From assembly GCA_018303825.1 (NCBI GenBank), contig JAGVXK010000007.1:823-64822 (forward strand): a stretch of DNA of 64,000 bases, read 5' to 3'. This DNA is from Candidatus Pacearchaeota archaeon. Its GTDB lineage: Archaea > Nanobdellota > Nanobdellia > Pacearchaeales > GW2011-AR1. Below the pieces are notes generated by a model. The model saw only the letters and a list, made by a program, of their open reading frames with translations, did not search any database and had not been told where the DNA came from. Within the stretch, counting starts at the first letter, position 1, and each line of letters opens with the position of its first letter. This document shows positions 1 to 64,000 of the stretch, in pieces. The translations under genes were made by a program, and so were the position numbers.

Positions 1-666
1 GCCTTTTTTTTCGGGTTTATTAATTAGGAAGTTATTATTAGTTAATGTTAAATCTTGGGTTGCTGTCTGAGACTTGATTAATTGCTCTTGCTGGTTTATT
101 TTTTCTCTTATCTCTTTTATTTCTTCCATTAATTGATTTTGAGTGTGAGATGTTTTTTCTTGGATTGGAAGCTGCCTCTGCTCTTTCTTTTGCGGTTTTT
201 TTGTTTTTGCAAGTTTTTCAAAGAGGTTATTGAATTCTGAGTCTGCGAGAAGAGAGTATTTCCAGAATAATTTCTCCTTTCCATCAAGCTGGACTTTTAA
301 TGGGATTGCAAAGTCTTTTATTGCTCTTAATGCAACTCTTGTTGCCGGATTTTGGGCATCATCTTCTAAAATCTTGAAAATTTTTAGTAAATTGAAGGCT
401 TCTTTTTCTCTTGCATTTAAATAGTCAACAAAATTTTCCAGCAGGGCTTCCTGACCGAGCATATAATATAGCGGAGATGAACCAACTTTCATGTTGCTTA
501 TTTTTATTTTTCCTTCAGCATATAATTCAGATAAAAAAGCTGAGGCAAATAATGGACTTAACTGGATTGTCTGAGCTAAATGAACAGGAAGGCTGGGCCC
601 TCTTGTAGAAATCATTGATAATATCTTCTCTTTATTCGAATTTGCTTTGTCTAAATCTATTGGCAT
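1..666 (-). CDS. Winged-helix DNA-binding protein with C-terminal coiled coil, partial (3' end beyond window edge); not in supplied ORF track
   Basis: Manual translation of minus strand from ATG at 666 gives MPIDLDKANSNKEKILSMISTRGPSLPVHLAQTIQLSPLFASAFLSELYAEGKIKISNMKVGSSPLYY... and stays open to position 1. It has a wHTH-like core; the supplied ORFs 230..424 and 411..608 on the + strand are antisense to it. Confidence 0.55.
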   Translation of the reverse strand, partial: MPIDLDKANSNKEKILSMISTRGPSLPVHLAQTIQLSPLFASAFLSELYAEGKIKISNMKVGSSPLYYMLGQEALLENFVDYLNAREKEAFNLLKIFKILEDDAQNPATRVALRAIKDFAIPLKVQLDGKEKLFWKYSLLADSEFNNLFEKLAKTKKPQKKEQRQLPIQEKTSHTQNQLMEEIKEIREKINQQEQLIKSQTATQDLTLTNNNFLINKPEKKG

Positions 667-724
667 GGGTTTAACAAATAGATAGAGATTTTAAATATTT
701 GTAATTATTATGGGATGAATCTTT

Positions 725-1096
725 TTACAAGATAATTATTTCAGAATGATTATCAAATATATCTTCTATTCTATCGCAATTTCTATCTTTTGCAAGTTTT
801 TTAGCTATCTCAATAGCCTTTTCATGGCAAAGGTCTTTAGCCAGTGATTTGTCAGAGGTAAAATCAAAAAAAGGGCTTCCAGATTTTTCCTGCATGAGTT
901 CCTGCCAAGTTCCTACTTTAAAATATCTCTTGCCACATTCTTCCATCCCAATAAGGTAAATTGTGTTTCTACCTAGGGCATCTTGGACTGGATTGTGATA
1001 AACTATTGCATGAGTAATTCTCTTTTCTTTTTCTGTGGCAGGCTCTCTTATTTCATACCTTTGTTCTCTTTCGTTCCAATGTATTTTCGGATGCAT
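725..1096 (-). CDS. Hypothetical protein
   Basis: 123-aa ORF with normal composition, tightly spaced with neighbours; no recognisable motif. Confidence 0.4.
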   Translation of the reverse strand: MHPKIHWNEREQRYEIREPATEKEKRITHAIVYHNPVQDALGRNTIYLIGMEECGKRYFKVGTWQELMQEKSGSPFFDFTSDKSLAKDLCHEKAIEIAKKLAKDRNCDRIEDIFDNHSEIIIL

Positions 1097-1272
1097 AAAA
1101 TAGCCTTTATATGCAGGGTTTTAAAGCTTGTGTTTATTTATTTCTTGACATAATATATAAAGAGTTCTGAGCAAAGTGTATCTAATTTATTATCAATGAT
1201 TCAATGAAGTTTAATAGGATGCTGTTTATGATAATATTGATTATGTAAAACAAGGAAGTAAAATTAAGACAA

Positions 1273-1785
1273 TCAAGGCTTTTGCCAGGAGACTTCGTAA
1301 TATGAGACATCAGATTCTTCATCTACAATAGCTATCAAGAGATTTTTGTTTGTTGAATGAGCAATTCTGTTTTTTGCGGCGAATTCATGCCAGTTTATTG
1401 AATCATGTTCTTTTGCAGTATAGAGAATCCATTTTGCATGAGCATTTCCCGGACGAGTGCCCTTGTCATAAACTCTGAATTCTGCCCCAAATTTTAGCGC
1501 CGTTTTGATAATATATCCTTTTTTTCTTAGATCTGAAAAGACTGAAAGCTTTGTTTCAGTTTTTTTGTCTATTTTTTTCAGCTTTTTTATTAATAATTCT
1601 TCATTGATTTGCTTTTTTCCGGAGAAAATCTGCATTTTTCCTTCTTGGACAAGAAAAAGCGCTTCGACTAATGCGTATTCTATTTTATTGTTCTTATTTT
1701 CTCCAAACGAGGATTTCTCACAGAGAGAAAATGCCTCCTCTGAAGTAGAGTATATTTTTGTTCCGGAGAACTTTGCCTGTATCAT
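1273..1785 (-). CDS. endA: tRNA-splicing endonuclease (short, ~170 aa form)
   Basis: C-terminal catalytic signature ...ALKFGAEFRVYDKG...HAKWIL... (conserved Tyr/His/Lys) and N-terminal YALVEALFLVQEG domain typical of archaeal EndA. Confidence 0.8.
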   Translation of the reverse strand: MIQAKFSGTKIYSTSEEAFSLCEKSSFGENKNNKIEYALVEALFLVQEGKMQIFSGKKQINEELLIKKLKKIDKKTETKLSVFSDLRKKGYIIKTALKFGAEFRVYDKGTRPGNAHAKWILYTAKEHDSINWHEFAAKNRIAHSTNKNLLIAIVDEESDVSYYEVSWQKP

Positions 1786-1877
1786 TAATAGCTAAACTCT
1801 CTAGCTTATTTAAAGATAATGTTTGAATGAGATGTCATCTTAAAATGTGATAAAACTTAGGATGCCGATGATAAACC

Positions 1878-1948
1878 ATGAAAGTTCGCTTAAGTTAATA
1901 TCATAAAATATTGACGATAAAATTAGCCATCACCCGTTTGCTTAACAG
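1878..1948 (+). repeat. Conserved ~70-nt intergenic element, copy 1 (second copy at 54185..54254)
   Basis: atgaaagttcgcttaagttaatatcataaaatattgacgataaaattagccatcacccgtttgcttaacag is ~90% identical to the stretch at 54185..54254. Both have an internal direct repeat GTTnGCTTAA at each end and a mini-ORF MKVRLS/N. Confidence 0.6.
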
Positions 1949-1994
1949 AAGATACAGGGTTAAGGTTTAAAAAACCACGAATATTAAGGGTGAG

Positions 1995-2354
1995 ATGGGA
2001 GATTACGGAGATTTCGAGGAAATGCAGGAGGGGCAACCAATAGTAGGAAATACTAGTCCTGAACAGGCTGGAGGGAGAGTTAGGCTGCCTAGGGGGGAGG
2101 AGAAGATAGGAGTTCTTGTCAGTAGGCTCGGGGCGAATAGAATGGAAGTAAGAACAATGGATGGAAAGACTATGAATTGCAGAGTTCCTGGAAGATTCAA
2201 GAGAAGCATGTGGCTTCGCCCAGGAGATATCGTATTAATAGAACCTTGGGAATTGGATAAAAGCAAGGCGGATGTTATATTCAAATATAATTCTAGTCAG
2301 ATAATACAATTGAAGAAAAGAGGGTTACTAACCGGGAAAGCCGGAGGGTTTTAA
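1995..2354 (+). CDS. eif1a: Translation initiation factor 1A (aIF-1A)
   Basis: RVRLPRGEEKIGVLVSRLGANRMEVRTMDGKTMNCRVPGRFKRSMWLRPGDIVLIEPWE matches the S1/OB-fold eIF1A signature. Confidence 0.85.
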   Translation: MGDYGDFEEMQEGQPIVGNTSPEQAGGRVRLPRGEEKIGVLVSRLGANRMEVRTMDGKTMNCRVPGRFKRSMWLRPGDIVLIEPWELDKSKADVIFKYNSSQIIQLKKRGLLTGKAGGF

Positions 2355-4850
2355 ATGAAGAAGATTGATGGGGCGATAAATATAGAAGAAAAGATTAATT
2401 TTTCCCAGATTGAAAAGAAGTGGCAGAAGAGATGGGAAGAGAAGAAAATCTTTGAAGTAAAAGAAAATAATAAAAAGAAAAAATATTATGTTCTCGAAAT
2501 GTTTCCTTATCCAAGTTCTTCTGGTTTGCATATGGGTCATGCGTTTAATTATACAATAGGAGACATACAAGCTAGATTCAGGAGAATGAGTGGGTTCAAT
2601 GTTCTTTATCCTATGGGTTACGATGCTTTTGGTCTCCCAGCAGAAAATGCCGCAATAAAAGCTGGTGAGCATCCATTGAAATATACAGAAAATGCCATGA
2701 AAAATTACATGAGGCAAATGAAAGAGCTCGGATTAAGTTATGATTGGAGCAAATTAATAATAACATGCTATCCGGAATATTATAAATGGAACCAATATTT
2801 CTTTTTGAAATTTTTTGAGAAAGGTTTGGTTTATAAAAAAAAGTCTGCTGTAAATTGGTGCCCTAAATGCCAGACAGTCCTTGCAAATGAGCAGGTGCAT
2901 GATGGAAAGTGCTGGAGACATGAGGATACGAATGTCGAAATCAGGCAATTAGAGCAGTGGTTCATTAGAACCACAAAATATGCTGATGAGCTTCTAAAAG
3001 ATATAGAAAAATTGGATTGGCCAGGCAGAATAAAAATAATGCAGGAGAACTGGATTGGAAAAAGTCATGGAACGGAAATAGATTTCGAGATAAATAAGGA
3101 AAAATGGAAAATATTCACGACAAGACCAGATACTATTTATGGAGTTACCTTCATGGTTGTGAGTGCGCAGCATCCAAGATTAATGGCATTAGTTACAAAA
3201 GAGAAGAAAAAGGATGTTGAGGAATTTTTAAGAAGATTAAGAGGTGTAAGCGAGAAAGAATTGGAAGAATTGGAAAAAGACGGCGTATTTACCGGAAGTT
3301 ATGCTATAAATCCATTAACAAAGGAAAAGGTTCCGGTTTATGCGGGAAATTTCGTTGTTGCGGATTATGGCTCTGGGATGGTAATGGCTGTTCCTGCTCA
3401 TGACCAGAGAGATTTCGAGTTTGCGAAAAAATATAAAATTCAGATTAAGATAGTTATTCATCCAGAAAAAGGTAGATTGGATAAACTCAATGGGGCGTTT
3501 ATTGAACCGGGAGTTTTAGTTAATTCTGAGAAGTTTAATGGGATAAAGAGCCAGGATGTAATAAGGGAAATAACTGAATATTTGACAGGTAGCAAACTTG
3601 GGAGGAAAGTTGTCAATTACAAGCTCAGGGATTGGCTTATATCAAGGCAGAGATATTGGGGGACACCAATACCAATAATTTATTGTGATAAATGCGGAGT
3701 TGTGCCTGTTCCGAAAAAAGATTTGCCTGTGAAATTGCCTGAAAAGATAAAATTCGGCAAGGGAAATCCTCTTGTTGCGAATAAAGAGTTTGTAAATGTG
3801 AAATGCCCCAAATGCAATGGAAAAGCCAAAAGGGAAACAGACACAATGGACACTTTTTTTGATAGCAGCTGGTATTATTTGAGATATTTTGACAACAAAA
3901 ATGATAAAATGCCTTTTGATGGGAAGAAGGCAGAATACTGGATGCCTGTTGACCAATATATTGGTGGTGCAGAGCATGCAACAATGCATTTGATATACGC
4001 TAGATTTTTTACAAAAGCATTAAGAGATTTAGGATTTTTAAAATTTGATGAGCCATTTAATAAATTATTCAATCAGGGGATGCTTCATGGTGCTGATGGG
4101 GAGAAAATGTCAAAGTCTAAGGGAAATGTTATTCTTCCAGAAGAGGTCAGCAATAAATATGGGATGGATACTGCAAGACTCTTTTTGATATCTATCGCAA
4201 GTCCTGACAAAGACATAGCCTGGAGCGACCATGGAATAGAAGGAAGCTTGAGGCTTGTCAAAAAAATAATTAGTTATTCAGGAAAAGCAAAATTCGGCAA
4301 AACAAACAAGAAAATTGAGCACAAATTGAATAAAGCAATAAAAGAAATCACGGAGGATATCCAGAATTACAGATATAATTTTGCAGTCATTAAAATAAGG
4401 GATTTGTTTGAAGCTATAGAGCAGGAAAGTGAAATTTCAAAGAATGATTTTGCATCATTTATCAAATTAATAAGCCCATTCTGCCCGCATATTGCAGAGG
4501 AATTATGGGAAAAGTTAGCAAATAAAGGATTTGTTTCTGTTGCAGATTGGCCAAAAGCAGATGAAAGCAAGGTTGATGTTAAATTGGAAGAGGCAGAGAA
4601 AAATGTGGAAAAAATAATAGGAGATATTAATAATGTACTTAGGATAATTAAGGAAAAGCAAGGCAAGGAAGGAAGTAAGATATATCTTTATGTTATTCCT
4701 GTTGAATATGGGAATTATAACGTTGAATTATTATCTAAGAAGATGAATAAAGAAGTTAAGATGTTTAAGGTTAATGATTCCAAGAAATACGACCCTGAAA
4801 ATAAGTCAGGAAAAGCCAAGCCCGGCAAGCCAGGGATATATGTTGAATGA
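2355..4850 (+). CDS. leuS: Leucyl-tRNA synthetase (archaeal/eukaryal-type class I)
   Basis: HIGH-region HMGHAFNYTIGD, KMSKSKGN motif, CP1 editing insert, WLISRQRYWGTPIP; 831 aa. Confidence 0.85.
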   Translation: MKKIDGAINIEEKINFSQIEKKWQKRWEEKKIFEVKENNKKKKYYVLEMFPYPSSSGLHMGHAFNYTIGDIQARFRRMSGFNVLYPMGYDAFGLPAENAAIKAGEHPLKYTENAMKNYMRQMKELGLSYDWSKLIITCYPEYYKWNQYFFLKFFEKGLVYKKKSAVNWCPKCQTVLANEQVHDGKCWRHEDTNVEIRQLEQWFIRTTKYADELLKDIEKLDWPGRIKIMQENWIGKSHGTEIDFEINKEKWKIFTTRPDTIYGVTFMVVSAQHPRLMALVTKEKKKDVEEFLRRLRGVSEKELEELEKDGVFTGSYAINPLTKEKVPVYAGNFVVADYGSGMVMAVPAHDQRDFEFAKKYKIQIKIVIHPEKGRLDKLNGAFIEPGVLVNSEKFNGIKSQDVIREITEYLTGSKLGRKVVNYKLRDWLISRQRYWGTPIPIIYCDKCGVVPVPKKDLPVKLPEKIKFGKGNPLVANKEFVNVKCPKCNGKAKRETDTMDTFFDSSWYYLRYFDNKNDKMPFDGKKAEYWMPVDQYIGGAEHATMHLIYARFFTKALRDLGFLKFDEPFNKLFNQGMLHGADGEKMSKSKGNVILPEEVSNKYGMDTARLFLISIASPDKDIAWSDHGIEGSLRLVKKIISYSGKAKFGKTNKKIEHKLNKAIKEITEDIQNYRYNFAVIKIRDLFEAIEQESEISKNDFASFIKLISPFCPHIAEELWEKLANKGFVSVADWPKADESKVDVKLEEAEKNVEKIIGDINNVLRIIKEKQGKEGSKIYLYVIPVEYGNYNVELLSKKMNKEVKMFKVNDSKKYDPENKSGKAKPGKPGIYVE

Positions 4851-4856
4851 TGTTTC

Positions 4857-5426
4857 TCAATAGCTCAAAAAAGTGATTTCTGCCTGCGATACTTTCTCGT
4901 AGAATGATATTTCTTTTGACAATTCTCTTCCCGTGTAATATACATCCTCCAAACCTGTCCAGGCAGTAAACCATCCAGCTGGTTCAAGAAGGATTTCAAG
5001 AAACCTGATAAAGTAGTTTTGTATTGCTAAAGATGCAAGAAATGTGGCTATGGATATAAATACCACTCCTAGAAAAGCCATACCTATACCCTTGATTCTC
5101 AGCTTTCTTGAGTCATCATGTAAAAGTTTGTGATGCTTGGCAAAATGCTCTTTTAATCTTCTTTTGATTAGTGTTTCTTGTTGCAGGCTTCTTAATTGAT
5201 AGGGAACTAGTAATTTTAGCTGTATTTGCCCGTTTGGAAGGTCTCTGGTTGCTCTTTTCGCCTCATTTAAGAAGTCTATGGACAATGACCTCTGCGAGTA
5301 GGGTCTTGGGTCGAAGCTGGAAAATATATCGTTATAAGTGTCTAAGATTAATGAAACTTCAGACATCTGCAATAGCTTATACTTCTCCTCTTCTTCAATT
5401 TCTTTTTTTATTTCTTCAATTTTCAT
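4857..5426 (-). CDS. Hypothetical membrane protein
   Basis: 189 aa with a hydrophobic segment GIGMAFLGVVFISIATFLASLAI; no recognisable family. Confidence 0.4.
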   Translation of the reverse strand: MKIEEIKKEIEEEEKYKLLQMSEVSLILDTYNDIFSSFDPRPYSQRSLSIDFLNEAKRATRDLPNGQIQLKLLVPYQLRSLQQETLIKRRLKEHFAKHHKLLHDDSRKLRIKGIGMAFLGVVFISIATFLASLAIQNYFIRFLEILLEPAGWFTAWTGLEDVYYTGRELSKEISFYEKVSQAEITFLSY

Positions 5427-5444
5427 TTTGAAAACTTTCTCTTT

Positions 5445-5630
5445 TCAGCCGAATTTAACTATTTCCAAGATTATTTTTTTTTCATCCATTGACTTGACTT
5501 TCCATATTCTTTTTGCCCCGCTGGTTGCGATTAAGGTTAAAGTTTCAAATTTTATCTCTCCATCTATTGGGCCATTTATTTGATATTCTCCAACTTCAAG
5601 TATATTATCTTTTACAGCATCACTCTTCAT
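5445..5630 (-). CDS. Small hypothetical protein
   Basis: 61-aa ORF on the same strand and close to its neighbour; uncertain. Confidence 0.25.
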   Translation of the reverse strand: MKSDAVKDNILEVGEYQINGPIDGEIKFETLTLIATSGAKRIWKVKSMDEKKIILEIVKFG

Positions 5631-5918
5631 AGTTATTTTACGAAATTGGCATTTATAAGCTTGATTATTTTTAATTAAATTAGAGTTAAAACTGCATAAT
5701 AGTTAATTGAAATAATTTTTTAATAATGATAGATATGTTTATCCTCGGAAAGTTATAAAAATTTTTATGAGTTCTTTCTTTTTTTCTTTTTTTTTCACTG
5801 AAAAATAATTTTATTTCGAAAATAAAGGTTGTAATTCCAAAGTGAATCAGTATAAAAATATAATTGCATTGTAAAAATCATATTTAGTTTCATATTAGTA
5901 TATAAAGAAGGAAGGATT

Positions 5919-6167
5919 GTGAATAATATGGATCAGCAAATGGTAATTCCAAAGAGATGCATGGAGTGCGGAAATGTTTTCGATCTTAGTTATGACTTTG
6001 TCGAGGGAGAGGAACCAAGTTTTTTGAATAAAAGGGCAAAGGAGACTCCAAAAGAATTCTTGTGCTATTACTGCAGGGAAAAAGAAGACGGAGAGGAAGG
6101 AAAAAATGCCGAAGAAGAGAAAAAAGCCTGGTTAAATGACGATATTTTGAAAGAGGAAGAATATTAA
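5919..6167 (+). CDS. Zinc-ribbon protein with acidic C-terminal tail
   Basis: CMECG...CYYC (two CxxC pairs) followed by a Glu/Lys-rich tail. Confidence 0.45.
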   Translation: MNNMDQQMVIPKRCMECGNVFDLSYDFVEGEEPSFLNKRAKETPKEFLCYYCREKEDGEEGKNAEEEKKAWLNDDILKEEEY

Positions 6168-6380
6168 TTATCAATTATCTATAATATCATAATTCATCTA
6201 TAGTGAAAGACCTAAGTCTTTCCCTAAATAGTCAACGACAAACTGTGGAAATATTAATGTCCTTGACTATAATTTAAGGTATTTTCAATATAATGTTGGG
6301 TATAACTGATTTTATATTATTTTGTGACAATTTTTATGTATTTTTCTTATTATGATTAAGTTTATTAATGTCTTTTTTTA

Positions 6381-7169
6381 ATGATTTCGATGGAACAGTT
6401 TATTGCAAGTATTATTTTGGCGATTATACAAGGGATAAGTGAGTGGTTTCCAATATCCAGCTCAGGACATTTAGTGTTATTTTCCTGGCTTCTTGGCTTT
6501 AAAAATAGTGTTGCTTTTGATGTTACTTTGCATTTTGGAACATTGATGGCTGTTTTTGTTTATTTTGGAAGAGATATTGTAAATATTATTGAGGATATTT
6601 TAAAGGGTGATTGGAAATCTGAGAATTCGAGACTGGGTTTCTTATTGGTTATTGCCACTATCCCGGCAGCAGTTATAGGATTTATATTCAAAAAGATATT
6701 TGAGCAGAGCTTTGAAAGCTTATGGATAGTTGGAATTGGGTTTGCTATAACAGCTATCATTTTACTTATAGCAAGTTTAGATTTTAAGAGAAATGAAAAG
6801 AAAATGCCAAATCAGAAGGATGCCTGGCTTATTGGTCTTGCACAGGCATTTGCTATGTTTCCAGGAATATCGAGGTCCGGGAGCACGATTTCAACTGGAT
6901 TATTAAGAGGATTGGATGCGAAGAATGCTATGAAATTCTCATTTTTGATGACAATTCCAGCTATATTCGGGGCCAGCATCCTTGAATTGGGAACACAAAA
7001 ACTGCCTCCAAGTTTCATTATCCCAACAATTGTTTCTTTTGCTGTTGGAATGCTGACAATACATCTTTTATTGAAGATAGTTTCGGATTCAAGGAAGAAT
7101 TTAAGGTGGTTCGCCTTGTATGAAATAATAGTCGCTGTTTTGCTTCACAGTTATTTGATATTTAAATGA
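6381..7169 (+). CDS. uppP: Undecaprenyl-diphosphatase (BacA/UppP)
   Basis: Diagnostic EWFPISSSGHL motif, and FPGISRSGSTIS in the second conserved region; multi-pass membrane protein. Confidence 0.85.
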   Translation: MISMEQFIASIILAIIQGISEWFPISSSGHLVLFSWLLGFKNSVAFDVTLHFGTLMAVFVYFGRDIVNIIEDILKGDWKSENSRLGFLLVIATIPAAVIGFIFKKIFEQSFESLWIVGIGFAITAIILLIASLDFKRNEKKMPNQKDAWLIGLAQAFAMFPGISRSGSTISTGLLRGLDAKNAMKFSFLMTIPAIFGASILELGTQKLPPSFIIPTIVSFAVGMLTIHLLLKIVSDSRKNLRWFALYEIIVAVLLHSYLIFK

Positions 7170-7184
7170 TTAAATAGGAACTTA

Positions 7185-7502
7185 TTAGAATCTGATGTTT
7201 TTTGGATTCGTTATATTCAGCATTGCTTCTGGAGTCAAATCAATAGGAATATGAATTTCTGGAGTTCTTGAAGAACTATGGCTCACTCTATCTCTTATTG
7301 AAAATTTGAAGGAAGTATTATCATATTTAAGAGAATATCTATTATTTCCAAGAGTCTCTAATGTGGCATCTCCATCGTATTGGAAAAATATGCTGTTACA
7401 ACCTCTTGTCGAGAAAACTTGGAATGTTCCTGAGAGCTGCACATCTTCGCTTAACTCTCCTTCTAAGATATCGCAAAGGATTTTATAATCAATATCTCTC
7501 AT
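7185..7502 (-). CDS. Hypothetical protein
   Basis: 105-aa ORF with no motif. Confidence 0.3.
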   Translation of the reverse strand: MRDIDYKILCDILEGELSEDVQLSGTFQVFSTRGCNSIFFQYDGDATLETLGNNRYSLKYDNTSFKFSIRDRVSHSSSRTPEIHIPIDLTPEAMLNITNPKNIRF

Positions 7503-7607
7503 TTTAAGCGGTTAATTGGTTTATTTATAAGCATTATTGTCATTGTTAACTATATTTGAGAATTATAGCATCATAATAATTAATATAAACTTAAAATAAG
7601 TTTCTAG

Positions 7608-8786
7608 GTGATGGCTCATTGTAAAATATGCGGTGATTGGAACTGCAAGAAACATACGGTTTTGTTGGGGAAAGCTGTTGAGATAAAGGAATTTTCAGGA
7701 AGTTCTCCACCAGAGATATTTGTGGGAAGGTGGAACTATCCTAATGTTTATACTGGAATTCTTAGTCCGCAAGAGCATGGAGATACGGGTTTTATGTCAA
7801 ATCCTGAAGAATGGCATAAAAGGAAAATGCAGATTCCGGAAATTCTTGAACTGAGAAATAAACTGATTTATGGAAGAAAGCAGGGAAACATAAAAAGATT
7901 GAACGATAAGTTCTCAAATGTGATGAAAGAAGTTGCAATGACGCATAAAAGTGTTGCGACAGAATTCAAGTTAAAGAAGCCTATAAAGCAGCATGAAGAG
8001 CATGATGCTAAAACGCCTTTGATTGCTCACACGGGAGAAGTGGAGAAGGTAAGATTGCAGGAAAATCCTTCTATAAAACCAAGAGTTGATTATCTTGTTA
8101 ATGATGTCGATATGAAATCTGTTAATGCAATGATTGAATTGAACAAATCAGGAATAGAGACTTCAAATATTATCAAATTGCTTTCGGCAGGATTGTTAGG
8201 ATTGAGGAAAAACAGGAAACTTGTTCCAACAAAATGGGCTATAACTGCTACTGATGATGCATTATCAAAGGAAAAATTAGAAAGAATAAGATATTACTCC
8301 GAAATAAAGGAAATATCTGTCTTCAGTGCAGAATATCTCGGAAACCATTATGAATTTCTCTTGCTACCAGAGAAATGGAGTTTTGAAGTGATTGAAATAT
8401 CATTGAAAAATATTGGAGTATGGAAAGATTATGAGACTTTCTTTCCAAGGAAGAAGTATGCAGATTCTGTTACAGGCGCATATTATGTGAATAGGCTTGC
8501 TTTGTGCGAGTATTTTGATAAAATAAAGAGGCAAGGACAGTGTGTTGTTTTTAGGCAGGTAGGAGAGGAATATACTGCACCACTCGGGGTAGGAATACTC
8601 AGGCAAGTCAGCAGGGAGGCATTTTCAAGACAAGGACGAACATTTGGGACAATTAAGGAGGCATTGGATGACATACAAACAAGGTTAAAGATTCCTATCA
8701 GCAATTGGACTGATAAGTCATTTGTGTTAAAGAATTATGGGAAACAGAGAAAATTAACTAGTTTCTTTAGTCAATACCTTAATTAA
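7608..8786 (+). CDS. nreA: Nre-family protein (archaeal DNA-repair-associated, DUF650/DUF651-like)
   Basis: N-terminal Cys cluster CKICGDWNCKKH followed by FVGRWNYPNVYTGILSP, resembling the NreA N-terminus; recalled from memory, not searched. Confidence 0.45.
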   Translation: MMAHCKICGDWNCKKHTVLLGKAVEIKEFSGSSPPEIFVGRWNYPNVYTGILSPQEHGDTGFMSNPEEWHKRKMQIPEILELRNKLIYGRKQGNIKRLNDKFSNVMKEVAMTHKSVATEFKLKKPIKQHEEHDAKTPLIAHTGEVEKVRLQENPSIKPRVDYLVNDVDMKSVNAMIELNKSGIETSNIIKLLSAGLLGLRKNRKLVPTKWAITATDDALSKEKLERIRYYSEIKEISVFSAEYLGNHYEFLLLPEKWSFEVIEISLKNIGVWKDYETFFPRKKYADSVTGAYYVNRLALCEYFDKIKRQGQCVVFRQVGEEYTAPLGVGILRQVSREAFSRQGRTFGTIKEALDDIQTRLKIPISNWTDKSFVLKNYGKQRKLTSFFSQYLN

Positions 8787-8788
8787 TT

Positions 8789-9340
8789 TTATTTGGACTT
8801 ATCAAAATGTGCTTTTAATTTTTTAAAAGCCTGGGCGCGCATGCTTATTTTGTTCTTTTCTTCTTTTGGCATATCATTAAATGAAACATTATATCCTTCT
8901 GGCTGGAAAATTGGGTCCCAGCCGAATTTTGACTCTGATTTTGGGTAGACTATCTTTCCTTTTATTGAACCTTTAAAGAATTTTTCTTCCTTTCCATTAT
9001 AATATCCAATAACTGTTACCGCTTCTGCATTATTATCACCTTGCTTGGTTGTTAGTTCATATATTCCTCTGCATTCTAGGGATTTAAGAAACCATTTTAT
9101 TAATGGGCCGGGAAGCCTGTTCAATCCTTTAATGTATAATGACGTGTCTTCTACGATAAATTGACCTTTTTTTCTTTTTATAGCTTCTTTTAACTTCTCT
9201 TCTATTATCTTTTTTGGGTCTAATTCCTGTATTTCTGGAATGTCCAAATCAAGTTGTTCCAATTCAGGAATAATTGCTTTTGCTTCAAGGAATTTGTTTT
9301 TGTTTTCCGTTATGAAGTATATTTCTTTCATCAGAATCAA
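8789..9340 (-). CDS. Non-canonical purine NTP pyrophosphatase (HAM1/RdgB/ITPase)
   Basis: FGWDPIFQPEGYNVSFNDMPKEEKNKISMRAQAF matches the ITPase C-terminal signature; EDTSLYIKGLNRLPGPLIKWF region. Confidence 0.8.
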   Translation of the reverse strand: MILMKEIYFITENKNKFLEAKAIIPELEQLDLDIPEIQELDPKKIIEEKLKEAIKRKKGQFIVEDTSLYIKGLNRLPGPLIKWFLKSLECRGIYELTTKQGDNNAEAVTVIGYYNGKEEKFFKGSIKGKIVYPKSESKFGWDPIFQPEGYNVSFNDMPKEEKNKISMRAQAFKKLKAHFDKSK

Positions 9341-9341
9341 C

Positions 9342-9896
9342 TTATTTCTTGCTTTCTTTTATAGCTGCACGAACATTCTTGTTTAATTGCCTCATTGACT
9401 CGTCTAACTGGTCCTTGTTCTTTGTTCCTGTGCAGACAAGCTTTCCATTGCTGAATAATAAGAAGGTGGCTGTTGGCTCAACAAGCTTGTATACTAATCC
9501 AGGGAACTGCTCGGGCTCATATTCTGTGTTTTCTAATGTCAAAGCCAAGATGTTTAGATTAAGACTTAAGTCAATGCTACCAGAAGCGACTATATTCTGG
9601 ACAGTTATTTTTGGTTTTTGTGTAATTCTTACTCCGATTTTAGCTATCTGTCTTATAACTGCATTGATTACTTCCTTGACTTGTGCAACTGACTTTGTGC
9701 CTGTGCATACAAGATTTCCAGAAGAAAAGACGAGAACTGCTGACTTGGGTTTTTTTACTCTTAAAACAAGACCCGGAAATTGCTCTGGATTGTATTCGGT
9801 ATTACTCTGTGTTCTTGCTAATTTTGTCAATGGGACTGGTTTTCCGAGAGAAGTTGTAGCGACAATGTTTTGCACTTTAAGGTCTGTTTTAGTCAT
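9342..9896 (-). CDS. tbp: TATA-box binding protein
   Basis: Two direct repeats QNIVAT/QNIVAS ... EYNPEQFPGLV/EYEPEQFPGLVYK ... LVCTGTK. Confidence 0.92.
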   Translation of the reverse strand: MTKTDLKVQNIVATTSLGKPVPLTKLARTQSNTEYNPEQFPGLVLRVKKPKSAVLVFSSGNLVCTGTKSVAQVKEVINAVIRQIAKIGVRITQKPKITVQNIVASGSIDLSLNLNILALTLENTEYEPEQFPGLVYKLVEPTATFLLFSNGKLVCTGTKNKDQLDESMRQLNKNVRAAIKESKK

Positions 9897-10017
9897 TTTA
9901 GATGTATTTGGGGTTTATAAGGTTTAAAAAGAAAAACGCTTTATAAACCTTTTTAAAGTAAAAGTTCATACTTATAAGTAGGAAAACGTTTATATAATTA
10001 GTATGACTAAATAAGTT

Positions 10018-10263
10018 ATGAGATTTGTAAGAGAAATAGGAGAGAAAGGGCAGGTAGTCATACCTAGAGATATCAGAGATTTACTTGGAGTTAGACCAAA
10101 ACAAAAAATTGTCTTTGAAGTAGAAAACGAGGAAGTCAAGATAAAACAGGAAGAGGATGCTGAAAAGTTTCTGAAGGAATTTTTTAGTCTGCCAAAATTA
10201 AAAAAACCACTTACTTTGAAAGATCTCAAGAAAATAGAGGATGAAAGTTATGATTTACCTTGA
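10018..10263 (+). CDS. vapB: AbrB/SpoVT-type antitoxin (VapB-like)
   Basis: MRFVREIGEKGQVVIPRDIRDLLGV swapped-hairpin motif; overlaps the downstream PIN gene. Confidence 0.7.
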   Translation: MRFVREIGEKGQVVIPRDIRDLLGVRPKQKIVFEVENEEVKIKQEEDAEKFLKEFFSLPKLKKPLTLKDLKKIEDESYDLP

Positions 10264-10648
10264 TTCAAATGTTTTTATTTACGCCGCTTTGAATATGAAG
10301 CCAGTAGCTGATAAATGTATAAAAATAATGAATGATATTGCTAATAAAAAAATAGAGGTATGCACTTCTATTTTAACGTGGGATGAATTTTTTTATTCAA
10401 TAAAAAGAAGCCTAGGGACGGATTACGCAGTATTGGAAAGTGAGAGATTATTAAGATTCTTAAACTTGACCTTTCTTGATGCAAATGTCAATACTATTTT
10501 ACTTGCCCAAAGGCTCAGTACAAGGTATAATATTGGTCCAAGAGATGCTATCCATGCAGCAACTGCAATTGCAAATAAATGTGGCTCAATAATATCAGAT
10601 GATTCTGATTTTGACAAAGTTAAAGAGTTGAAAAGGATTAAGCCTTGA
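10241..10648 (+). CDS. vapC: PIN-domain ribonuclease toxin (VapC-like)
   Basis: N-terminal YLDSNVFIYA, with Asp/Glu pattern and C-terminal IISDDSDF typical of PIN. Confidence 0.7.
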   Translation: MKVMIYLDSNVFIYAALNMKPVADKCIKIMNDIANKKIEVCTSILTWDEFFYSIKRSLGTDYAVLESERLLRFLNLTFLDANVNTILLAQRLSTRYNIGPRDAIHAATAIANKCGSIISDDSDFDKVKELKRIKP

Positions 10649-10681
10649 TTAAAATTTCTTCATTTTTTATCGAAGAAGAAT

Positions 10682-11086
10682 TTACATTCCGACAGGGGAT
10701 CTTGCAAATAGGTGGTTTTGGTTCTTAGAAACACGTTCATTGAATTTCTTTTCCCAGTCTTTTCCAAGGGTTCTCAATACATGCGGTATGTTTGCTTTTC
10801 TAACTTTTTCGAGTCCAATATGCATTCCTGGACTGAATCCAATATCAGTGTAAAAGGCGCGCAATTCAGCCGCTTCTGCCCAGGCAAATCCTGCTTCCAT
10901 CCCCCATTTTCTTTCTTCAGGATTGTTGACATCAAGAACTCCTCTTTGAGTGTATATAGCGTGAGATGCAATTGGCGCTTCTCCTCTTTGCAAACTGTCA
11001 TATAAACAAGCTCTTAGGTATTTTATATTTCTTTCATATTTACCATCAAGGGCAAAAGGAGATTCTACATAGACTCTTTTTATTTT
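10682..11086 (-). CDS. DUF1937-like protein (nucleoside 2-deoxyribosyltransferase-like fold), apparently lacking a canonical start codon
   Basis: The reading frame continues upstream of the annotated TTG as ...KIKRVYVESPFALDGKYERNIKYLRACLYDSLQRGEAPIASHAIYTQ... with no ATG/GTG/TTG in frame. The 5' boundary is uncertain. Confidence 0.4.
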   Translation of the reverse strand, partial: KIKRVYVESPFALDGKYERNIKYLRACLYDSLQRGEAPIASHAIYTQRGVLDVNNPEERKWGMEAGFAWAEAAELRAFYTDIGFSPGMHIGLEKVRKANIPHVLRTLGKDWEKKFNERVSKNQNHLFARSPVGM

Positions 11087-11166
11087 TTCCCTGGAAGAAG
11101 AGTGTTTTAAATGATTGTTGTAACGAAATATAGATAATAGGATAGATAATAGGGAATTACTTTTAT

Positions 11167-12870
11167 TTATCTCCTGCCTTTCTTAACCTCTCTTTTAATT
11201 TCATCTAAGGTGGCAATATCGTTAATGTCTCTGTCTGGGCGAAGACGCAGAATTCTTGGGAAACGCAAGGCAAAACCGCTTGTGTAGGATGGAGATTCCT
11301 GGATGTTTTGATAGCCTATAGAGACAACCATTTCAGGTTTTACTTGAACATGCTTGCCTTCTTCGCTCATGATTAGTTTTTTTAGTTCTTTTGTTAATTC
11401 TACGAAAGATAAGCCTTCCTCTGGCTTTTCCTTTAAACCAGTTGAGGCTTTTCCTATTTCCAATAATTTTCCTTCTTTTGTTTTGCATGAAAGGTCAAAG
11501 CTTGTGAGCCAGCCTGCTCTTTTTCCTGTGCCATATTCTGCTCCCGTAATTACAAGATCGAATTCTTCAGGGTTTGGTTTTATTTTAACAGCATAACCTA
11601 TTCTTGCCCCAGGCTTGTAAATAGCTTCTAGGTTTTTAGCCATTAGGCCTTCTTGCCCGTCTTCTAATGCTTTTTCATAGAAAGATTCTGCTTTTTCATC
11701 ACTATCTGTTATAATCTGCTCAGCTAGTCTGATTTGGAATGCAGAGGGTTTGATTATTTTTTCAATTATTTTTCTTCTTTCCTTAAATGGAGAATCTATT
11801 AGGCTTTCCCCGTTATAATAGATTACATCAAATACATTAAGTTCAATTGGAAGTTCTTTTTCTAATTTATCAATATCATATTTTCTCTTTATTCTTTGAG
11901 AAATATCTTGAAATGGTCTATATTTTTTTGTTTTTGGGTCGTAGCCTACTGCTTCGCAGTCTATAATGAATGTTTTGGCATTTACATGTTCTTTTACATA
12001 TTTCACAGCATCTTGAAATTGTTTTGTTACGTTATCGAGCCTTCTTGTAAAAATAGATATTTTCTCATCATCTGATTTATTTATCATCATCCTGAACCCA
12101 TCATACTTATATTCAAATGCCGCCGGTTTTCCGACTATTTCAAAGGCATCCTTGATATCTTTTGCTTTTGGATAAAGCATTACTTTTACAGGTTTTCCAG
12201 GGGAAAGAGAAACAGAGGAAAGTGCTTTTTCACCTTTCAAAGCCAGGGAAAATACTTCTGCAAAGTCTGTTGCTTTATCATATGCGTTTTGAATTAAATT
12301 TGCCTTTTGTCTTTTTTCTTCAATGTCTTTTGGGGAGAAGCATGATTCAGCTATTGAATCTCTAAGTATGCCTGAGCCAAGACCTATTTTTAAATCATTT
12401 AGCAATGTGCGAATAATGTATTTTGCTTCAATTGGAGAACTAGCATGAAGGAGTTCTATAATTATATTCATTTTCTTTTCAACTGTTCCTTTTCCTTCTA
12501 ATTCGGGTAGCTTTCTTAGACTTTCAAGAACTTTTTGAGTTGTCAATTTGCTTGAAAATAAAGATGATTGTTTCTTTTTTGCTAGAAGAAGCTCGGCTAC
12601 TTTTCCTAAATCGCCTAATTTTCTGAATTCGCTGACCACAACAGATTCTTTGATTCCAGTTGCTTTTGCTATCGCTTTTATAGCCAATTGTTCAGATATG
12701 CCTGATTCACGTTCATCATAATCAGGGAAGAATCTTCCTTGAAGAAGATAGATTATTTCTGGCTCATTTTTAATCTTTTTTAGGAAATTTGCGATTAATG
12801 TTTTTTTTTCTAGTCCTTTTGTTGTCTTTGATAGAGATTCATAGACTTCTGCTAGTTTTGAGTATTGCAT
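11167..12870 (-). CDS. lig: ATP-dependent DNA ligase
   Basis: Adenylation motif EYKYDGFR (KxDGxR), 567 aa, archaeal Lig domain order. Confidence 0.88.
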   Translation of the reverse strand: MQYSKLAEVYESLSKTTKGLEKKTLIANFLKKIKNEPEIIYLLQGRFFPDYDERESGISEQLAIKAIAKATGIKESVVVSEFRKLGDLGKVAELLLAKKKQSSLFSSKLTTQKVLESLRKLPELEGKGTVEKKMNIIIELLHASSPIEAKYIIRTLLNDLKIGLGSGILRDSIAESCFSPKDIEEKRQKANLIQNAYDKATDFAEVFSLALKGEKALSSVSLSPGKPVKVMLYPKAKDIKDAFEIVGKPAAFEYKYDGFRMMINKSDDEKISIFTRRLDNVTKQFQDAVKYVKEHVNAKTFIIDCEAVGYDPKTKKYRPFQDISQRIKRKYDIDKLEKELPIELNVFDVIYYNGESLIDSPFKERRKIIEKIIKPSAFQIRLAEQIITDSDEKAESFYEKALEDGQEGLMAKNLEAIYKPGARIGYAVKIKPNPEEFDLVITGAEYGTGKRAGWLTSFDLSCKTKEGKLLEIGKASTGLKEKPEEGLSFVELTKELKKLIMSEEGKHVQVKPEMVVSIGYQNIQESPSYTSGFALRFPRILRLRPDRDINDIATLDEIKREVKKGRR

Positions 12871-12890
12871 GATATAAAAGAGGAAAAGGG

Positions 12891-13154
12891 TTATTTAACC
12901 TTTTTCAAATAAAGCCTGAGATTGTCAAATGCCTTTGCTTCTAGAGTTTGGAGAGCAGTATTGGAAATTCCCATTATTTTAGCTACTTCTTGTCGTGTTC
13001 TGATTGTTTTTCCACCTGCGTTGAACAGGTAATAAATAGTTAGGTCCATCCTGGGATCGGTTGGTTTTCCGAATATGGCTTCTGGACGTATTCCTGATAA
13101 CATTGCTTGATAGAATTCTCTAACCAATTGAACTTTAGCTGTCTTGTAAATCAT
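12891..13154 (-). CDS. Small HTH protein resembling sigma-70 region 4
   Basis: GKTIRTRQEVAKIMGISNTALQTLEAKAFDNLR parallels the sigma r4 consensus (T..E.A..LG.S...V.QIEAKAL.KLR). Confidence 0.45.
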   Translation of the reverse strand: MIYKTAKVQLVREFYQAMLSGIRPEAIFGKPTDPRMDLTIYYLFNAGGKTIRTRQEVAKIMGISNTALQTLEAKAFDNLRLYLKKVK

Positions 13155-13203
13155 TTCTTTTATGAATAAGCTTGTTTTTTAAGTCTTTCTAATCTGTTTT
13201 TTA

Positions 13204-13887
13204 TTAAATCCAACCTTTTTTCCTCAAACCACTTTCGGTTATTTCAAAGTCCAATCGCTTCTGAGGAAGGGACCTGTGTTTTATCAAAGTAGCTGACCTT
13301 TTTCCATTATTGTTCTCAAGAAGGATATGGCACTTCCCCCAATATCTTAGAATGTCTCCGCCTACCATTTTAGATTCTTCTTCCCATTTATAGACTTGAT
13401 TTGTGACAAGAACAGGAAGGTCTCTTTTTCTTGCTATTTCTGCCAAAGTTCTCATTTGTTTTACAAGTTCTGAATTTATAGATTGAATGTTTTGGTTATT
13501 TTCTTTGGCACTCGCTAGTTCTAATCTGTATAATATAGTCATACCATCTACTATTATCAAAGATACCTCATCTTTCAATGATTTTAGGAGCTCTTCGAAT
13601 GCCTTTTTTTGTTCATTGAAGTTAGTAGGTTTTAGAAGGAGGATATTTTTTAAAACTTCTTTATAACTTTCCAGAGAAATTTGTTTTATTCTTTCGCTTG
13701 AGAATCCTCCCTCAGTATCTATGTATATCACTTTGTTTCCTTTTTTTGCCTGGCTTACAGTAGCAAGGAGGCAGAAGTTGGTCTTTCCAGTTCCAGAATC
13801 TCCGTAAATTACTGTTATTATGTCAGTTTCATATCCGCCAAAAAGCCATTTGTTTAAATCATAGTTTCCAGCTGATATCTTTGTCAT
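13204..13887 (-). CDS. radB: RecA-superfamily ATPase, RadB/KaiC-like (short, no N-terminal HhH domain)
   Basis: Walker A GDSGTGKTNFCL, GGYETDIITVIYG, Walker B IIVD; 227 aa. Confidence 0.65.
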   Translation of the reverse strand: MTKISAGNYDLNKWLFGGYETDIITVIYGDSGTGKTNFCLLATVSQAKKGNKVIYIDTEGGFSSERIKQISLESYKEVLKNILLLKPTNFNEQKKAFEELLKSLKDEVSLIIVDGMTILYRLELASAKENNQNIQSINSELVKQMRTLAEIARKRDLPVLVTNQVYKWEEESKMVGGDILRYWGKCHILLENNNGKRSATLIKHRSLPQKRLDFEITESGLRKKGWI

Positions 13888-13938
13888 TTAAATAAACAAG
13901 TTAAATCATATATAAAGATAGTTATGATAGTAAGAATA

Positions 13939-14121
13939 TTATTTTCTTCTTAGTTTGCTTTTTTCAGGAGTATCGTGATATTGCTTATGCAACAGTGAAT
14001 GAATAAATATTACTAGGGCGGTCAGGAGAATCATCCATTTTGAAAAACTTGCCTGCCAAAACGCAAATATAATTATTACTGCAGAAAGCAATGCATTTGT
14101 TAAACCACAGTTACACCTCAT
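13939..14121 (-). CDS. Small membrane protein
   Basis: 60 aa with two hydrophobic segments. Confidence 0.3.
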   Translation of the reverse strand: MRCNCGLTNALLSAVIIIFAFWQASFSKWMILLTALVIFIHSLLHKQYHDTPEKSKLRRK

Positions 14122-14259
14122 TTTTATCCCTCACCTGAAATAGATATTGCAAATCAACTTAATAAACTTTGCGGATTTTTGCCGAGCGCGACATAATTAG
14201 CTATTACACTGGCAATTAAGCGGGACATGTCAATTTGATTGAGATTAATTTTAAAAGAA

Positions 14260-14511
14260 TTATTTCTTTTTTGCAATGGAGGCTATTTTGTCCAAGTCTT
14301 TCTTTATAGTCGATACTGCGTCAGAAACTGATTTTTTAACATTTGAGGATTGTATTTTCATGATTAAGGGCTTGAATGGGTGCTCCCTTCTCCAAACTGC
14401 AAGGTCTATTTCCTGCTCATTCAAATAGATTCTTAGAATCTCAGCAATGGTGAGATTATCTATTTTCAACTCAACATCATTCTTCTCTGTTTTAATGATT
14501 TCCAAGTTCAT
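14260..14511 (-). CDS. rpoL: DNA-directed RNA polymerase subunit L (Rpo11)
   Basis: VELKIDNLTIAEILRIYLNEQ...WRREHPFKP matches Rpb11/RpoL family. Confidence 0.75.
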   Translation of the reverse strand: MNLEIIKTEKNDVELKIDNLTIAEILRIYLNEQEIDLAVWRREHPFKPLIMKIQSSNVKKSVSDAVSTIKKDLDKIASIAKKK

Positions 14512-14564
14512 ATTAAGAGGGATTTTAGAAGATTTATAAACTTAACTACTGGACCAAATTAAGA

Positions 14565-15125
14565 TTAATCTATGATTTCTATGTCTGAACCTGAAGTGGA
14601 AATGTTCTGGTTTTTAGCCTTTTGTTCGTCCTGTTCTCTTTTCTGCTCTCGAGGTTCTGTTTCTGAATGGAGAGCTTTTGAGCGGAAGGAGTCTTGGTAG
14701 TTAATATTGCCCTTTCTTAAGTTGATTCCATAGAATTTTTCCAATTTGTTTATCAGAACAAAGTCCCTTGAGGGGAGAACACCATTTTCAATAATTTTGA
14801 TGTCTGCTTCAGATACATTCAGCGACTGAGCCAGTTGTTTTCTTGTGATGTTTTTTGACTTCCTTTTTTCCAATAAAGTCCAGTGAAAGTTGTCTATGAG
14901 TTCTGAGAGAATAGGGTCTTTCGTATACCTTAATGGCTTTCTAAAATCGTCAAAAAGAGCTCTTTTCTCGTCCCTTTCCCTCTTTTTCCAGCCGGGAAGT
15001 GATTGAGAAGGTTCTGGGGTTGCAGGCTCAACTTTTTTCAGAATGAATAAATTTTCTTTTTTTGCATATTCTTCAGAAACGCGGACAATCTTTCCCTCTT
15101 CAATTGCATCAACATAATTCATCAA
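14565..15125 (-). CDS. HTH XRE-family protein, MBF1-like C-terminal domain
   Basis: ITRKQLAQSLNVSEADIKIIENGVLPSRDFVLINKLEKFYGINL resembles the MBF1 HTH; no N-terminal zinc ribbon. Confidence 0.45.
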   Translation of the reverse strand: MMNYVDAIEEGKIVRVSEEYAKKENLFILKKVEPATPEPSQSLPGWKKRERDEKRALFDDFRKPLRYTKDPILSELIDNFHWTLLEKRKSKNITRKQLAQSLNVSEADIKIIENGVLPSRDFVLINKLEKFYGINLRKGNINYQDSFRSKALHSETEPREQKREQDEQKAKNQNISTSGSDIEIID

Positions 15126-15146
15126 GATGAGTGTTTATAGGGGTTT

Positions 15147-15815
15147 TTATTTATTATTGCTTTGGAAAACTATGTTTTCAAGCCCATTAAATGTGGGCAA
15201 GCTTCTTATTACCATACTTTCATCAATTATTATTACTGGAGAATTTGTCACATTATATTCTTCTTTTATTAAGTTTATTGATTCTATGTTTAGATTTGCC
15301 GCAATAGGAATTAGAAGTGTCTCCTGCGGATACTTGTATTTGAAGTCTAAAAGGAGATTGCTCATTGCTATTTGCTCCGCCTTTTTGCTTATATCTCTTG
15401 TATCATAATCATATAAATAAACTATAGTGTGAAAATCGCTATGGCATTTGCTTCTTATCTTCATACTATTGGTCCATAACAAAATTCTCAATAAATCATA
15501 TCTTTTGTGGAAAATTGTCAATGTGTCTTTCATCTTGCTCGCAGAATCGTATTTTTCCAGCCTTAAGGCCTCTTCATATATTTTGTCTGCAAAGTTGAAT
15601 GTGCTGTTTTTTGCCAAATTGCACGAAATATTGAATTCCTGGATTGCATTTTCTTTTAATTGTTCATCCAAAAGGTTTATTTCTGAATCTAGGAGAACAT
15701 TTTGTATATTGTCTGCTCTCGCGTTTTCAACAAAAATTCCCACGAGAAGCCCAATTAAAAAGACCGCTAGTGTGAAAAAGAAGGCCATCCAAAATGCATG
15801 CTTTGTATTTACCAT
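15147..15815 (-). CDS. Membrane-anchored hypothetical protein; overlaps upstream GT2 gene by 7 nt
   Basis: N-terminal TM AFWMAFFFTLAVFLIGLLVGIF followed by a soluble domain; likely co-transcribed with the glycosyltransferase. Confidence 0.45.
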   Translation of the reverse strand: MVNTKHAFWMAFFFTLAVFLIGLLVGIFVENARADNIQNVLLDSEINLLDEQLKENAIQEFNISCNLAKNSTFNFADKIYEEALRLEKYDSASKMKDTLTIFHKRYDLLRILLWTNSMKIRSKCHSDFHTIVYLYDYDTRDISKKAEQIAMSNLLLDFKYKYPQETLLIPIAANLNIESINLIKEEYNVTNSPVIIIDESMVIRSLPTFNGLENIVFQSNNK

Positions 15816-17041
15816 TTGTATATTCCCCTAATCATTTTTGACTTTGAATCTATCATTATTAATGGATAGATAAATGAATATATGAATAAAAACATTATGA
15901 TATTTAAAACATTCCTCTTTTTTGGTTCTAGATATCTCATTATTCCAAGTGAGAAGAAAGTCATCCATAAACCTAGAATAAATAATGCTATTCCAAAATA
16001 GCTCATTATGGATGGAGCCACTGCCAAATCTCTTAATGTCAGAAGAGAAGCGCTTGCGAATAAGGAATATTTAGTTACCAAATAATATATTGAAATATTC
16101 TTTATTATCATGAAAATGAACAGGAATATGCCCAGTATGCTCAGAATTAATGATATGGCAAAATAAGGAATAATGAAATTTCCCAGCATTCCCTTCTTGA
16201 ATATCAATGATTTGTATTTTAGCAGGGTTTGTGTCCCCCCTATATTCCATCTGTTTCTCTGATTCCACCAGTCCTTGAATTTATATGGCGTTTCAGTATG
16301 TGCCTTTGCCGCCAGAGACATTCTGGCTTTATATCCTTTTGACAAAAGACGCCAGACCATTTCTATATCTTGTGTCAGATTTGATGGGTCGAATAAGCCT
16401 GCTTTTATTACTGCTTCTTTTCTATACATCGCAAATGCCCCCGGGGTTACATAAACTGAATCTACCAAATCCAGGATTTTTCTGAATAAGGAAGTTATGT
16501 CATATTCTATGGCCTGCATTTTCTGAATCCAGGAATTTTGGTGTCTTGTTAAAATAGAGCCAGTTACTGCCGCTACTTTTTCATCTTCCTGAAGAAGGCC
16601 AAGCATTTTTTTTATTGAGCCAGGATCAGGGTATGTTTCTGCGTCAAGGGTTATTGCATATTTGCTTTTTGCGCTTTTAATCCCTATGTTTGTAGGAATG
16701 GCTGCCCCTCCAGAATTCTTTTTTGAGGTGATAAGCATTATATTTTTAAATTTTGCAATATATTTTTTTATTATTTCTATGGAATTATCTTTAGAGCAGT
16801 CATCTACTATTATTATCTCGATTAATGATTGGGGATAATCCAGCTTTTGCAAGCATTCCAGGGTTTTTCCTATATGCTCTGCTTCATTATAGCAGGGAAT
16901 GACTATGCTTACTGGTTCTAATTTGCATTTTGGATGTTCAAATATCTTTTTTCTATTTAGGATATAGACAAAAAAGAATAAAGAAAGCATGTAAAGTCCT
17001 GCAAATGTATAAATCAGGAAAACTATATCTATTAAATCCAT
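15809..17041 (-). CDS. Processive family-2 glycosyltransferase (NodC/HasA/cellulose-synthase-like)
   Basis: IVIPCYNE...IIVDDCSKDNS (DxD region) and QRNRW (QxxRW) motif, plus multiple C-terminal TM helices. Confidence 0.7.
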   Translation of the reverse strand: MDLIDIVFLIYTFAGLYMLSLFFFVYILNRKKIFEHPKCKLEPVSIVIPCYNEAEHIGKTLECLQKLDYPQSLIEIIIVDDCSKDNSIEIIKKYIAKFKNIMLITSKKNSGGAAIPTNIGIKSAKSKYAITLDAETYPDPGSIKKMLGLLQEDEKVAAVTGSILTRHQNSWIQKMQAIEYDITSLFRKILDLVDSVYVTPGAFAMYRKEAVIKAGLFDPSNLTQDIEMVWRLLSKGYKARMSLAAKAHTETPYKFKDWWNQRNRWNIGGTQTLLKYKSLIFKKGMLGNFIIPYFAISLILSILGIFLFIFMIIKNISIYYLVTKYSLFASASLLTLRDLAVAPSIMSYFGIALFILGLWMTFFSLGIMRYLEPKKRNVLNIIMFLFIYSFIYPLIMIDSKSKMIRGIYKW

Positions 17042-17043
17042 TT

Positions 17044-17715
17044 TTATGTAGTAGATTTATTTTCTACTTCTTTGTTTTCTATATTTTTCTTTTCGTTAAT
17101 TTCTTGCTTGCTGGTATTTTCTTCATTGGCAGTTTCTTCTTTTTTATTGCTTTCTTCCTGCTTGCCTGCTGTTTGTTGGTTGCTTGTTGCTTCAGGGGTT
17201 TGCTTTGCTTCTATGGTTTTATTGCCGACATTGAAATAATCATAGAAACTTTCATGCAATGTCAGTTCTGCTGTATGGCCCAGCTTTCTTTTTGATATTA
17301 AGCCAAGTTCAACAAATTTTTTTATATGGTCATAGGCTTTATTCCCTCGGATTTTTACAAGTATAGATTGCTTCATCGGCTGTTTATATGCGATAATGGC
17401 CAGGGTTTCCTGCTCTGCTTTTGAAAACTCGCTTGAACCTGTGGCAAGTTTATTTACAAGATAGGTATAATCTGGGGAGACGTCCATTTTCCAAAGATTA
17501 TCTTTATTTATCAATGAGAGACCTGTTTCTCTGTATTTATCTGATAGGTCTTCTAGGACTTTTTTTAACAAAATGGGATTGACATCAGTAAGGGAGACGA
17601 GCTCTTGCAAGGAAAGGAATCTTCCAGCTATGAACAGCGCTGCCTCTATTTTCTTGGCGCTTTCTGCCTCGGCGATGTCATCGAGGTCGTCTATACCTTC
17701 CCTACTAATCTCCAT
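17044..17715 (-). CDS. scpB: Segregation and condensation protein B (ScpB-like)
   Basis: AALFIAGRFLSLQEL and second wH repeat AIIAYKQPMKQS; tandem winged helices. Confidence 0.6.
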   Translation of the reverse strand: MEISREGIDDLDDIAEAESAKKIEAALFIAGRFLSLQELVSLTDVNPILLKKVLEDLSDKYRETGLSLINKDNLWKMDVSPDYTYLVNKLATGSSEFSKAEQETLAIIAYKQPMKQSILVKIRGNKAYDHIKKFVELGLISKRKLGHTAELTLHESFYDYFNVGNKTIEAKQTPEATSNQQTAGKQEESNKKEETANEENTSKQEINEKKNIENKEVENKSTT

Positions 17716-17869
17716 ATTAGGGGGATATCGTGTGGGAATTTAAAGGTTATTATACTATCTTAACTAAGAGATTTCTGGAATTGCTTACAGCAAACAAACA
17801 CATGATTATTTGTTTCTACATGTTATTTATCATACAAATCATTTTAAATATAGGAAAATTGCTAAAAAA

Positions 17870-18268
17870 ATGGCAGACAAATTAATTAAAAGAAAGCTGA
17901 AATTTGGCAAAGAATACAAGATCGTTAGTTTGGGATTGAGATATGATAGAATATATTTGGCCAGAGTGGAAGGCGCTGAAGGAGAATATCATTGTTTTGC
18001 TGGAATTACCGATAGAGAGCATAAGTTACCGCGTATTCATAATTCAAAGATAGTTCCTGATGAATATGAAAGATTTCCAGATAGAGTTATGATAGAAGCC
18101 ATAAAGGAGGGAGATTTTATGATCAAAGGTTTAGAAATAGTTGTTAAATCTAAAGCAAGGACCATATTAGTTGGGTTTGAACATCTTAGTTGTGGCGTTA
18201 CCTCGCCTATGGGCGCTAATGCTGAGATGTGTCTAAGACTGATGAAAATCTTAAAGAAAGACAAATAG
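17870..18268 (+). CDS. Hypothetical protein
   Basis: ORF 17810..18268; the internal Met MADKLIKRK at 17870 looks the more plausible start. Confidence 0.35.
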   Translation: MADKLIKRKLKFGKEYKIVSLGLRYDRIYLARVEGAEGEYHCFAGITDREHKLPRIHNSKIVPDEYERFPDRVMIEAIKEGDFMIKGLEIVVKSKARTILVGFEHLSCGVTSPMGANAEMCLRLMKILKKDK

Positions 18269-18342
18269 TTTCTTGGCTTATTTGAGAAAAGTTATCAAGT
18301 ATTACATAAAACTTTATATATGTCAAATTTATTCTAAAATTT

Positions 18343-18654
18343 ATGGTAAATTATACGGCGGAAGATGGATTAAATGTATTAAACTATCTTGGAATTACGA
18401 GGATTACAGATAAGGAAAAAGCAGTTTTTAGGGAGAAGTGGAATAATTTATATCAAAGTAAGAAGCAGGATATAATAGGAACAGTCTGGACTTTGTATGC
18501 AGAAGTTTTGCCGTTTATATGCGGGGAGGGTGACAGAGGTTCATTTGTAGTTGCTCAAATGAGGGATTCTGATTTTGGCAGAAGATTGGAAACTACTGGG
18601 CTTGACAGGAAATTAGGGGAAGGAATTTTACTTGAACAAATTCTGAAAGAATGA
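18343..18654 (+). CDS. Hypothetical protein
   Basis: 103-aa ORF. Confidence 0.3.
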   Translation: MVNYTAEDGLNVLNYLGITRITDKEKAVFREKWNNLYQSKKQDIIGTVWTLYAEVLPFICGEGDRGSFVVAQMRDSDFGRRLETTGLDRKLGEGILLEQILKE

Positions 18655-18697
18655 CCACATAAATTTTATAAGATTGTTTAGGGCAAACAATCACCGG

Positions 18698-19354
18698 TTA
18701 TTTGAGAAGGGTTATCAGAAGGCCTTCGATGACTGCTGCGATTATTAATAAGGGAATTATGATTAGGAAGAAAACGAGCAGGGACTTATAAGCTCTTTCT
18801 ATTAATGTCTGCATCCTGTTTTTTTTGAAGATAAATGCACCGAGCCTTATTCCGAGACCGAGGGAGATAAAAATGGCTGGGAGCTCAAATATTCCGTGGG
18901 GGAAAAGCCTCCAGATTTCGGAAAATCCAGCAATAGATGAGACCTTGCTTATTACATATCCAATAATAACACCATTTGACATTATGCTTATCAGTGGGAA
19001 TATGCCTAGGATTATCCCAAGAAATAGGCTCACGAATGCCATATTTAAGTTGTTTTGAAAGATAAATGAAATTAAATCCATTCCCTGAAGGTTTTTTGTA
19101 TTTTGCACAATTTCTGCCAGCAATTTATCCAAGTATGAGAAGTCTTTTGCGTTGAAAAATCCTATTAGGGCAAAGAAAACGAATGTAATTATCGTGAAAT
19201 AAATATAATTCCTACTGTCCTTGATGTATTGCCAGCCTGTTGCCAACGGCCCCTTTAAGCTTGGAATTAGGTATTTTCTGGCTTGCTTATTCTGCTTCTC
19301 TGTTTTCTTGCCTGCTTTTTTTCTCTTTTGTTTTCCTGTTCTTTGTTTTTTCAT
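18698..19354 (-). CDS. SpoIIM-like membrane protein (DUF95)
   Basis: GIFELPAIFISLGLGIRLG motif and a ~5-TM topology; N-terminal Lys-rich segment. Confidence 0.6.
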   Translation of the reverse strand: MKKQRTGKQKRKKAGKKTEKQNKQARKYLIPSLKGPLATGWQYIKDSRNYIYFTIITFVFFALIGFFNAKDFSYLDKLLAEIVQNTKNLQGMDLISFIFQNNLNMAFVSLFLGIILGIFPLISIMSNGVIIGYVISKVSSIAGFSEIWRLFPHGIFELPAIFISLGLGIRLGAFIFKKNRMQTLIERAYKSLLVFFLIIIPLLIIAAVIEGLLITLLK

Positions 19355-19394
19355 TTTTATATTTATTTTTTAGGTTTGTTTGCTGTTTATTGCT

Positions 19395-20084
19395 TTACCT
19401 GAACATTCTTTGAAGCATATAAACCTTCTTTTGGTATTTGTTTCTTAGATAAAAGCCATAGATTAATCCAGAAAGGAGCCCTCCGAAGTGCGCCACATTA
19501 CCAACTGGAAGATTAAATCCTATGCTTAGAGCCCAAAGTATAACCAAAAGGGCGGGAACTATTATGTATGCTGGAAAAGACCAGAATGGAAGGAAGATTA
19601 TTGAAAATTTTAATCTTGGAAGCAGAACGACAAATAATCCGGCAATGCCAAATATTGCCCCAGAAGCGCCAATCATATAAACTGCGGGAGAGCCAAGTAT
19701 TCTTTCTCCGAAACCATAACCAAAAAAATATGAAAGCAGGACAGAGAGAATTCCAGCTACTAGTCCGGCAGTAATGTAAAACCAACCGAATCTTTTTCTT
19801 CCTATTATTCTTTCACATAATTTGCCAAATGAGAAGAGGGCGAACATATTAACAAACAAATGCAGCGGACTAAGATGAGAGAACATATGCAATATAATGG
19901 TCCAAATATATTTGCCTTGCATTATTAAATCAGGATTTAAGGCAAAATAGTTAATGTAGTCTTCGTTTATATTTAGAAGGATAAAAAGAATAATCCACAC
20001 TATTATATTTGTTATAATTATCCAGGCAGTTATGGATATTGCTGACAAAAATTCTGGCGAGTTTTTATTATGAGTATTGTTCAT
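19395..20084 (-). CDS. Rhomboid-family intramembrane serine protease
   Basis: HLFVNMFALFSFG, catalytic GASGAIFG (GxSG) and a later His in a TM. Confidence 0.75.
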   Translation of the reverse strand: MNNTHNKNSPEFLSAISITAWIIITNIIVWIILFILLNINEDYINYFALNPDLIMQGKYIWTIILHMFSHLSPLHLFVNMFALFSFGKLCERIIGRKRFGWFYITAGLVAGILSVLLSYFFGYGFGERILGSPAVYMIGASGAIFGIAGLFVVLLPRLKFSIIFLPFWSFPAYIIVPALLVILWALSIGFNLPVGNVAHFGGLLSGLIYGFYLRNKYQKKVYMLQRMFR

Positions 20085-20239
20085 GTCTTTTTCAGGGAGA
20101 TATGGTTTTTAAATTGTGGGAAAAAAGGTAATTACTTAGCTTTTTAAGGTTCTGACGATAAAAAAGAACTGATTTTTTGCTAATTTTTGGCTTTATAGAC
20201 GATAACCACTTCATAAAGCTAAGTAGACACGAAAAATGC

Positions 20240-21004
20240 TTATTTTCTTTTCTTTTTTATTTTTTTATTTTTCTTCCTTTTTGCTTTTCTTTCTGCTTTC
20301 TTCTTTCTCTTTGCCCTTTCTTCTTTCTTTGCCAGTCTTACTTTTTCTTTTTTTCTTGCCTTTCTTTCTTTTTCCTTTTTCTTTACTTCTGCTCTCAATC
20401 TTCTCTTCTTTGTCTTTTCTTCTTGTCCCGTAACTACTCCTATTTCCAGGTTTATTTCATCGAGAACTTTTTGCAGCCTGGCAATTTTCTTTTCTAGTTC
20501 TTGAATTTCCTGGACGTGGCTTTTCAATTCAAGAATTTCTCCGCATTCTGGGCAGGCGTATTGGGCTAACAGAGCTTCTTCAGTAGTATATTCTGAATGA
20601 CAATTAGGACAGATAAAGAATTGGTGTGTTTTTTTGATATGTATGTCTTTTTTTATATTTTCTATTTCCAGATTAAGCTTGTCTCTGAATTTTTGCAGAC
20701 TTTTTCCGAAATTAAGAGTCCAGAAATATGTATACCATCCACCCTTTTTTCTGTCTTTTTTTCTTATGAATGAAACAAGACCTTCATCCGCCAGCTTATA
20801 TAAAACGTTTCTTGTTTGATTTATGGTCAATTTGAGTTTTTTTGCTATTATGAATTCATTTATATTTTTCTTATCATATAATAGGTCCACTATTTTAGCA
20901 GCATTAGTGCCAGCAATGGATGAAACTATTTCCTTAAAAACAGTGATTTGCATATAACTTTCTAAAAGAGTTTTATTAAAAACCTTTCTACTGCTTGTCG
21001 TCAT
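20240..21004 (-). CDS. tfe: Transcription factor E (TFE/TFIIE-alpha homolog) with long poly-basic C-terminal tail
   Basis: wH domain (AAKIVDLLYDKKNINEFIIAKKLKLTINQTRNVLYKLADEGLVSF) plus zinc ribbon CPNCH...CPECG; the C-terminal ~60 aa are almost entirely K/R/E. Confidence 0.7.
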   Translation of the reverse strand: MTTSSRKVFNKTLLESYMQITVFKEIVSSIAGTNAAKIVDLLYDKKNINEFIIAKKLKLTINQTRNVLYKLADEGLVSFIRKKDRKKGGWYTYFWTLNFGKSLQKFRDKLNLEIENIKKDIHIKKTHQFFICPNCHSEYTTEEALLAQYACPECGEILELKSHVQEIQELEKKIARLQKVLDEINLEIGVVTGQEEKTKKRRLRAEVKKKEKERKARKKEKVRLAKKEERAKRKKKAERKAKRKKNKKIKKKRK

Positions 21005-21037
21005 TAGATAGTTAATCTAAAGTTATATAAATTAAAA

Positions 21038-21802
21038 TTGGAAATTAAGGATATGTTCTTTAAAAAGAAAGAGGATAAAAGCAAGCTGCCCGATTTACCG
21101 CCTTTGCCTATGCGGAATATGAATTTGCAGCCAAGGGATTCTCAAAGTTTTGAGAGACTGCCTTCTTTTGGTTCAGCAGATAAAGAATTAAGAAAGGAGA
21201 TTTCCGAAGGTGAACAGGATTCTATTGATTCTGAGGAGAGGCATTCTTTGCCTAGTTTCCCTGATTCTCCCATGGAGAGAGGATTTTCACAATCAGCCAT
21301 AAAAGAAGCAGTCAGTGATGAACCAGAGGATTTGCCAAAATTATCCGAATCATTCGAATCTGATGAGAGTGTTGGAAGCCCAATGCCGAAAAAAATTAAG
21401 GTTGTTGAAGCCGATCAGTCAGGGTTTAAGAAGGTTGAGTCAAGCAATTGGTATTCTGCAACAGGAATAGATGAGCCGAGTGAAGAAAAATCAATAACGA
21501 ATGCGAGGCCTGTTAAGATTAAAGAGATTGGAGAAGTTAAGAGCAGTATGAATGAGATTTCTGTTGGTAAAAATGTGGCTAAGAACCAGGATATTTTTGT
21601 CAGAATTGATAAATATAGAAGCGCTAGAAAATCTTTGGATGAAATTGACTTTAGGCTGAATGAAATAGATTCCTTGCTGAAAAAAATCAGGGAGACAAAG
21701 TTGAGGGAAGAGCAAGAAATGAATGCATGGGATCGGGAATTGAATACAATTAGGGAAAAACTAAAAGATGTAACAGGAAATATATTTGAGAAGGCAGACT
21801 AA
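21038..21802 (+). CDS. Acidic Ser/Glu-rich hypothetical protein with C-terminal coiled coil
   Basis: 254-aa ORF with low-complexity acidic N-half. Confidence 0.4.
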   Translation: MEIKDMFFKKKEDKSKLPDLPPLPMRNMNLQPRDSQSFERLPSFGSADKELRKEISEGEQDSIDSEERHSLPSFPDSPMERGFSQSAIKEAVSDEPEDLPKLSESFESDESVGSPMPKKIKVVEADQSGFKKVESSNWYSATGIDEPSEEKSITNARPVKIKEIGEVKSSMNEISVGKNVAKNQDIFVRIDKYRSARKSLDEIDFRLNEIDSLLKKIRETKLREEQEMNAWDRELNTIREKLKDVTGNIFEKAD

Positions 21803-21805
21803 AAA

Positions 21806-22141
21806 ATGAAATCCGAATATGTAAAACTTTCAAGTGATGAGAAGTTTTTTGGTACTAAGAATCTGCTTCAATCTCAGGAGAGTATGATAAATTTATTAAA
21901 ACACTTTGATAAATACGGGGAATTAAGGAAAGATGAGATGAATTTAAGAGTTTCTTTGAAAAGTAAGATTGGGGAAGCTATGAACATTGTTGACAATTTG
22001 ATAAGAAGCCTTCCAAAAGCGAGGATGGAAGACAATGAACCTGATGAATTCGAGATTCTTGACAGGGAAAAGAGAGAAAAGAAAGAAACCCATGAAAGGG
22101 AATTGGAAGATATCCGGCAGAAACTTGCATCGTTAGGATAA
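21806..22141 (+). CDS. Coiled-coil hypothetical protein
   Basis: 111 aa, starting 4 nt after the previous gene (likely operon). Confidence 0.4.
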   Translation: MKSEYVKLSSDEKFFGTKNLLQSQESMINLLKHFDKYGELRKDEMNLRVSLKSKIGEAMNIVDNLIRSLPKARMEDNEPDEFEILDREKREKKETHERELEDIRQKLASLG

Positions 22142-22180
22142 ATTCAATAATTTTAAATATGAACATATTTCTAAGCATAT

Positions 22181-23974
22181 ATGAAAGGGATAAAAACAAG
22201 GCAAGAACTTATTAAGGAATATGTAGAGTTTTTTAAGGGCAAAGGGCATAAGCATATTCCTTCATCTTCGTTGATTCCTGAGAATGATTCAACAGTATTA
22301 TTCACAACAGCAGGAATGCATCCACTTATTCCTTTTCTTTTAGGGGAAAAGCATCCGCTTGGAAAGAGAATAGTTAATGTGCAGAAATGCATAAGGACAA
22401 ACGATATAGATGAAGTTGGCGATGAGGTACATCACACTTTCTTTGAAATGTTAGGTAATTGGTCTATGGGAGATTATTGGAAATCAGAGGCTATAAAATG
22501 TACTTTTGAATTTCATACAAAAGTATTGGGAATTCCAGTTGAGAAATATGCAGTAACTATATTTAAGGGAAATGAAAATGCCCTCAAGGATGCCGAAGCA
22601 GAGAAAGCCTGGCTTTCTCTTGGAATTCCAAAAGAAAGAATTGCATTTCTCGGAAAGGAAGATAATTGGTGGGGGCCGGCTGGAGAAACTGGACCTTGCG
22701 GACCTTGCACAGAGCAATTTTATTGGAAAGGCAAAAAGGCAGCTCCAAAGAAGTTTAATCCAGAGGATAAGAATTGGGTGGAAATAGGAAATGATGTGTT
22801 GATGGAATATGAGAAAACAAAGGAAGGGAAATATATTCCATTGAAGCAAAAGAATATTGATTTCGGAGGAGGTGTTGAAAGAACCTTTGCCGTCCTGAAT
22901 GGATTTGATGATAATTATCTTTCTTCAATATTCCAGCCGATTATAAAAGAGATTGAATTAATTTCAGGGAAGAGATATGGAAAAAATAAAGGGGAAACAA
23001 GGGCAATAAGGATTATTGCAGACCATATAAGAGCAGCGACTTTTATTTTAGGGGATGAAAAGGCAGTAAAGCCAAGCAACATTGGGCAAGGATATGTTTT
23101 GAGAAGAATTATTAGAAGAGCGATTAGGTATGGAAAATTAATTGGTATTAAAGATAATTTCACTTCAAAGGTTGCAAAATCAGTCATTTTGGTTTATCCA
23201 GATTATCAAGAATTGCATGTAAATAAGAAATTTATTGAGGAACAATTGGACGAAGAAGAAAACAGGTTTAATCAGACGTTGGAAAAAGGAATAAGGAAGT
23301 TTAATGGACTAGCTTCCAGGAGAGAAAAGATTCTTACTGGGAAAGAAGCATTCCTGCTTTTCCAGAGTTTTGGTTTTCCTATTGAGTTTACAGAGGAATT
23401 GGCGGAAGAGAAAGGAATTAAAGTTGATTTGGAGGAATATAATGCTGAATTTAAGAGACATCAGGACTTATCAAGGACAGCAAGTGCAGGGACTTTTAAA
23501 TCAGGACTTGCAGATGATAGCGAGCAAACAAGAAAATTACATACTGCAACACATTTATTGAACGAAGTCCTTAGAAGAGTGCTTGGAAATGAAGTTAAAC
23601 AAAAAGGGAGCAATATTAATCCAGAAAGGCTTAGGTTTGACTTTAATTTTTCAAGGAAGTTAACAAATGAGGAAATAAAGAAAGTTGAAGAATTGGTTAA
23701 TATGAAGATAAAAGAAAAACTGGATGTTTTAAGAGATGAAATACCTGTCAAGGATGCCATATCCGGTGGCGCACAGGCAGAGTTCGGAGCTAAATATCCT
23801 GAACTTGTCAGTGTTTATACTGTAATAGATAAAAAAGAGAAGAAAGGATGGTTCTCAAAAGAAATTTGCACAGGCCCACACGTTTCAAATACTGGCGAGA
23901 TTGGAAAGTTCAAGATTATTAAAGAGGAATCTGTGGCTGCGGGAGTCAGAAGGATAAAGGCTGTTGTGGAATAA
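22181..23974 (+). CDS. alaS: Alanyl-tRNA synthetase, bacterial-type, short form (catalytic + editing domains, no C-Ala domain)
   Basis: FTTAGMHPLIPF, HHTFFEMLGNWSMGDYWK (bacterial AlaRS signature), editing-domain HTATHLL ... CTGPHVSNTGEIGKFKI; stop after 597 aa. Confidence 0.8.
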   Translation: MKGIKTRQELIKEYVEFFKGKGHKHIPSSSLIPENDSTVLFTTAGMHPLIPFLLGEKHPLGKRIVNVQKCIRTNDIDEVGDEVHHTFFEMLGNWSMGDYWKSEAIKCTFEFHTKVLGIPVEKYAVTIFKGNENALKDAEAEKAWLSLGIPKERIAFLGKEDNWWGPAGETGPCGPCTEQFYWKGKKAAPKKFNPEDKNWVEIGNDVLMEYEKTKEGKYIPLKQKNIDFGGGVERTFAVLNGFDDNYLSSIFQPIIKEIELISGKRYGKNKGETRAIRIIADHIRAATFILGDEKAVKPSNIGQGYVLRRIIRRAIRYGKLIGIKDNFTSKVAKSVILVYPDYQELHVNKKFIEEQLDEEENRFNQTLEKGIRKFNGLASRREKILTGKEAFLLFQSFGFPIEFTEELAEEKGIKVDLEEYNAEFKRHQDLSRTASAGTFKSGLADDSEQTRKLHTATHLLNEVLRRVLGNEVKQKGSNINPERLRFDFNFSRKLTNEEIKKVEELVNMKIKEKLDVLRDEIPVKDAISGGAQAEFGAKYPELVSVYTVIDKKEKKGWFSKEICTGPHVSNTGEIGKFKIIKEESVAAGVRRIKAVVE

Positions 23975-24485
23975 AATGACTAAGATATTAATTGCTTCAA
24001 AATATGAAAAAGTGGAAGGTTCTTTGATTTTTTTGGCTGGGTCGATACAAGGTGCGAAAAATTGGCAGGAAGAGGCAATTAAAATAATAAGCGAATTGAA
24101 AAATCTGAAGATAAATGTTGCTTCTCCGAGAAGAAATGTTTCTGTTGAAGGAGATTTTACAGATGAAATGTATAATGAACAAGTTGATTGGGAAACTTTT
24201 CATTTGCGAAGGGCTGCGAAAAAAGGAGTTATAATGTTTTGGCTCGCCAAGGAATCCGAGCATTTTCATAATAGAGCTTATGCACAGACTTCAAGATTTG
24301 AGCTTGCAGAGTGGAAAGTCAGGCATGCAAAAGAGAACGTTAAATTAGTCATTGGAATAGAAAAAGGATTTACCGGCGCAAGATACATTCGGAGAAGATT
24401 TTCACAGGATTGTCCAGATGTTCCAATCCTTGATAGCTTAACCGAGACATGCAAAAAAGCAGTTGAATTAGCTTTGGAAAGTTAG
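23964..24485 (+). CDS. Hypothetical protein, possibly nucleoside 2-deoxyribosyltransferase-like
   Basis: IFLAGSIQGAKNWQEEAI N-terminus is reminiscent of the NDT-like Rossmann fold; weak. Confidence 0.3.
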   Translation: MWNKMTKILIASKYEKVEGSLIFLAGSIQGAKNWQEEAIKIISELKNLKINVASPRRNVSVEGDFTDEMYNEQVDWETFHLRRAAKKGVIMFWLAKESEHFHNRAYAQTSRFELAEWKVRHAKENVKLVIGIEKGFTGARYIRRRFSQDCPDVPILDSLTETCKKAVELALES

Positions 24486-24575
24486 GTGTTATGACTAATA
24501 GAATAATTATGTAATTACTTCTATTTAATACTAAATCATAAAAATCTTTATAAACTAGGCATTTCTAAGGAGAAT

Positions 24576-24773
24576 ATGAATAAATGGGTTGAATTATTGC
24601 TTGGACTGGTATTGGTAATAGTTGCAATTATAGTCGCATTTTATTCGAGAGGTTGGGGTCTTTGGAACTTCTGGTCACCCGCTTGGGTCTTTATCAAGGG
24701 CGCTGTATTTTGGCTAGTTGTAATGCTTGGCGTTCTTTTTATTCTTCTTGGCATAAGTGATTTGAAAGGTTAA
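24576..24773 (+). CDS. Small two-TM membrane protein
   Basis: 65 aa, two hydrophobic helices. Confidence 0.35.
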   Translation: MNKWVELLLGLVLVIVAIIVAFYSRGWGLWNFWSPAWVFIKGAVFWLVVMLGVLFILLGISDLKG

Positions 24774-24938
24774 AATTGTTTTTTAATTATTATGCTGTTA
24801 TTTAATTGCATTATCTTTTGATTTAGTTATTTAAGTTCAATCTTAATGGAAGTCAAAACAGGGTTTATATACATCTTTTTCTTGTGTTTCCTGTGAACGA
24901 AAATGACAGATAGGCTTTAGGAAAGTCAAGGTTCATAA

Positions 24939-25568
24939 ATGAGAATGACAGAAAAATACATCAACATTGATTTGAATGATCCTAGAAGCGGAAAGATAGC
25001 AGAGGTAATCAGCAATAAGACGAGCAAGAGAATACTTGGATTGATAGCGGAAAGAGAGATGAGTGCTACAGAGATAGCTAATGAATTGGGATTGCCTTTA
25101 AACACGGCAACATATAATATAGAGAAGTTGGTTGATTCAGGGTTGATTGAGAAAGTAAAGGGATTTTTATGGAGCACAAGGGGGAAGAAGATTGAAAAAT
25201 ATAAAATAGCAAACAAGAAAATAGTTATTTCTCCAAGAACCATGATGAAGGGGATTATTCCTGCAATATTGGGTGTTGGAGTCATCTCTTTTATATTGAA
25301 GTTACTTTCTGATAATCAATCTAATACTAGTAATTATGTTCAGACAGCAGCAATGGATAAAGCAGTTTCAGGCGCCAGCGGGGTAGTCAGTGAGGCAGCT
25401 AGTGAGCTTATTACCAGGCCAGAGCCAGCATCAACGGGAGTTGTGAGTAATATATGCAGTTCTTTTAATTCTCTGTCTGGAGAGGTATGGGCTTGGTTCC
25501 TTCTTGGAGCGCTGGTTGCAATTTTAATCTATTTAATATTCAACAGTATTGAAAGGAGGTATAAATGA
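24939..25568 (+). CDS. ArsR-like winged-helix regulator with two TM segments
   Basis: GKIAEVISNKTSKRILGLIAEREMSATEIANELGLPLNTATYNIEKLVDSGLIEK HTH; TM helices at ~105-125 and the C-terminus. Confidence 0.6.
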   Translation: MRMTEKYINIDLNDPRSGKIAEVISNKTSKRILGLIAEREMSATEIANELGLPLNTATYNIEKLVDSGLIEKVKGFLWSTRGKKIEKYKIANKKIVISPRTMMKGIIPAILGVGVISFILKLLSDNQSNTSNYVQTAAMDKAVSGASGVVSEAASELITRPEPASTGVVSNICSSFNSLSGEVWAWFLLGALVAILIYLIFNSIERRYK

Positions 25569-26287
25569 ACAATAAAATTTTAATCGGGGTTGTAGTAATA
25601 GCAATACTACTTGTTGCGGGATATCTTGTATTTAATGCAGGTCCTGTTGTATCTGCTCAAGGAACTTCAAAAATAAGTGTCCAGCCAGATTTAGTATCTG
25701 TTAATATAGATGTTACAACTAAAAATATAACTGCAACAGATGCGCAGGAAGCTAACAAAAGAATTAGCGATGCATTGCTTTTTGAGCTTGTAAAATTAGG
25801 TTTTACAACAAGGGAATTACAATTTGTTAATTATAATGTTTATGAAGATGTAGATTGGAGGACCAATACTAAGAAAGGCTATGTTGTGTCACAGCAGCTA
25901 GTTGTAAAGACTGATAAGACGGCAAAGGTGCCTGGAATAGTTGATGCAGCCATAAATGCCGGCGCTCTTGTAAGTTATATCAATTTTGAGTTAAGTGAAG
26001 AGAAACAGAGAGAGTACAAGGCACAGGCTTTGGAGGCTGCAAGCAGGGATGCAAAAGATAAGGTACAAGCAATTGCTTCTGGACAGGGAAAGAGGGTTGG
26101 AAGATTAGTTTCATTGATTAATCAGGAGTTTTATTATCCTGGGCTAATGTATGCTTATCAGAAAGCCGGGGAAGTTGCAATGGATGTGGCAAACAGCGAA
26201 GCAAGAACCGCTGCTTTAAACTTGAATCCTCAAAATTTGGATGTGACTGCTTCAATTGCTGCCCAGTACAAGCTCAGTTTCTTTTAA
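25565..26287 (+). CDS. SIMPL-domain (DUF541) protein with N-terminal signal anchor
   Basis: SIMPL-like pattern (ISVQPDLVSVNIDV..., VVSQQLVVKTDKTAKVPGIVDAAINAGA), ATGA overlap with the upstream regulator. Confidence 0.6.
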   Translation: MNNKILIGVVVIAILLVAGYLVFNAGPVVSAQGTSKISVQPDLVSVNIDVTTKNITATDAQEANKRISDALLFELVKLGFTTRELQFVNYNVYEDVDWRTNTKKGYVVSQQLVVKTDKTAKVPGIVDAAINAGALVSYINFELSEEKQREYKAQALEAASRDAKDKVQAIASGQGKRVGRLVSLINQEFYYPGLMYAYQKAGEVAMDVANSEARTAALNLNPQNLDVTASIAAQYKLSFF

Positions 26288-26410
26288 TTTTGCTTTTTTC
26301 ATTATTTTTTTCTTTTTTTATCATTTTTGTAGTTAATCTTGTATAATAATTGTTATTTTGGTTTTAACACAACGTTTAAATATCTATTTTATCTAGTTCT
26401 ATTGCTTAGT

Positions 26411-26462
26411 ATTGATGAGGATTATTGATGCAAGGCATTGATGCAAGGCATTGATGCACAAT
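26411..26462 (+). repeat. Four tandem copies of a 13-bp unit ATTGATGnnnnnn
   Basis: attgatgaggatt / attgatgcaaggc / attgatgcaaggc / attgatgcacaat at exact 13-bp phase. Confidence 0.8.
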
Positions 26463-26495
26463 AAGGAATGAAGAGAGCAGAATGAAAGATAAAAG

Positions 26496-26514
26496 TAGGC
26501 TTTATGAAAGCCTA
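26496..26514 (+). promoter_or_regulatory. Perfect palindrome TAGGCTTTAtgAAAGCCTA upstream of wHTH gene (operator-like)
   Basis: Hairpin/dyad AGGCTTT-nn-AAAGCCT; near-identical copy at 32640..32658 and a half-site copy at 24911..24935. Confidence 0.55.
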
Positions 26515-26535
26515 GGAAGGTAAGGTTATAAAAAT

Positions 26536-26736
26536 ATGAGAGATAAAAAAGAGAGGGTGTTGGATTTATTGAGAAAAGACCCTGATGGATTGACTATAAT
26601 GGAGATTTCTCAAAAAATTGGAGTATCCAGAAATACTGCTGCGGTGGTTCTTGCTGAATTAAGGGGGGCGCAATTGATAAGAGTCAGGGAGATAGGGAAG
26701 GCCAAATTGCATTATTTAAATGGAGATAAAAAATGA
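26536..26736 (+). CDS. Small winged-helix transcriptional regulator
   Basis: LTIMEISQKIGVSRNTAAVVLAELRGAQLI HTH; its stop overlaps the start of the 1305-aa gene (ATGA). Confidence 0.6.
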   Translation: MRDKKERVLDLLRKDPDGLTIMEISQKIGVSRNTAAVVLAELRGAQLIRVREIGKAKLHYLNGDKK

Positions 26737-29700
26737 TTTATAATTTATCAAATGGTAAAAATGCAAGAATTAATTATGTAAATAGATTTTTAATTATAAC
26801 GATTTTTGTGCTCTCAACTTTACTTGTTATCCAGTCATTTATGACGAGTGCTTCAACTCCCGGGAATATTGATTCATGCCAAACATTGGATACTTCAGGG
26901 GCCTATACATTAACGAGAAACATCAATTCTACCGCAACCTGTTTCAATGTTACTGCAAATAATATTGTTGTTGATTGCGGAGGTTTTAACATAACTGGAA
27001 TGAACAGTGGTTTTGCTTTTAATACATCAAATGCTACCAGACAAGCCTATACTAATTTGACTATTCAAAATTGCACGATTAGTAATTATACCACGAGCAT
27101 TTATATGGTGGGAGGTGCAGGGACTGCAACACCTGTTCGAGGAGGCAATGGGGGAAATGTCACAGTTATCAATTCAAATCTCAGCGGGAACATAGTGACT
27201 AATGGTGGAGACGTTGGAGCTTGCGCAACCATTGGCAGCTGTTCTGGTGGAAATGGCGGAAATATCACTCTTATAGGATCTAATGCAAGTATGCTGAATT
27301 CAACAGGGGGAAGTAATGCGGTTTTTGGCAATAGTAATGCTAAAGGCGGCGCAATCGCGATAACTAGTTCAAATGTTGGAGGGATATATTCTCGCGGAGG
27401 GTATGCAGTAGTTGGACCAAGCGGGAATGCAGGAAATGTGACTGCAATAAACTCTGTAATTAATGGAGATATATATGCGGATGGCGGAGCGCAGGAACAG
27501 CAGGGGATAGATCCAGGCGCAAGTGGAAATGTTAATTTAACATCATCCAGCGCTAGAGATATTGTTAATTATGGATCAAGACTACTGCTTCTAATCTCCA
27601 GCGGAGGAAGTACTACTATGGGTGGGGCAAATGTTTATCTTACTAATTCAAATGTAACTTCTATTAACAACAGTGGAACAGATGCACCTATTCTTCCCAG
27701 TAATGCGGGGACTATCGTATTAATTAATTCGAATGTAACCGAAATAACTTCAAAGGGAGGAGACAATAGCCAATCATCTTGGGGGCAATGTTTAACCGCA
27801 GGTAATGGAGGAACAATTACCTCGACAAATTCAACTGTTGCAAGAATAAATGCTCGTGGAGGAAATAAATTCGGCTGTGCTACGAATTTAGATTCTGGAG
27901 ATGCTGCTGGAACTGGAGGGAATGTTCATCTGATTAATGCTACCTTGAATATCAGTAATATGGTTTTCAATTTGGTAGGGGGCCAGGGTGGAGGTGCTTC
28001 TCCTATTAATGGAACTGCTGGATTGTTAATATTAAATTACACAAATCTTTTTGTTGATAATAATGCTAGTTATGGCACCGTTATAAAATTAAAAATAACA
28101 AATTCTAGTGCAGGAATGATTGATTGGAGCGCAAATAATTTCACATCAACCAATCTAAAAAATATCTCTCTTGACATAAGAATATCTAATAACTTTGTTT
28201 ATTTGAATTCAACAAGACAAAGTATGCTTAATATTACGGCTAATGTGAGTTTGTTCAATAGCCCCGGCGCGGGAAGACTTAATCTAAGAATAAACAGAGA
28301 TGGAATCCAATGCAATGAAACAACTGTTCCTCCTTGCTCAAATTATACACTATTAAATGCAAGCACAGTCATATTTAATGTTGCCAGCTGGACTAACTAT
28401 ACTATTGACGGAGTTAGCAGGATAATGCCTGAGTTCACCGGTTTAACTCCTGTTAATTATGCCAATCTTAGCCAGAATTGGCTGTTTGTTAACGTGACTT
28501 TATTGTATATTATAAACCAAACTAATGTAACATTCTTTTTGTATAATTCTTCCGAAGTTAATGTTACAAATTTCTCAACAATAGTTAATACTATAAATTG
28601 GACGAATCTAAAGGATGGAAATTATAGTTACAATGTCAGTATATGCGATTTTAGCGCGGGGTGCAATTCTACTGTTACAAGAGTTGTTACTTTGGATACT
28701 GCTTTGCCAAATGGAACTCTTTTAAGCCCTGTTAATGGGACTGCTTCAAATAATACTATCCAAAACTTTACTTTGAATGCAACAGATAATCTTGGAATTA
28801 AAAATGTAACTTTGAATATTGTCAACGCTTCTAATATCGCACAGATAATCAACCAAACAACAACAAATATTGTCTCCGGAACTGTTAATACTGTTGTTGG
28901 AACTGTCGTAACATTGATTGATGGAATGTATAAGTGGTTTTATGATGTATTCGATTGGGCAGGAAATAAGTTTGCTACTAATAACAGGACAATTACGATT
29001 GACAGGGTTAATACAATTGTAGTTAATGTTACTTTCTCTATTAATACAACCGACAGCATAGATCCTGATAAAAATCTTACATTTAATGTCAGTGTTGACG
29101 ACTTGCTTTCCGGCGTCAATACTGTTATTTTGCAGGTAAATAATGGGACTACTTGGACAAATTATACAATGGGATTAATTGATTCAACAAGAAAGATATA
29201 CAGTGCGAATATAACACTTGTGCATAATCAGGAAAATTATACATATAATGTTTTGGCTAATGATACTGCTGGAAATGTAAATCAAACAATAAACCAGACT
29301 CTTGAAAGTAAGTGGGATTGCACTTGGGAAGTTGCTCCATTGGGTTTGGGTTCTGTTGGAGGATTCTTTAGGGAGAAAGAACTTGGAAATATAAGTTTGA
29401 TTAATACAGGAGATGCACATTACCCTACAGATAATTGCTCAATAGTATTTGCCAGAAATTATACTGGTGGTCCCTGGCAGAAAACAACCGGTTTAAATTT
29501 AAGTGATATTTACACCAGCATTCTTGAAGAAAACTTTCCTAATAGTGTAAAAGGATTAAAGTATTATGATAACGGAACGGAAATTACTAAAATAAGAGTT
29601 AATGCCAGCGAGAATAGGACTCTTACAGTTAATGGAATGTTTCCAAGTTATACTTCTGTTCTTACAGAGCATATTTTCTTTCCAATTTACGCTTCTATTA

Positions 29701-30650
29701 ATGACAGCATAGGAAATGACCAAAATGTTACTATAACTTCTATAATGGTTGTGACCCCTGGGGCTTATCTTCAAACAGCGATAGAAGCTCCAACAAGCAA
29801 TCAGATTGTTTATCTTACTCCTGGAACCTTGAATCTAAGCGCTTATGTTAAAGACGTTGTTGCAACAGCAGATAATGTCAACAATACGGCATATAATGTT
29901 TCATTTAATTGGACATTGCCGGATGTTTTAAGGGGAAAAGTAATTTCCGGCAACCTGACTAATAATTACACTAATTTTACAGATACAACAAAGTATTACA
30001 ATAATCTTACAGTTGAATTTACTTCTGCAAATCTTGTAGATTTGACCCAGGGAGTTCTAACATTAAATGTTTATGCATATGGTTATGAGAATTCGACTCA
30101 GAGTTTGCAATTGATTTCTCATTTCAATAGCACCACAGTATTATCAGATAGTGTAAATATTTCGTTGCAATGCTATAATATCAGCGATAGTGTTGCCGTG
30201 ACAAGTTGTGGAAGTTTTGACCCTGATAATCCTGCTTCAACGACAACAGTTACAACAAGCTCTGCAAGCTCTGGTGGTGGTGGTGGCGGAGGTGCAATAG
30301 AAAGCAGGGCAGACTATACTTTTATAAGAGGAAAGACATCTGAAATAGCAATTCTATTCAAGAACAGGAATCCAAACCAGACGATGACTAATCTTAAGTT
30401 CAGCGTTAGCGGAAACATTGCAAAATACATGGAAGTTCAGCCTTCTAATCTGGCAAGTCTTGGTCCAGGACAGGAAACAGCAATAAAATTAATTGTTACA
30501 AGCCCGACTTATATTAAATTAGGAAGGCAGGAAATTATCTTGGTTATCTCCGGGCAATATCCTGGAACAGGATATAACGAAAACAAAAAGATAGTATTGC
30601 AGGTAGTTGAAATAAGCGAAGATGACGCTAATAAGCTTGTTGAGAAATAA
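26733..30650 (+). CDS. Giant secreted/surface protein, beta-helix-like, extremely rich in N-x-S/T sequons (candidate S-layer/surface glycoprotein or adhesin)
   Basis: N-terminal signal anchor RFLIITIFVLSTLLVIQSF; repetitive GGNGGN[VI]T.INSN... segments; NxS/T motif every ~10 aa across 1305 aa; poly-Gly SSGGGGGGGA linker and Ig/CARDB-like C-terminal domain. Confidence 0.7.
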   Translation: MIYNLSNGKNARINYVNRFLIITIFVLSTLLVIQSFMTSASTPGNIDSCQTLDTSGAYTLTRNINSTATCFNVTANNIVVDCGGFNITGMNSGFAFNTSNATRQAYTNLTIQNCTISNYTTSIYMVGGAGTATPVRGGNGGNVTVINSNLSGNIVTNGGDVGACATIGSCSGGNGGNITLIGSNASMLNSTGGSNAVFGNSNAKGGAIAITSSNVGGIYSRGGYAVVGPSGNAGNVTAINSVINGDIYADGGAQEQQGIDPGASGNVNLTSSSARDIVNYGSRLLLLISSGGSTTMGGANVYLTNSNVTSINNSGTDAPILPSNAGTIVLINSNVTEITSKGGDNSQSSWGQCLTAGNGGTITSTNSTVARINARGGNKFGCATNLDSGDAAGTGGNVHLINATLNISNMVFNLVGGQGGGASPINGTAGLLILNYTNLFVDNNASYGTVIKLKITNSSAGMIDWSANNFTSTNLKNISLDIRISNNFVYLNSTRQSMLNITANVSLFNSPGAGRLNLRINRDGIQCNETTVPPCSNYTLLNASTVIFNVASWTNYTIDGVSRIMPEFTGLTPVNYANLSQNWLFVNVTLLYIINQTNVTFFLYNSSEVNVTNFSTIVNTINWTNLKDGNYSYNVSICDFSAGCNSTVTRVVTLDTALPNGTLLSPVNGTASNNTIQNFTLNATDNLGIKNVTLNIVNASNIAQIINQTTTNIVSGTVNTVVGTVVTLIDGMYKWFYDVFDWAGNKFATNNRTITIDRVNTIVVNVTFSINTTDSIDPDKNLTFNVSVDDLLSGVNTVILQVNNGTTWTNYTMGLIDSTRKIYSANITLVHNQENYTYNVLANDTAGNVNQTINQTLESKWDCTWEVAPLGLGSVGGFFREKELGNISLINTGDAHYPTDNCSIVFARNYTGGPWQKTTGLNLSDIYTSILEENFPNSVKGLKYYDNGTEITKIRVNASENRTLTVNGMFPSYTSVLTEHIFFPIYASINDSIGNDQNVTITSIMVVTPGAYLQTAIEAPTSNQIVYLTPGTLNLSAYVKDVVATADNVNNTAYNVSFNWTLPDVLRGKVISGNLTNNYTNFTDTTKYYNNLTVEFTSANLVDLTQGVLTLNVYAYGYENSTQSLQLISHFNSTTVLSDSVNISLQCYNISDSVAVTSCGSFDPDNPASTTTVTTSSASSGGGGGGGAIESRADYTFIRGKTSEIAILFKNRNPNQTMTNLKFSVSGNIAKYMEVQPSNLASLGPGQETAIKLIVTSPTYIKLGRQEIILVISGQYPGTGYNENKKIVLQVVEISEDDANKLVEK

Positions 30651-30661
30651 ATGGAGTTAAT

Positions 30662-31513
30662 TTGACAAGTAGTTATCTAAATAGGTTATTGAGTGATTCA
30701 GAGAAAGCATTAGCTAATAAAAAATATGAAATAATTGTTGATAATGATAAGATAATTGAAGAACAGGTTGGAAAGGCTCTTGATGTTTATAAAGTTATAA
30801 ATGAATTGGTTGATTTATTTAAAGATGCAAATGTTAAAGGGATTAATACTGATGGCAGTAGCCGACTTGTCAAGTTGGCAGAACTAAGTTTAAGCAGAGG
30901 AGATTATCTAGAAGCATATGCGAGAGCAAAAGAAGCACAGGTTACATATGCTCTCGAGGTCAAGGGAGAAATTGGGAAATTAAGTTATTATTTTCGAAAT
31001 AATCCTAAAGAAATTTCTCTTGCAATCTTATTTTTGGCAATATTTAGTTTTGCTAGCTATAGAGTTGGAAGATTGCAGTTAATTAGGCGCAGGATAAACA
31101 TGCTTAGAGAAGAAGAGATCATAATCAATCAGCTTATAAGACTTGCTCAGGAAGAGACATTTATCAAAAAGAGGATGGACATGGAGGAGTATAACCAAAC
31201 AGTGTTGCATTATCAGGATAGGCTCGCCCAGGTTGTCGAGTTATTGATAGATTTGACTAACGAAGAGATTTATGCTTTGACTTTTGTACCAAGGAAGAGA
31301 AGGCTTATCGACGAAAGAAAGCATCTAATTGAATCGATAAAGCAATTGCAGATTGATTACCTAAAGAAAGGAATTGTCGAAACTCACGTGTTCGAATTAA
31401 AGATGAGAAGTTATGAAAAGAGAATTGGGGAAATAGATTCTCAAATAGCAGAGGAAGAGGCAAAGAAGGCCTTGAAAAATATAAGTATCTTTGATGCATT
31501 AAGAAGCAAATAA
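30662..31513 (+). CDS. Membrane-anchored coiled-coil protein
   Basis: Single central TM ISLAILFLAIFSFASY flanked by helical regions; immediately downstream of the giant surface protein. Confidence 0.45.
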   Translation: MTSSYLNRLLSDSEKALANKKYEIIVDNDKIIEEQVGKALDVYKVINELVDLFKDANVKGINTDGSSRLVKLAELSLSRGDYLEAYARAKEAQVTYALEVKGEIGKLSYYFRNNPKEISLAILFLAIFSFASYRVGRLQLIRRRINMLREEEIIINQLIRLAQEETFIKKRMDMEEYNQTVLHYQDRLAQVVELLIDLTNEEIYALTFVPRKRRLIDERKHLIESIKQLQIDYLKKGIVETHVFELKMRSYEKRIGEIDSQIAEEEAKKALKNISIFDALRSK

Positions 31514-31588
31514 AAAATGAATGGGAAGCAATTTTGGCATGTATAATAAATTAACAAGCTTTTTATAGCCTCTTCTTGTTTTTCTTTC

Positions 31589-32629
31589 ATGTTAAATGAT
31601 AGGCAAATGAGCGAAATAAAGGAACATTTGGAAAAGGCCCAGAATCCTTTATTTTATTATGATAATGATGCAGACGGGCTTTGCAGTTTCCTGCTTTTGC
31701 GAAGATTTCTTAATAGGGGAAAAGGGGTGGCAATAAGAAGTTATCCTGATTTGAATAAAGAATATGTAAGAAAGGCTCGTGAATTGAATGCTGATTATGT
31801 TTTTATTCTTGATAAGCCCGTAGTTTCAGGGGAATTTATTTCTGAGATAACTAATATGGGGATTCCAATGGTTTGGATAGATCATCATGATATGGAAAAT
31901 GGAATCAAGAGGAGGGATAATATCTATATATACAATACTGCTGAAGACAATGGTTATGAGCCTGTTAGTTACATATCCTATAAATTGACTCGGAAAAAAG
32001 AAGATTTATGGATTGCTTTAATGGGCTGCATATCAGATCATTATCTTCCTGATTTTGCTGATGATTTTGCAAAAGAATATCCCGAGCTTTGGAATAGAAA
32101 TGTAAAAAAACCTTTTGATGCTTATTTTAAAACAGAAATAGGAAAAATTGCGCTTGCACTTAATTTTGGACTGATGGATTCTACTACAAATATAGTCAAA
32201 CTGCAGAATTATTTGATAAATTGCAAGGGACCGGGAGAAGTTTTAGAAGAAAGGAGAGAAAATAAAGCATTTAGGGAAAAATGTGACGAAATAAAGAAAA
32301 AATATGACTCTTTAGTTGAAAAAGCAAAGGAAAATATTGAAAAAAGAATGATTTTCTTCGAATATGGGGGAGATTTAAGTATCAGCTCTGAAATTGCCAA
32401 TGAATTGTATTATGATTATTCTGAAAAATACATTATAGTTGCGTTTAAGAAAGGAGTTGTCTGCAATCTTTCTTTAAGAGGAAAGAATGTTAAAACTATT
32501 CTGGAGAAAGTATTAAAAAGCCTTGAAAACGCGACTGGTGGCGGGCATAGTGATGCTGTCGGCGCAAGAATAAGGCTCGCAGATTTGGGAAAATTCAAGG
32601 AATTAATTAGCGGGGAAATAGAAAAATAA
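31589..32629 (+). CDS. DHH/DHHA1 phosphoesterase (NrnA/RecJ-like)
   Basis: DADGLCS (motif I), WIDHHD (DHH), C-terminal GGGHSDAVGA (DHHA1). Confidence 0.7.
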   Translation: MLNDRQMSEIKEHLEKAQNPLFYYDNDADGLCSFLLLRRFLNRGKGVAIRSYPDLNKEYVRKARELNADYVFILDKPVVSGEFISEITNMGIPMVWIDHHDMENGIKRRDNIYIYNTAEDNGYEPVSYISYKLTRKKEDLWIALMGCISDHYLPDFADDFAKEYPELWNRNVKKPFDAYFKTEIGKIALALNFGLMDSTTNIVKLQNYLINCKGPGEVLEERRENKAFREKCDEIKKKYDSLVEKAKENIEKRMIFFEYGGDLSISSEIANELYYDYSEKYIIVAFKKGVVCNLSLRGKNVKTILEKVLKSLENATGGGHSDAVGARIRLADLGKFKELISGEIEK

Positions 32630-32639
32630 GGCTTAATAA

Positions 32640-32658
32640 TAGGCTTTAGAAAAGCCTA
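32640..32658 (+). promoter_or_regulatory. Palindrome TAGGCTTTAgaAAAGCCTA, second full copy
   Basis: Identical arms to 26496..26514 and also followed by AGGAAAGTAAGGT. Confidence 0.5.
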
Positions 32659-32697
32659 GGAAAGTAAGGTCGCTAAAGCGAAAAGAAAAAGACCTTA

Positions 32698-33792
32698 ATG
32701 AAGTTAAGGTTCACTATGGTGAAAAGAAAAATCATAGGAGGCATAGGAAATAAGATGACAAAAATAGAAGAATTAGAAGTTGAATTGAAAGGAAGAGTCC
32801 AGGGAGTGAATTTTAGATGGATGACTAAAAGATTTGCAGACAAATTAGGATTGAAAGGATATGTAATGAATAAGGAAGATGGAAGTGTTTTTTTAACAGT
32901 GCAGGGAAAGAGAGAAGATATCAATAAAATTATTTTATGGGTGCAGAAAAATCCGGGGTTTTCCAAAGTATGGGGGTTGAGCTATAATTGGAAGAAACCA
33001 ACAATAGATTATAATGAATTCACCATAGTAAAGGACAAGAGTTTTGTTGTTGATAAAGCTAAAAGTATGGTTAATCTGGGAAGATTTTTTGCTGGAAAAT
33101 ATATAGAGAAAATCCCAATTCATGTCGCAATAATTCCAGATGGGAACAGAAGATGGGCCAAGGAAAAAGGACTTTTTTCCAGTTTAGGGCATTACAAAGC
33201 AGGAAATTATGATAATTTAGAATTATTATTTAAGGAAGCAAAAGATATGGGAGTAATGTATATGTCGCTTTGGGGATTTTCAACAGAGAATTGGAAGAGG
33301 GATAAGAAAGAGATAAGTGCTATTTTCAATTTGATATTGAAGGGGGTTGATAAGTTTAGAAGAGATGGGGAGAAAAATAAGATTAGGTTTAGGCATATTG
33401 GAAGAAAAGACAGAATTCCGGAAAGGCTTAGGATTGAACTTGCCAAATTAGAGAAGGAAACTGCAAAGTATGACAAATTTAATGTACAACTGTGCTTAGA
33501 TTATGGCGGACGAGATGAGATAATTAGGGCTGTGAATAAGATGATAAGAAGCGGTGTTAAAAAAATTGACGAAAAAATTTTCGCGGATTATCTGGATACA
33601 AAAGGAATTCCAGACCCTGATTTAGTTATAAGAACCTCTAGGGAATACAGAACATCAGGATTAATGCCATACCAAGCCAGATATGCAGAGCTTTATTTTT
33701 CTAATGTTTATTTTCCTGACTTTGATGCGAAAGAGTTAAGAAAAGCAATAAATGAGTATTCCAAAAGACAGAGAAGATTTGGGGGAAGTTAA
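32698..33792 (+). CDS. uppS: Acylphosphatase domain fused to undecaprenyl/dolichyl-diphosphate synthase (cis-prenyltransferase)
   Basis: N-terminus VQGVNFRWMTKRFADKLGLKGYVMNKEDGSV (acylphosphatase); C-terminus HVAIIPDGNRRWA ... GFSTENW ... YGGRDEI (UPPS). The true start may be the internal ATGGTG at 32716. Confidence 0.7.
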   Translation: MKLRFTMVKRKIIGGIGNKMTKIEELEVELKGRVQGVNFRWMTKRFADKLGLKGYVMNKEDGSVFLTVQGKREDINKIILWVQKNPGFSKVWGLSYNWKKPTIDYNEFTIVKDKSFVVDKAKSMVNLGRFFAGKYIEKIPIHVAIIPDGNRRWAKEKGLFSSLGHYKAGNYDNLELLFKEAKDMGVMYMSLWGFSTENWKRDKKEISAIFNLILKGVDKFRRDGEKNKIRFRHIGRKDRIPERLRIELAKLEKETAKYDKFNVQLCLDYGGRDEIIRAVNKMIRSGVKKIDEKIFADYLDTKGIPDPDLVIRTSREYRTSGLMPYQARYAELYFSNVYFPDFDAKELRKAINEYSKRQRRFGGS

Positions 33793-34779
33793 ATGGAAAA
33801 AAATGAAAAAATTGCAAGAGATAATTTACTTAGAGGTTCAGAGGAAATAAAAGGAACAAAGATAAAGGGATATAATTTTGACAAGGGGGTAAACTGGGAG
33901 GAAATAGTTAAAAGTTTTAAAAATTTTGGATTCCAGGCAAGCCAATTTTCAAAGGCAATTGAAATTACTAACAAAATGATAAATGAAAAAGCATTCATTT
34001 TTCTTGGATATACTTCAAATATGGTAAGTTCGGGGAACAGAGAAATTATAAGATATCTTACTGAGAAAAAGAAAGTGAATGTTCTTGTAACGACTGCTGG
34101 GGGGGTAGAAGAAGATATCATAAAATGCCTCAGAGATTTTGTTCTCGGGGATTTCAGAGCAAATGGCAAGGAATTAAGGGAAAAAGGAATAAACAGGATA
34201 GGAAATATCTTTGTCTCTAATAATAGATATATAGAATTTGAAGAATTTACACAAAAGATTCTGGAAGAGTTTTATCAGGAGCAGAAAAAAACTGGCAAAA
34301 TCATAACATCCAGTGAATTAATCTGGAAACTCGGTGAAAAGATAAACAATAAGGAAAGCATTTATTATTGGGCTTGGAAAAACAAGATAAAGGTTTATTG
34401 TCCGGCTATACAAGACGGGGCATTAGGAGATAACATATACTTTTTCTCGTTCAAACATCCAGATTTCAAGATTGATATTGTTAAGGATGTGGTTGAATTT
34501 AATAATATCACAATTGGCTTAAAAAAGAGCGGGGTTATAATTCTTGGTTCTGGAATAGTGAAGCATTCCATTTTGAATGCGAATATGCTAAGGAATGGGA
34601 CAGATTATGCTGTTTATATTAACACTGCAGAGGAATTTGATGGTTCTGATTCAGGGGCTTTGCCTGATGAGGCTGTTTCATGGGGCAAAATAGAGAAAAA
34701 TGCGGAAAGCGTGAAAGTATTCGGGGACGCGACAATACTATTTCCTATTTTAGTTGCAGAGAGTTTTGCCGGGAACTAA
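33793..34779 (+). CDS. dys: Deoxyhypusine synthase
   Basis: GYTSNMVSSGNREIIRYL ... VTTAGGVEEDIIKC signature. Confidence 0.8.
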   Translation: MEKNEKIARDNLLRGSEEIKGTKIKGYNFDKGVNWEEIVKSFKNFGFQASQFSKAIEITNKMINEKAFIFLGYTSNMVSSGNREIIRYLTEKKKVNVLVTTAGGVEEDIIKCLRDFVLGDFRANGKELREKGINRIGNIFVSNNRYIEFEEFTQKILEEFYQEQKKTGKIITSSELIWKLGEKINNKESIYYWAWKNKIKVYCPAIQDGALGDNIYFFSFKHPDFKIDIVKDVVEFNNITIGLKKSGVIILGSGIVKHSILNANMLRNGTDYAVYINTAEEFDGSDSGALPDEAVSWGKIEKNAESVKVFGDATILFPILVAESFAGN

Positions 34780-34899
34780 TGGGAAGTTTTCACTCCCGTA
34801 GCTAATTTAAATATGTTTCTATAAAAATAGAAAGATTTATAAATAACTCCTCTCTAATACAGAAAGAGGACAGATGAGAAATTAAGAGAAATTGACAAG

Positions 34900-35493
34900 A
34901 TGAAACAAACAGAATTAGTTTACAGAGAGATATTGCATAGAGCAATTGAAAGAAAGGAATTTAGTTTGACACAATCAGAGATATCAAAGAAATTAGGCAT
35001 CTCATTAAGTATTATAAATTTGGCTGTTAAAAAATTGGAATCGATTGGAGCAATAAGAATAATGCAAAGAAGTTTTAGGATTATTGATGTAAAAAAAGCA
35101 ATATATTATTGGGCATCTGCAAGAAATTTTGAAAAAGACATTATATTTAGGGCAAGAATAGAAATTCCAGTAAGAGAGATAGAGAAAAACATGCCTAATA
35201 TCATATTTACGGGATATTCTGCATACAAGTTGTTATTTAATGATGTTCCAGCAGATTATTCAGAGATTTATGTTTATGCTGATGAGCAGGAATTGGAAGT
35301 AATCAAAAAAAGATTTAAAGAGTTTGAAGAAGAAAGCAAGAATTCTAATTTAATAGTGTTAAAAAAAGACAAGTTAATGGAAAGCTACGCTAGAATAACC
35401 ATTGCGCAGATTTTTGTTGATTTATGGAATATGAAAGAATGGTATGCTAAGGAATTTATTAATTCCTTTGAAAAAAAATTAAAATTGGTTTGA
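34900..35493 (+). CDS. wHTH-containing protein, partner of a nucleotidyltransferase-fold protein
   Basis: N-terminal HTH LTQSEISKKLGISLSIINLAVKKLESIGAI; the rest is uncharacterised. Confidence 0.45.
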   Translation: MKQTELVYREILHRAIERKEFSLTQSEISKKLGISLSIINLAVKKLESIGAIRIMQRSFRIIDVKKAIYYWASARNFEKDIIFRARIEIPVREIEKNMPNIIFTGYSAYKLLFNDVPADYSEIYVYADEQELEVIKKRFKEFEEESKNSNLIVLKKDKLMESYARITIAQIFVDLWNMKEWYAKEFINSFEKKLKLV

Positions 35494-35497
35494 TAAA

Positions 35498-36112
35498 ATG
35501 GAATACTGGAACTCAATACTTACTGAAAAAAGCTGGAATTTATTGCAGGAGATTAGGAAGAAATATAATTTTGTTTTAATAGGCGGGTGGGCAACTTATT
35601 TGTGGGTGGGGATGCAGAAATCAAAAGACATCGATATTGTTGTCGATATAAATGAACTGCAAAAATTAAAGCAGGAAAATCTTGTTAAAAATGACAATCT
35701 TAAGAAGTATGAGATAAAAAAAGAGGAAATCGATATTGATGTTTATGCTTTTCACTATTCTAAATTGACAATTCCAACAGAAGACATAAGGATTTATTCA
35801 ACGAAAATAGAAGGTTTTGATGTTGTTATCCCAGAGGTCTTGCTAATTTTAAAGCAAGGAGCCGAATTAAATAGGAGAAATTCAATAAAGGGGGAAAAAG
35901 ATAGAATAGATATTGTCTCTTTGTTATTTTTTAGCAAAATTGATTTTAATAAATATTTTTCAATATTGAAAAAATATAAACTCGAAGATTATTTGAATGA
36001 ATTGATAAAACTGCTAAAGGAGTTTAAGGATTATAACTCTTTGAATTTGAATCCAAGAGAATTTAAGTTGAAAAGGCAGGAAATTATGAATAAGTTGAAA
36101 ATAGTTAAGTAA
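35498..36112 (+). CDS. Minimal nucleotidyltransferase (MNT)-fold protein
   Basis: LIGGWATYLWVGMQKSKDIDIVVD matches hG[GS]-x(n)-DhDh NTase motif. Confidence 0.5.
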   Translation: MEYWNSILTEKSWNLLQEIRKKYNFVLIGGWATYLWVGMQKSKDIDIVVDINELQKLKQENLVKNDNLKKYEIKKEEIDIDVYAFHYSKLTIPTEDIRIYSTKIEGFDVVIPEVLLILKQGAELNRRNSIKGEKDRIDIVSLLFFSKIDFNKYFSILKKYKLEDYLNELIKLLKEFKDYNSLNLNPREFKLKRQEIMNKLKIVK

Positions 36113-36214
36113 TTTTGCTATGTTTTAATATGCAATTATTTTATTCTCTATTTTAGTTGCGGGGAGTTTACAAACAAGAATAATATTTATATACCCTTTA
36201 TTGCTAATAGGAAT

Positions 36215-37060
36215 ATGAAAATAGAGGTTAATGTTGAGAAGAGGTATTTCTTTGGTATTTTGGCTGTTGTCTTGTTAATTGGTGTGGGTGTACTTGTTTA
36301 TGCTATTGGCGCTGTTCCTAACCCGGTAGGTCATGCTTTAAGTCAAGTTCAAGGGTATTTCACAGGAGACGCTAGCTTGGAGGCCAGTTTGGGAAGATTC
36401 TGTCAGAGCGATGGGACAAATTGTGCAAATACCGGAGCGATCGGAGCTCTGTCAAGTCCAGCAATCAGCGATGACTTTGTTTCCGGATTAAATCTACCTT
36501 GGGCTACAGATACTACAACAACATCCATCGCTTCTACAACAAACCATCCGGGGATAATTACTGTTGATAAAAACGGGGGTTATTTTGCTCTCCAAAATGC
36601 TATCAATGCAAGTCAGGATTTTGATGTAATTTTTGTAGTAAGGTCAAATTCCAATAAAGCAATAAGCGAATATCCTGGATTTACTGTTGGTTTATTTTCA
36701 GATACCGGAAGGTCAAATGCTCAGTCAACTGCTCCAGATAAAGTGGTTTTTGAGACTTCTCCTGCTAGCGGTCCAGTTGTTCCTGGAAAGATTTTCACAG
36801 AATTAAAGGTCAATGGGGTACTTGTAAATGCTAATTTTGTTGATGCTCCAACTGATATTAAACAGAGATGGATAGTATTCAGGATAAAGAAAACGGGGAC
36901 TTCATTTGCATTTTACATAGATGATATGAATAACCCTGTTTCTACATTAACTTCTGCTACTCTTCCTTCCAGATCAATGTATTTAGGATTTAATATATAT
37001 AACCAAGATTTTGATGTTGACTTGGTAAGCTTCAGCTCCTCATCTTTGAGCAGGTCCTAA
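36215..37060 (+). CDS. Secreted hypothetical protein with N-terminal signal anchor
   Basis: FFGILAVVLLIGVGVLVYAIGA TM, then a Thr/Ser-rich beta-type domain. Confidence 0.4.
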   Translation: MKIEVNVEKRYFFGILAVVLLIGVGVLVYAIGAVPNPVGHALSQVQGYFTGDASLEASLGRFCQSDGTNCANTGAIGALSSPAISDDFVSGLNLPWATDTTTTSIASTTNHPGIITVDKNGGYFALQNAINASQDFDVIFVVRSNSNKAISEYPGFTVGLFSDTGRSNAQSTAPDKVVFETSPASGPVVPGKIFTELKVNGVLVNANFVDAPTDIKQRWIVFRIKKTGTSFAFYIDDMNNPVSTLTSATLPSRSMYLGFNIYNQDFDVDLVSFSSSSLSRS

Positions 37061-37182
37061 ATCGCTTGTATTTTGCAGACAATCTTATAATTTCTGCTAA
37101 AAAATAGTGGCTGGTTGGAATATCATTTTCATCTTATTTGACAATTCGGTAAGTTTTTTAACTCATTTATTTTTAAATTGAG

Positions 37183-38553
37183 ATGAAACAGTCTTATGAA
37201 TTGAAAGGGATGATAGGATTGGAAATACATACTTATCTTATTACAAAAGAGAAATTATTTTGCAGATGTATAGCTTCAAGGGAAAAGGGTCTGAAGGCGA
37301 ATGTTAATGTGTGCGCAATATGCACAGGTCAGCCAGGAGCGAAGCCAATGCTGCCAAATGAGACAGCAATTGAAAAGGCAGTTCAAATAGGCTTGATGCT
37401 AAATTGCAAGATAAATCATGAACTTAAGTGGCAGAGAAAACATTATAACTGGCCAGACTTGCCAAAAGGTTATCAAAATACTCTTTCCGGGAAGTATGCC
37501 CTTCCTATTGGGGAAAAGGGAAAATTTCTTGGAATTAATATATGGAACATGCATTTAGAAGAAGACCCTGCTTCATGGAATCCTGAAACGGGGGAAGTTG
37601 ACTATAACAGAAGCGGATTGCCTCTTGTCGAGATAATTACTGCTCCAGATTTCAAAACTGCGAAAGAAGTTATGAACTGGTTGATGAAACTAATCCGTAA
37701 TTTAAGCTATCTTAAGGCAGTTGATAGTAATGCGGGGATTAAAGTGGACGTTAATGTGAACATTCCTGGAAAAACTGAAAGAGTGGAAATAAAGAATATC
37801 AGTTCTATTGAAAACATTGGGAAAGCTATTGAATATGAGCTTGAAAGACAATTAAAAGAGGGAAATAAAAGCAAGGAGACAAGAAGATATGATGAAATGG
37901 GGAATAAAACTACTTTGATGAGGAGCAAAGAAGACCAGGAAGATTATAGGTTCATTTCAGATCCAGATTTGAAGGATATTGTTATAGATGAGAAATTTAT
38001 TGGTTCTGTCAGGGAGAATATTCCGGAAAGTCCTGAGGAAAAATTTGAAAAATTTGTCAAAAAATATAAAATAGATAACGAAAATGCTGAAATTCTTGCA
38101 AAGAATATAGATATTGCGGAATTTTATGAGAAAGTTGCAGGAAAAATTGACGCGAAGTTTGCGCTGCCATGGATAACAGTTCAATTATTTAGATTATTGA
38201 ATGATAATAAAACAAAAATTGATAAAATAGACATAAAGGTAGAGCATTTTGTTTCTTTGCTGAATCTTGTGAAAGGCGGAAAAATAACCGAGCTTAAAGG
38301 AAAGGAGATATTGAAGAAATTTTATCCAAAAAGTTTTGACCCTACAAAAAATATAGAGGAAAAGATAACTGATAAAAATCAAATAGAAAAGATAGCCAGC
38401 AAGATTATTGGTGATAATGAAAAGGCAGTTCAAGATTATAAAAAGGGAGATAAAAAGGCGTTTGAGTTTCTTATTGGGAAAATAATGAAAGAGACGAAGA
38501 AGAGGGCAGATTTCAAGATAGCAAGAGAAGTTTTAGGGAAGCTGTTAAAGTAA
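37183..38553 (+). CDS. gatB: Asp/Glu-tRNA amidotransferase subunit B
   Basis: LKGMIGLEIHTYL...KLFCRC N-terminus (GatB/GatE catalytic) and C-terminal GatB/YqeY helical domain; 456 aa fits GatB. Confidence 0.75.
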   Translation: MKQSYELKGMIGLEIHTYLITKEKLFCRCIASREKGLKANVNVCAICTGQPGAKPMLPNETAIEKAVQIGLMLNCKINHELKWQRKHYNWPDLPKGYQNTLSGKYALPIGEKGKFLGINIWNMHLEEDPASWNPETGEVDYNRSGLPLVEIITAPDFKTAKEVMNWLMKLIRNLSYLKAVDSNAGIKVDVNVNIPGKTERVEIKNISSIENIGKAIEYELERQLKEGNKSKETRRYDEMGNKTTLMRSKEDQEDYRFISDPDLKDIVIDEKFIGSVRENIPESPEEKFEKFVKKYKIDNENAEILAKNIDIAEFYEKVAGKIDAKFALPWITVQLFRLLNDNKTKIDKIDIKVEHFVSLLNLVKGGKITELKGKEILKKFYPKSFDPTKNIEEKITDKNQIEKIASKIIGDNEKAVQDYKKGDKKAFEFLIGKIMKETKKRADFKIAREVLGKLLK

Positions 38554-38646
38554 AAAAATTGTTTGGTTCACTGTCTTGAATAAGTTTTTATAGCTATTTC
38601 AATTGATATAACCATCAAAAGAGGAAAGTAATAACTGCTGAAAAAG

Positions 38647-39495
38647 ATGATAATATTGCCTATAATTGGGGCTTTTATGGAAGCGGTCGGCACTATACTT
38701 GAGAAAAAAGTACTGAAAAAAAGAAGCCTGAATTGCAGAAATTATACAGTATTCAGTTTTTTGGCTATAATTATTGTTATGCTCCCTTTTCTGTATTTCA
38801 TCTGGCATATAAAATCAGAAGCTTTGTTATTAAAGAATATTTTGAGGTTTGCCTTTGTCATTATTGTGGCAATCGTGGCTAATTTGCTCATTTTCTATTC
38901 ATTAAAAAGAAAAAATATAACTGAATTTGAACCAGCATGGATAATGCAGCCTTTGTTTACGGTGCTTTTGGCTTTTATTTTTTATCAGAGCGAGAGAAAT
39001 TGGATGATAGTTGGTCTTGCATTAGTTGCTAGCTTGACTCTTGTTCTTGCACATATAAGAAAACACCATCTTGTTTTTGACAAATATATCATTGCTGCTG
39101 TCTTGGGAAGTTTTGCTTTTTCTATTGAGTTAGTTGCTTCAAAACCAATACTGGATTATTACAACCCATTTGCATTTTATTTCATAAGATGCTTTTTTAT
39201 ATTAATCATAACTTATTTAATTTATAAGCCAAAGCTAAAAGATGCGGATGGGAGAAGTTGGATGTATATATTTCTTATAGGTGCAATGTGGGTGCTGTAC
39301 AGGGCCATTATATATTATGGATATGAAAAAGTCGGAATTGTGTTTACAACAACATTGTTCATATTGTCTCCTGTTTTGATGTTTGTTTTTGCTATCTTAT
39401 TCTTAAAGGAAAAACCCACTCTTAGGCAGATAATTTCTACGATAATCATACTTGTATGTGTTGTTTTGGCTATTCTTTTTGGAAAAACTTATTAA
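38647..39495 (+). CDS. EamA/DMT-family transporter
   Basis: ~10 TM helices in two repeats. Confidence 0.55.
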   Translation: MIILPIIGAFMEAVGTILEKKVLKKRSLNCRNYTVFSFLAIIIVMLPFLYFIWHIKSEALLLKNILRFAFVIIVAIVANLLIFYSLKRKNITEFEPAWIMQPLFTVLLAFIFYQSERNWMIVGLALVASLTLVLAHIRKHHLVFDKYIIAAVLGSFAFSIELVASKPILDYYNPFAFYFIRCFFILIITYLIYKPKLKDADGRSWMYIFLIGAMWVLYRAIIYYGYEKVGIVFTTTLFILSPVLMFVFAILFLKEKPTLRQIISTIIILVCVVLAILFGKTY

Positions 39496-39547
39496 TTTAA
39501 ATTGAAATCAATAACTTTATTAGGGCTTTTGCATATTGTTAATAACT

Positions 39548-39619
39548 AGGCTCATAGTTCAGTGGATAGAACGCAACGCTTCGGACGTTGAAACGAGGGT
39601 TCAATTCCTTCTGAGCCTA
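39548..39619 (+). tRNA. tRNA-Arg (anticodon TCG)
   Basis: Acceptor AGGCTCA/TGAGCCT, D-arm TAGTTCAGTGGATAGAACG, anticodon stem CAACG/CGTTG with loop CTTCGGA, T-arm GAGGGTTCAATTCCTTC, discriminator A; 72 nt, no encoded CCA. Confidence 0.85.
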
Positions 39620-39679
39620 TTATGCTTTTTTGATTACTCCGATAACAAGGTTTAATAAGAGTTATTTTATGCAGGAATT

Positions 39680-40066
39680 ATGGAGAACAGAGTTTTGCGA
39701 TTTTTGAAGGAATATAAAGAAGCAGAAGCAGATATGAAATTAAATGGGGGCATCGAGGAGGTTATTTATCCTAATCCCATTGATATTTTGGCTGGAAAGC
39801 TTTCTTATGCAGTGTATGACTTTTTAACACAAAGAACAGAAGAGGCAATTATCACACGAGATTTTAGGGATTATGATTCTATGGTTTTGAAATACTGGGG
39901 AATATTAGACAGATTAGAGCTTGTAGGGATGGAGATGAATTCTATGATTGAAAAGAGGGAAACAAGAAAGCTTATCGAGGAAATGATCAATGGAGAGCAC
40001 GAAGAGTTGATTGAAGAACTTGATAGTTTTATCAGGCCATTCTACAGAAACGACTTTTCTGATTAA
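39680..40066 (+). CDS. Hypothetical protein
   Basis: 128-aa ORF. Confidence 0.35.
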   Translation: MENRVLRFLKEYKEAEADMKLNGGIEEVIYPNPIDILAGKLSYAVYDFLTQRTEEAIITRDFRDYDSMVLKYWGILDRLELVGMEMNSMIEKRETRKLIEEMINGEHEELIEELDSFIRPFYRNDFSD

Positions 40067-40296
40067 GGATTTATTGGATTTTAGTACTTCCATAACTGGC
40101 AAATCAAACCAACAATTTTTCAAAAGAAGCCGGGGTTTCTATTAGTTTGCAAAATAATTATTTATCAATATGAATTTTAAAGAAGATTTATATTGATTTT
40201 AACTAATTTTTACTCGCAATCATTCAGCCCGCTTCCTACTTGCGGAAATACTGATTTATGGTTAAGTTTTAAAACTATAATCTTCATTGATTCTTT

Positions 40297-41565
40297 ATGG
40301 TTGAATTGAATTTTAATCCAGGAGATTATGTAAAAATTAGATTAGCTTTAAAGGAGATAGAAGGAAGAGTTATTGAAAGCGAAGACAAAAACATAATTCT
40401 GTTAAAATTGGCTTCCGGCTACAATATTGGTATTCCTAAGGAGAATATTCTGGCAGGAAGAGTTTTGAAAAAGTACAAGGAAGAGGAAGTTGATAGAAAG
40501 ATAGTTCAGAATAATAAACTGCCTTCAATAGGGTTAATAATCACTGGGGGGACTATTGCAAGCAAGGCTTCACAGTCAACTGGCGGGGTAAGGCCAATAA
40601 CCAATGTTAATGAGTTTCTTGAGTTTTATCCGGAGCTGTTAAACATGGTAAATATAAAGAAGATAGAAGTGCCATTTAAGATATTTTCAGAAAATATGAG
40701 CAGCGGGCACTGGATTAAGCTTGCTGAATGCATAAAACCAATGCTTGAAGATAATGACATAAAGGGAGTTATTGTTTCTCACGGGACAGATACATTGCAT
40801 TATACCGCCGTGGCCTTATCTTTTTTCATCCAGAATTTGAACAAACCTATTGTTTTGACTTATTCGCAAAGAAGTATTGACAGGGCAAGCAGTGATGCTA
40901 ATCTAAATCTTCAGTGCGCGGCAAGAATGGCGTTAAGTGATTGTGCTGAAGTCATGTTGGTCGGACATGCCAACACGGAAGACGAATATTGCCATGCCTT
41001 TCTCGGAACTAAGGTAAGAAAACTTCATAGTTCAAGAAGAGATGCCTTTCAATCTGTAAATGCAAAGCCACTAGCGAAAGTATTTCCGGACAAGGTTGAA
41101 TTTCTTGAAAAATATAGGAAAAGGGGGAATTCAAAACCAGAGGTTGATGTTTTGTTCAGCGACAAGGTTGCATTGATAAAGTTTTATCCAGGTCAGGACC
41201 CAAGTATTTTGGATTTTTATGCATTGAAGTATAAAGGAATCGTTTTGGAGGGAACTGGATTGGGGCATGTTTCAGGAAGTGATTCCTTGCATTCATGGAT
41301 ACCAACATTGAAAAGGCACATTAAGAGTGGGCTTGTTGTCTGTATGACAACACAAACATTATTCGGCAGAGTTGACCCTTATGTTTATTCTACTGCAAGA
41401 GAGTTGCTTGATGCAGGGGTTATTTACTTGGAAGACATGCTTCCAGAGACTGCTTTCGTCAAATTAGGGTTTGTCCTTGGGCATTATGGGTGGAAAGTTC
41501 ATGTGAAAGAAAAAATGCTTGAAAATATGGCTGGAGAAATCGGAGGAAGATTAAATTATATTTAA
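40297..41565 (+). CDS. gatD: Glutamyl-tRNA(Gln) amidotransferase subunit D (asparaginase-like)
   Basis: GLIITGGTIASK threonine motif, VSHGTDTLHYTA, 422 aa, directly upstream of gatE. Confidence 0.8.
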   Translation: MVELNFNPGDYVKIRLALKEIEGRVIESEDKNIILLKLASGYNIGIPKENILAGRVLKKYKEEEVDRKIVQNNKLPSIGLIITGGTIASKASQSTGGVRPITNVNEFLEFYPELLNMVNIKKIEVPFKIFSENMSSGHWIKLAECIKPMLEDNDIKGVIVSHGTDTLHYTAVALSFFIQNLNKPIVLTYSQRSIDRASSDANLNLQCAARMALSDCAEVMLVGHANTEDEYCHAFLGTKVRKLHSSRRDAFQSVNAKPLAKVFPDKVEFLEKYRKRGNSKPEVDVLFSDKVALIKFYPGQDPSILDFYALKYKGIVLEGTGLGHVSGSDSLHSWIPTLKRHIKSGLVVCMTTQTLFGRVDPYVYSTARELLDAGVIYLEDMLPETAFVKLGFVLGHYGWKVHVKEKMLENMAGEIGGRLNYI

Positions 41566-41566
41566 A

Positions 41567-43096
41567 ATGGCAAAGAAAGAACAAGAGAAAATTGAGACGG
41601 GAAGTGAAGAAGATAAAGTTAATGATAAGGAAGAAGCGAATGAAGAGAGTGACTTGGATTATGAAAAAATTGGATTAAAATCAGGGCTGGAAATACATCA
41701 GCAGATTGATTCTGGAAAGCTATTCTGCAGATGTCCAGGGTATTTAAGAACTGACAAGCCGGATTTTGAGATAAAAAGAAAATTGCATAAGGTTGCCGGG
41801 GAAACAGGGAAAGTTGACATTGCTGTTGAACATGAATCTTCCTTAGATAGGGAGTTTGTTTATCAATGCTATAATGATAATGCATGCTTAGTCGATATTG
41901 ATGAGGAGCCGCCAAGGATGATGAATGAATTGGCTTTGGACGAAGCAATCAAGATGGCATTATTGATGAATTGCGAGATTTATCCTATTGCACAGGTAAT
42001 GAGAAAGACCGTAATTGATGGTTCAAATACCAGTGGATTTCAGAGAACAGTATTATTCGCGCATGATGGCTGGATTGAAACAAGTTTTGGAAAAATTCCT
42101 ATTGCAACAATGGCTTTAGAAGAAGATGCAGGAAGGATAATTGAGGAAAGCGATAAAAAGGCTGTTTTCAGGCTTGACAGACTTGGAATTCCCTTGATTG
42201 AGATAATAACAGAACCTGCAATGAATAAGCCTGAGCAGGTAAAGGAAGCTGCGTTGAAAATAGGGGAGATAATCAGAGCATGCAAGGTCAAAAGAGGTAT
42301 AGGAACAATAAGGCAGGATGTTAATATTTCAATAAAAGGGCATGGCAGGGTTGAAATAAAAGGTTTTCAAGATCCAAGAATGATGATTCTTACAGTTAAT
42401 AAGGAAATAGAAAGACAGTTCGACGAAATAGGAAAAGGAAAAACAAAGGGAGAGGTAAGAAGAGCACTTCCTGATGGAAAGACAGAATTTGAGAGGCCAA
42501 TGTCAGGGGAGGCGAGAATGTATCCTGAAACAGACCTCCCATTGTTGAGAATTGGAAGGAATAAGATAAATGAGCTAAAGAAAAATCTTCCTAAATTAAG
42601 AACTGAAATAAGAGATGAGTTGAAGAAAAAAGGATTAAATGAGGAAATGATAAACCTTGTTCTTGATAATAATGCAGTTGATGAATTGGAAACCTTGCTT
42701 AAAATATATGGAAAAGAGGCAAACTTAATTGCGAGAATGATTATTTTGTTCCCAAGAGAATTTGCCTCAAAAATGAAGAAGAGCTATGAAGAAATAAAAG
42801 ATATTTTAACAGAAAGAAATTTGGAAATTATATTAGAAAACTTAAAACAGGGCAAGATAAATGAGAGAGATATTAAAGGAATTATGCTGAAAGTTGCTGC
42901 GGGGAAAGATATTAATGATGCTGTGAAGGTAGAGAGGGTTGATGATAATCTTCTTGAACAGGAAATAAATAAGATTGTGAAGGAAAAGCCCGGGCTTGGA
43001 GCTGGAGGGTATATGGGATTAATCATCCAAAAATTAGGGAATAATGTTGATAAGAAAAGAGCTATGGAAATTCTGCGGAGACTGACGAAGAAATAA
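41567..43096 (+). CDS. gatE: Glutamyl-tRNA(Gln) amidotransferase subunit E
   Basis: GLKSGLEIHQQIDSGKLFCRC N-terminus, GatB/E core, C-terminal YqeY-like domain; K/E-rich N-terminal extension. Confidence 0.75.
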   Translation: MAKKEQEKIETGSEEDKVNDKEEANEESDLDYEKIGLKSGLEIHQQIDSGKLFCRCPGYLRTDKPDFEIKRKLHKVAGETGKVDIAVEHESSLDREFVYQCYNDNACLVDIDEEPPRMMNELALDEAIKMALLMNCEIYPIAQVMRKTVIDGSNTSGFQRTVLFAHDGWIETSFGKIPIATMALEEDAGRIIEESDKKAVFRLDRLGIPLIEIITEPAMNKPEQVKEAALKIGEIIRACKVKRGIGTIRQDVNISIKGHGRVEIKGFQDPRMMILTVNKEIERQFDEIGKGKTKGEVRRALPDGKTEFERPMSGEARMYPETDLPLLRIGRNKINELKKNLPKLRTEIRDELKKKGLNEEMINLVLDNNAVDELETLLKIYGKEANLIARMIILFPREFASKMKKSYEEIKDILTERNLEIILENLKQGKINERDIKGIMLKVAAGKDINDAVKVERVDDNLLEQEINKIVKEKPGLGAGGYMGLIIQKLGNNVDKKRAMEILRRLTKK

Positions 43097-43239
43097 AAAG
43101 AATTAGTGTTTGATGTTAAGATATGAATTATTCTTCTATGTTAATTTAGATTTGGATGTCAAAAGTGGGGCTTAAAGCTGTCGGTTTACAAAGATTTATT
43201 ATATGGGTTTGAAGACTGCTTGCTGTGCTTGAAAGATAA

Positions 43240-44475
43240 TTATTTCAACCAATGTTTCTTTAGCTTCTGAAATTTGCCTGCTTTTATGCTTTTTCTGATT
43301 TGTTCAAGGAGATTCAGCATGAAATGGAGATTGTGGATTGTTGCTAATTTTGCATAGTCATTATTGTTGTTTTTTTCTTTTGCCAATCTATATAGGTCTG
43401 CTCTTGTATAATGCTTGCATGTTGAGCATCTGCAATTCTTGTCGATTTTAGTTTTGTCATTCTTGTATCTTCCTTTTACTATTTTTATGGTAAATTTATT
43501 TTCTTTATTTCCTCCAGATTCCAGGCTTATGTATAATTGCTTGTGCCTTGCTATTCTTGTCGGATGAACGCAGTCAAAGGTGTCAATGCCACGGGAAACA
43601 CACTCGAATAGGTCATCTATCCAGCCTATGCCGAGCATATGAACTGGTCTATCGTCCAAATACTGAGAAATCCAGTCAATGATTTGATGCATTGCTCTTT
43701 TTGAATCTCCATATGATTCTCCAAAACTTCCGCCTATTGCAATTCCATCAAAAGGCAGGGAAGAGATGAATTTAGCGCTCTTTATTCTTAAATTCTTAAA
43801 TTGTCCTCCCTGAATTATACCATATAATGCTTGTTTTGGATTGTGGTATTTTAATGAAAGAACTGCCCATTTATTTGTTCTTGTCAAGGCAGTTTTTTGG
43901 TATGAAAAGGATTTGTTTGCAGGAGTACATTCGTCAAAAGCCATGATTACATCACTTCCAAGGTTTGATTGAATCTTCATTGATTCTTTCGGACCTATAA
44001 AGTGCAGGGAATTATCATAGACTGACTTGAATTGGATTCCTTTATCAGTTATTTTAACGAAAGAAGGTTTTTTTTCATTTTTTAATATCATTTTCTCTCT
44101 TTCTTGATTTTTTCCGAGTTTCGTATAACCTGTTCTTTTTGCTTCTCCCAATGAAAGTGTTTGGAATCCCCCAGAATCTGTGAAAATAATTCCTTTAAAG
44201 TCCATGAACTTATTTAGTCCTCCAGAGTTTTTTATTAGTTTATCTCCTGGTTTAAGGTGAAGATGATATGTGTTTGCCAAAATACACTTTATGTTTAGGT
44301 TTTTTATGTCTTTCTTGTTTAGGGCTATAATTCTTGCTTTTGTTGCAACTGGAATAAGATAAGGGGTTTCAATCTTTCCGCTTTTTGTTTTTAGTATTCC
44401 TGTCCTTGCCCTGCTTCTTTTGTCTCTGGCAGTTATCTTAAACGACAGTGGAGATTCTTTCTTTTTAGTTATCAT
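43240..44475 (-). CDS. tgtA: tRNA-guanine transglycosylase catalytic core (archaeosine-type; no PUA domain)
   Basis: DGIAIGGSFGESYGD ... GIGWIDDLFECVSRGIDTFDCVHPTRIARH and Zn site CRCSTCKHY... Confidence 0.75.
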   Translation of the reverse strand: MITKKKESPLSFKITARDKRSRARTGILKTKSGKIETPYLIPVATKARIIALNKKDIKNLNIKCILANTYHLHLKPGDKLIKNSGGLNKFMDFKGIIFTDSGGFQTLSLGEAKRTGYTKLGKNQEREKMILKNEKKPSFVKITDKGIQFKSVYDNSLHFIGPKESMKIQSNLGSDVIMAFDECTPANKSFSYQKTALTRTNKWAVLSLKYHNPKQALYGIIQGGQFKNLRIKSAKFISSLPFDGIAIGGSFGESYGDSKRAMHQIIDWISQYLDDRPVHMLGIGWIDDLFECVSRGIDTFDCVHPTRIARHKQLYISLESGGNKENKFTIKIVKGRYKNDKTKIDKNCRCSTCKHYTRADLYRLAKEKNNNNDYAKLATIHNLHFMLNLLEQIRKSIKAGKFQKLKKHWLK

Positions 44476-44516
44476 ATATAATCTGAAATAAGAGAATTTA
44501 AAAATCTCTCTTTTCT

Positions 44517-45839
44517 ATGAAGAATATGGATTTAGAGAAGCTGAATAAGGAAAGAATCTATATTTCTAGTTTAACAGAGAAAGATGATGGAAAGAAAGTT
44601 CTTGTTGCTGGTTGGGTTTATGATTCAAGAGATTTAGGAAAAGTTAGGTTTATTGTTCTAAGGGACATAAGCGGAGAGATACAGGTTACAGGAATCAAAT
44701 CTTCTGCAAAAGAAGATGTTTTTAATATGATGAAATCTCTTACAAGAGAGAGTGTTATTGTTGTTTCTGGAATGGTAAAGAAAAGCGATAAGGCCCCTAG
44801 AAAGAGGGAAATTATTCCCGAAAGCATTGAATTGCTGGCAGAGGCAGAGCAGCCAATCCCTATCGATGTATCTGATTTTTCAAAGACAGAGCTGCCAAAA
44901 AGATTGGATTATAGGTTTTTGGACTTGCATAGAAGAAAAACACAGGCAATTTTTAAAATTCAAAGCACGTTAATGCAAGCATACAGAGAGTTTATGATTA
45001 AAGAAGGAGCGGTTGAAGCTGCTTTCCCTTCTATTATCAGTAGCAGCAGTGAAGGGGGAACAGAATTATTTGAGGCAAAATATTTTGAAAGAAAGGCTTA
45101 TTTAAGTCAGAGCTGTCAATTGTATAAACAGATGCTTGCTTGTTCTATGGAAAAAGTGTTTACCATATTCACTGTTTGGAGAGCTGAAAAACATAATACC
45201 ATTAGGCATCTTAATGAGTCAAGGCAATTAGATTATGAGCAGGCTTTCGCCAATGAGTTTGTAGTTATGGATGTTCTTGGAAGGGCTGTGCAATATATAG
45301 TAAAGAAAGTCATGGAAATTAATAAAGCAGAACTGGATATGCTTGGATTAAAGTTAAAAGTTCCAGGAACAAAGTATATGACTTTTGCTGAAGCTGTAGA
45401 AGTAATGAAGAAAGAGAAAATTCATGTTGGAAAAGATGATTTATCAGGTGAAGCAGAGAAGAAACTTGGGGAATTGTATCCAGATACTGTTGTTTTTGTT
45501 CATGATTGGCCATTATCTGGCAGGCCTTTTTACATAATGCCTAAAAAAGGAAAGAAAGGAGAGGAATTAAGCTGCGGTTTTGATGCGATTTATCAGGGAA
45601 TGGAAATATCTTCGGGCGGGCAGAGAGTTCATCTTCCGGAACTGCTTATAGAAAGATTAAAAATAAAAGGATTGAATCCAAAAGACTTCAAAGCTTATAT
45701 AGACTCGTTTAGATATGGGAGTCCGCCGCACTCGGGTTGGGGCGTCGGGCTGGAAAGGCTGACTATGCTAATTTTAGGACTGGATAATATAAGAGAGGCA
45801 GTTCTATTTCCAAGAGATAGGGATAGATTGACTCCTTAA
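44517..45839 (+). CDS. aspS: Aspartyl-tRNA synthetase (archaeal/eukaryal type)
   Basis: OB anticodon-binding VLVAGWVYDSRDLGKVRFIVLRD, motif 2 FRAE, motif 3 GWGVGLERLTMLILGLDNIREAVLFPRDRDRLTP. Confidence 0.8.
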   Translation: MKNMDLEKLNKERIYISSLTEKDDGKKVLVAGWVYDSRDLGKVRFIVLRDISGEIQVTGIKSSAKEDVFNMMKSLTRESVIVVSGMVKKSDKAPRKREIIPESIELLAEAEQPIPIDVSDFSKTELPKRLDYRFLDLHRRKTQAIFKIQSTLMQAYREFMIKEGAVEAAFPSIISSSSEGGTELFEAKYFERKAYLSQSCQLYKQMLACSMEKVFTIFTVWRAEKHNTIRHLNESRQLDYEQAFANEFVVMDVLGRAVQYIVKKVMEINKAELDMLGLKLKVPGTKYMTFAEAVEVMKKEKIHVGKDDLSGEAEKKLGELYPDTVVFVHDWPLSGRPFYIMPKKGKKGEELSCGFDAIYQGMEISSGGQRVHLPELLIERLKIKGLNPKDFKAYIDSFRYGSPPHSGWGVGLERLTMLILGLDNIREAVLFPRDRDRLTP

Positions 45840-46074
45840 ACTATTAACTAGAGGTTGAATTTGGGCAATTTGCATTTATTAACACCCCTTCATTTCTTAT
45901 GGAATACTTTGGTATCTTTTAGTATATTTCAAATACTGAAAATTTATCAAAAATAAGTAATAAAATGTTACCATTATACTGGAGTAGATTTTGGTATACT
46001 TTAGAAACATTTAAATACTTATCATACTATGTGCTTCCTAGCCGACAACGCATCTTGCTACGCTGCCGACAGGA

Positions 46075-46671
46075 ATGAAAATGGCAACGGCTATGCTAGA
46101 AGAAAAGGTTGAACAGATTGAAAGGAGTTCTCAAGAGGGTTTCCCGGATTCTAGAGATCCCGATTATCGGGTTCTTTTGAAATTAAGGCAATTAAATGAG
46201 AGGGCTTATGATGCAGAAGTGCCTAAATTGGAGGAAATTCCTTTGCTTTCTAACCCTGAAAAACATCTAAAAGAAGACCACCTTAAACTATTGAGGGCGG
46301 AAGGTAGAACTGAAGAGGATATAAGGATAATTGCTATTGTTGAGGTTATGAGTCCATTATTAACGCGAACTATTGATAAATGTTATGGTCCAAAACGTGA
46401 ATTTTTGAAGGATTACAATACTAAACAGTTAAATTGGATAGGTTCCGCAATATATTTAGAATCTGAGAGAGCAGGCAAGTCTGTTGATATACCTGTAGTG
46501 ATGGATAAATATCTTCGTAGGGGAACACCCATAAAGTTTAGAGCATATTATTGTTTGAAGAATCCTGAGAAAGTTGAAAGGATACCTAATCCAGATTCTG
46601 GGATAGTTCATCCTAAAGCTCATCGTATGATTGAACTTGTTAGACCAGTGATTTTTGCTCCAGCATACTGA
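46075..46671 (+). CDS. Hypothetical protein in locally GC-richer islet
   Basis: 198-aa ORF; local base composition is visibly more GC-rich than its flanks. Confidence 0.4.
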   Translation: MKMATAMLEEKVEQIERSSQEGFPDSRDPDYRVLLKLRQLNERAYDAEVPKLEEIPLLSNPEKHLKEDHLKLLRAEGRTEEDIRIIAIVEVMSPLLTRTIDKCYGPKREFLKDYNTKQLNWIGSAIYLESERAGKSVDIPVVMDKYLRRGTPIKFRAYYCLKNPEKVERIPNPDSGIVHPKAHRMIELVRPVIFAPAY

Positions 46672-46988
46672 TTTTTCTGTTATAACTTGGTATATTCTAA
46701 GTTTCTTAAAGTATACTTTTGTATAAAAACATTTAAATAATAGGTATACTTTAGTATTCTACTAAAAAAGAAGAAAAAAGAAGGATAAATAATAATGAGA
46801 CATGTTTTAACATCATGCTTTTTCGGCGGGATGCCAGAAATGGAACGTCCCCGGGAAAAAAAGGGATTTTGGGCTTCTAGTGGTTAATAATTAGAATAAT
46901 TTCGGACTATTAGAAGCTCTTTTTATTTTATGTCTTTTCTGCTTTATAGGACAATTAATTTTAAATACTTTAATTAATAACTTAACTG

Positions 46989-47309
46989 ATGGGTTTGTTT
47001 CCGGGCAGAGTCAATCATTACACTTCAATTGATGAGCAAAATAAAAGAGAACAGGCAGCAAGATTATTTTTTTCTTCAGGCGATATGTATCAAGAACAGG
47101 CAAAGGCAGCTCTGAAGTTAAAGGCTAAAGATGCAAGGGTTTATCTTACTCACGTTGAACAGGCGGAAAAGCTGCTTGCCAATGGAAAATTTAATAATTT
47201 TGTGGATTCCTGCTCTTTATATGATGATAATACTGTGAACCATAAGGCTATGCTGGGCATCTGGTTTGACAGGCGTGCCATGCAGAATCAAAGAACTGCA
47301 GTTAGATAA
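46989..47309 (+). CDS. Hypothetical protein
   Basis: 106-aa ORF in the same GC-richer segment. Confidence 0.35.
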   Translation: MGLFPGRVNHYTSIDEQNKREQAARLFFSSGDMYQEQAKAALKLKAKDARVYLTHVEQAEKLLANGKFNNFVDSCSLYDDNTVNHKAMLGIWFDRRAMQNQRTAVR

Positions 47310-47318
47310 ATTTTTATA

Positions 47319-48203
47319 TTGATTTTTTCTTTCAATGTAATGAAGATTCTTGTTATTGGAGACTTTCATGGGAAACTACATAAGAAGATTAAGAAACTAA
47401 TCAAGAAGGAAAAGCCAGAGGTGATATTATCAATAGGAGATTACCTGCCCTTTCATTATAGAAAGTTGTGGTTTAAGCATTCTTTTGGAACAGATATAGA
47501 ACTTTGGCAGGTTATTGGAAAAAAGAGATATAAGAAGATTATTTTAAGGGATTTGGATGAAGGGGAGAAAGTGCTGAAGGAACTAAACAAGTTCAACATC
47601 CCGGTTTTCACTGTTCTTGGAAATGTAGATTATCCAGATTCTAGTGATGTAATGGATGAAGAACTGCCTAAGAATTTTTGGAAATGGGAATATTCGAGGA
47701 AGGCCCAGTTCGCCAACAGATTGAGGAAGTACAAGAACATAAGAAGAATTGACTACACTTTTGCTAAATTCAGGGATTTTGTCTTTATTGGAGCAAGAGG
47801 GCATAGTTTTCCAGGAAGACCAGGAAGCAAAGCATTCAAAAAGCACAAGAAGATACTGGAAAAATTGTTCAAAAAGTTCAAAAAGGAAAACAAAAGTAAG
47901 AAAGTTATATTTATCTCACATAATGTACCTTTCAGAACAAAATTGGACATTATTACTGACAGGAAAGCAAACAAATTAGTAAGAAGCAAACATGCAGGCT
48001 CTAAACTTATAAGGAAAATCATTGATAAGTATCATCCTATCTTGCATTTAGCAGGGCATGTCCATGAGGGAAGGGGTTTTCAGAAATTAGGAAGAACATT
48101 ATGCATAAATTGCGGTGATGCCTGCAAGGGACAGTATGCTTTAATTGATATTAAAGAAGGGGACAGTGGAAAGATGCACGTTAGATTGAAGATGGGGAAA
48201 TAA
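47319..48203 (+). CDS. Calcineurin-like metallophosphoesterase
   Basis: ILVIGDFHG, GDY, ISHNVPF, GHVHEG motifs; likely start at MKIL (47338). Confidence 0.7.
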   Translation: MIFSFNVMKILVIGDFHGKLHKKIKKLIKKEKPEVILSIGDYLPFHYRKLWFKHSFGTDIELWQVIGKKRYKKIILRDLDEGEKVLKELNKFNIPVFTVLGNVDYPDSSDVMDEELPKNFWKWEYSRKAQFANRLRKYKNIRRIDYTFAKFRDFVFIGARGHSFPGRPGSKAFKKHKKILEKLFKKFKKENKSKKVIFISHNVPFRTKLDIITDRKANKLVRSKHAGSKLIRKIIDKYHPILHLAGHVHEGRGFQKLGRTLCINCGDACKGQYALIDIKEGDSGKMHVRLKMGK

Positions 48204-48227
48204 GTTTAAATAATTGTTTTAACCTGT

Positions 48228-49079
48228 TTGAGTATGAAAAAGGAGAGTTTTGGGATAGTTCAAATAGTACTTGCTGAATTTTTTATTGCTGTTGTGTATA
48301 TTATGGCAAGGGTCGGAAGAGATTTTGGGAATTATAACCTTGCTTTTTTCAGAATATTTTTAGCCGCATTTTTTGTTGGTTTGTTGTTTTTTGTTTCAAG
48401 GAAGTATCATCTTGCGCCGTTGAGATATCAGATAGGCAAGCTGATTTTCTTTGGTGCAATTCATGGTTTCATAATCATTGCAGCATTCATTTCTTTGAAT
48501 ACTATCTCAATTGCTTCTTCTGTTTTGTTGCAATCAACAATAGCATTGTTTACTGCCATTTTTTCAATTTTTTTGCTTAAGGAAAGGCTGACAATTAGGG
48601 TTTTAATCGCAATAGTTATTTCTTTTGTTGGAATGTTCTTTTTATTCACTCCCCAAACTTTTTTTCTCAGAGAAAATATGATAGGTGGTGCTACCGGATT
48701 ATTTGTTGGTGTTTTTGGCGGTTTGGTTTATGCAATGTCCAAGACTTTTAAGAAATACGACAAAATATCTTTAACATTCTGGCAAAATTTAATTGCATTA
48801 CCCTTTATCTTACCTTTATTGTTTTTAGAGCCGATAGTATTTAGCCTGAATAATTCAGTTTTGGTAGTTTTTATGGGGGTTTTTGCAGCATTATCTTTTA
48901 TATTTTTATATAAAGGATTGGGCAAGGTAAAGGGAACTAAAGCATCTGTTTTGACTTTATTATATGCAGTATTCTCAATATTGATTGCTGCCGTTTTATT
49001 TAAGGAATTGCCAATGTTGAAAGAAGTTATCGGAGGAGTTTTGATTCTTTTTGCAGCATATCTTTCAACTTCTCAATAA
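48228..49079 (+). CDS. EamA/DMT-family transporter
   Basis: 10 predicted TM helices, duplicated EamA-like halves. Confidence 0.55.
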   Translation: MSMKKESFGIVQIVLAEFFIAVVYIMARVGRDFGNYNLAFFRIFLAAFFVGLLFFVSRKYHLAPLRYQIGKLIFFGAIHGFIIIAAFISLNTISIASSVLLQSTIALFTAIFSIFLLKERLTIRVLIAIVISFVGMFFLFTPQTFFLRENMIGGATGLFVGVFGGLVYAMSKTFKKYDKISLTFWQNLIALPFILPLLFLEPIVFSLNNSVLVVFMGVFAALSFIFLYKGLGKVKGTKASVLTLLYAVFSILIAAVLFKELPMLKEVIGGVLILFAAYLSTSQ

Positions 49080-49100
49080 CTTTATAAATATCATAGGATA

Positions 49101-49346
49101 ATGCTTGTTATGGATGAAAAGGAAAGGGAGAAGATAAGGCTTGAGGCAAAGGAAATTCTTGAGAAATTTGCAAAGACCCTTGAAAATGTCAAATTAAAGG
49201 AAAAAAAGGCAAAGAAAGAAGTTGGAGGATTTAGAGAAGAAGGGCAAGGAGAACATGGAGATAAAGATTTCAGAAAGAGGATGTTTGCAAATGCTCCTAA
49301 TAAGAATGAAGACAATATAATTGCGGAGAAAAAGAGCTGGAATTAA
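49101..49346 (+). CDS. gatC: Probable Asp/Glu-tRNA amidotransferase subunit C
   Basis: C-terminal FREE...FANAPNKNEDNIIAEK parallels the GatC motif (REDE....NAP...DG...VP); 81 aa. Confidence 0.45.
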   Translation: MLVMDEKEREKIRLEAKEILEKFAKTLENVKLKEKKAKKEVGGFREEGQGEHGDKDFRKRMFANAPNKNEDNIIAEKKSWN

Positions 49347-49663
49347 GCTTCAATTTTAGCTAGTTTATGATTATCCAATGCTCTTGCAATTAATACACTT
49401 TCTAATTCCAATAGTTTTGCCACTATCGGATTTTTTGCATTTAATGTGTAGAGCTTTGTATTTCCGAACTTTCTTGTTACAACAGCAATTCCTTGTTTTT
49501 CTATTTGTTCCCAATGGTTGAATAATGATGCTCTTGAAATTCCTGCTCCTTCAATTATCTCTTTTTTGCTCATATCAAGTCCTTTATTTTCTATCAGAAA
49601 ATCTACAATTTTGAAGATAGGATTTTCTCCTAAAAATTTTGTTATTAATGATTTTTCTTGCAT
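49343..49663 (-). CDS. Winged-helix transcriptional regulator
   Basis: MSKKEIIEGAGISRASLFNHWEQIEKQGIAV HTH. Confidence 0.5.
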   Translation of the reverse strand: MQEKSLITKFLGENPIFKIVDFLIENKGLDMSKKEIIEGAGISRASLFNHWEQIEKQGIAVVTRKFGNTKLYTLNAKNPIVAKLLELESVLIARALDNHKLAKIEA

Positions 49664-49722
49664 AAATAGTATTAAATAGAAAAGTATATAAACTTAACTG
49701 TTTAAAGTATATCTAAATAGAC

Positions 49723-50013
49723 TTGTTAAATAGTCATGAATGTAAAATGTGGAGTGATGAAGAAATAAAAGGGAAAATTCTGCACAAGCTGACTCGTTTG
49801 GGGAAATTTAGCCATAGCCACACATCTTTTGATAATCTACAGAAAGGATTCCCAATGGAAATCAGAGGAAGGGTTAAAGAGATGGCAAAAGAATTGAAGA
49901 AAGGGGGAATTTTATTCAGCAAGCCAACAAGTTATGGAGAAGAGGTTTCAATTAATCCAGAGCGAAAAGATAAAATTATGTTTTATATTAATAAGTTTTT
50001 GAGCATGGAATAA
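49723..50013 (+). CDS. Hypothetical protein
   Basis: 96-aa ORF. Confidence 0.3.
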   Translation: MLNSHECKMWSDEEIKGKILHKLTRLGKFSHSHTSFDNLQKGFPMEIRGRVKEMAKELKKGGILFSKPTSYGEEVSINPERKDKIMFYINKFLSME

Positions 50014-50230
50014 ATGAAGTAGATTAGTTAGTATCTCCGAATGAGATTTAGTCACTAATTAATGGAAAGATATATTTGACAAAAAATTCATATATTCTAA
50101 CGATTTTTATTATCATTATTATCTTAGCAAGAACCTTTTAACTTCTATTTATTTCCCGTTAATCATAATTTCCGGTCTATCGGAGATTCAATATCAAAAC
50201 GCTTATAAACTGAGATTATTTTTTGGTTTT

Positions 50231-50761
50231 ATGATAAAGTCAAAGAAAAAAGAAGTCAAGAAAGTAAAAAAAGCGAAGAAGGCAGAGACAAAAGAAGAGA
50301 AAGACGAGCATGCTGGAGGGATTAGTTTAGATGATGCCTTTGCTGATTCCGATGATGTTGAATATGGGAAGTCGAAGTCAAGAAAGGAGAAGCAAAAGAA
50401 GGCAAGCGATGAAGAGATAGAGGAGGAATTGGAAGAAGCTGAAAAGGAGATAGAGGAAATTGCTAGGGCGGAAAGCGGAAACGCTGTCCAAAAGGAGATT
50501 AGCATAAAGGCAAGCAAGCCAATTGCAAAAGTAAAGAAAGGTGACAAAATAAGGGTTGATGGGAAAGAATATGAGGTTGACCAGCATTATGTTCTTATAG
50601 ATCATGGGATGACAAAAGAGATGGCGATTGAATTATTTGACAAGAACGATAAAGACTATCAATTGAGATATTTTTCTGATCAGGTTGAAACGACAATGGA
50701 ATTCTATGAATTGCAGGAAATTCTCTTTGTAAAAAAGGTAGTGGGCAAGGTTGAGTGGTAA
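50231..50761 (+). CDS. Hypothetical protein with Lys/Glu-rich N-terminus
   Basis: 176-aa ORF. Confidence 0.35.
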   Translation: MIKSKKKEVKKVKKAKKAETKEEKDEHAGGISLDDAFADSDDVEYGKSKSRKEKQKKASDEEIEEELEEAEKEIEEIARAESGNAVQKEISIKASKPIAKVKKGDKIRVDGKEYEVDQHYVLIDHGMTKEMAIELFDKNDKDYQLRYFSDQVETTMEFYELQEILFVKKVVGKVEW

Positions 50762-50948
50762 GAACCAAAGTTCTTACAATTTCCTATACAAATCCTGTAA
50801 AAGTAAAAAAGAAAAGCAAGGTCTTACAATCTATAAGGATAAAACTCTAAATAGGGAAGAACTAATATTCTCTTTGGAAGAGAAGAATTTAAAGATAATT
50901 ATGGGTGGTCCATATAATGGTGTAAAGATTTAAAATCTTATTCTTATA

Positions 50949-51137
50949 ATGTATTTTGTGAAAGCGGTTGCTAAATGCCCGATATGTAAAAGAGAGCTGA
51001 CAACTGATTGCAAAGGTTGTATTGACTTAAATGAAGCACCCCATATGTGCAATGGAAGGGCTAGAACTGTAAAGGTGCAATGGTATATAATTGATTCAAG
51101 AGAAAAAGGAGATAAGTGGGGAAGTTATGAATATTAA
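50949..51137 (+). CDS. Small zinc-ribbon protein
   Basis: CPICK...CKGC...HMCNG cysteine pairs. Confidence 0.35.
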   Translation: MYFVKAVAKCPICKRELTTDCKGCIDLNEAPHMCNGRARTVKVQWYIIDSREKGDKWGSYEY

Positions 51138-51230
51138 ATTCTGGACAGAATAGATAGTCCATAAAATACAGAATAGATAGGTTTATAAATATGTATAAAT
51201 AATTATACAGATGTATAAAATAAAGGATAA

Positions 51231-51779
51231 TTGTATAATAAAATGAACAGTTTAAACTTTGAAGATGGTAAAGCTGGAAGAGTTTTGAAATTGATTTTCG
51301 AAAAGCCGACTTATAAGTTTCATATAAGAGAGATGGCCAGATTAACAAAATTAAATCCGAATACCGTAATAGACACAATAAAAAAGCTGTCTAAGGAGGG
51401 ATTAATAAAAACTAAAAAGAAAAAACACATTGTCGAGCTATTTGCTAATGTGGAAGGCAAAGAGTTTAGCCAGAAGAAAAGAATTTTTAATGTAAACGAG
51501 ATTTATAACTCTGGAATTGTTGACTTCATTATTGAAAAATTAAAGCCCGAGCTCATCTCAGTTATTGGGAGTTATTCTAGGGGAGAGGATATTGAGAGAA
51601 GCGATATAGACATAGTAGTTGTGTCAAAAGAAAGGAATAGGGCAGATTTAACTAACTTTGAGAAATTGTTAGATAGGAAGATTCATCTTTTAGTCATAGA
51701 TTATGAAAAGATATCTAATGAGTTCTACACAAATCTTATTAATGGCATTGTTTTGTATGGCTTTGTGAGGAAAAGATGA
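51231..51779 (+). CDS. wHTH-nucleotidyltransferase (MNT) fusion, antitoxin-like
   Basis: N-terminal wHTH (HIREMARLTKLNPNTVIDTIKKLSKEGLI) and GSYSRGEDIERSDIDIVVV NTase motif. Confidence 0.65.
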   Translation: MYNKMNSLNFEDGKAGRVLKLIFEKPTYKFHIREMARLTKLNPNTVIDTIKKLSKEGLIKTKKKKHIVELFANVEGKEFSQKKRIFNVNEIYNSGIVDFIIEKLKPELISVIGSYSRGEDIERSDIDIVVVSKERNRADLTNFEKLLDRKIHLLVIDYEKISNEFYTNLINGIVLYGFVRKR

Positions 51780-52201
51780 AAGATTTTGAGTATTTTGTTA
51801 AAATTGGTGACGTAAAGAAAAGCTCTGTCAACAAGGATTTGGCTGTTTTCTTAATTAAAGATATGCAGTCCAGGATAAGAGATGCCTTTAAAATGTCCTC
51901 CAACGAATTTCCGAAAATCGTTTTTGAGAATATTTATGATGCCCTGAGAGATTTCTGTGATGCTTTGTTAGCATTAGAAGGCTATAAATCTTATTCGCAC
52001 GAGGCCTCTATTTCTTATTTGATTAAAAAAGGATTTGATATTTCTTTCGTTATGCAATTAGATAACTTTAGATATAAACGAAATGGTTCAAAGTATTATG
52101 GCGAGGTTATTAACCATGCAGAGGCAGAAGAAATAAGGTCTTTTTATCAAACAAATAAAGGGAGAATATATAAATTATTAGAAGAGGAGGGTTTAATATG
52201 A
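51776..52201 (+). CDS. HEPN-domain protein, toxin-like partner of MNT
   Basis: All-helical 141 aa, overlaps the MNT gene by 4 nt; HEPN-like R...H region near the C-terminus. Confidence 0.55.
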   Translation: MKDFEYFVKIGDVKKSSVNKDLAVFLIKDMQSRIRDAFKMSSNEFPKIVFENIYDALRDFCDALLALEGYKSYSHEASISYLIKKGFDISFVMQLDNFRYKRNGSKYYGEVINHAEAEEIRSFYQTNKGRIYKLLEEEGLI

Positions 52202-53529
52202 GCGGATTAGCAGAGAAGAAAACAAAAGAATATCTTGATAAAATAAACAAAGTCAACAAGGAATTGAATATTTTCTTGCATATAAATGAAAACGCTCTTC
52301 TTGAAGCGAGGAAGGTAGATGAAAAAGTTGCAAGAACAGGAAAGAAAGGTAGATTATATGGAAAAGTAATTGCAGTTAAATCAGCTATTAATGTTCTCGG
52401 ACTGATAGCAAATTGTGCTTCTCTTGTTTTGGAAAATTATGTCTCTACGTTTGATGCAACTGTTATTAAAAAGATAAAAGAAGGGGATGGAGTTATAATT
52501 GGAATGACTAACTGTGATGAGTTTTGTGCTGGAGGAAGCGGGGAAAATTCTGTTTTTGGTTGTGCTGTTAATCCTTCCTGTCCTGGAAGAATTCCGGGAG
52601 GGAGCAGTTCAGGAAGTGCTGCTGCAGTGGCAGCAGGATTGTGTGATATGGCTCTTGGTTCGGATACTGGAGGAAGCATTAGAAATCCAAGTTCTAATTG
52701 CGGAGTTGTAGGAGTAAAGCCAAGTTATGGTCTGGTTTCAAGATATGGATTGATTGACTTGTCTATGAGTTTAGACCAGATAGGTCCAATTGCTGGAAAT
52801 GTGGAAGATGCTGCTTTGCTTTTAGATGTAATAAAAGGAAAGGATGAAAGAGATACAAAGACTTTTGCAGGAAAGGAAATAAGGTTGGAAAATCTAAAAG
52901 ACAAGAAAGTCAAGATAGGGGTTTTGAAGATAAAAGGCGTTGATAAGAGAATTCAAACTCTGATAGACAAAAAGGTTGCAGAGGTTGTTAAAAGATACAA
53001 GTGGAAAATGGAAGAGGTTTCAATAAAACACATTGACCTTGCTGTGCAAACATATTATCCTCTTGTTTATGTGGAATTCTTTTCTGCAACAAGAAGATTT
53101 GATGGAAGAAGGTATGGATATAAGATAGAGGAAAAATGCGGAGAGGAAGTTTTAAGAAGAATTCTTGGGGGAAGTGAGATAACAAAGGCGGAATTTGAAG
53201 GGAGATATTATAACAAGGCTTTGGAAGTCAAGGAAATAATAAAAGAAGAGCTTGAAAAAGCATTCGAAGAGTATGATTGTATCATAAGTCCGGTTGTTCC
53301 AAGCTTGCCTTGGAAAGTCGGCGAGGGAGATAAGATGAAACCTGAGGAAATGTATGCCTTTGATGCCTTAACAATCCCTGCTAATCTTGCTGAAATATGC
53401 GCTATTTCAATTCCAGCTGGAAAGGTAAAAGAAGAAAAAGAAGGAATTCCTATAGGGCTGCAGATAATGGCAGGAAAGAATGAAGAAAGCATGATGCTTA
53501 GTATTGCGAGAGAAATTGAGAAAATTTAA
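52198..53529 (+). CDS. gatA: Glutamyl-tRNA(Gln) amidotransferase subunit A (amidase)
   Basis: Amidase signature GGSSSGSAAAVAAGLCDMALGSDTGGSIRNPS. Confidence 0.8.
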   Translation: MSGLAEKKTKEYLDKINKVNKELNIFLHINENALLEARKVDEKVARTGKKGRLYGKVIAVKSAINVLGLIANCASLVLENYVSTFDATVIKKIKEGDGVIIGMTNCDEFCAGGSGENSVFGCAVNPSCPGRIPGGSSSGSAAAVAAGLCDMALGSDTGGSIRNPSSNCGVVGVKPSYGLVSRYGLIDLSMSLDQIGPIAGNVEDAALLLDVIKGKDERDTKTFAGKEIRLENLKDKKVKIGVLKIKGVDKRIQTLIDKKVAEVVKRYKWKMEEVSIKHIDLAVQTYYPLVYVEFFSATRRFDGRRYGYKIEEKCGEEVLRRILGGSEITKAEFEGRYYNKALEVKEIIKEELEKAFEEYDCIISPVVPSLPWKVGEGDKMKPEEMYAFDALTIPANLAEICAISIPAGKVKEEKEGIPIGLQIMAGKNEESMMLSIAREIEKI

Positions 53530-53820
53530 TGTTAATATAATTAATAGGGAGATTGATAATGGATAATAGGAAAGATAAAATAATTGACGAAGATACTAAT
53601 GGGCAATCAATTTGGAGCAAAGGAGATTATAAAAACCCTTAAATGTAAATTCTCGGGATTTTCAGGAAAGAATAAAATATTTCGAAGAAAAAAATGATGA
53701 TAAAAAAGAATTTAATTGCAAGAAATGCAATAAATCCATAGGAAAGCATAACTTATATTGGTATGATGGGATGTGCAATGATTGTTTTTTTGATACTTAC
53801 AATATGTAAAAATTATTTAA

Positions 53821-54030
53821 TTATTTCTTTTCTTCTTGCTTTAAGTCTAATTTGACTCCAAGTTCTTCAAGGGCTTTTACATGTGCTGCTATCAATGATT
53901 CTGTAACTGTAACTATTCTGATAAGCTCATTTCTTTCCGCTGTAAGCGTGTTAATAGCACCTTTATGATATCCTATCTGCTCTTCTCTTGACATGTTTGT
54001 TTGATTTGCTTGTTCTTTTTTGGCCGCCAT
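53821..54030 (-). CDS. Small hypothetical protein
   Basis: 69-aa helical ORF. Confidence 0.3.
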   Translation of the reverse strand: MAAKKEQANQTNMSREEQIGYHKGAINTLTAERNELIRIVTVTESLIAAHVKALEELGVKLDLKQEEKK

Positions 54031-54184
54031 ATCTCCTACTGGAAGTTGAGGTATTTAAATTTATATGAATTTATCGATACTTATTAATTATCAGTAATGA
54101 TAAATTTACTATTCTCTATTTGATGTATTTTTTAGGTTCTGTTAAATTAAAAGGTGATAAAACCCAAAATACCGACTACAAACT

Positions 54185-54254
54185 ATGAAAGTTCGCTTAA
54201 ATTAATATCATAAAGTACCGATGATAAAATTGGTCATCACTCGTTGGCTTAACA
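54185..54254 (+). repeat. Conserved ~70-nt intergenic element, copy 2
   Basis: atgaaagttcgcttaaattaatatcataaagtaccgatgataaaattggtcatcactcgttggcttaacaa; see copy 1 at 1878..1948. Confidence 0.6.
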
Positions 54255-54333
54255 AAACCATTTTTTATCTTCATTCAACACCGTATTAATTAGAGTATAA
54301 GAGAGCTATCATCATTAAGTTTATAACTTCTCT

Positions 54334-55053
54334 TTGTTTTTCATAAAAAAGAAAAGGTGCATAAATGAAATGGAAATAGGAAACATAAAAATTGACTTTT
54401 TAGGACATTCTGGATTTTTAGTTACAATAGTTAATGGAGTAAATAAAAAGATATTTATTGATCCTTACAATTTAAGCGAGAATGCTGTGAAAGAAAAAGC
54501 AGATATCATACTTATTACACATAGTCATTATGATCATTGCTCTATAAAGGATATTGAAAGGATTAAGAAGGAAAAAACGAAAATAATCTGCCCTGCAGAT
54601 GTGCAAAGCAAGATAACCAGAATAGAAAATGTGGATATGCAGGTGATGGAGCAAGGGGGTGAGATAGAGTTTGGGAACATTAGAATACAAGCGATGCCTG
54701 CTTATAATATAAATAAAGATTTTCATACTAAAAAAGACCACTTTCTTGGTTATTTAATAAAGATTAGTGAAATAATCCTTTATCATAGCGGAGATAGTGA
54801 TAAAATTCCAGAAATGGAAAAATTAACAGGATATAGCAAACAGGGAAATAAATTGATTGTAATGCTTCCTGTTTCGGGGATATATGTCATGGATGCAAAC
54901 GAGGCTGCTGAAACTGCTAAAATGATTGGCGCAGATACTGCAATACCTATGCACTATGGCGCAGGTGTAGCCGGAACAATAGAAGATGCGAAGAAATTTG
55001 TTGAAGTCTGCCAGCAGTTAGGGATTAAGGCAGTAATTTTGGAGAAAATCTAG
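54334..55053 (+). CDS. MBL-fold metallo-hydrolase
   Basis: ILITHSHYDH (HxHxDH) motif; probable start at internal MEIGN (~54369). Confidence 0.7.
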   Translation: MFFIKKKRCINEMEIGNIKIDFLGHSGFLVTIVNGVNKKIFIDPYNLSENAVKEKADIILITHSHYDHCSIKDIERIKKEKTKIICPADVQSKITRIENVDMQVMEQGGEIEFGNIRIQAMPAYNINKDFHTKKDHFLGYLIKISEIILYHSGDSDKIPEMEKLTGYSKQGNKLIVMLPVSGIYVMDANEAAETAKMIGADTAIPMHYGAGVAGTIEDAKKFVEVCQQLGIKAVILEKI

Positions 55054-55054
55054 A

Positions 55055-56113
55055 ATGATTAAAGAAAAAGGGGTGAAGCTAGTCAAGCCAAAATGGAAAG
55101 CGGGAAAAGAAAGAGCATTTATGAAATTTATCTCAAACATTGGAACGGCGAGGAGTATTCTATTAAGTCATGTCCAGGATCTTGATGGAGTTGTCTCGGC
55201 GAAAGCTGTAATGGAAGGGATTCATCCAAATACATTAAAATTTGTCGATTATGTTGATTTAGATATGCAATTTATAGAGAAATTGAGAAAAGAAAAATAT
55301 GGGAAAATAATTCTTAGTGATTTGTATATAAAAAACAGGGAATTAATAAGGGAAATGGAAAAGTTTGCAGATATTTTGATAATAGACCATCATCCTGTGC
55401 AGGATGATTACAATTCAAAGAGAACAGTTTTTATGAATGCTGATGGATACAGCGCTGCTTATCTTTGCTATTACTTATTCTCAAAAATACGTGATTTGAA
55501 ACAACTAGAGTGGCTTGTTTTATCTGCTAGTATAAGCGATTTTTGCTATACAAAGGGAAAAAAATGGATTTCTTCTACATATACTAAATATGGGGATAAT
55601 TTTCAATTAGATAGGGGGTTTGCTAGGCAGCAAGGTATTATCTGGGACCTTGTGATGGATTTAAGCCTGGCTATTTCCTATTTCAAGCCAAAAACAGAAA
55701 GAGTCTATTCTTCTATAGGGAGAAACTTCGGAGACATAGGCGATTTAAAGAAGTTCTCAGATGCTGTAAGAAATGAGATAAATGTGACTATGCAAAAGTT
55801 TGAGAGAGAGAAAATACCTTTTAAAGAAGGTTATTTCTTTTATTTTGAATGCATTTTTCCAATAAGATCATATTTGAGCACAGAAATATCGTTAAAGATG
55901 AAGGATAAACTGATAATAATTGCGGAGAAAAAAGGCGATTATGTCACTTTAAGTGCAAGAAGGCAAGATGGGAAGGTTAATCTAAATAATCTTATTCCTA
56001 AGCTGATTAAAGGTTTTGAAAACTCCGGAGCGGGGGGCCATAAAGCTTCTGTTGGAGGTAATTTTCCTGCTAAATATCTTGATGAATTTAGAAAAAGGCT
56101 GAAAAATCTTTAA
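55055..56113 (+). CDS. DHH/DHHA1 phosphoesterase (second copy; RecJ/NrnA-like)
   Basis: DLDGVVS, LIIDHHP, C-terminal GAGGHKASVGG. Confidence 0.65.
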   Translation: MIKEKGVKLVKPKWKAGKERAFMKFISNIGTARSILLSHVQDLDGVVSAKAVMEGIHPNTLKFVDYVDLDMQFIEKLRKEKYGKIILSDLYIKNRELIREMEKFADILIIDHHPVQDDYNSKRTVFMNADGYSAAYLCYYLFSKIRDLKQLEWLVLSASISDFCYTKGKKWISSTYTKYGDNFQLDRGFARQQGIIWDLVMDLSLAISYFKPKTERVYSSIGRNFGDIGDLKKFSDAVRNEINVTMQKFEREKIPFKEGYFFYFECIFPIRSYLSTEISLKMKDKLIIIAEKKGDYVTLSARRQDGKVNLNNLIPKLIKGFENSGAGGHKASVGGNFPAKYLDEFRKRLKNL

Positions 56114-56321
56114 TTGAAAGCTAAAATATACTTTGTAATATATATGATATGAAAGATATTTCTTAATAGATATATTGTAGTATATAGGTTTGAGCATTTT
56201 GGGCTATATTCAGGGGCATAAATAAATATTTAAACTGGTTTCGACAATGAATTCTAAGCAAATTCCGTTTTGGATATGCAATTAAATGTAAAAATTGAAA
56301 GGAGGTTAAAAAAAGAGAAAT

Positions 56322-57401
56322 ATGGTATTAGATTTTGCAAAAGAAGCCATTCAGAACGCTTCTACACATTCTATAAACTTTGATGAATTAAGAGCCGGAA
56401 AGGCTAACATTAAAGTTATTGGATGCGGTGGAGCTGGATGTAATACAATAACTTGGCTTTTCAACAAAGGGATTAATGGAGCAACCATCTATGGAATGAA
56501 CACGGACGCCCTACACTTGAGTATTACCAAAGCCGATGAGAAAATTCTAATCGGTAAGGAGCTTACGAGAGGTTTGGGATGCGGAGGATTTCCACAGAAG
56601 GGGAGAGAAGCAGCTAAAGAATCACTTTCAGAGTTGAAGAAAGCAGTTACAGGGGCAGACATGGTTTTCATATTAGCAGGAGAGGGCGGAGGAACAGGAA
56701 CAGGTTCAGCGCCTGTTGTCGGGCAACTAGCTAAGGAATCGGGAGCTGTTGTTATAGCAGTAGTCACGATGCCTTTCGAATGCGAGAGAGCAAGACATGA
56801 CAAAGCAGAATTCGGATTGCAGGAATTAACAGAAGTTGTTGATACAGCAATCATAATTGATAACAACAGACTTGTAGATATTGCTGGAAACTTGCCTATG
56901 GAGCAGGCATTTGCAGTAGCAAATGAGCTTGTATCTACAATGATTAAGGGTATTGTTGAGACAATCACCCTTCCCAGTTTGATTAACTTAGACTATGCTG
57001 ATGTCAGCGCTATTATGAAGAACGGAGAAGTTGCAGTTATAGGTGTTGGAGAATCTGACACAGCTGCAAGAGTTGAAGAGGCTGTAAAGCAGGCTTTAAC
57101 TCATCCATTACTAGACGTAGACTACAGAGGAGCAACTGGAGCACTGATTCACATTACATGCGGACCAGACTTTAAATTAGAGGAATTCTCTGGAGTAGGA
57201 GAGCTAGTTACAGAAAATATCAGCCAGGAGGCGCAGGTTATTATTGGGGCCAGAATTAACAAAGACTTTCAAAATAAAGTCAGAGTTATTACTATCATGA
57301 CAGGTGTTAAATCGCCTTATGTTATGGGCAGAAGGCAGCAATATACACAAGCAGCACCTACATCTGAGATGTCTGAATTAGGCATAGAAGTCTTCCGTTA
57401 G
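56322..57401 (+). CDS. ftsZ: Cell division protein FtsZ
   Basis: GCGGAGCN, tubulin signature GGGTGTGSAPVV, NTDALHL, T7-loop region. Confidence 0.85.
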   Translation: MVLDFAKEAIQNASTHSINFDELRAGKANIKVIGCGGAGCNTITWLFNKGINGATIYGMNTDALHLSITKADEKILIGKELTRGLGCGGFPQKGREAAKESLSELKKAVTGADMVFILAGEGGGTGTGSAPVVGQLAKESGAVVIAVVTMPFECERARHDKAEFGLQELTEVVDTAIIIDNNRLVDIAGNLPMEQAFAVANELVSTMIKGIVETITLPSLINLDYADVSAIMKNGEVAVIGVGESDTAARVEEAVKQALTHPLLDVDYRGATGALIHITCGPDFKLEEFSGVGELVTENISQEAQVIIGARINKDFQNKVRVITIMTGVKSPYVMGRRQQYTQAAPTSEMSELGIEVFR

Positions 57402-57452
57402 AACCAAGGTTCTAAGATTCCTATGCTAAGATAACGATTAGGAGAAGAAAAT

Positions 57453-57881
57453 TTATTTTTTCTTTTTATCTTCTTCCTTTTTTATTTTTTCTCGATACAT
57501 TATCCACTGCGGTTTTCCAGGAAGTTTATTTTGAAAGCCCAATTTTATTGGTAACTTTGGAAAATTTATCCACGAGTTCATCCAGCCGCGATTAGTTTTG
57601 ATGAGATAGTGGCCTGCAGGGTATTTCTTATCTCTTTTTATGAAAATAATCGTTCCGTTATTCTTTATTTTATTTTTATTTTCTTTTCTTACTTTGCTGT
57701 AAAGGTAATTGAGTCCCCTTTTTTTCAAAACTTTAGTTAAATCTCTGCAATAATATCCTTTTGTTGAGGCGTTTTTTTCATTTCTAAATAGCTTTTTTGT
57801 TTTTTTGTATGATTTATTTATTATACATGCAGTGCAAGCTATACCACAGCCCATTGAATCTTCTTGCGCAATTGATCTCAT
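57453..57881 (-). CDS. Papain-like (C39-like) cysteine peptidase domain protein
   Basis: QEDSMGCGIACTACI (Gln/Cys) and a downstream His (AGHYLIK) in the C39-type order; Lys-rich tail. Confidence 0.4.
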   Translation of the reverse strand: MRSIAQEDSMGCGIACTACIINKSYKKTKKLFRNEKNASTKGYYCRDLTKVLKKRGLNYLYSKVRKENKNKIKNNGTIIFIKRDKKYPAGHYLIKTNRGWMNSWINFPKLPIKLGFQNKLPGKPQWIMYREKIKKEEDKKKK

Positions 57882-57889
57882 TTTAGAAA

Positions 57890-58474
57890 TCAGTAAGCAT
57901 CCCTATGTGCTACGTTTGGATCTTCGAAGGCGCTTGGCCGCCTGAAGCCTTCCCATTTTTCCCAGAAGATTGACCTTTCAAGAGAAAGCTTCTTTTGCTT
58001 TCCTGTTCTGCCTTTGACAGGCTTTTCATATCCTATTGGGATTATTGCCTCTACTTGGATGTGTTCAGGAATACCAAGTATTTGTCTTATTAATTCATCT
58101 TTGTATTCGCCCACCCAGCAGGAATCTAATCCAAGGTCTGTTAACTTTAGAATTAAAGTCATTATTGTTGCTCCTGCTTGCTGTCTTGAATATACTCTTC
58201 CTCTTTCTCCATATTGTTTTTCTAAATGGGTGTCATCAGAGCAGACAACGACAAGAATTCCAGATTCAGATATCCAATGCTGGCTTGAAAGTTTTGCTAT
58301 TTTTTCTATTGTTTCTGGGTATTCAACAATGAGAAATTTTAGATGATTCATATTTCCCGCAAATGGACCCTGGTTTGCAGCATCTATGGCAAGCATTACG
58401 TCTTTCCACGATGCTCGTTTGTCTTTAAATGATCTTGCACAATGTCTTTTGTTGATTATCTTGTCAAAATCCAT
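57890..58474 (-). CDS. Nitroreductase-family protein
   Basis: KRHCARSF (RRSxRxF-like) N-terminal motif and nitroreductase fold length. Confidence 0.65.
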   Translation of the reverse strand: MDFDKIINKRHCARSFKDKRASWKDVMLAIDAANQGPFAGNMNHLKFLIVEYPETIEKIAKLSSQHWISESGILVVVCSDDTHLEKQYGERGRVYSRQQAGATIMTLILKLTDLGLDSCWVGEYKDELIRQILGIPEHIQVEAIIPIGYEKPVKGRTGKQKKLSLERSIFWEKWEGFRRPSAFEDPNVAHRDAY

Positions 58475-58494
58475 GTTTTACATAAGATTATAGG

Positions 58495-59589
58495 TTATTT
58501 AAGTCTTATTTCTCCGCCGCCAAGACAAACATCTTTATTGTAAAGAACAAGGTGCTGACCTTCTGCTATGCCTGAAACGGGCTTTGATAATGTGAAGATA
58601 TAATTATTTTTTACTTTTTTTAATTTTCCAGGTAATAAATTTCCGAGGTGTCTTATTCTTGCTTTTAATTGACTTGGAATTATTTGAGTATTGTTAATTA
58701 AATGAATATTTTTAATTATTATTTGTGATTTTTTTAACAACTCGTGGTCTTCCGGAACAATTATAAGTGTGTTGGGCTTTTGCTTCTCAGCAATATACCA
58801 TTTTTTATTGTCTTCTTTTGGCCTTTGAAAATTAATTCCTATGCTTTTGTGTGCTCTCTGCCCAATAGTGTAATAGAAAATACCATCATGTCTTCCTATT
58901 ACATGGTTGTTTGGGTTTTTAACTATTCCTGCTTTACGTTTTATTCTTTTTTCAAGGAAAGATTTCATGTTTTGTTCTCCAATAAAGCATATCCCAGAAG
59001 TGCCGTGCTTGTTCCAATTTGGAAATTTCAGTTTTTTTGCGAGATTTCTGACTTCATTCTTTTTTAGGTTGCCAATTGGGAATAAAGTGTGTTTTAAAAT
59101 ATCTTCGGATAGTTCATACAGAAAGTAGCTTTGGTCTTTTGTTTTATCTTTTCCAGAAAGTAATTGATAACCTGACTTGATTTTTTTTATTCGAGCATAA
59201 TGGCCTGTTGCAATAAAATCTATCTTTCTTTTCTTTGCTTCTTTTAATAACCAAGGGAATTTAATTATTTTATTACATGAAATATCAGGGTTTGGTGTTC
59301 TTCCTGATTTGTATTCATTAAACATTAGTTTAACTACTTGGTTTTTATATTGTTTTTCTAAATCAAGAGTTATAAAAGGAATTTCTAATTCTGTGGCTAT
59401 TCTAATTGCCATTTGTCTTTCTTTTCTCCATACGCATTGGTTTGTTAATGGGTCTTTTGTGTCTGAGAAGCATTTTAGAAAACAGCCCATTACATCATAT
59501 CTTTGTTTTTTTAATAAATAAGCAGCTATAGATGAATCTACTCCACCAGACATGCCAAGCAAGACTTTTGGTTTTAGTTGTTTATTCAT
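58495..59589 (-). CDS. mnmA: tRNA-specific 2-thiouridylase MnmA
   Basis: PP-loop LGMSGGVDSS, catalytic Cys region, 364 aa. Confidence 0.8.
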   Translation of the reverse strand: MNKQLKPKVLLGMSGGVDSSIAAYLLKKQRYDVMGCFLKCFSDTKDPLTNQCVWRKERQMAIRIATELEIPFITLDLEKQYKNQVVKLMFNEYKSGRTPNPDISCNKIIKFPWLLKEAKKRKIDFIATGHYARIKKIKSGYQLLSGKDKTKDQSYFLYELSEDILKHTLFPIGNLKKNEVRNLAKKLKFPNWNKHGTSGICFIGEQNMKSFLEKRIKRKAGIVKNPNNHVIGRHDGIFYYTIGQRAHKSIGINFQRPKEDNKKWYIAEKQKPNTLIIVPEDHELLKKSQIIIKNIHLINNTQIIPSQLKARIRHLGNLLPGKLKKVKNNYIFTLSKPVSGIAEGQHLVLYNKDVCLGGGEIRLK

Positions 59590-59624
59590 AATACTTTTGT
59601 GATTCTTCTATTTAAAAAGAGAAC

Positions 59625-59768
59625 GTCCCCTGGAAGATTCGAACTTCCGACCCTCTGATTTCTCTAAAGGCCTACCATCAGTAAGTCCAACTTCTAACAG
59701 TCAGATGCTCTACCGGTTGCTCCCTTCCTAACATTTTATTGTCGTGGAAAAGTCTGAGCTAAGGGGAC
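59625..59768 (-). tRNA. tRNA-Asn (GTT) interrupted by two introns (D-loop and canonical 37/38)
   Basis: Minus-strand acceptor 5'-GTCCCCT ... AGGGGAC-G-3'; D-stem GCTC...GAGC with ~36-nt insert; anticodon stem TCTGA/TCAGA, loop CTGTTA|A with ~35-nt insert; T-arm GGAAG-TTCGAAT-CTTCC. Exon boundaries are approximate. Confidence 0.6.
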
Positions 59769-59855
59769 AAATTCATCTAATCCTAAGACTAAATGATTAT
59801 TAAGAATCTGATAGTAGTTATTTAAAGCTTTTGGGATTACCATATATTGTCGCAA

Positions 59856-60380
59856 TTACTTTCCTTTCTTGTCTTTCTTTAGGCCGAGGTCATCTGGGAA
59901 TTTCTTCTTTTCAGCGTTCATCCTTTCAAGGAAGTTATATACATTTGACTGCTTTGAGCCACGTATTAGGTTTGTCAGGGCAGTTATTACCTCTTGCATC
60001 AAATCTGCGGGAGCAATTATGCCTATATCATTTCCTCTTATTGCTAAATGTGAGAGGGTAATGTTTTCTATTGCTCTTTTTGTTTTTCCCTCTGTGCCTA
60101 TCAATCTTGCTCTAACATCCTCAAGCTTTTTTCTATGTGTGAATTTCTTTATATTAATATGTTGGAATAGAATATCCTGGTCTTTCAACATTAGGGCTTT
60201 TTTTGCTGAAAAACCAAAATTAATTGCTTCAAGAACTATCATTGCTTCATATTCATCTACCGCTTCTCCAGAAATGTCCGCTTTTTTGCCGGTTATAGTT
60301 ATTGAGACATTTAGCTTGTCTTCCAGTTCTTTCTTGTTTTTCTTTAATTCTTTTGTGCTGTTAAAAATTAGTGTTTCCAT
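59856..60380 (-). CDS. KH-domain RNA-binding protein (Dim2/Pno1-like)
   Basis: IGTEGKTKRAIEN GxxG KH motif; two KH-like repeats. Confidence 0.6.
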   Translation of the reverse strand: METLIFNSTKELKKNKKELEDKLNVSITITGKKADISGEAVDEYEAMIVLEAINFGFSAKKALMLKDQDILFQHINIKKFTHRKKLEDVRARLIGTEGKTKRAIENITLSHLAIRGNDIGIIAPADLMQEVITALTNLIRGSKQSNVYNFLERMNAEKKKFPDDLGLKKDKKGK

Positions 60381-60434
60381 CTTAGGGCAACTGCGTTTCC
60401 TTCAAGTTCAACCTTCCCGGGATTATTTTAGTTA

Positions 60435-60734
60435 TCATAATAATTTTAGGGCAAAGGGTATTCCAGATATTTCAGATACTCCCTCTTTTGCGATTATCCC
60501 CTCTTCTAAGGCTATTTTTACTGATTCTTTGCCGACAATATTGAATGTGGCATCTTCCACAATTTCTACTTTGATTAGTTTTCTTAATTGAACTCCATTT
60601 ATTTCAATATTTTTGTAGAAATTCTCCCTTAAATCAAGCTGCCTTTTTTCATCCTCGAATTTTTTTCCAATTAATTCTGAGTCGCAAATTGCCACGACTT
60701 TTCTGTAGCTTTTGTGTATCTTTGTGCAAAACAT
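60435..60734 (-). CDS. Hypothetical protein (small conserved archaeal-type)
   Basis: 99-aa ORF in a translation-factor neighbourhood. Confidence 0.35.
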   Translation of the reverse strand: MFCTKIHKSYRKVVAICDSELIGKKFEDEKRQLDLRENFYKNIEINGVQLRKLIKVEIVEDATFNIVGKESVKIALEEGIIAKEGVSEISGIPFALKLL

Positions 60735-60844
60735 ATTTTTATTTGATTAAATAGGGTTATAAAATTATCTATTGAGTATAGTGTATTTTAATTGGTTTTG
60801 AACGGATAGAAATTAATTTAAATGATATCTGCTAAGAATTTTTC

Positions 60845-61954
60845 ATGTTTCAGGATGTTTTTATTATTGGGACTACAGGAAAAGTAGGAAGAACCTTAGT
60901 CAGGCAAATGTTTGCAAATAATGATGTGGATTCAGAAAAGCATGAAAATCCAACCAGAATCATTGGTTTAGCTTCTAGTTCAGAATTTGTTCATGATTTC
61001 CAAGGAATAGGTTCTAGAACAGCCAAGGGATTTACGAATGGTTCTATGGGTGGAAGAAAGTATTATGGATTAATGGAAATTTTTGAACTCATGCAGGAGA
61101 AATATCTTCCAAGCAGACAAAATAATCTTGTTTTTGTTGATGCTACAACTGGGGGAAAGGAATTGCTTGAACTGCATGATGAAATAATTAGTGAAAGTGA
61201 TTATGGAATTGTTACAGCTAATAAGAATCCATTGGTATTGTCGGACTTTAAAACCTTTAATTTATTAACTAAGAATGTTTTCAGATATGGTTATAGGTGT
61301 TCAGTTATGGCTGGCGCTGATGCTGTTGATTTTTTGAGAGATGCTCGGGATTTGGGTGATTCTCTGCTCGGTTTAGAAGCCTGCCTTTCGGGAACTCTTG
61401 GATTTATCACAACTGAATTGCACAAAAGAAAGAATTTTTCAGATATTTTAAATGATGCTTATCATAGAGGATATACGGAACCTAATCCTGCTGATGATTT
61501 GAGCGGGATTGATGTTGGAAAGAAGATAACAATTTTGGCAAGAACATCTGGATTTGATGTTAATTTGGAGGATGTTGAAGTTGAATCCTTTGTTCCTATG
61601 AAATATCTTCTTGAAAAAGATCCTGAAGTTCTTATAAAAAAAATGCAAAGTTTTGACAGTTTTTTCAGGGAGAAAGTTGCTATTGCAGAAGGAAAAGGCA
61701 ATGTATTAAGATATCTTGCAAGAATTGACATAAATGGAGATAAAGTTAAATTAAGAATTGGTTTGGTAGATGTGCCAAGGGATAGCGAGTTTGGGATTTT
61801 ATCTGGCAGGATAAATAAAGTAAAGATAAATACGGATACTTATAATGAGAATGATCCTTATATTGTTTCGGCTCCCGGAGCAGGATTGAATGTTACTGCT
61901 AGAAATATAAGAAGAGATTTGCTCTGGCAATTGGAGAATAGGATTGCCATTTAA
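60845..61954 (+). CDS. hom: Homoserine dehydrogenase-like
   Basis: N-terminal Rossmann FIIGTTGKVGRTL; GYTEPNPADDLSGIDVGKKITILAR matches the HSD catalytic-region signature. Confidence 0.55.
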   Translation: MFQDVFIIGTTGKVGRTLVRQMFANNDVDSEKHENPTRIIGLASSSEFVHDFQGIGSRTAKGFTNGSMGGRKYYGLMEIFELMQEKYLPSRQNNLVFVDATTGGKELLELHDEIISESDYGIVTANKNPLVLSDFKTFNLLTKNVFRYGYRCSVMAGADAVDFLRDARDLGDSLLGLEACLSGTLGFITTELHKRKNFSDILNDAYHRGYTEPNPADDLSGIDVGKKITILARTSGFDVNLEDVEVESFVPMKYLLEKDPEVLIKKMQSFDSFFREKVAIAEGKGNVLRYLARIDINGDKVKLRIGLVDVPRDSEFGILSGRINKVKINTDTYNENDPYIVSAPGAGLNVTARNIRRDLLWQLENRIAI

Positions 61955-61961
61955 TTTTTGT

Positions 61962-62372
61962 TTAAATCAAGCTCTTGACAGGGGATTTGGCTCCGCAGGC
62001 AAGGCAGTGCTTGAATTTTATTCCTTTTTCACTTACTATTTCAGTGTCTGGTTTCTTGCATTCATTGCATAAGACAAATTCTTTTGAGTATAGCTGCATT
62101 TTTTCATTTACTTTAATAGATGGAACTTTTGTATTTAATACCAAACGGTCATTTTCGAGTTTTCCAGAAGTTGCAAGTTCTCTTTGAAGGAATTTTCCTA
62201 TATGTTCAACAGGCCTTCTGACATAACCTGCTATTTGGGAGATGTTGGTTATAATTGTATTTTTTCCCTCTACCATTCCCTGAACTGGTGGGATTTCAAA
62301 CCTATCGCTTCCTGTCTGGACTACCTTTACTTTCTTGTATGCTTCATTTAACAGGGATTCATAATCTTCCAT
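61962..62372 (-). CDS. eif2b: Translation initiation factor 2 subunit beta (aIF-2 beta)
   Basis: RFEIPPVQ...IAGYVRRPVEHIGKFLQRELATSG and zinc ribbon CNECKKPDT...CLACGA. Confidence 0.85.
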   Translation of the reverse strand: MEDYESLLNEAYKKVKVVQTGSDRFEIPPVQGMVEGKNTIITNISQIAGYVRRPVEHIGKFLQRELATSGKLENDRLVLNTKVPSIKVNEKMQLYSKEFVLCNECKKPDTEIVSEKGIKFKHCLACGAKSPVKSLI

Positions 62373-62422
62373 AACTAGATTGAATTAATAGGGTTTATAA
62401 AGTTTGATTTCTTCCGTGAAGA

Positions 62423-63007
62423 ATGGTGGCAAAAGAGAAATTGAGGGGGAGAAGGCTTGCCTTGACTATACTTTTGGGAATTTTTGTTGCTATAATGCTT
62501 ACTATTTTTGTTAATTTGGTTGTAAGTTATTTCTATGAAGGACCTCAGTATGATAAATATTGTGCTGGTTCAATGAGGGAGCCATATCCTATAAAGTATG
62601 GCTACGATGTTGGAATCTGCCAGAATTGCACCTATTCACAGGTATTGCAAGAGCAGGTTGATTCGTGCCAGAAGGATGGGGGAAATGCAGTCTATAATTA
62701 TGATTCTAGAGGCTGTACTGTAAGTTTGAAGAGCTGTGATATGTGCAATAAGGAATTCAATGACGCACAGAATGCATACAATAGGAGGACTTTCTTTATT
62801 TATGCAATAGTCGGATTTATCTTGATAGTATTTGGATTGTTTGCTTCAAGTTTGTTGTTGCAGATAGTTTCCCTGCCTTCTGGGGCTTTCCTAGTCATTG
62901 AAGCAGCAACAAAGAATTTTGATGATAAGCTGTTTGTTATAATCACTTTCGGACTGCTTATTATTGCGGCTCTCTATTTGGCGATAAAGAAATTGAAGTT
63001 GAATTAA
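62423..63007 (+). CDS. Membrane protein with Cys-rich extracytoplasmic domain
   Basis: N- and C-terminal TM helices around a segment with 10 cysteines. Confidence 0.4.
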   Translation: MVAKEKLRGRRLALTILLGIFVAIMLTIFVNLVVSYFYEGPQYDKYCAGSMREPYPIKYGYDVGICQNCTYSQVLQEQVDSCQKDGGNAVYNYDSRGCTVSLKSCDMCNKEFNDAQNAYNRRTFFIYAIVGFILIVFGLFASSLLLQIVSLPSGAFLVIEAATKNFDDKLFVIITFGLLIIAALYLAIKKLKLN

Positions 63008-63309
63008 TCAGTTTCATCCAATATAATCTTCTTTTCGAATGAACCTCTCTCGTTTGCCTTGCTTTGTCTAATTTCTTCCAAATCTGCCTTAGAAAGATTA
63101 TTTGATTTTGCTATGGAATGAATAACTTCAAGAATATCTGCCAGTTCTTCAGAATTTTCTGATTTTAAATATTCATTTACTTCTTCTAATAGTTTTTCAT
63201 TCAGCTTTGATTTATATTCATGTGGAGAAGCGATATGTGTTTTTGGAACCTTTCCCTTATTATTTATTATATCTGGAATTTTATCTCTTACTAACTTGTT
63301 ATATTTCAT
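63004..63309 (-). CDS. MazG-like nucleotide pyrophosphohydrolase
   Basis: KLVRDKIPDII ... EELADILEVIHSIA ... ERGSFEKKIIL, typical of the all-alpha NTP-PPase family. Confidence 0.65.
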   Translation of the reverse strand: MKYNKLVRDKIPDIINNKGKVPKTHIASPHEYKSKLNEKLLEEVNEYLKSENSEELADILEVIHSIAKSNNLSKADLEEIRQSKANERGSFEKKIILDETD

Positions 63310-63315
63310 TCTATT

Positions 63316-63954
63316 TTATCCGAGCCATCGAAGCCTTGATGGTCTTGGTTCGTATATGAGCCCGTCTTCAAGAAGTTTCTTTATTTCCTTATTGATTATT
63401 TCCGGAGGTTCTTTTAGTTCTAAGATTATCTTTTCTACATCAATTCCGGAATCTTTCTCTGCTTCCTTTATCATATTGGTAAGTTTGTCTTTTAATTCTG
63501 TTAGCTTGGTTTTATCCAGGGATTTTGGCATATCTGCCTCTAATTCCAGCTTTCTTACGAGGAGGAATGACGGTTCCTTTTTCTTTATTATTTCAGGAGT
63601 TATGTAAATTTCATTATTCCACATCCTTACCATGCCTATCACAAGGATAGTATCTCCCTGATTTAAATCAAGGAACTTATGGATATCATCTCCAAAGGAT
63701 TTGACTTTTATATTTCCTGTTGCATCATCCAACGTTATTGTTGCATACTTTTTTTCATCAGAATCCTGCACATATTTGTCTATTATATTTGCTATTACAT
63801 TGACTCTTGCTATTTGTTTTTCTTCTATTTCCAGGAATCTTAGCCTGTCTGCATCGACAATCGGTTTTCCAGAAAGGATTGAACCAATTCTTAGCTTAAA
63901 TGCCACATTTCTTTTGAATTGCTGTTCTGCCATTTTCTTTTTTATCTTTGTCAA
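63316..63954 (-). CDS. RPA32-like single-stranded DNA-binding protein (OB fold + C-terminal winged helix)
   Basis: OB-fold segment VNVIANIID...ATITLDDATGNIKVKSF...GDTILVIGMV and C-terminal wH LKEPPEIINKEIKKLLEDGLIYE. Confidence 0.5.
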   Translation of the reverse strand: MTKIKKKMAEQQFKRNVAFKLRIGSILSGKPIVDADRLRFLEIEEKQIARVNVIANIIDKYVQDSDEKKYATITLDDATGNIKVKSFGDDIHKFLDLNQGDTILVIGMVRMWNNEIYITPEIIKKKEPSFLLVRKLELEADMPKSLDKTKLTELKDKLTNMIKEAEKDSGIDVEKIILELKEPPEIINKEIKKLLEDGLIYEPRPSRLRWLG

Positions 63955-64000
63955 CTATTAAGCCAATTATTATATTATAAATCTTTATATTCTGTGAATA

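Follow-up and report, generated by a model that had tools for sequence, protein, structure and literature searches.

Archaeal MITEs such as the SM elements of Sulfolobus and the MITEs of Methanocaldococcus are small, AT-rich, intergenic sequences with inverted repeats and target duplications that are mobilized in trans. They belong to other transposon families and hosts than the element described here and reach tens of copies per genome, in contrast to the handful of copies that we saw. The IS6 family is characterized by 8-bp target repeats and by inverted repeats of 15 to 20 bp with GG tips and the motifs cTGTt and caaa (PMC7986276). Harmer and Hall found GG and G7 to be nearly universal in IS6 inverted repeats (PMC6807381); in the archaeal members, the repeats are longer and begin in most cases with GG or GA, 8-bp duplications predominate (PMC6807381, Table 5), and the repeats deviate from the bacterial consensus in having no G10 (PMC6807381). 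ISfinder holds only two IS6 MITEs (PMC7986276), MITEBth2 and MITEHarch3 (227 and 336 bp), which are non-autonomous, with IS6-type ends and no ORF.

The window analyzed here (i.e., the whole 64-kb stretch of Pacearchaeota DNA; GC content, 34%) belongs to a 74-kb metagenome contig (k141_453716 of ENA assembly ERZ4903072). On sequence grounds, two of its intergenic stretches are very probably copies of a 125-bp MITE, and an assignment of this MITE to the IS6 type specifically is likely. The element resembles MITEBth2 and MITEHarch3 in its organization and shares with them the GG tips, cTGTt, and the 8-bp target duplication (PMC7986276, PMC6807381); its only ORFs, of 6 codons (plus strand) and 9 codons (minus strand), are not conserved. 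It differs from them in its length of only 125 bp, its DPANN (Pacearchaeota) host, and the lack of caaa. The same inverted-repeat signature and 8-bp duplication are found in archaeal IS6-type ISs (ISH14, ISPfu1, ISMja1, and others), but these, like an IS on two other contigs that carry the element (L008 and L011), are 700 to 1200 bp long and encode a DDE transposase.

An earlier note on this DNA had described two same-strand copies of an element of ~70 nt, ~90% identical and bounded by an imperfect 10-bp direct repeat. Both copies were recovered by a repeat search of the window and by pairwise alignment; the pair formed by 1833 to 1950 and 54140 to 54257 (118 nt, 81% identity) is the sole long repeat family in the window. 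A pattern search located ATGAAAGTTCGCTTAA at exactly two positions (1878 and 54185), no chance matches are expected for the left-end 20-mer of the element, and neither pattern nor nhmmer profile revealed a third copy in the 64 kb. Over the ~70-nt core, identity is ~87% (9 mismatches, counted by eye on the alignment). The extent of the repeat had been drawn too short, as the likeness starts ~45 nt further left, opening at TTAAAA[T/G]GTGATAAAAC and closing at GCTTAACA. The 10-bp direct repeat (GTTCGCTTAA/GTT[T/G]GCTTAA) does exist in every full copy, though at an internal position, and the true boundaries are instead the terminal inverted repeats and 8-bp target duplications (Table 1).

Table 1. 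Positions in the window of the two copies of the putative MITE and of associated features.
Feature	Position	Strand	Remark
Degenerate putative MITE, copy 1	1828-1952	+	nhmmer match 1830-1950, E=1e-34
TGATAAAA box, copy 1	1848-1855	+	30 nt upstream of ATG 1878
Mini-ORF MKVRLS-stop, copy 1	1878-1898	+	Read from the sequence
aIF-1A's own TATA box TTTAAAAAA	1966-1974	+	29 nt upstream of ATG 1995; outside the element, marks its right limit
Left target-site duplication ATTTTTTA	54127-54134	+	Same 8-mer directly outside both inverted-repeat tips
Intact putative MITE, copy 2	54135-54259	+	125 bp; bounded by inverted repeats and target duplication
Left terminal inverted repeat GGTTCTGTTAAATTAAAAGGTGAT	54135-54158	+	Agrees with the reverse-complemented right end at 18 of the first 26 positions
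Archaeal promoter-like box TTAAAAGG-TGATAAAA	54147-54162	+	Predicted; within the left end of copy 2
Mini-ORF MKVRLN-stop, copy 2	54185-54205	+	Read from the sequence
Right terminal inverted repeat ATCACTCGTTGGCTTAACAAAACC	54236-54259	+	Reverse complement, GGTTTTGTTAAGCCAACGAGTGAT
Right target-site duplication ATTTTTTA	54260-54267	+	Perfect 8-bp match to the left one

Copy 2 is an intact, fairly recent insertion. Its terminal inverted repeats (GGTTCTGTTAA…/…TTAACAAAACC) match at 10 of 11 tip positions and again in GTGAT at positions 20 to 24; over the first 26 positions, 20 match in the intact copy of contig L008 (L008_1) and 16 in that of a Pacearchaeota MAG (L004), compared with 18 in copy 2. 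Copy 2 is 97.6% identical to L008_1 and 84% identical to the L004 copy. The earlier note had proposed looking for flanking target-site duplications, and perfect 8-bp duplications lie exactly outside the tips at three independent insertions (ATTTTTTA in the window, TGTTAGGA in L008, and ACTGATGC in L004); the 8-mers flanking the L011 copy form an imperfect duplication (6/8 by eye). Identical 8-mers 125 nt apart occur at 4 of 63,850 window positions (a rate of 6e-5), and three perfect duplications at the exact tips are therefore not due to chance. The neighbors of copy 2 are a 69-aa ORF on the minus strand and a gene for an MBL-fold hydrolase, the latter positioned downstream as previously described. 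A search for an empty site in the same population, made via the 69-aa neighbor, found none, as 16/16 contigs reaching that far carry the element.

Each of the two window copies occupies a spacer between divergent genes, upstream of a gene, as would be expected if a promoter or regulatory region had been duplicated between two related operons, which is one part of what the earlier note had named as refuting its proposals. However, the flanking genes are unrelated, the homologous copies have yet other neighbors, and the likeness stops exactly at the sharp inverted-repeat tips, beyond which the 8-bp duplications follow. This explanation therefore retains a negligible probability.

Copy 1 is an older, decaying insertion between the promoters of endA and aIF-1A. 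It shares 74% identity with copy 2 and has kept its right repeat (GCTTAACAGAAGA), while the left one has decayed to TGAGATGTCATC; the 8-mers that flank it differ (TGTTTGAA versus TACAGGGT), leaving no target duplication. We read it as the older relic because of this decay and the missing duplication. It is located between the divergent genes for the tRNA-splicing endonuclease (endA; 1273 to 1785, minus strand) and aIF-1A (1995 to 2354), the latter followed by the LeuRS gene, and the spacing to aIF-1A agrees with the earlier description (element end, ~1952; ATG, 1995). Related loci with conserved endA/aIF-1A/LeuRS synteny and ~70% aIF-1A identity were used as empty sites; their spacers are not alignable base for base with that of the window. 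The endA-aIF-1A spacer measures 209 nt in the window versus 88 nt in L013 (i.e., it is 121 nt longer), the orthologous spacers of L014 and L020 hold different sequence, and nhmmer detected no copy of the element in ~150 kb of the relatives' endA/aIF-1A loci. A box resembling the aIF-1A TATA box was read upstream of the aIF-1A ATG in L013, L014, and L020. Since aIF-1A thus has its own TATA box, with a similar box in relatives, the element is not the aIF-1A promoter.

Other features of these loci were also recorded. A second conserved intergenic motif, a short hairpin (AGGCTTT…AAAGCCT) followed by GGAAG[G/A]NAAGGT, is situated directly upstream of TATA-like boxes at window positions 26490 to 26526 and 32634 to 32670 (a pair with 86% identity) and at ~1950 to 1965, as well as in L020 (9853 to 9968) and L014 (3140 to 3225). 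Related GGAAGACAAGG units are present upstream of aIF-1A in the relatives, with tandem duplicates (~55 nt) in L020. This motif may bind a transcription factor or serve as a promoter-proximal element. The LeuRS proteins of L017 (6992 to 10498), L018, and L019 comprise 1150 to 1168 aa versus 831 aa in the window; the long forms contain NUDIX and weak abhydrolase matches (precomputed Pfam) and could reflect a domain insertion or a gene fusion.

Homologs were sought as exact matches to a 20- to 21-nt core pattern across public collections. True homologs were identified in the Pacearchaeota MAG L004 (GTDB; JACPXY010000070; GC content, 43%) and in the JGI metagenome contigs L008 and L011, and L008 carries a second copy that is far more divergent (L008_2), detected with the nhmmer profile at an E value of about 1e-7. 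Six other sequences (L005, L006, L007, L009, L010, and L012) were rejected as chance pattern matches with no likeness beyond the 21-mer. The invariant core AAAGTTCGCTTAA.TTAATATCATAA is the search pattern itself, and the profile-found L008_2 is without it; the invariance of this core therefore says nothing about selection. The six copies (two in the 64-kb window, two on the co-occurring contig L008, and one each in L004 and L011) lie in six different contexts, with flanking genes that include endA/aIF-1A, the 69-aa ORF/MBL hydrolase, rhomboid, pilin-like/CYTH, and tRNA/nadA-like genes. In L008_2, the left box and a block on the right (AATATCATAAAGTAYCGAYG-TAAAA…ATCAC) are retained and the middle differs, as would be expected if related parents had lost internal segments independently. 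Logan contigs from two sequencing runs (L027 and L029) end 29 nt inside the left end of the element, which is the behavior expected of a repeated element in an assembly with k=31.

On L008 (1120 to 2060, minus strand), a pilin-like gene of 161 aa lies between the intact copy and the divergent relic, which are in direct orientation. The product of this gene has a class III signal-peptide-like N-terminus, and the two-copy layout recalls the pseudo-compound transposons that are typical of IS6 elements.

The miniature mobile element is thus the proposal of the earlier note that the data bear out, through the inverted repeats, the three perfect 8-bp duplications, the unrelated contexts, and the absence from orthologous spacers. 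Points that we count against it include the low copy number, the state of copy 1 (no duplication and a decayed left repeat), and the absence of caaa.

The small RNA that had also been proposed would come from an independent non-coding gene driven by an archaeal promoter of its own, with an RNA that extends from ~1878/54185 to ~1950/54259 and acts in trans. Such a gene would agree with the BRE/TATA-like TTAAAAGG-TGATAAAA box, which in all six copies is conserved at promoter distance (30 nt) from where the best-conserved part begins, and with the 84% identity of the element between genomes that are 8 GC points apart and whose rhomboid proteins are 37% identical. However, Rfam searches on both loci gave no match to the element, either at the gathering threshold or at E<=10 (only a tRNA-Arg elsewhere and sub-threshold noise were returned), and single-sequence folds on both strands and at both lengths were no better than those of shuffled sequences (z of +0.65 to -1.97). 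Across the copies, where folding and covariance had been suggested as a check, there was no significant structure and no covariation; the RNAalifold covariation term was +0.52, and the one pair changed on both sides tracks two subfamilies. The inverted repeats vary without compensation (e.g., GGTTCC versus GGTTTT in L004), which would fit ends recognized as DNA sequence by a protein rather than as an RNA helix. Moreover, RNA genes are not characterized by target duplications or inverted repeats, and the core invariance is the search artifact described above. We therefore regard a trans-acting RNA gene as improbable; a small-RNA reading would nevertheless be compatible with a MITE that happens to be transcribed, and the two are not mutually exclusive.

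Several known RNA classes were considered and rejected. ARAGORN found no tRNA or split tRNA at the element. For 5S rRNA, raised by the ~122-nt size and terminal helix, RF00001 gave no match even at E<=10, and two divergent copies per genome with flanking target duplications speak against it. C/D box sRNAs were dismissed because neither strand has a CUGA (D box) where one is required, the GUGAU motifs differ between copies (GUGAUGA, GUGAUGG, and GUGACAA) relative to the C box RUGAUGA (both judged by eye), and snoRNA matches reached 12.8 to 22.2 bits, below the gathering cutoffs of 40 to 90. For H/ACA sRNAs, ACA is absent in L008_2, and the box-like motifs are not conserved.

According to a further proposal, the mini-ORF (MKVRLS/N) would be a leader peptide or part of an attenuator controlling the downstream gene. 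An ATG at the predicted transcription start would suit leaderless translation, and ATGAAAGTTCGCTTAA is kept in 4/5 full copies. In L004, however, ACAAAAGTT replaces the ATGAAAGTT of the others (ACAAAA versus ATGAAA), so that the start codon is lost and the mini-ORF is not conserved, and the L008_2 sequence at this position is unrelated. The downstream genes are unrelated to each other (aIF-1A, MBL hydrolase, rhomboid, CYTH, and pilin-like) or convergent (L011), and in the cases read (aIF-1A and the pilin-like and CYTH genes of L008) they have their own TATA boxes ~24 to 30 nt from the ATG. Neither single-sequence folding nor the alignment fold yielded a terminator or antiterminator structure. 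We give this proposal very little weight, and the mini-ORF is probably meaningless or a relic. The 9-codon minus-strand ORF (MANFIVNIL and similar) was discarded as a coding candidate because its substitutions have no third-position bias.

The TTAAAAGG-TGATAAAA box is kept in 6/6 copies, even in L008_2 with its divergent sequence. The start of TGATAAAA is 30 nt upstream of ATG 54185, a spacing like that of the aIF-1A TATA box (1966) to its ATG (1995), and the box resembles local promoters (e.g., AAGG-TTTAAAAAA of aIF-1A). IS6 elements are transcribed from a left-end promoter, and the box and ATG would thus most simply be a relic of the left-end promoter and transposase start codon of the parent IS. 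Alternatively, the MITE may carry a working archaeal promoter in this box that fires rightwards from the mini-ORF ATG and is partly retained for its regulatory effect, which on the sequence evidence we consider rather unlikely. More generally, TATA boxes lie ~24 to 30 nt upstream of ATGs (1966 to 1995 in the window; ~1893 to 1925 and ~1099 to 1135 in L008); this spacing leaves no room for a 5' UTR, suggesting that the mRNAs of the window organism are mostly leaderless.

The features that point to the IS6 family, i.e., GG tips, G7, CTGTT at positions 5 to 9, and 8-bp duplications, are all present in the element, whose signature ends are GGTTCTGTT (left) and GGTTTTGTT (right, reverse-complemented). 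The caaa motif is absent, with AAATT/AAGCC rather than GCAAA at positions 10 to 14. The MITE-bearing contigs L008 and L011 also carry an IS whose transposase belongs to PF13610 (DDE_Tnp_IS240; 50.5 bits), has the archaeal E--F---K-R motif, and is labeled "IS1/IS6 family" by NCBI; on L008/L030 it lies ~8 kb from the two MITE copies. L030, which carries the same transposase, is part of the assembly that also yielded the window contig (ERZ4903072), the transposase is found together with the window contig in two more JGI samples, and its accession (MBS3090831) is 120 apart from that of the window aIF-1A (MBS3090951). From these observations, the IS6-family transposase and the window very probably share one genome. 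The inverted repeats of this co-resident IS (TGAGCTGTTAAAT / TGAGCTGTTAAGT) have the CTGTTAA(A/G) core and the left/right asymmetry in common with the MITE, a likeness that is limited to ~9 to 12 nt and not significant on shuffling (68/500).

No autonomous IS with MITE-identical ends (GGTTCTGTTAAATTAAAAGG…TTAACAAAACC) was found. The 28-nt left end had 0 matches in viral contigs, MKVRL was absent from the N-termini of 120 IS6 transposase homologs, and no matching repeats occurred at the P0154, P0233, and P0138 loci. The case for the IS6 type is therefore built on the signature of the ends and the length of the duplication. A MITE of another transposon family with 8-bp duplications (e.g., IS1, ISL3, IS256, or ISH6) would be compatible with these negative searches, with the missing caaa, with the ambiguous NCBI label, and with a co-resident IS that is not demonstrably the parent. 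Against such a family, the GG tip, G7, and cTGTt at positions 5 to 9 jointly with the 8-bp duplication match IS6, PF13610 (IS240/IS6 type) is the sole transposase with inverted repeats in the MITE-bearing contigs, and the repeats of its IS carry the same CTGTTAA core in the same register. Membership in one of these other families is therefore unlikely, and an IS6-type MITE is the reading that we prefer.

For an IS6-type MITE, a DDE transposase supplied in trans would recognize the ~24-bp terminal inverted repeats and bind both ends, and an 8-bp staggered cut in the target would leave the 8-bp direct duplication. By analogy with what is known of IS6, the route would pass through cointegrates resolved by host recombination. 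The PF13610 transposase of the co-resident IS is a candidate helper for moving the element.

Additional transposase genes were observed during these searches. The IS6-family IS (L008, 9795 to 10950, equivalent to L030, ~9960 to 11110; L011, 3095 to 3873) encodes a transposase of 288 to 302 aa with an N-terminal zinc finger and contains a 66-aa ORF on the opposite strand. Its L008 copy has a recognizable right inverted repeat only, and its L011 copy is internally deleted (~780 bp) with both repeats, (T)GAGCTGTTAA, and a flanking direct repeat of ACTGAAACAT, or of 8 bp if the tip is TG. A gene for an IS200/IS605-type Y1 transposase (PF01797) lies ~1 kb from the IS6-type transposase on L030 (8524 to 8961), so that genes of mobile elements form a small cluster here. 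Among Pacearchaeota, IS6-type transposase homologs gave 696 matches at E<=1e-5, many of them in a fixed context without recognizable inverted repeats; those of P0138 (L034 to L036), L023, and L024 occur in one fixed, tightly packed gene context on many contigs. Some of these fixed-context homologs may be immobilized or domesticated.

The conserved non-coding stretch would thus be explained as ordinary selfish DNA, and its annotation as a riboswitch, small RNA, or leader peptide should be avoided. It would add an unusually small (125 bp) IS6-type MITE to the record for DPANN/Pacearchaeota, a lineage with poorly catalogued mobile elements. The contigs ending inside the element are a sign that it fragments short-read assemblies of this population, and it can be used to mark assembly breaks and variation between strains in the source metagenomes. 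Its possible role as a portable promoter beside essential translation genes is also flagged here. If that role were true, each insertion would place such a promoter, or else a small RNA or leaderless micro-transcript, in front of host genes (e.g., aIF-1A/LeuRS), and in the tiny genomes of DPANN archaea the element would not be purely selfish DNA.

What the first reader, a model, noticed from the sequence alone, without database searches (positions are those of the whole stretch)
26496..26514. Recurrent 19-bp palindrome TAGGCTTTAnnAAAGCCTA upstream of three genes
Two perfect-arm copies occur at 26496..26514 and 32640..32658. A degenerate copy with an intact left arm lies at 24911..24935. Each sits ~20-40 bp upstream of a start codon and is followed by AGGAAAGTAAGGT/AAGGTTCA, which looks Shine-Dalgarno-like. 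Two of the three downstream genes are wHTH regulators (the ArsR-like gene at 24939 and the small wHTH at 26536). The third is the acylphosphatase-UppS fusion involved in lipid-carrier synthesis. Dyad symmetry points to a dimeric transcription-factor operator, possibly autoregulatory, linking surface protein, regulator and glycan-carrier genes in one regulon.
Basis: seen in the sequence. Interest (0 to 1): 0.6.

Follow-up and report, generated by a model that had tools for sequence, protein, structure and literature searches.

The report
Three-copy palindromic leader module, Pacearchaeota
A short palindromic DNA module really does recur in front of three neighbouring gene groups in one uncultured Pacearchaeota archaeon, but it looks like a recent, species-specific insertion whose regulatory role is plausible and unproven.

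Summary
TAGGCTTTAnnAAAGCCTA is perfect at 26496-26514 and 32640-32658, and a related copy lies at 24911. No shuffle of the window gave as many matches.

The repeated unit is longer than the palindrome: ATAGGCTTTA[nnAAAGCCTA]GGAArGT(n)AAGGT. The 24911 copy is best read as a 10-nt deletion that lost the right arm.

The host is a leaderless-mRNA archaeon (Candidatus Pacearchaeota, Rifle aquifer). Its promoters are TTTAWAWA exactly 29 nt before the ATG. The module cores contain G and score poorly as TATA boxes, and each site has a canonical TATA box upstream.

No relative (46-72% protein identity) carries the module. In relatives DHH and UppS overlap, and the ArsR-like and small wHTH genes start where the window keeps a duplicated copy of the gene's 5' end. 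Two sites are flanked by 9- and 8-nt direct repeats. Both regulator genes have other conserved upstream motifs.

There are three copies in 73 kb, all within 7.7 kb.

My best reading is a species-specific cis-regulatory cassette, probably a shared operator, copied locally to three operon starts (confidence about 0.4). It is not a terminator. A neutral insertion scar, a 5'-UTR RNA element or a weak promoter remain possible.

Interest is modest.

The parts
24910..24933 (+). Site 1 module ATAGGCTTTAGGAAAGTCAAGGTT. It has the left arm and the downstream box; the right arm is deleted.
   Evidence: The gapped alignment to site 3 shows a 10-nt deletion.
26490..26526 (+). Site 2 module: the perfect palindrome at 26496-26514 plus GGAAGGTAAGGT.
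   Evidence: The RNA hairpin is -8.4 kcal/mol (z -1.7).
32634..32670 (+). Site 3 module: the perfect palindrome at 32640-32658 plus GGAAAGTAAGGT.
   Evidence: The region 32630-32725 folds at z -2.8.
24902..24910 (+). Left copy of the direct repeat AATGACAGA. It abuts the start of site 1 and contains the ancestral-position ATG at 24903, which now opens the uORF MTDRL* (24903-24920).
   Evidence: The null probability of a repeat of 9 nt or more is 0.005-0.006.
24944..24952 (+). Right copy of AATGACAGA. It contains the conserved start codon 24945 of the ArsR-like gene.
26487..26494 (+). Left copy of the direct repeat AGATAAAA. It lies inside ATGAAAGATAAAAG, and its ATG at 26482 aligns with the start codons of the relatives. 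It now opens the uORF MKDKSRLYESLGR* (26482-26523).
   Evidence: The null probability of a repeat of 8 nt or more is 0.014.
26541..26548 (+). Right copy of AGATAAAA, inside the present wHTH start ATGAGAGATAAAAAAG.
24864..24871 (+). Canonical TATA box TTTATATA (11.5 bits) 47 nt upstream of site 1. It is preceded by GGAAGTCAA (24848-24856), an arrangement conserved in relatives.
26375..26382 (+). Canonical TATA box TTTAAATA (13.4 bits) 121 nt upstream of site 2. It aligns with the TATA boxes of relatives.
32632..32639 (+). TATA-like CTTAATAA (9.7 bits) directly abutting the site 3 palindrome.
32630..32754 (+). 125-nt spacer between the DHH stop and the true UppS start. It is absent in relatives, where the two genes overlap. 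It holds a second AAGTTAAGGTTCA box (32702-32713), an in-frame ATG at 32716 and AGGAGG at 32736-32741.

Best explanation
The palindrome is the core of a species-specific repeated DNA module of about 31-37 nt: ATAGGCTTTA-[nnAAAGCCTA]-GGAArGT(n)AAGGT. Short duplicative insertions copied it locally into the 5' boundaries of three neighbouring transcription units in one Candidatus Pacearchaeota population. The units are ArsR-like/SIMPL, small wHTH/giant surface protein, and acylphosphatase-UppS/deoxyhypusine synthase.

I think it most likely acts at the DNA level as a shared protein-binding site (operator). It would sit at or downstream of the canonical TATA boxes and place the three units under one regulator. 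A dimer would bind the 8-3-8 dyad at sites 2 and 3, and site 1 would be a weakened half-site.

Shown: the repeat, its positions, its absence from relatives, the flanking duplications, and its poor fit to the genome's TATA consensus.

Inferred: protein binding, repression by roadblock or by blocking polymerase recruitment, and co-regulation of the three units. The binding protein is unknown.
For: - Non-random recurrence. A 37-nt stretch is 86% identical between sites 2 and 3, and all 5 differences lie outside the 16 arm positions (p about 0.05).
- All three copies have the same orientation, at operon starts.
- The half-site centres are 11 bp apart.
- Each site has a strong canonical TATA box upstream: 11.5, 13.4 and 9.7 bits, against a median of 9.7 for 34 leaderless promoters. 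The module lies at predicted -21..-3 (site 3), about +18 (site 1) and about +92 (site 2) relative to the predicted transcription start, which is where a repressor would act.
- Site 3 has a third direct AGGCTTAA half-site 11 nt upstream.
- The three copies in 73 kb are all within 7.7 kb and lie next to two regulator genes, which suggests a local function or local copying.
- The module is an addition to the ancestral layout. DHH and UppS overlap in L011, L013 and L124. There are about 52 extra nt before the ArsR-like start. The wHTH ATG of relatives aligns with the upstream duplicated ATG.
- The flanking direct repeats of 9 and 8 nt have null probabilities of 0.006 and 0.014.
- Archaeal wHTH and Lrp-type regulators are known to bind semi-palindromic sites as dimers (PMC2995911).
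Against: - The module is not conserved in any relative. It has no further copies in public collections.
- Site 1 lacks the right arm. What all three copies share is therefore the left arm plus the downstream box, not the dyad.
- The position relative to the TATA box and the predicted transcription start differs at each site.
- The strain contigs are identical, so there is no polymorphism to test for constraint.
- Both nearby regulators have other, conserved candidate operators.
- With only three copies, in a compact genome where any tolerated insertion must land between genes, position alone is weak evidence of function.
Confidence: 0.4

Rival explanations
1. The module is a neutral or selfish insertion scar. 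It would be a tiny repeat copied by repair-templated or transposition-like insertion into nearby sites. It survives only where the target duplication (or the module's own in-frame ATG) keeps the downstream gene intact, and it has no regulatory role.
For: - Direct repeats of 9 and 8 nt abut the module and duplicate the 5' ends of the genes.
- The module is absent from relatives at all three positions.
- Site 1 is a deletion derivative.
- The ancestral canonical TATA boxes and their conserved neighbouring motifs are intact upstream.
- The truncated uORFs left behind at 24903 and 26482 look like debris.
Against: - No transposase gene lies nearby (Pfam tables).
- Only 3 copies occur in 73 kb, and they are clustered rather than dispersed.
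- The repeat lengths are inconsistent, and site 3 has no clear repeat.
- The 3' ends of the three copies differ.
- The arms are perfectly conserved between sites 2 and 3 while the loop and flanks differ.
- Inserts of 34-46 nt are far smaller than known MITEs.
Confidence: 0.25
2. The module acts in RNA. It would be transcribed from the upstream canonical promoters (or co-transcribed with DHH) and form a 5'-leader hairpin followed by a purine-rich AAGGU box and an in-frame AUG. This would control translation start or mRNA stability in an organism whose mRNAs are otherwise mostly leaderless.
For: - Canonical TATA boxes lie 47 and 121 nt upstream of sites 1 and 2, so the module should lie within the leader.
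- The hairpin is 8 bp at -8.4 kcal/mol, and the site 3 region folds at z -2.8.
- One right-arm change at site 1 is C to T, which keeps a G-U pair in RNA.
- AAGGTT lies 4-9 nt before an in-frame ATG at all three sites: 24939, 26536 and 32716.
Against: - The site 1 hairpin is no better than shuffled sequence (z -0.16), and the gapped alignment says the right arm is deleted there.
- AAGGU matches the anti-Shine-Dalgarno sequence poorly, while internal genes use GGAGG.
- The conserved starts are 24945 and 32755, not the module's ATGs.
- There is no Rfam match.
- Three copies give no covariation.
Confidence: 0.15
3. The module is itself a weak BRE/TATA promoter. GGC-TTTAnnAA would act as BRE plus TATA box and give each unit a new transcription start.
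For: - The left arm resembles the genomic consensus aaRS-TTTAWAWA.
- At site 1 the TTTA is exactly 29 nt from the conserved leaderless start 24945. This matches the 29-nt spacing used by all three relatives.
- Site 2 is at 35 nt. The site 3 core scores 7.9 bits.
- This reading explains why only the left arm is conserved at site 1.
- An insertion between DHH and UppS would uncouple UppS/DHS from DHH.
Against: - The cores contain G at positions where 34 promoters have G in 0-1 cases. They score 2.1 and 4.7 bits at sites 1 and 2, against a median of 9.7.
- G-containing cores show no enrichment at -29 among 1098 ORF starts in Pacearchaeota loci, whereas the canonical core occurs 43 times at -29.
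- Stronger canonical TATA boxes lie upstream at all three sites.
- The conserved GGAArGTAAGGT box is left unexplained.
Confidence: 0.15
4. The palindrome is a terminator hairpin for the upstream genes.
For: - It forms a stable hairpin.
- Site 3 lies 10 nt after the DHH stop codon.
- The minus strand of site 2 is flagged by the bacterial-type terminator scan.
Against: - No T-run follows on the + strand, and the + strand is not flagged.
- Archaeal termination relies on oligo-T tracts (established knowledge). Such tracts sit directly after the upstream stop codons at 24774-24830 and 26288-26330, well before sites 1 and 2.
- No minus-strand gene ends at site 2.
- Terminator-like hits are at chance level (4 found against 3.5 expected).
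Confidence: 0.03

Closest known systems
Archaeal transcription-factor operators at or downstream of BRE/TATA (for example sites of Lrp-family LrpA/FL11, TrmB-family and ArsR/MarR-type wHTH regulators)
   Same: It is a short dyad (8-3-8, half-site centres 11 bp apart) next to or downstream of a TATA box. It recurs before several neighbouring operons, and wHTH regulator genes lie beside it.
   Different: It is not conserved together with any regulator gene in relatives. One of the three copies lacks a half-site. A conserved 12-nt box follows the dyad. The copies lie in inserted DNA flanked by target duplications. No binding data exist.
Archaeal BRE/TATA core promoter of leaderless genes
   Same: The left arm AGGC-TTTA resembles this genome's aaRS-TTTAWAWA consensus. 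At site 1 the spacing to the conserved ATG is exactly the genomic 29 nt.
   Different: There is G inside the TATA core, the PWM scores are low, and the spacing is 35 nt at site 2 and 110 nt at site 3. Canonical TATA boxes already exist upstream.
Small repeated palindromic or insertion elements (bacterial REP/BIME, Correia-type MITEs)
   Same: It is a short palindromic repeat between genes. Two copies are flanked by direct target duplications. It is lineage-specific.
   Different: Only three copies are seen, and they are clustered. No partner transposase gene (such as a RAYT-type one) is seen nearby. The 3' ends are inconsistent. It is smaller than known MITEs, and all copies point toward a gene start.
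5'-UTR stem-loops that control translation or mRNA stability
   Same: It is a hairpin followed by a purine-rich box and an AUG, and it lies downstream of a promoter.
   Different: There is no covariation support. The hairpin is lost at site 1, and the AUGs it precedes are not the conserved starts.

Membership tests
Dimeric transcription-factor operator / local regulon | Dyad symmetry with half-sites about one helical turn apart | tested here: inconclusive
   This holds at sites 2 and 3, with a perfect 8-3-8 dyad. Site 1 has lost the right arm.
Dimeric transcription-factor operator / local regulon | Recurrence in promoter regions more often than chance, and not inside genes | tested here: met
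   There are 3 sites, all at 5' gene boundaries, and 0 of 100 shuffles reach the count. Half-site matches elsewhere are at chance level: 26 found against 28.7 expected.
Dimeric transcription-factor operator / local regulon | Conservation of the site upstream of orthologous genes, or together with the regulator gene | tested here: not met
   The site is absent in L011-L013 and L120-L126. The relatives conserve other motifs instead (GACTTCAA/TTGAAGTC and ATTRATGCACAAT).
Dimeric transcription-factor operator / local regulon | Specific protein binding | not testable with these tools
   This needs EMSA or DAP-seq.
Archaeal BRE/TATA promoter | A/T-only TATA core matching the genomic consensus TTTAWAWA | tested here: not met
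   The cores are TTTAGGAA, TTTATGAA and TTTAGAAA. They score 2.1, 4.7 and 7.9 bits against a median of 9.7. Such cores show no enrichment at -29.
Archaeal BRE/TATA promoter | Fixed 29-nt distance to the start codon of a leaderless gene | tested here: inconclusive
   Site 1 is at 29 nt from the start at 24945. Site 2 is at 35 nt. Site 3 is at 71 or 110 nt.
Transcript terminator | Oligo-T tract at or after the hairpin, on the strand of the upstream gene | tested here: not met
   There is no T-run on the + strand and the + strand is not flagged.
Mobile miniature repeat (MITE/REP-like) | Flanking target-site duplications of constant length | tested here: inconclusive
   The repeats are 9 nt at site 1 and 8 nt at site 2 (p 0.006 and 0.014). 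Site 3 has none that is convincing.
Mobile miniature repeat (MITE/REP-like) | Many dispersed copies, with a partner transposase | tested here: not met
   Only 3 clustered copies occur in 73 kb. No transposase appears in the Pfam tables. The rest of the genome was not available.
Structured cis-regulatory RNA | Match to a known family, or covariation support | tested here: not met
   There are no Rfam hits at gathering threshold or at E up to 5. Three copies, two of them with identical stems, give no covariation.

The most novel reading that the evidence does not exclude
The module could be a very small duplicative cassette of about 35-50 nt: palindrome, purine-rich box, and an in-frame ATG. It would insert at the extreme 5' ends of genes with 8-9 bp target duplications. 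In doing so it would rewire neighbouring operons of a reduced DPANN genome under one control, splitting DHH from UppS and bypassing the ancestral autoregulated leaders of two regulator genes. This would be a way to build a regulon by copy-and-paste.
Probability: 0.15. Interest if true: 0.6.

Novelty: new member of a known kind. Interest (0 to 1): 0.3.

Why it matters
Gene regulation in DPANN archaea is almost unstudied. If the module is a shared operator, it would be a concrete case of a young local regulon. It would link a membrane-tethered ArsR-like regulator, a giant surface protein and the lipid-carrier (cis-prenyltransferase) genes. It would also show how such wiring can arise by short insertions rather than by point mutation.

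If the module is only an insertion scar, it still records small templated insertions at the 5' ends of leaderless genes.

Either way, the practical gain from this work is a clean description of this lineage's promoter rule (TTTAWAWA at -29) and corrected gene starts.

Tried and rejected
- **Exact-pattern scans.** The GTDB genome scan gave 2 chance hits, in Saccharibacteria and Legionella. The metagenome scan gave 106 loci, none with the downstream box and none from this organism. The virus scans gave 2 hits inside coding sequence. These scans gave no family beyond this species.
- **Rfam.** Nothing was found at gathering threshold or at relaxed threshold.
- **Terminator reading.** Rejected.
- **Link to the ArsR-like gene's conserved motif.** I asked whether the module's GAAAGTCAA box equals the conserved GGAAGTCAA half-site. 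The 9-mer is not enriched (34 found against 27.5 expected), so the resemblance is not evidence.
- **attL/attR idea.** Sites 2 and 3 might have been attL/attR of an integrated wHTH/giant-protein island. I rejected this because DHH lies inside the interval and is ancestrally adjacent to UppS.
- **31-nt inverted similarity.** The 31-nt inverted match between site 2 and the DHH promoter (pair I3) is at noise level.
- **CRISPR-like solo repeat.** There is no array in the window.
- **Strain polymorphism.** All contigs are identical.
- **Extending the genome.** This added only 9 kb and no further copy.

Full report
**Observation**

The window carries TAGGCTTTATGAAAGCCTA at 26496-26514 and TAGGCTTTAGAAAAGCCTA at 32640-32658. 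A 2-mismatch version, TAGGCTTTAGGAAAGTCAA, lies at 24911-24929.
- With up to 3 mismatches there are 6 strand-matches against 0.6 expected, and no shuffle out of 100 reaches that number.
- The single half-site with one mismatch is not enriched (26 found against 28.7 expected).
- The repeat is longer than the palindrome. A 37-nt stretch is 86% identical between sites 2 and 3. All sites continue with GGAArGT(n)AAGGT.
- The same sequence is present, base for base, in 18 independently assembled contigs from ENA, JGI and Logan. It is therefore not an artefact.

**Host and its promoter rule**

The region encodes deoxyhypusine synthase, TFE and other archaeal markers. NCBI names the identical 66-aa protein as coming from a Candidatus Pacearchaeota archaeon. 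The samples are Rifle aquifer metagenomes.

Upstream regions of the window's genes show a very regular promoter:
- TTTAWAWA occupies -29..-22 from the ATG, with A at -33/-32. The mRNAs are therefore leaderless.
- Operon-internal genes carry GGAGG.
- Across the window plus related Pacearchaeota loci, the canonical core occurs 43 times at exactly -29 among 1098 ORF starts.

**Gene starts**
- Homolog N-termini place the UppS-fusion start at 32755 (MTKIEELEVEL...).
- They place the ArsR-like start at 24945 (MTEKYINIDLNDPR).
- Site 3 is therefore 115 nt from its gene, not 20-40 nt.

**Anatomy of the three copies**

A gapped alignment shows that site 1 equals site 3 minus 10 nt (TAGAAAAGCC). It has lost the right arm. 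What all three copies share is ATAGGCTT plus TAGGAArGT(n)AAGGT.

Between sites 2 and 3 the five differences in 37 nt all avoid the 16 arm positions. My hypergeometric estimate for this is about 0.05.

As RNA the palindrome is an 8-bp hairpin of -8.4 kcal/mol. The site 3 region is significantly structured (z -2.8), but site 1 is not (z -0.16).

**Is it a promoter?**

A PWM built from 34 leaderless promoters has a leave-one-out median of 9.7 bits. It gives the module cores 2.1, 4.7 and 7.9 bits. It also finds canonical TATA boxes upstream of every site: 24864 (11.5 bits), 26375 (13.4 bits) and 32632 (9.7 bits, abutting the palindrome).

G-containing cores like those of the module are not enriched at -29.

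One observation still favours a promoter role. At site 1 the TTTA is exactly 29 nt from the conserved start, which is the spacing used by all three relatives.

**Is it a terminator?**

No T-run follows on the + strand, and the + strand is not flagged by the terminator scan. Oligo-T tracts lie right after the upstream stop codons instead.

**Comparative evidence**

Exact-pattern scans of GTDB genomes, JGI metagenomes and IMG/VR gave only unrelated or chance hits. None has the downstream box.

I examined relatives found through the UppS fusion (61-69% identity), the 66-aa wHTH (65-72%) and the ArsR-like protein (46-55%), together with their genomic context. None has the module.

More telling, the module always lies in DNA that the relatives lack:
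1. **DHH/UppS junction.** DHH and UppS overlap (ATGA) in L011, L013 and L124. The window has a 125-nt spacer there.
2. **ArsR-like gene.** In relatives this gene is leaderless, 29 nt after a TATA box that follows a GACTTCAA/TTGAAGTC motif. The window keeps that motif and TATA box but has about 52 extra nt before the conserved start.
3. **wHTH gene.** The start codons of relatives align with an upstream ATG at 26482, and the module follows it.

At sites 1 and 2 the module is flanked by direct repeats that duplicate the gene's 5' end:
- AATGACAGA at 24902-24910 and 24944-24952.
- AGATAAAA at 26487-26494 and 26541-26548.
- The null probabilities are 0.006 and 0.014 near gene starts.
- The duplications leave short uORFs behind.
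- Site 3 has no convincing repeat.

A further 9 kb of the same genome holds no additional copy. There are thus three copies in 73 kb, all within 7.7 kb.

**Candidate regulators**

Both local regulator genes already have upstream motifs that are conserved with them across genomes:
- The GACTTCAA...TTGAAGTC dyad precedes the ArsR-like TATA box.
- ATTRATGCACAAT repeats precede the wHTH gene. They are inverted and co-varying in L121-L123. In the window they form a perfect tandem, ATTGATGCAAGGC x2.7 at 26424-26458.

These are better autoregulatory candidates than the palindrome.

**Interpretation**

The data show a young, species-specific module that was copied locally to three operon starts. Its dyad geometry, intact arms, single orientation and position at or downstream of canonical TATA boxes make a shared protein-binding operator the most likely function. 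I give this about 0.4. The mechanism, either a roadblock or blocking of polymerase recruitment, is inferred by analogy with archaeal wHTH and Lrp regulators that bind semi-palindromic sites as dimers (PMC2995911).

The rivals are:
- A neutral insertion scar (0.25).
- A 5'-leader RNA element (0.15).
- A weak promoter of its own (0.15).
- A terminator (0.03).

The regulon idea is plausible but unproven. The autoregulation and Shine-Dalgarno details are not supported.

**Novelty and interest**

This is a new, lineage-restricted example of a familiar kind of element. The insertion signature is the unusual part, but it rests on two sites. I score interest at 0.3.

Noticed in passing
window 26411-26462; L120-L123 upstream of the wHTH homologs: A conserved ATTRATGCACAAT element travels with the small wHTH gene across genomes. 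In L121-L123 it forms a co-varying inverted pair just after the TATA box and just before the ATG. In the window it is a perfect tandem array, ATTGATGCAAGGC x2.7. It is a likely autoregulatory operator or a leader RNA helix.
   Followed up: partly
window 24848-24871; L124 about 9825-9865; L126 about 5040-5075; L125 about 9925-9965: ArsR-like/SIMPL operons in relatives carry a GACTTCAA-N-TTGAAGTC dyad directly upstream of the TATA box. The window keeps GGAAGTCAA plus the TATA box. This is a candidate autoregulatory site for this membrane-anchored HTH_20 protein family.
   Followed up: partly
window 30647/30648: The window lacks 22 nt (ATGAAAGATTTAATCTTGCAGT) that are present in other assemblies of the same strain. 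This splits a 1600-aa giant protein into ORFs of 1305 and 283 aa. One JGI contig ends exactly at this point, so the cause is probably an assembly join rather than biology.
   Followed up: yes
whole window, for example 62372-62423 and 44475-44517: There is a strict promoter geometry: TTTAWAWA at -29 from the ATG, giving leaderless mRNAs. Divergent gene pairs share one symmetric TATA box within intergenic regions of 40-50 bp.
   Followed up: yes
window 32755-33792 and homologs P0001-P0120: The acylphosphatase-cis-prenyltransferase (UppS) fusion is widespread in DPANN ('Nanoarchaeota') MAGs. It is usually translationally coupled to an upstream DHH/DHHA1 phosphoesterase gene and followed by deoxyhypusine synthase.
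   Followed up: partly
L124 3693-3722, 5213-5290 and 11411-11509: The relative L124 has an excess of long perfect palindromes in intergenic regions (8 found against 0.9 expected). One is a 14-bp-arm pair of inverted TATA boxes upstream of the TBP gene. Another is a dyad upstream of its DHH-UppS-DHS operon.
   Followed up: no
L129 11641-15210 (same genome, just beyond the window's right end): The MCM helicase gene carries an intein with a LAGLIDADG homing-endonuclease domain.
   Followed up: no
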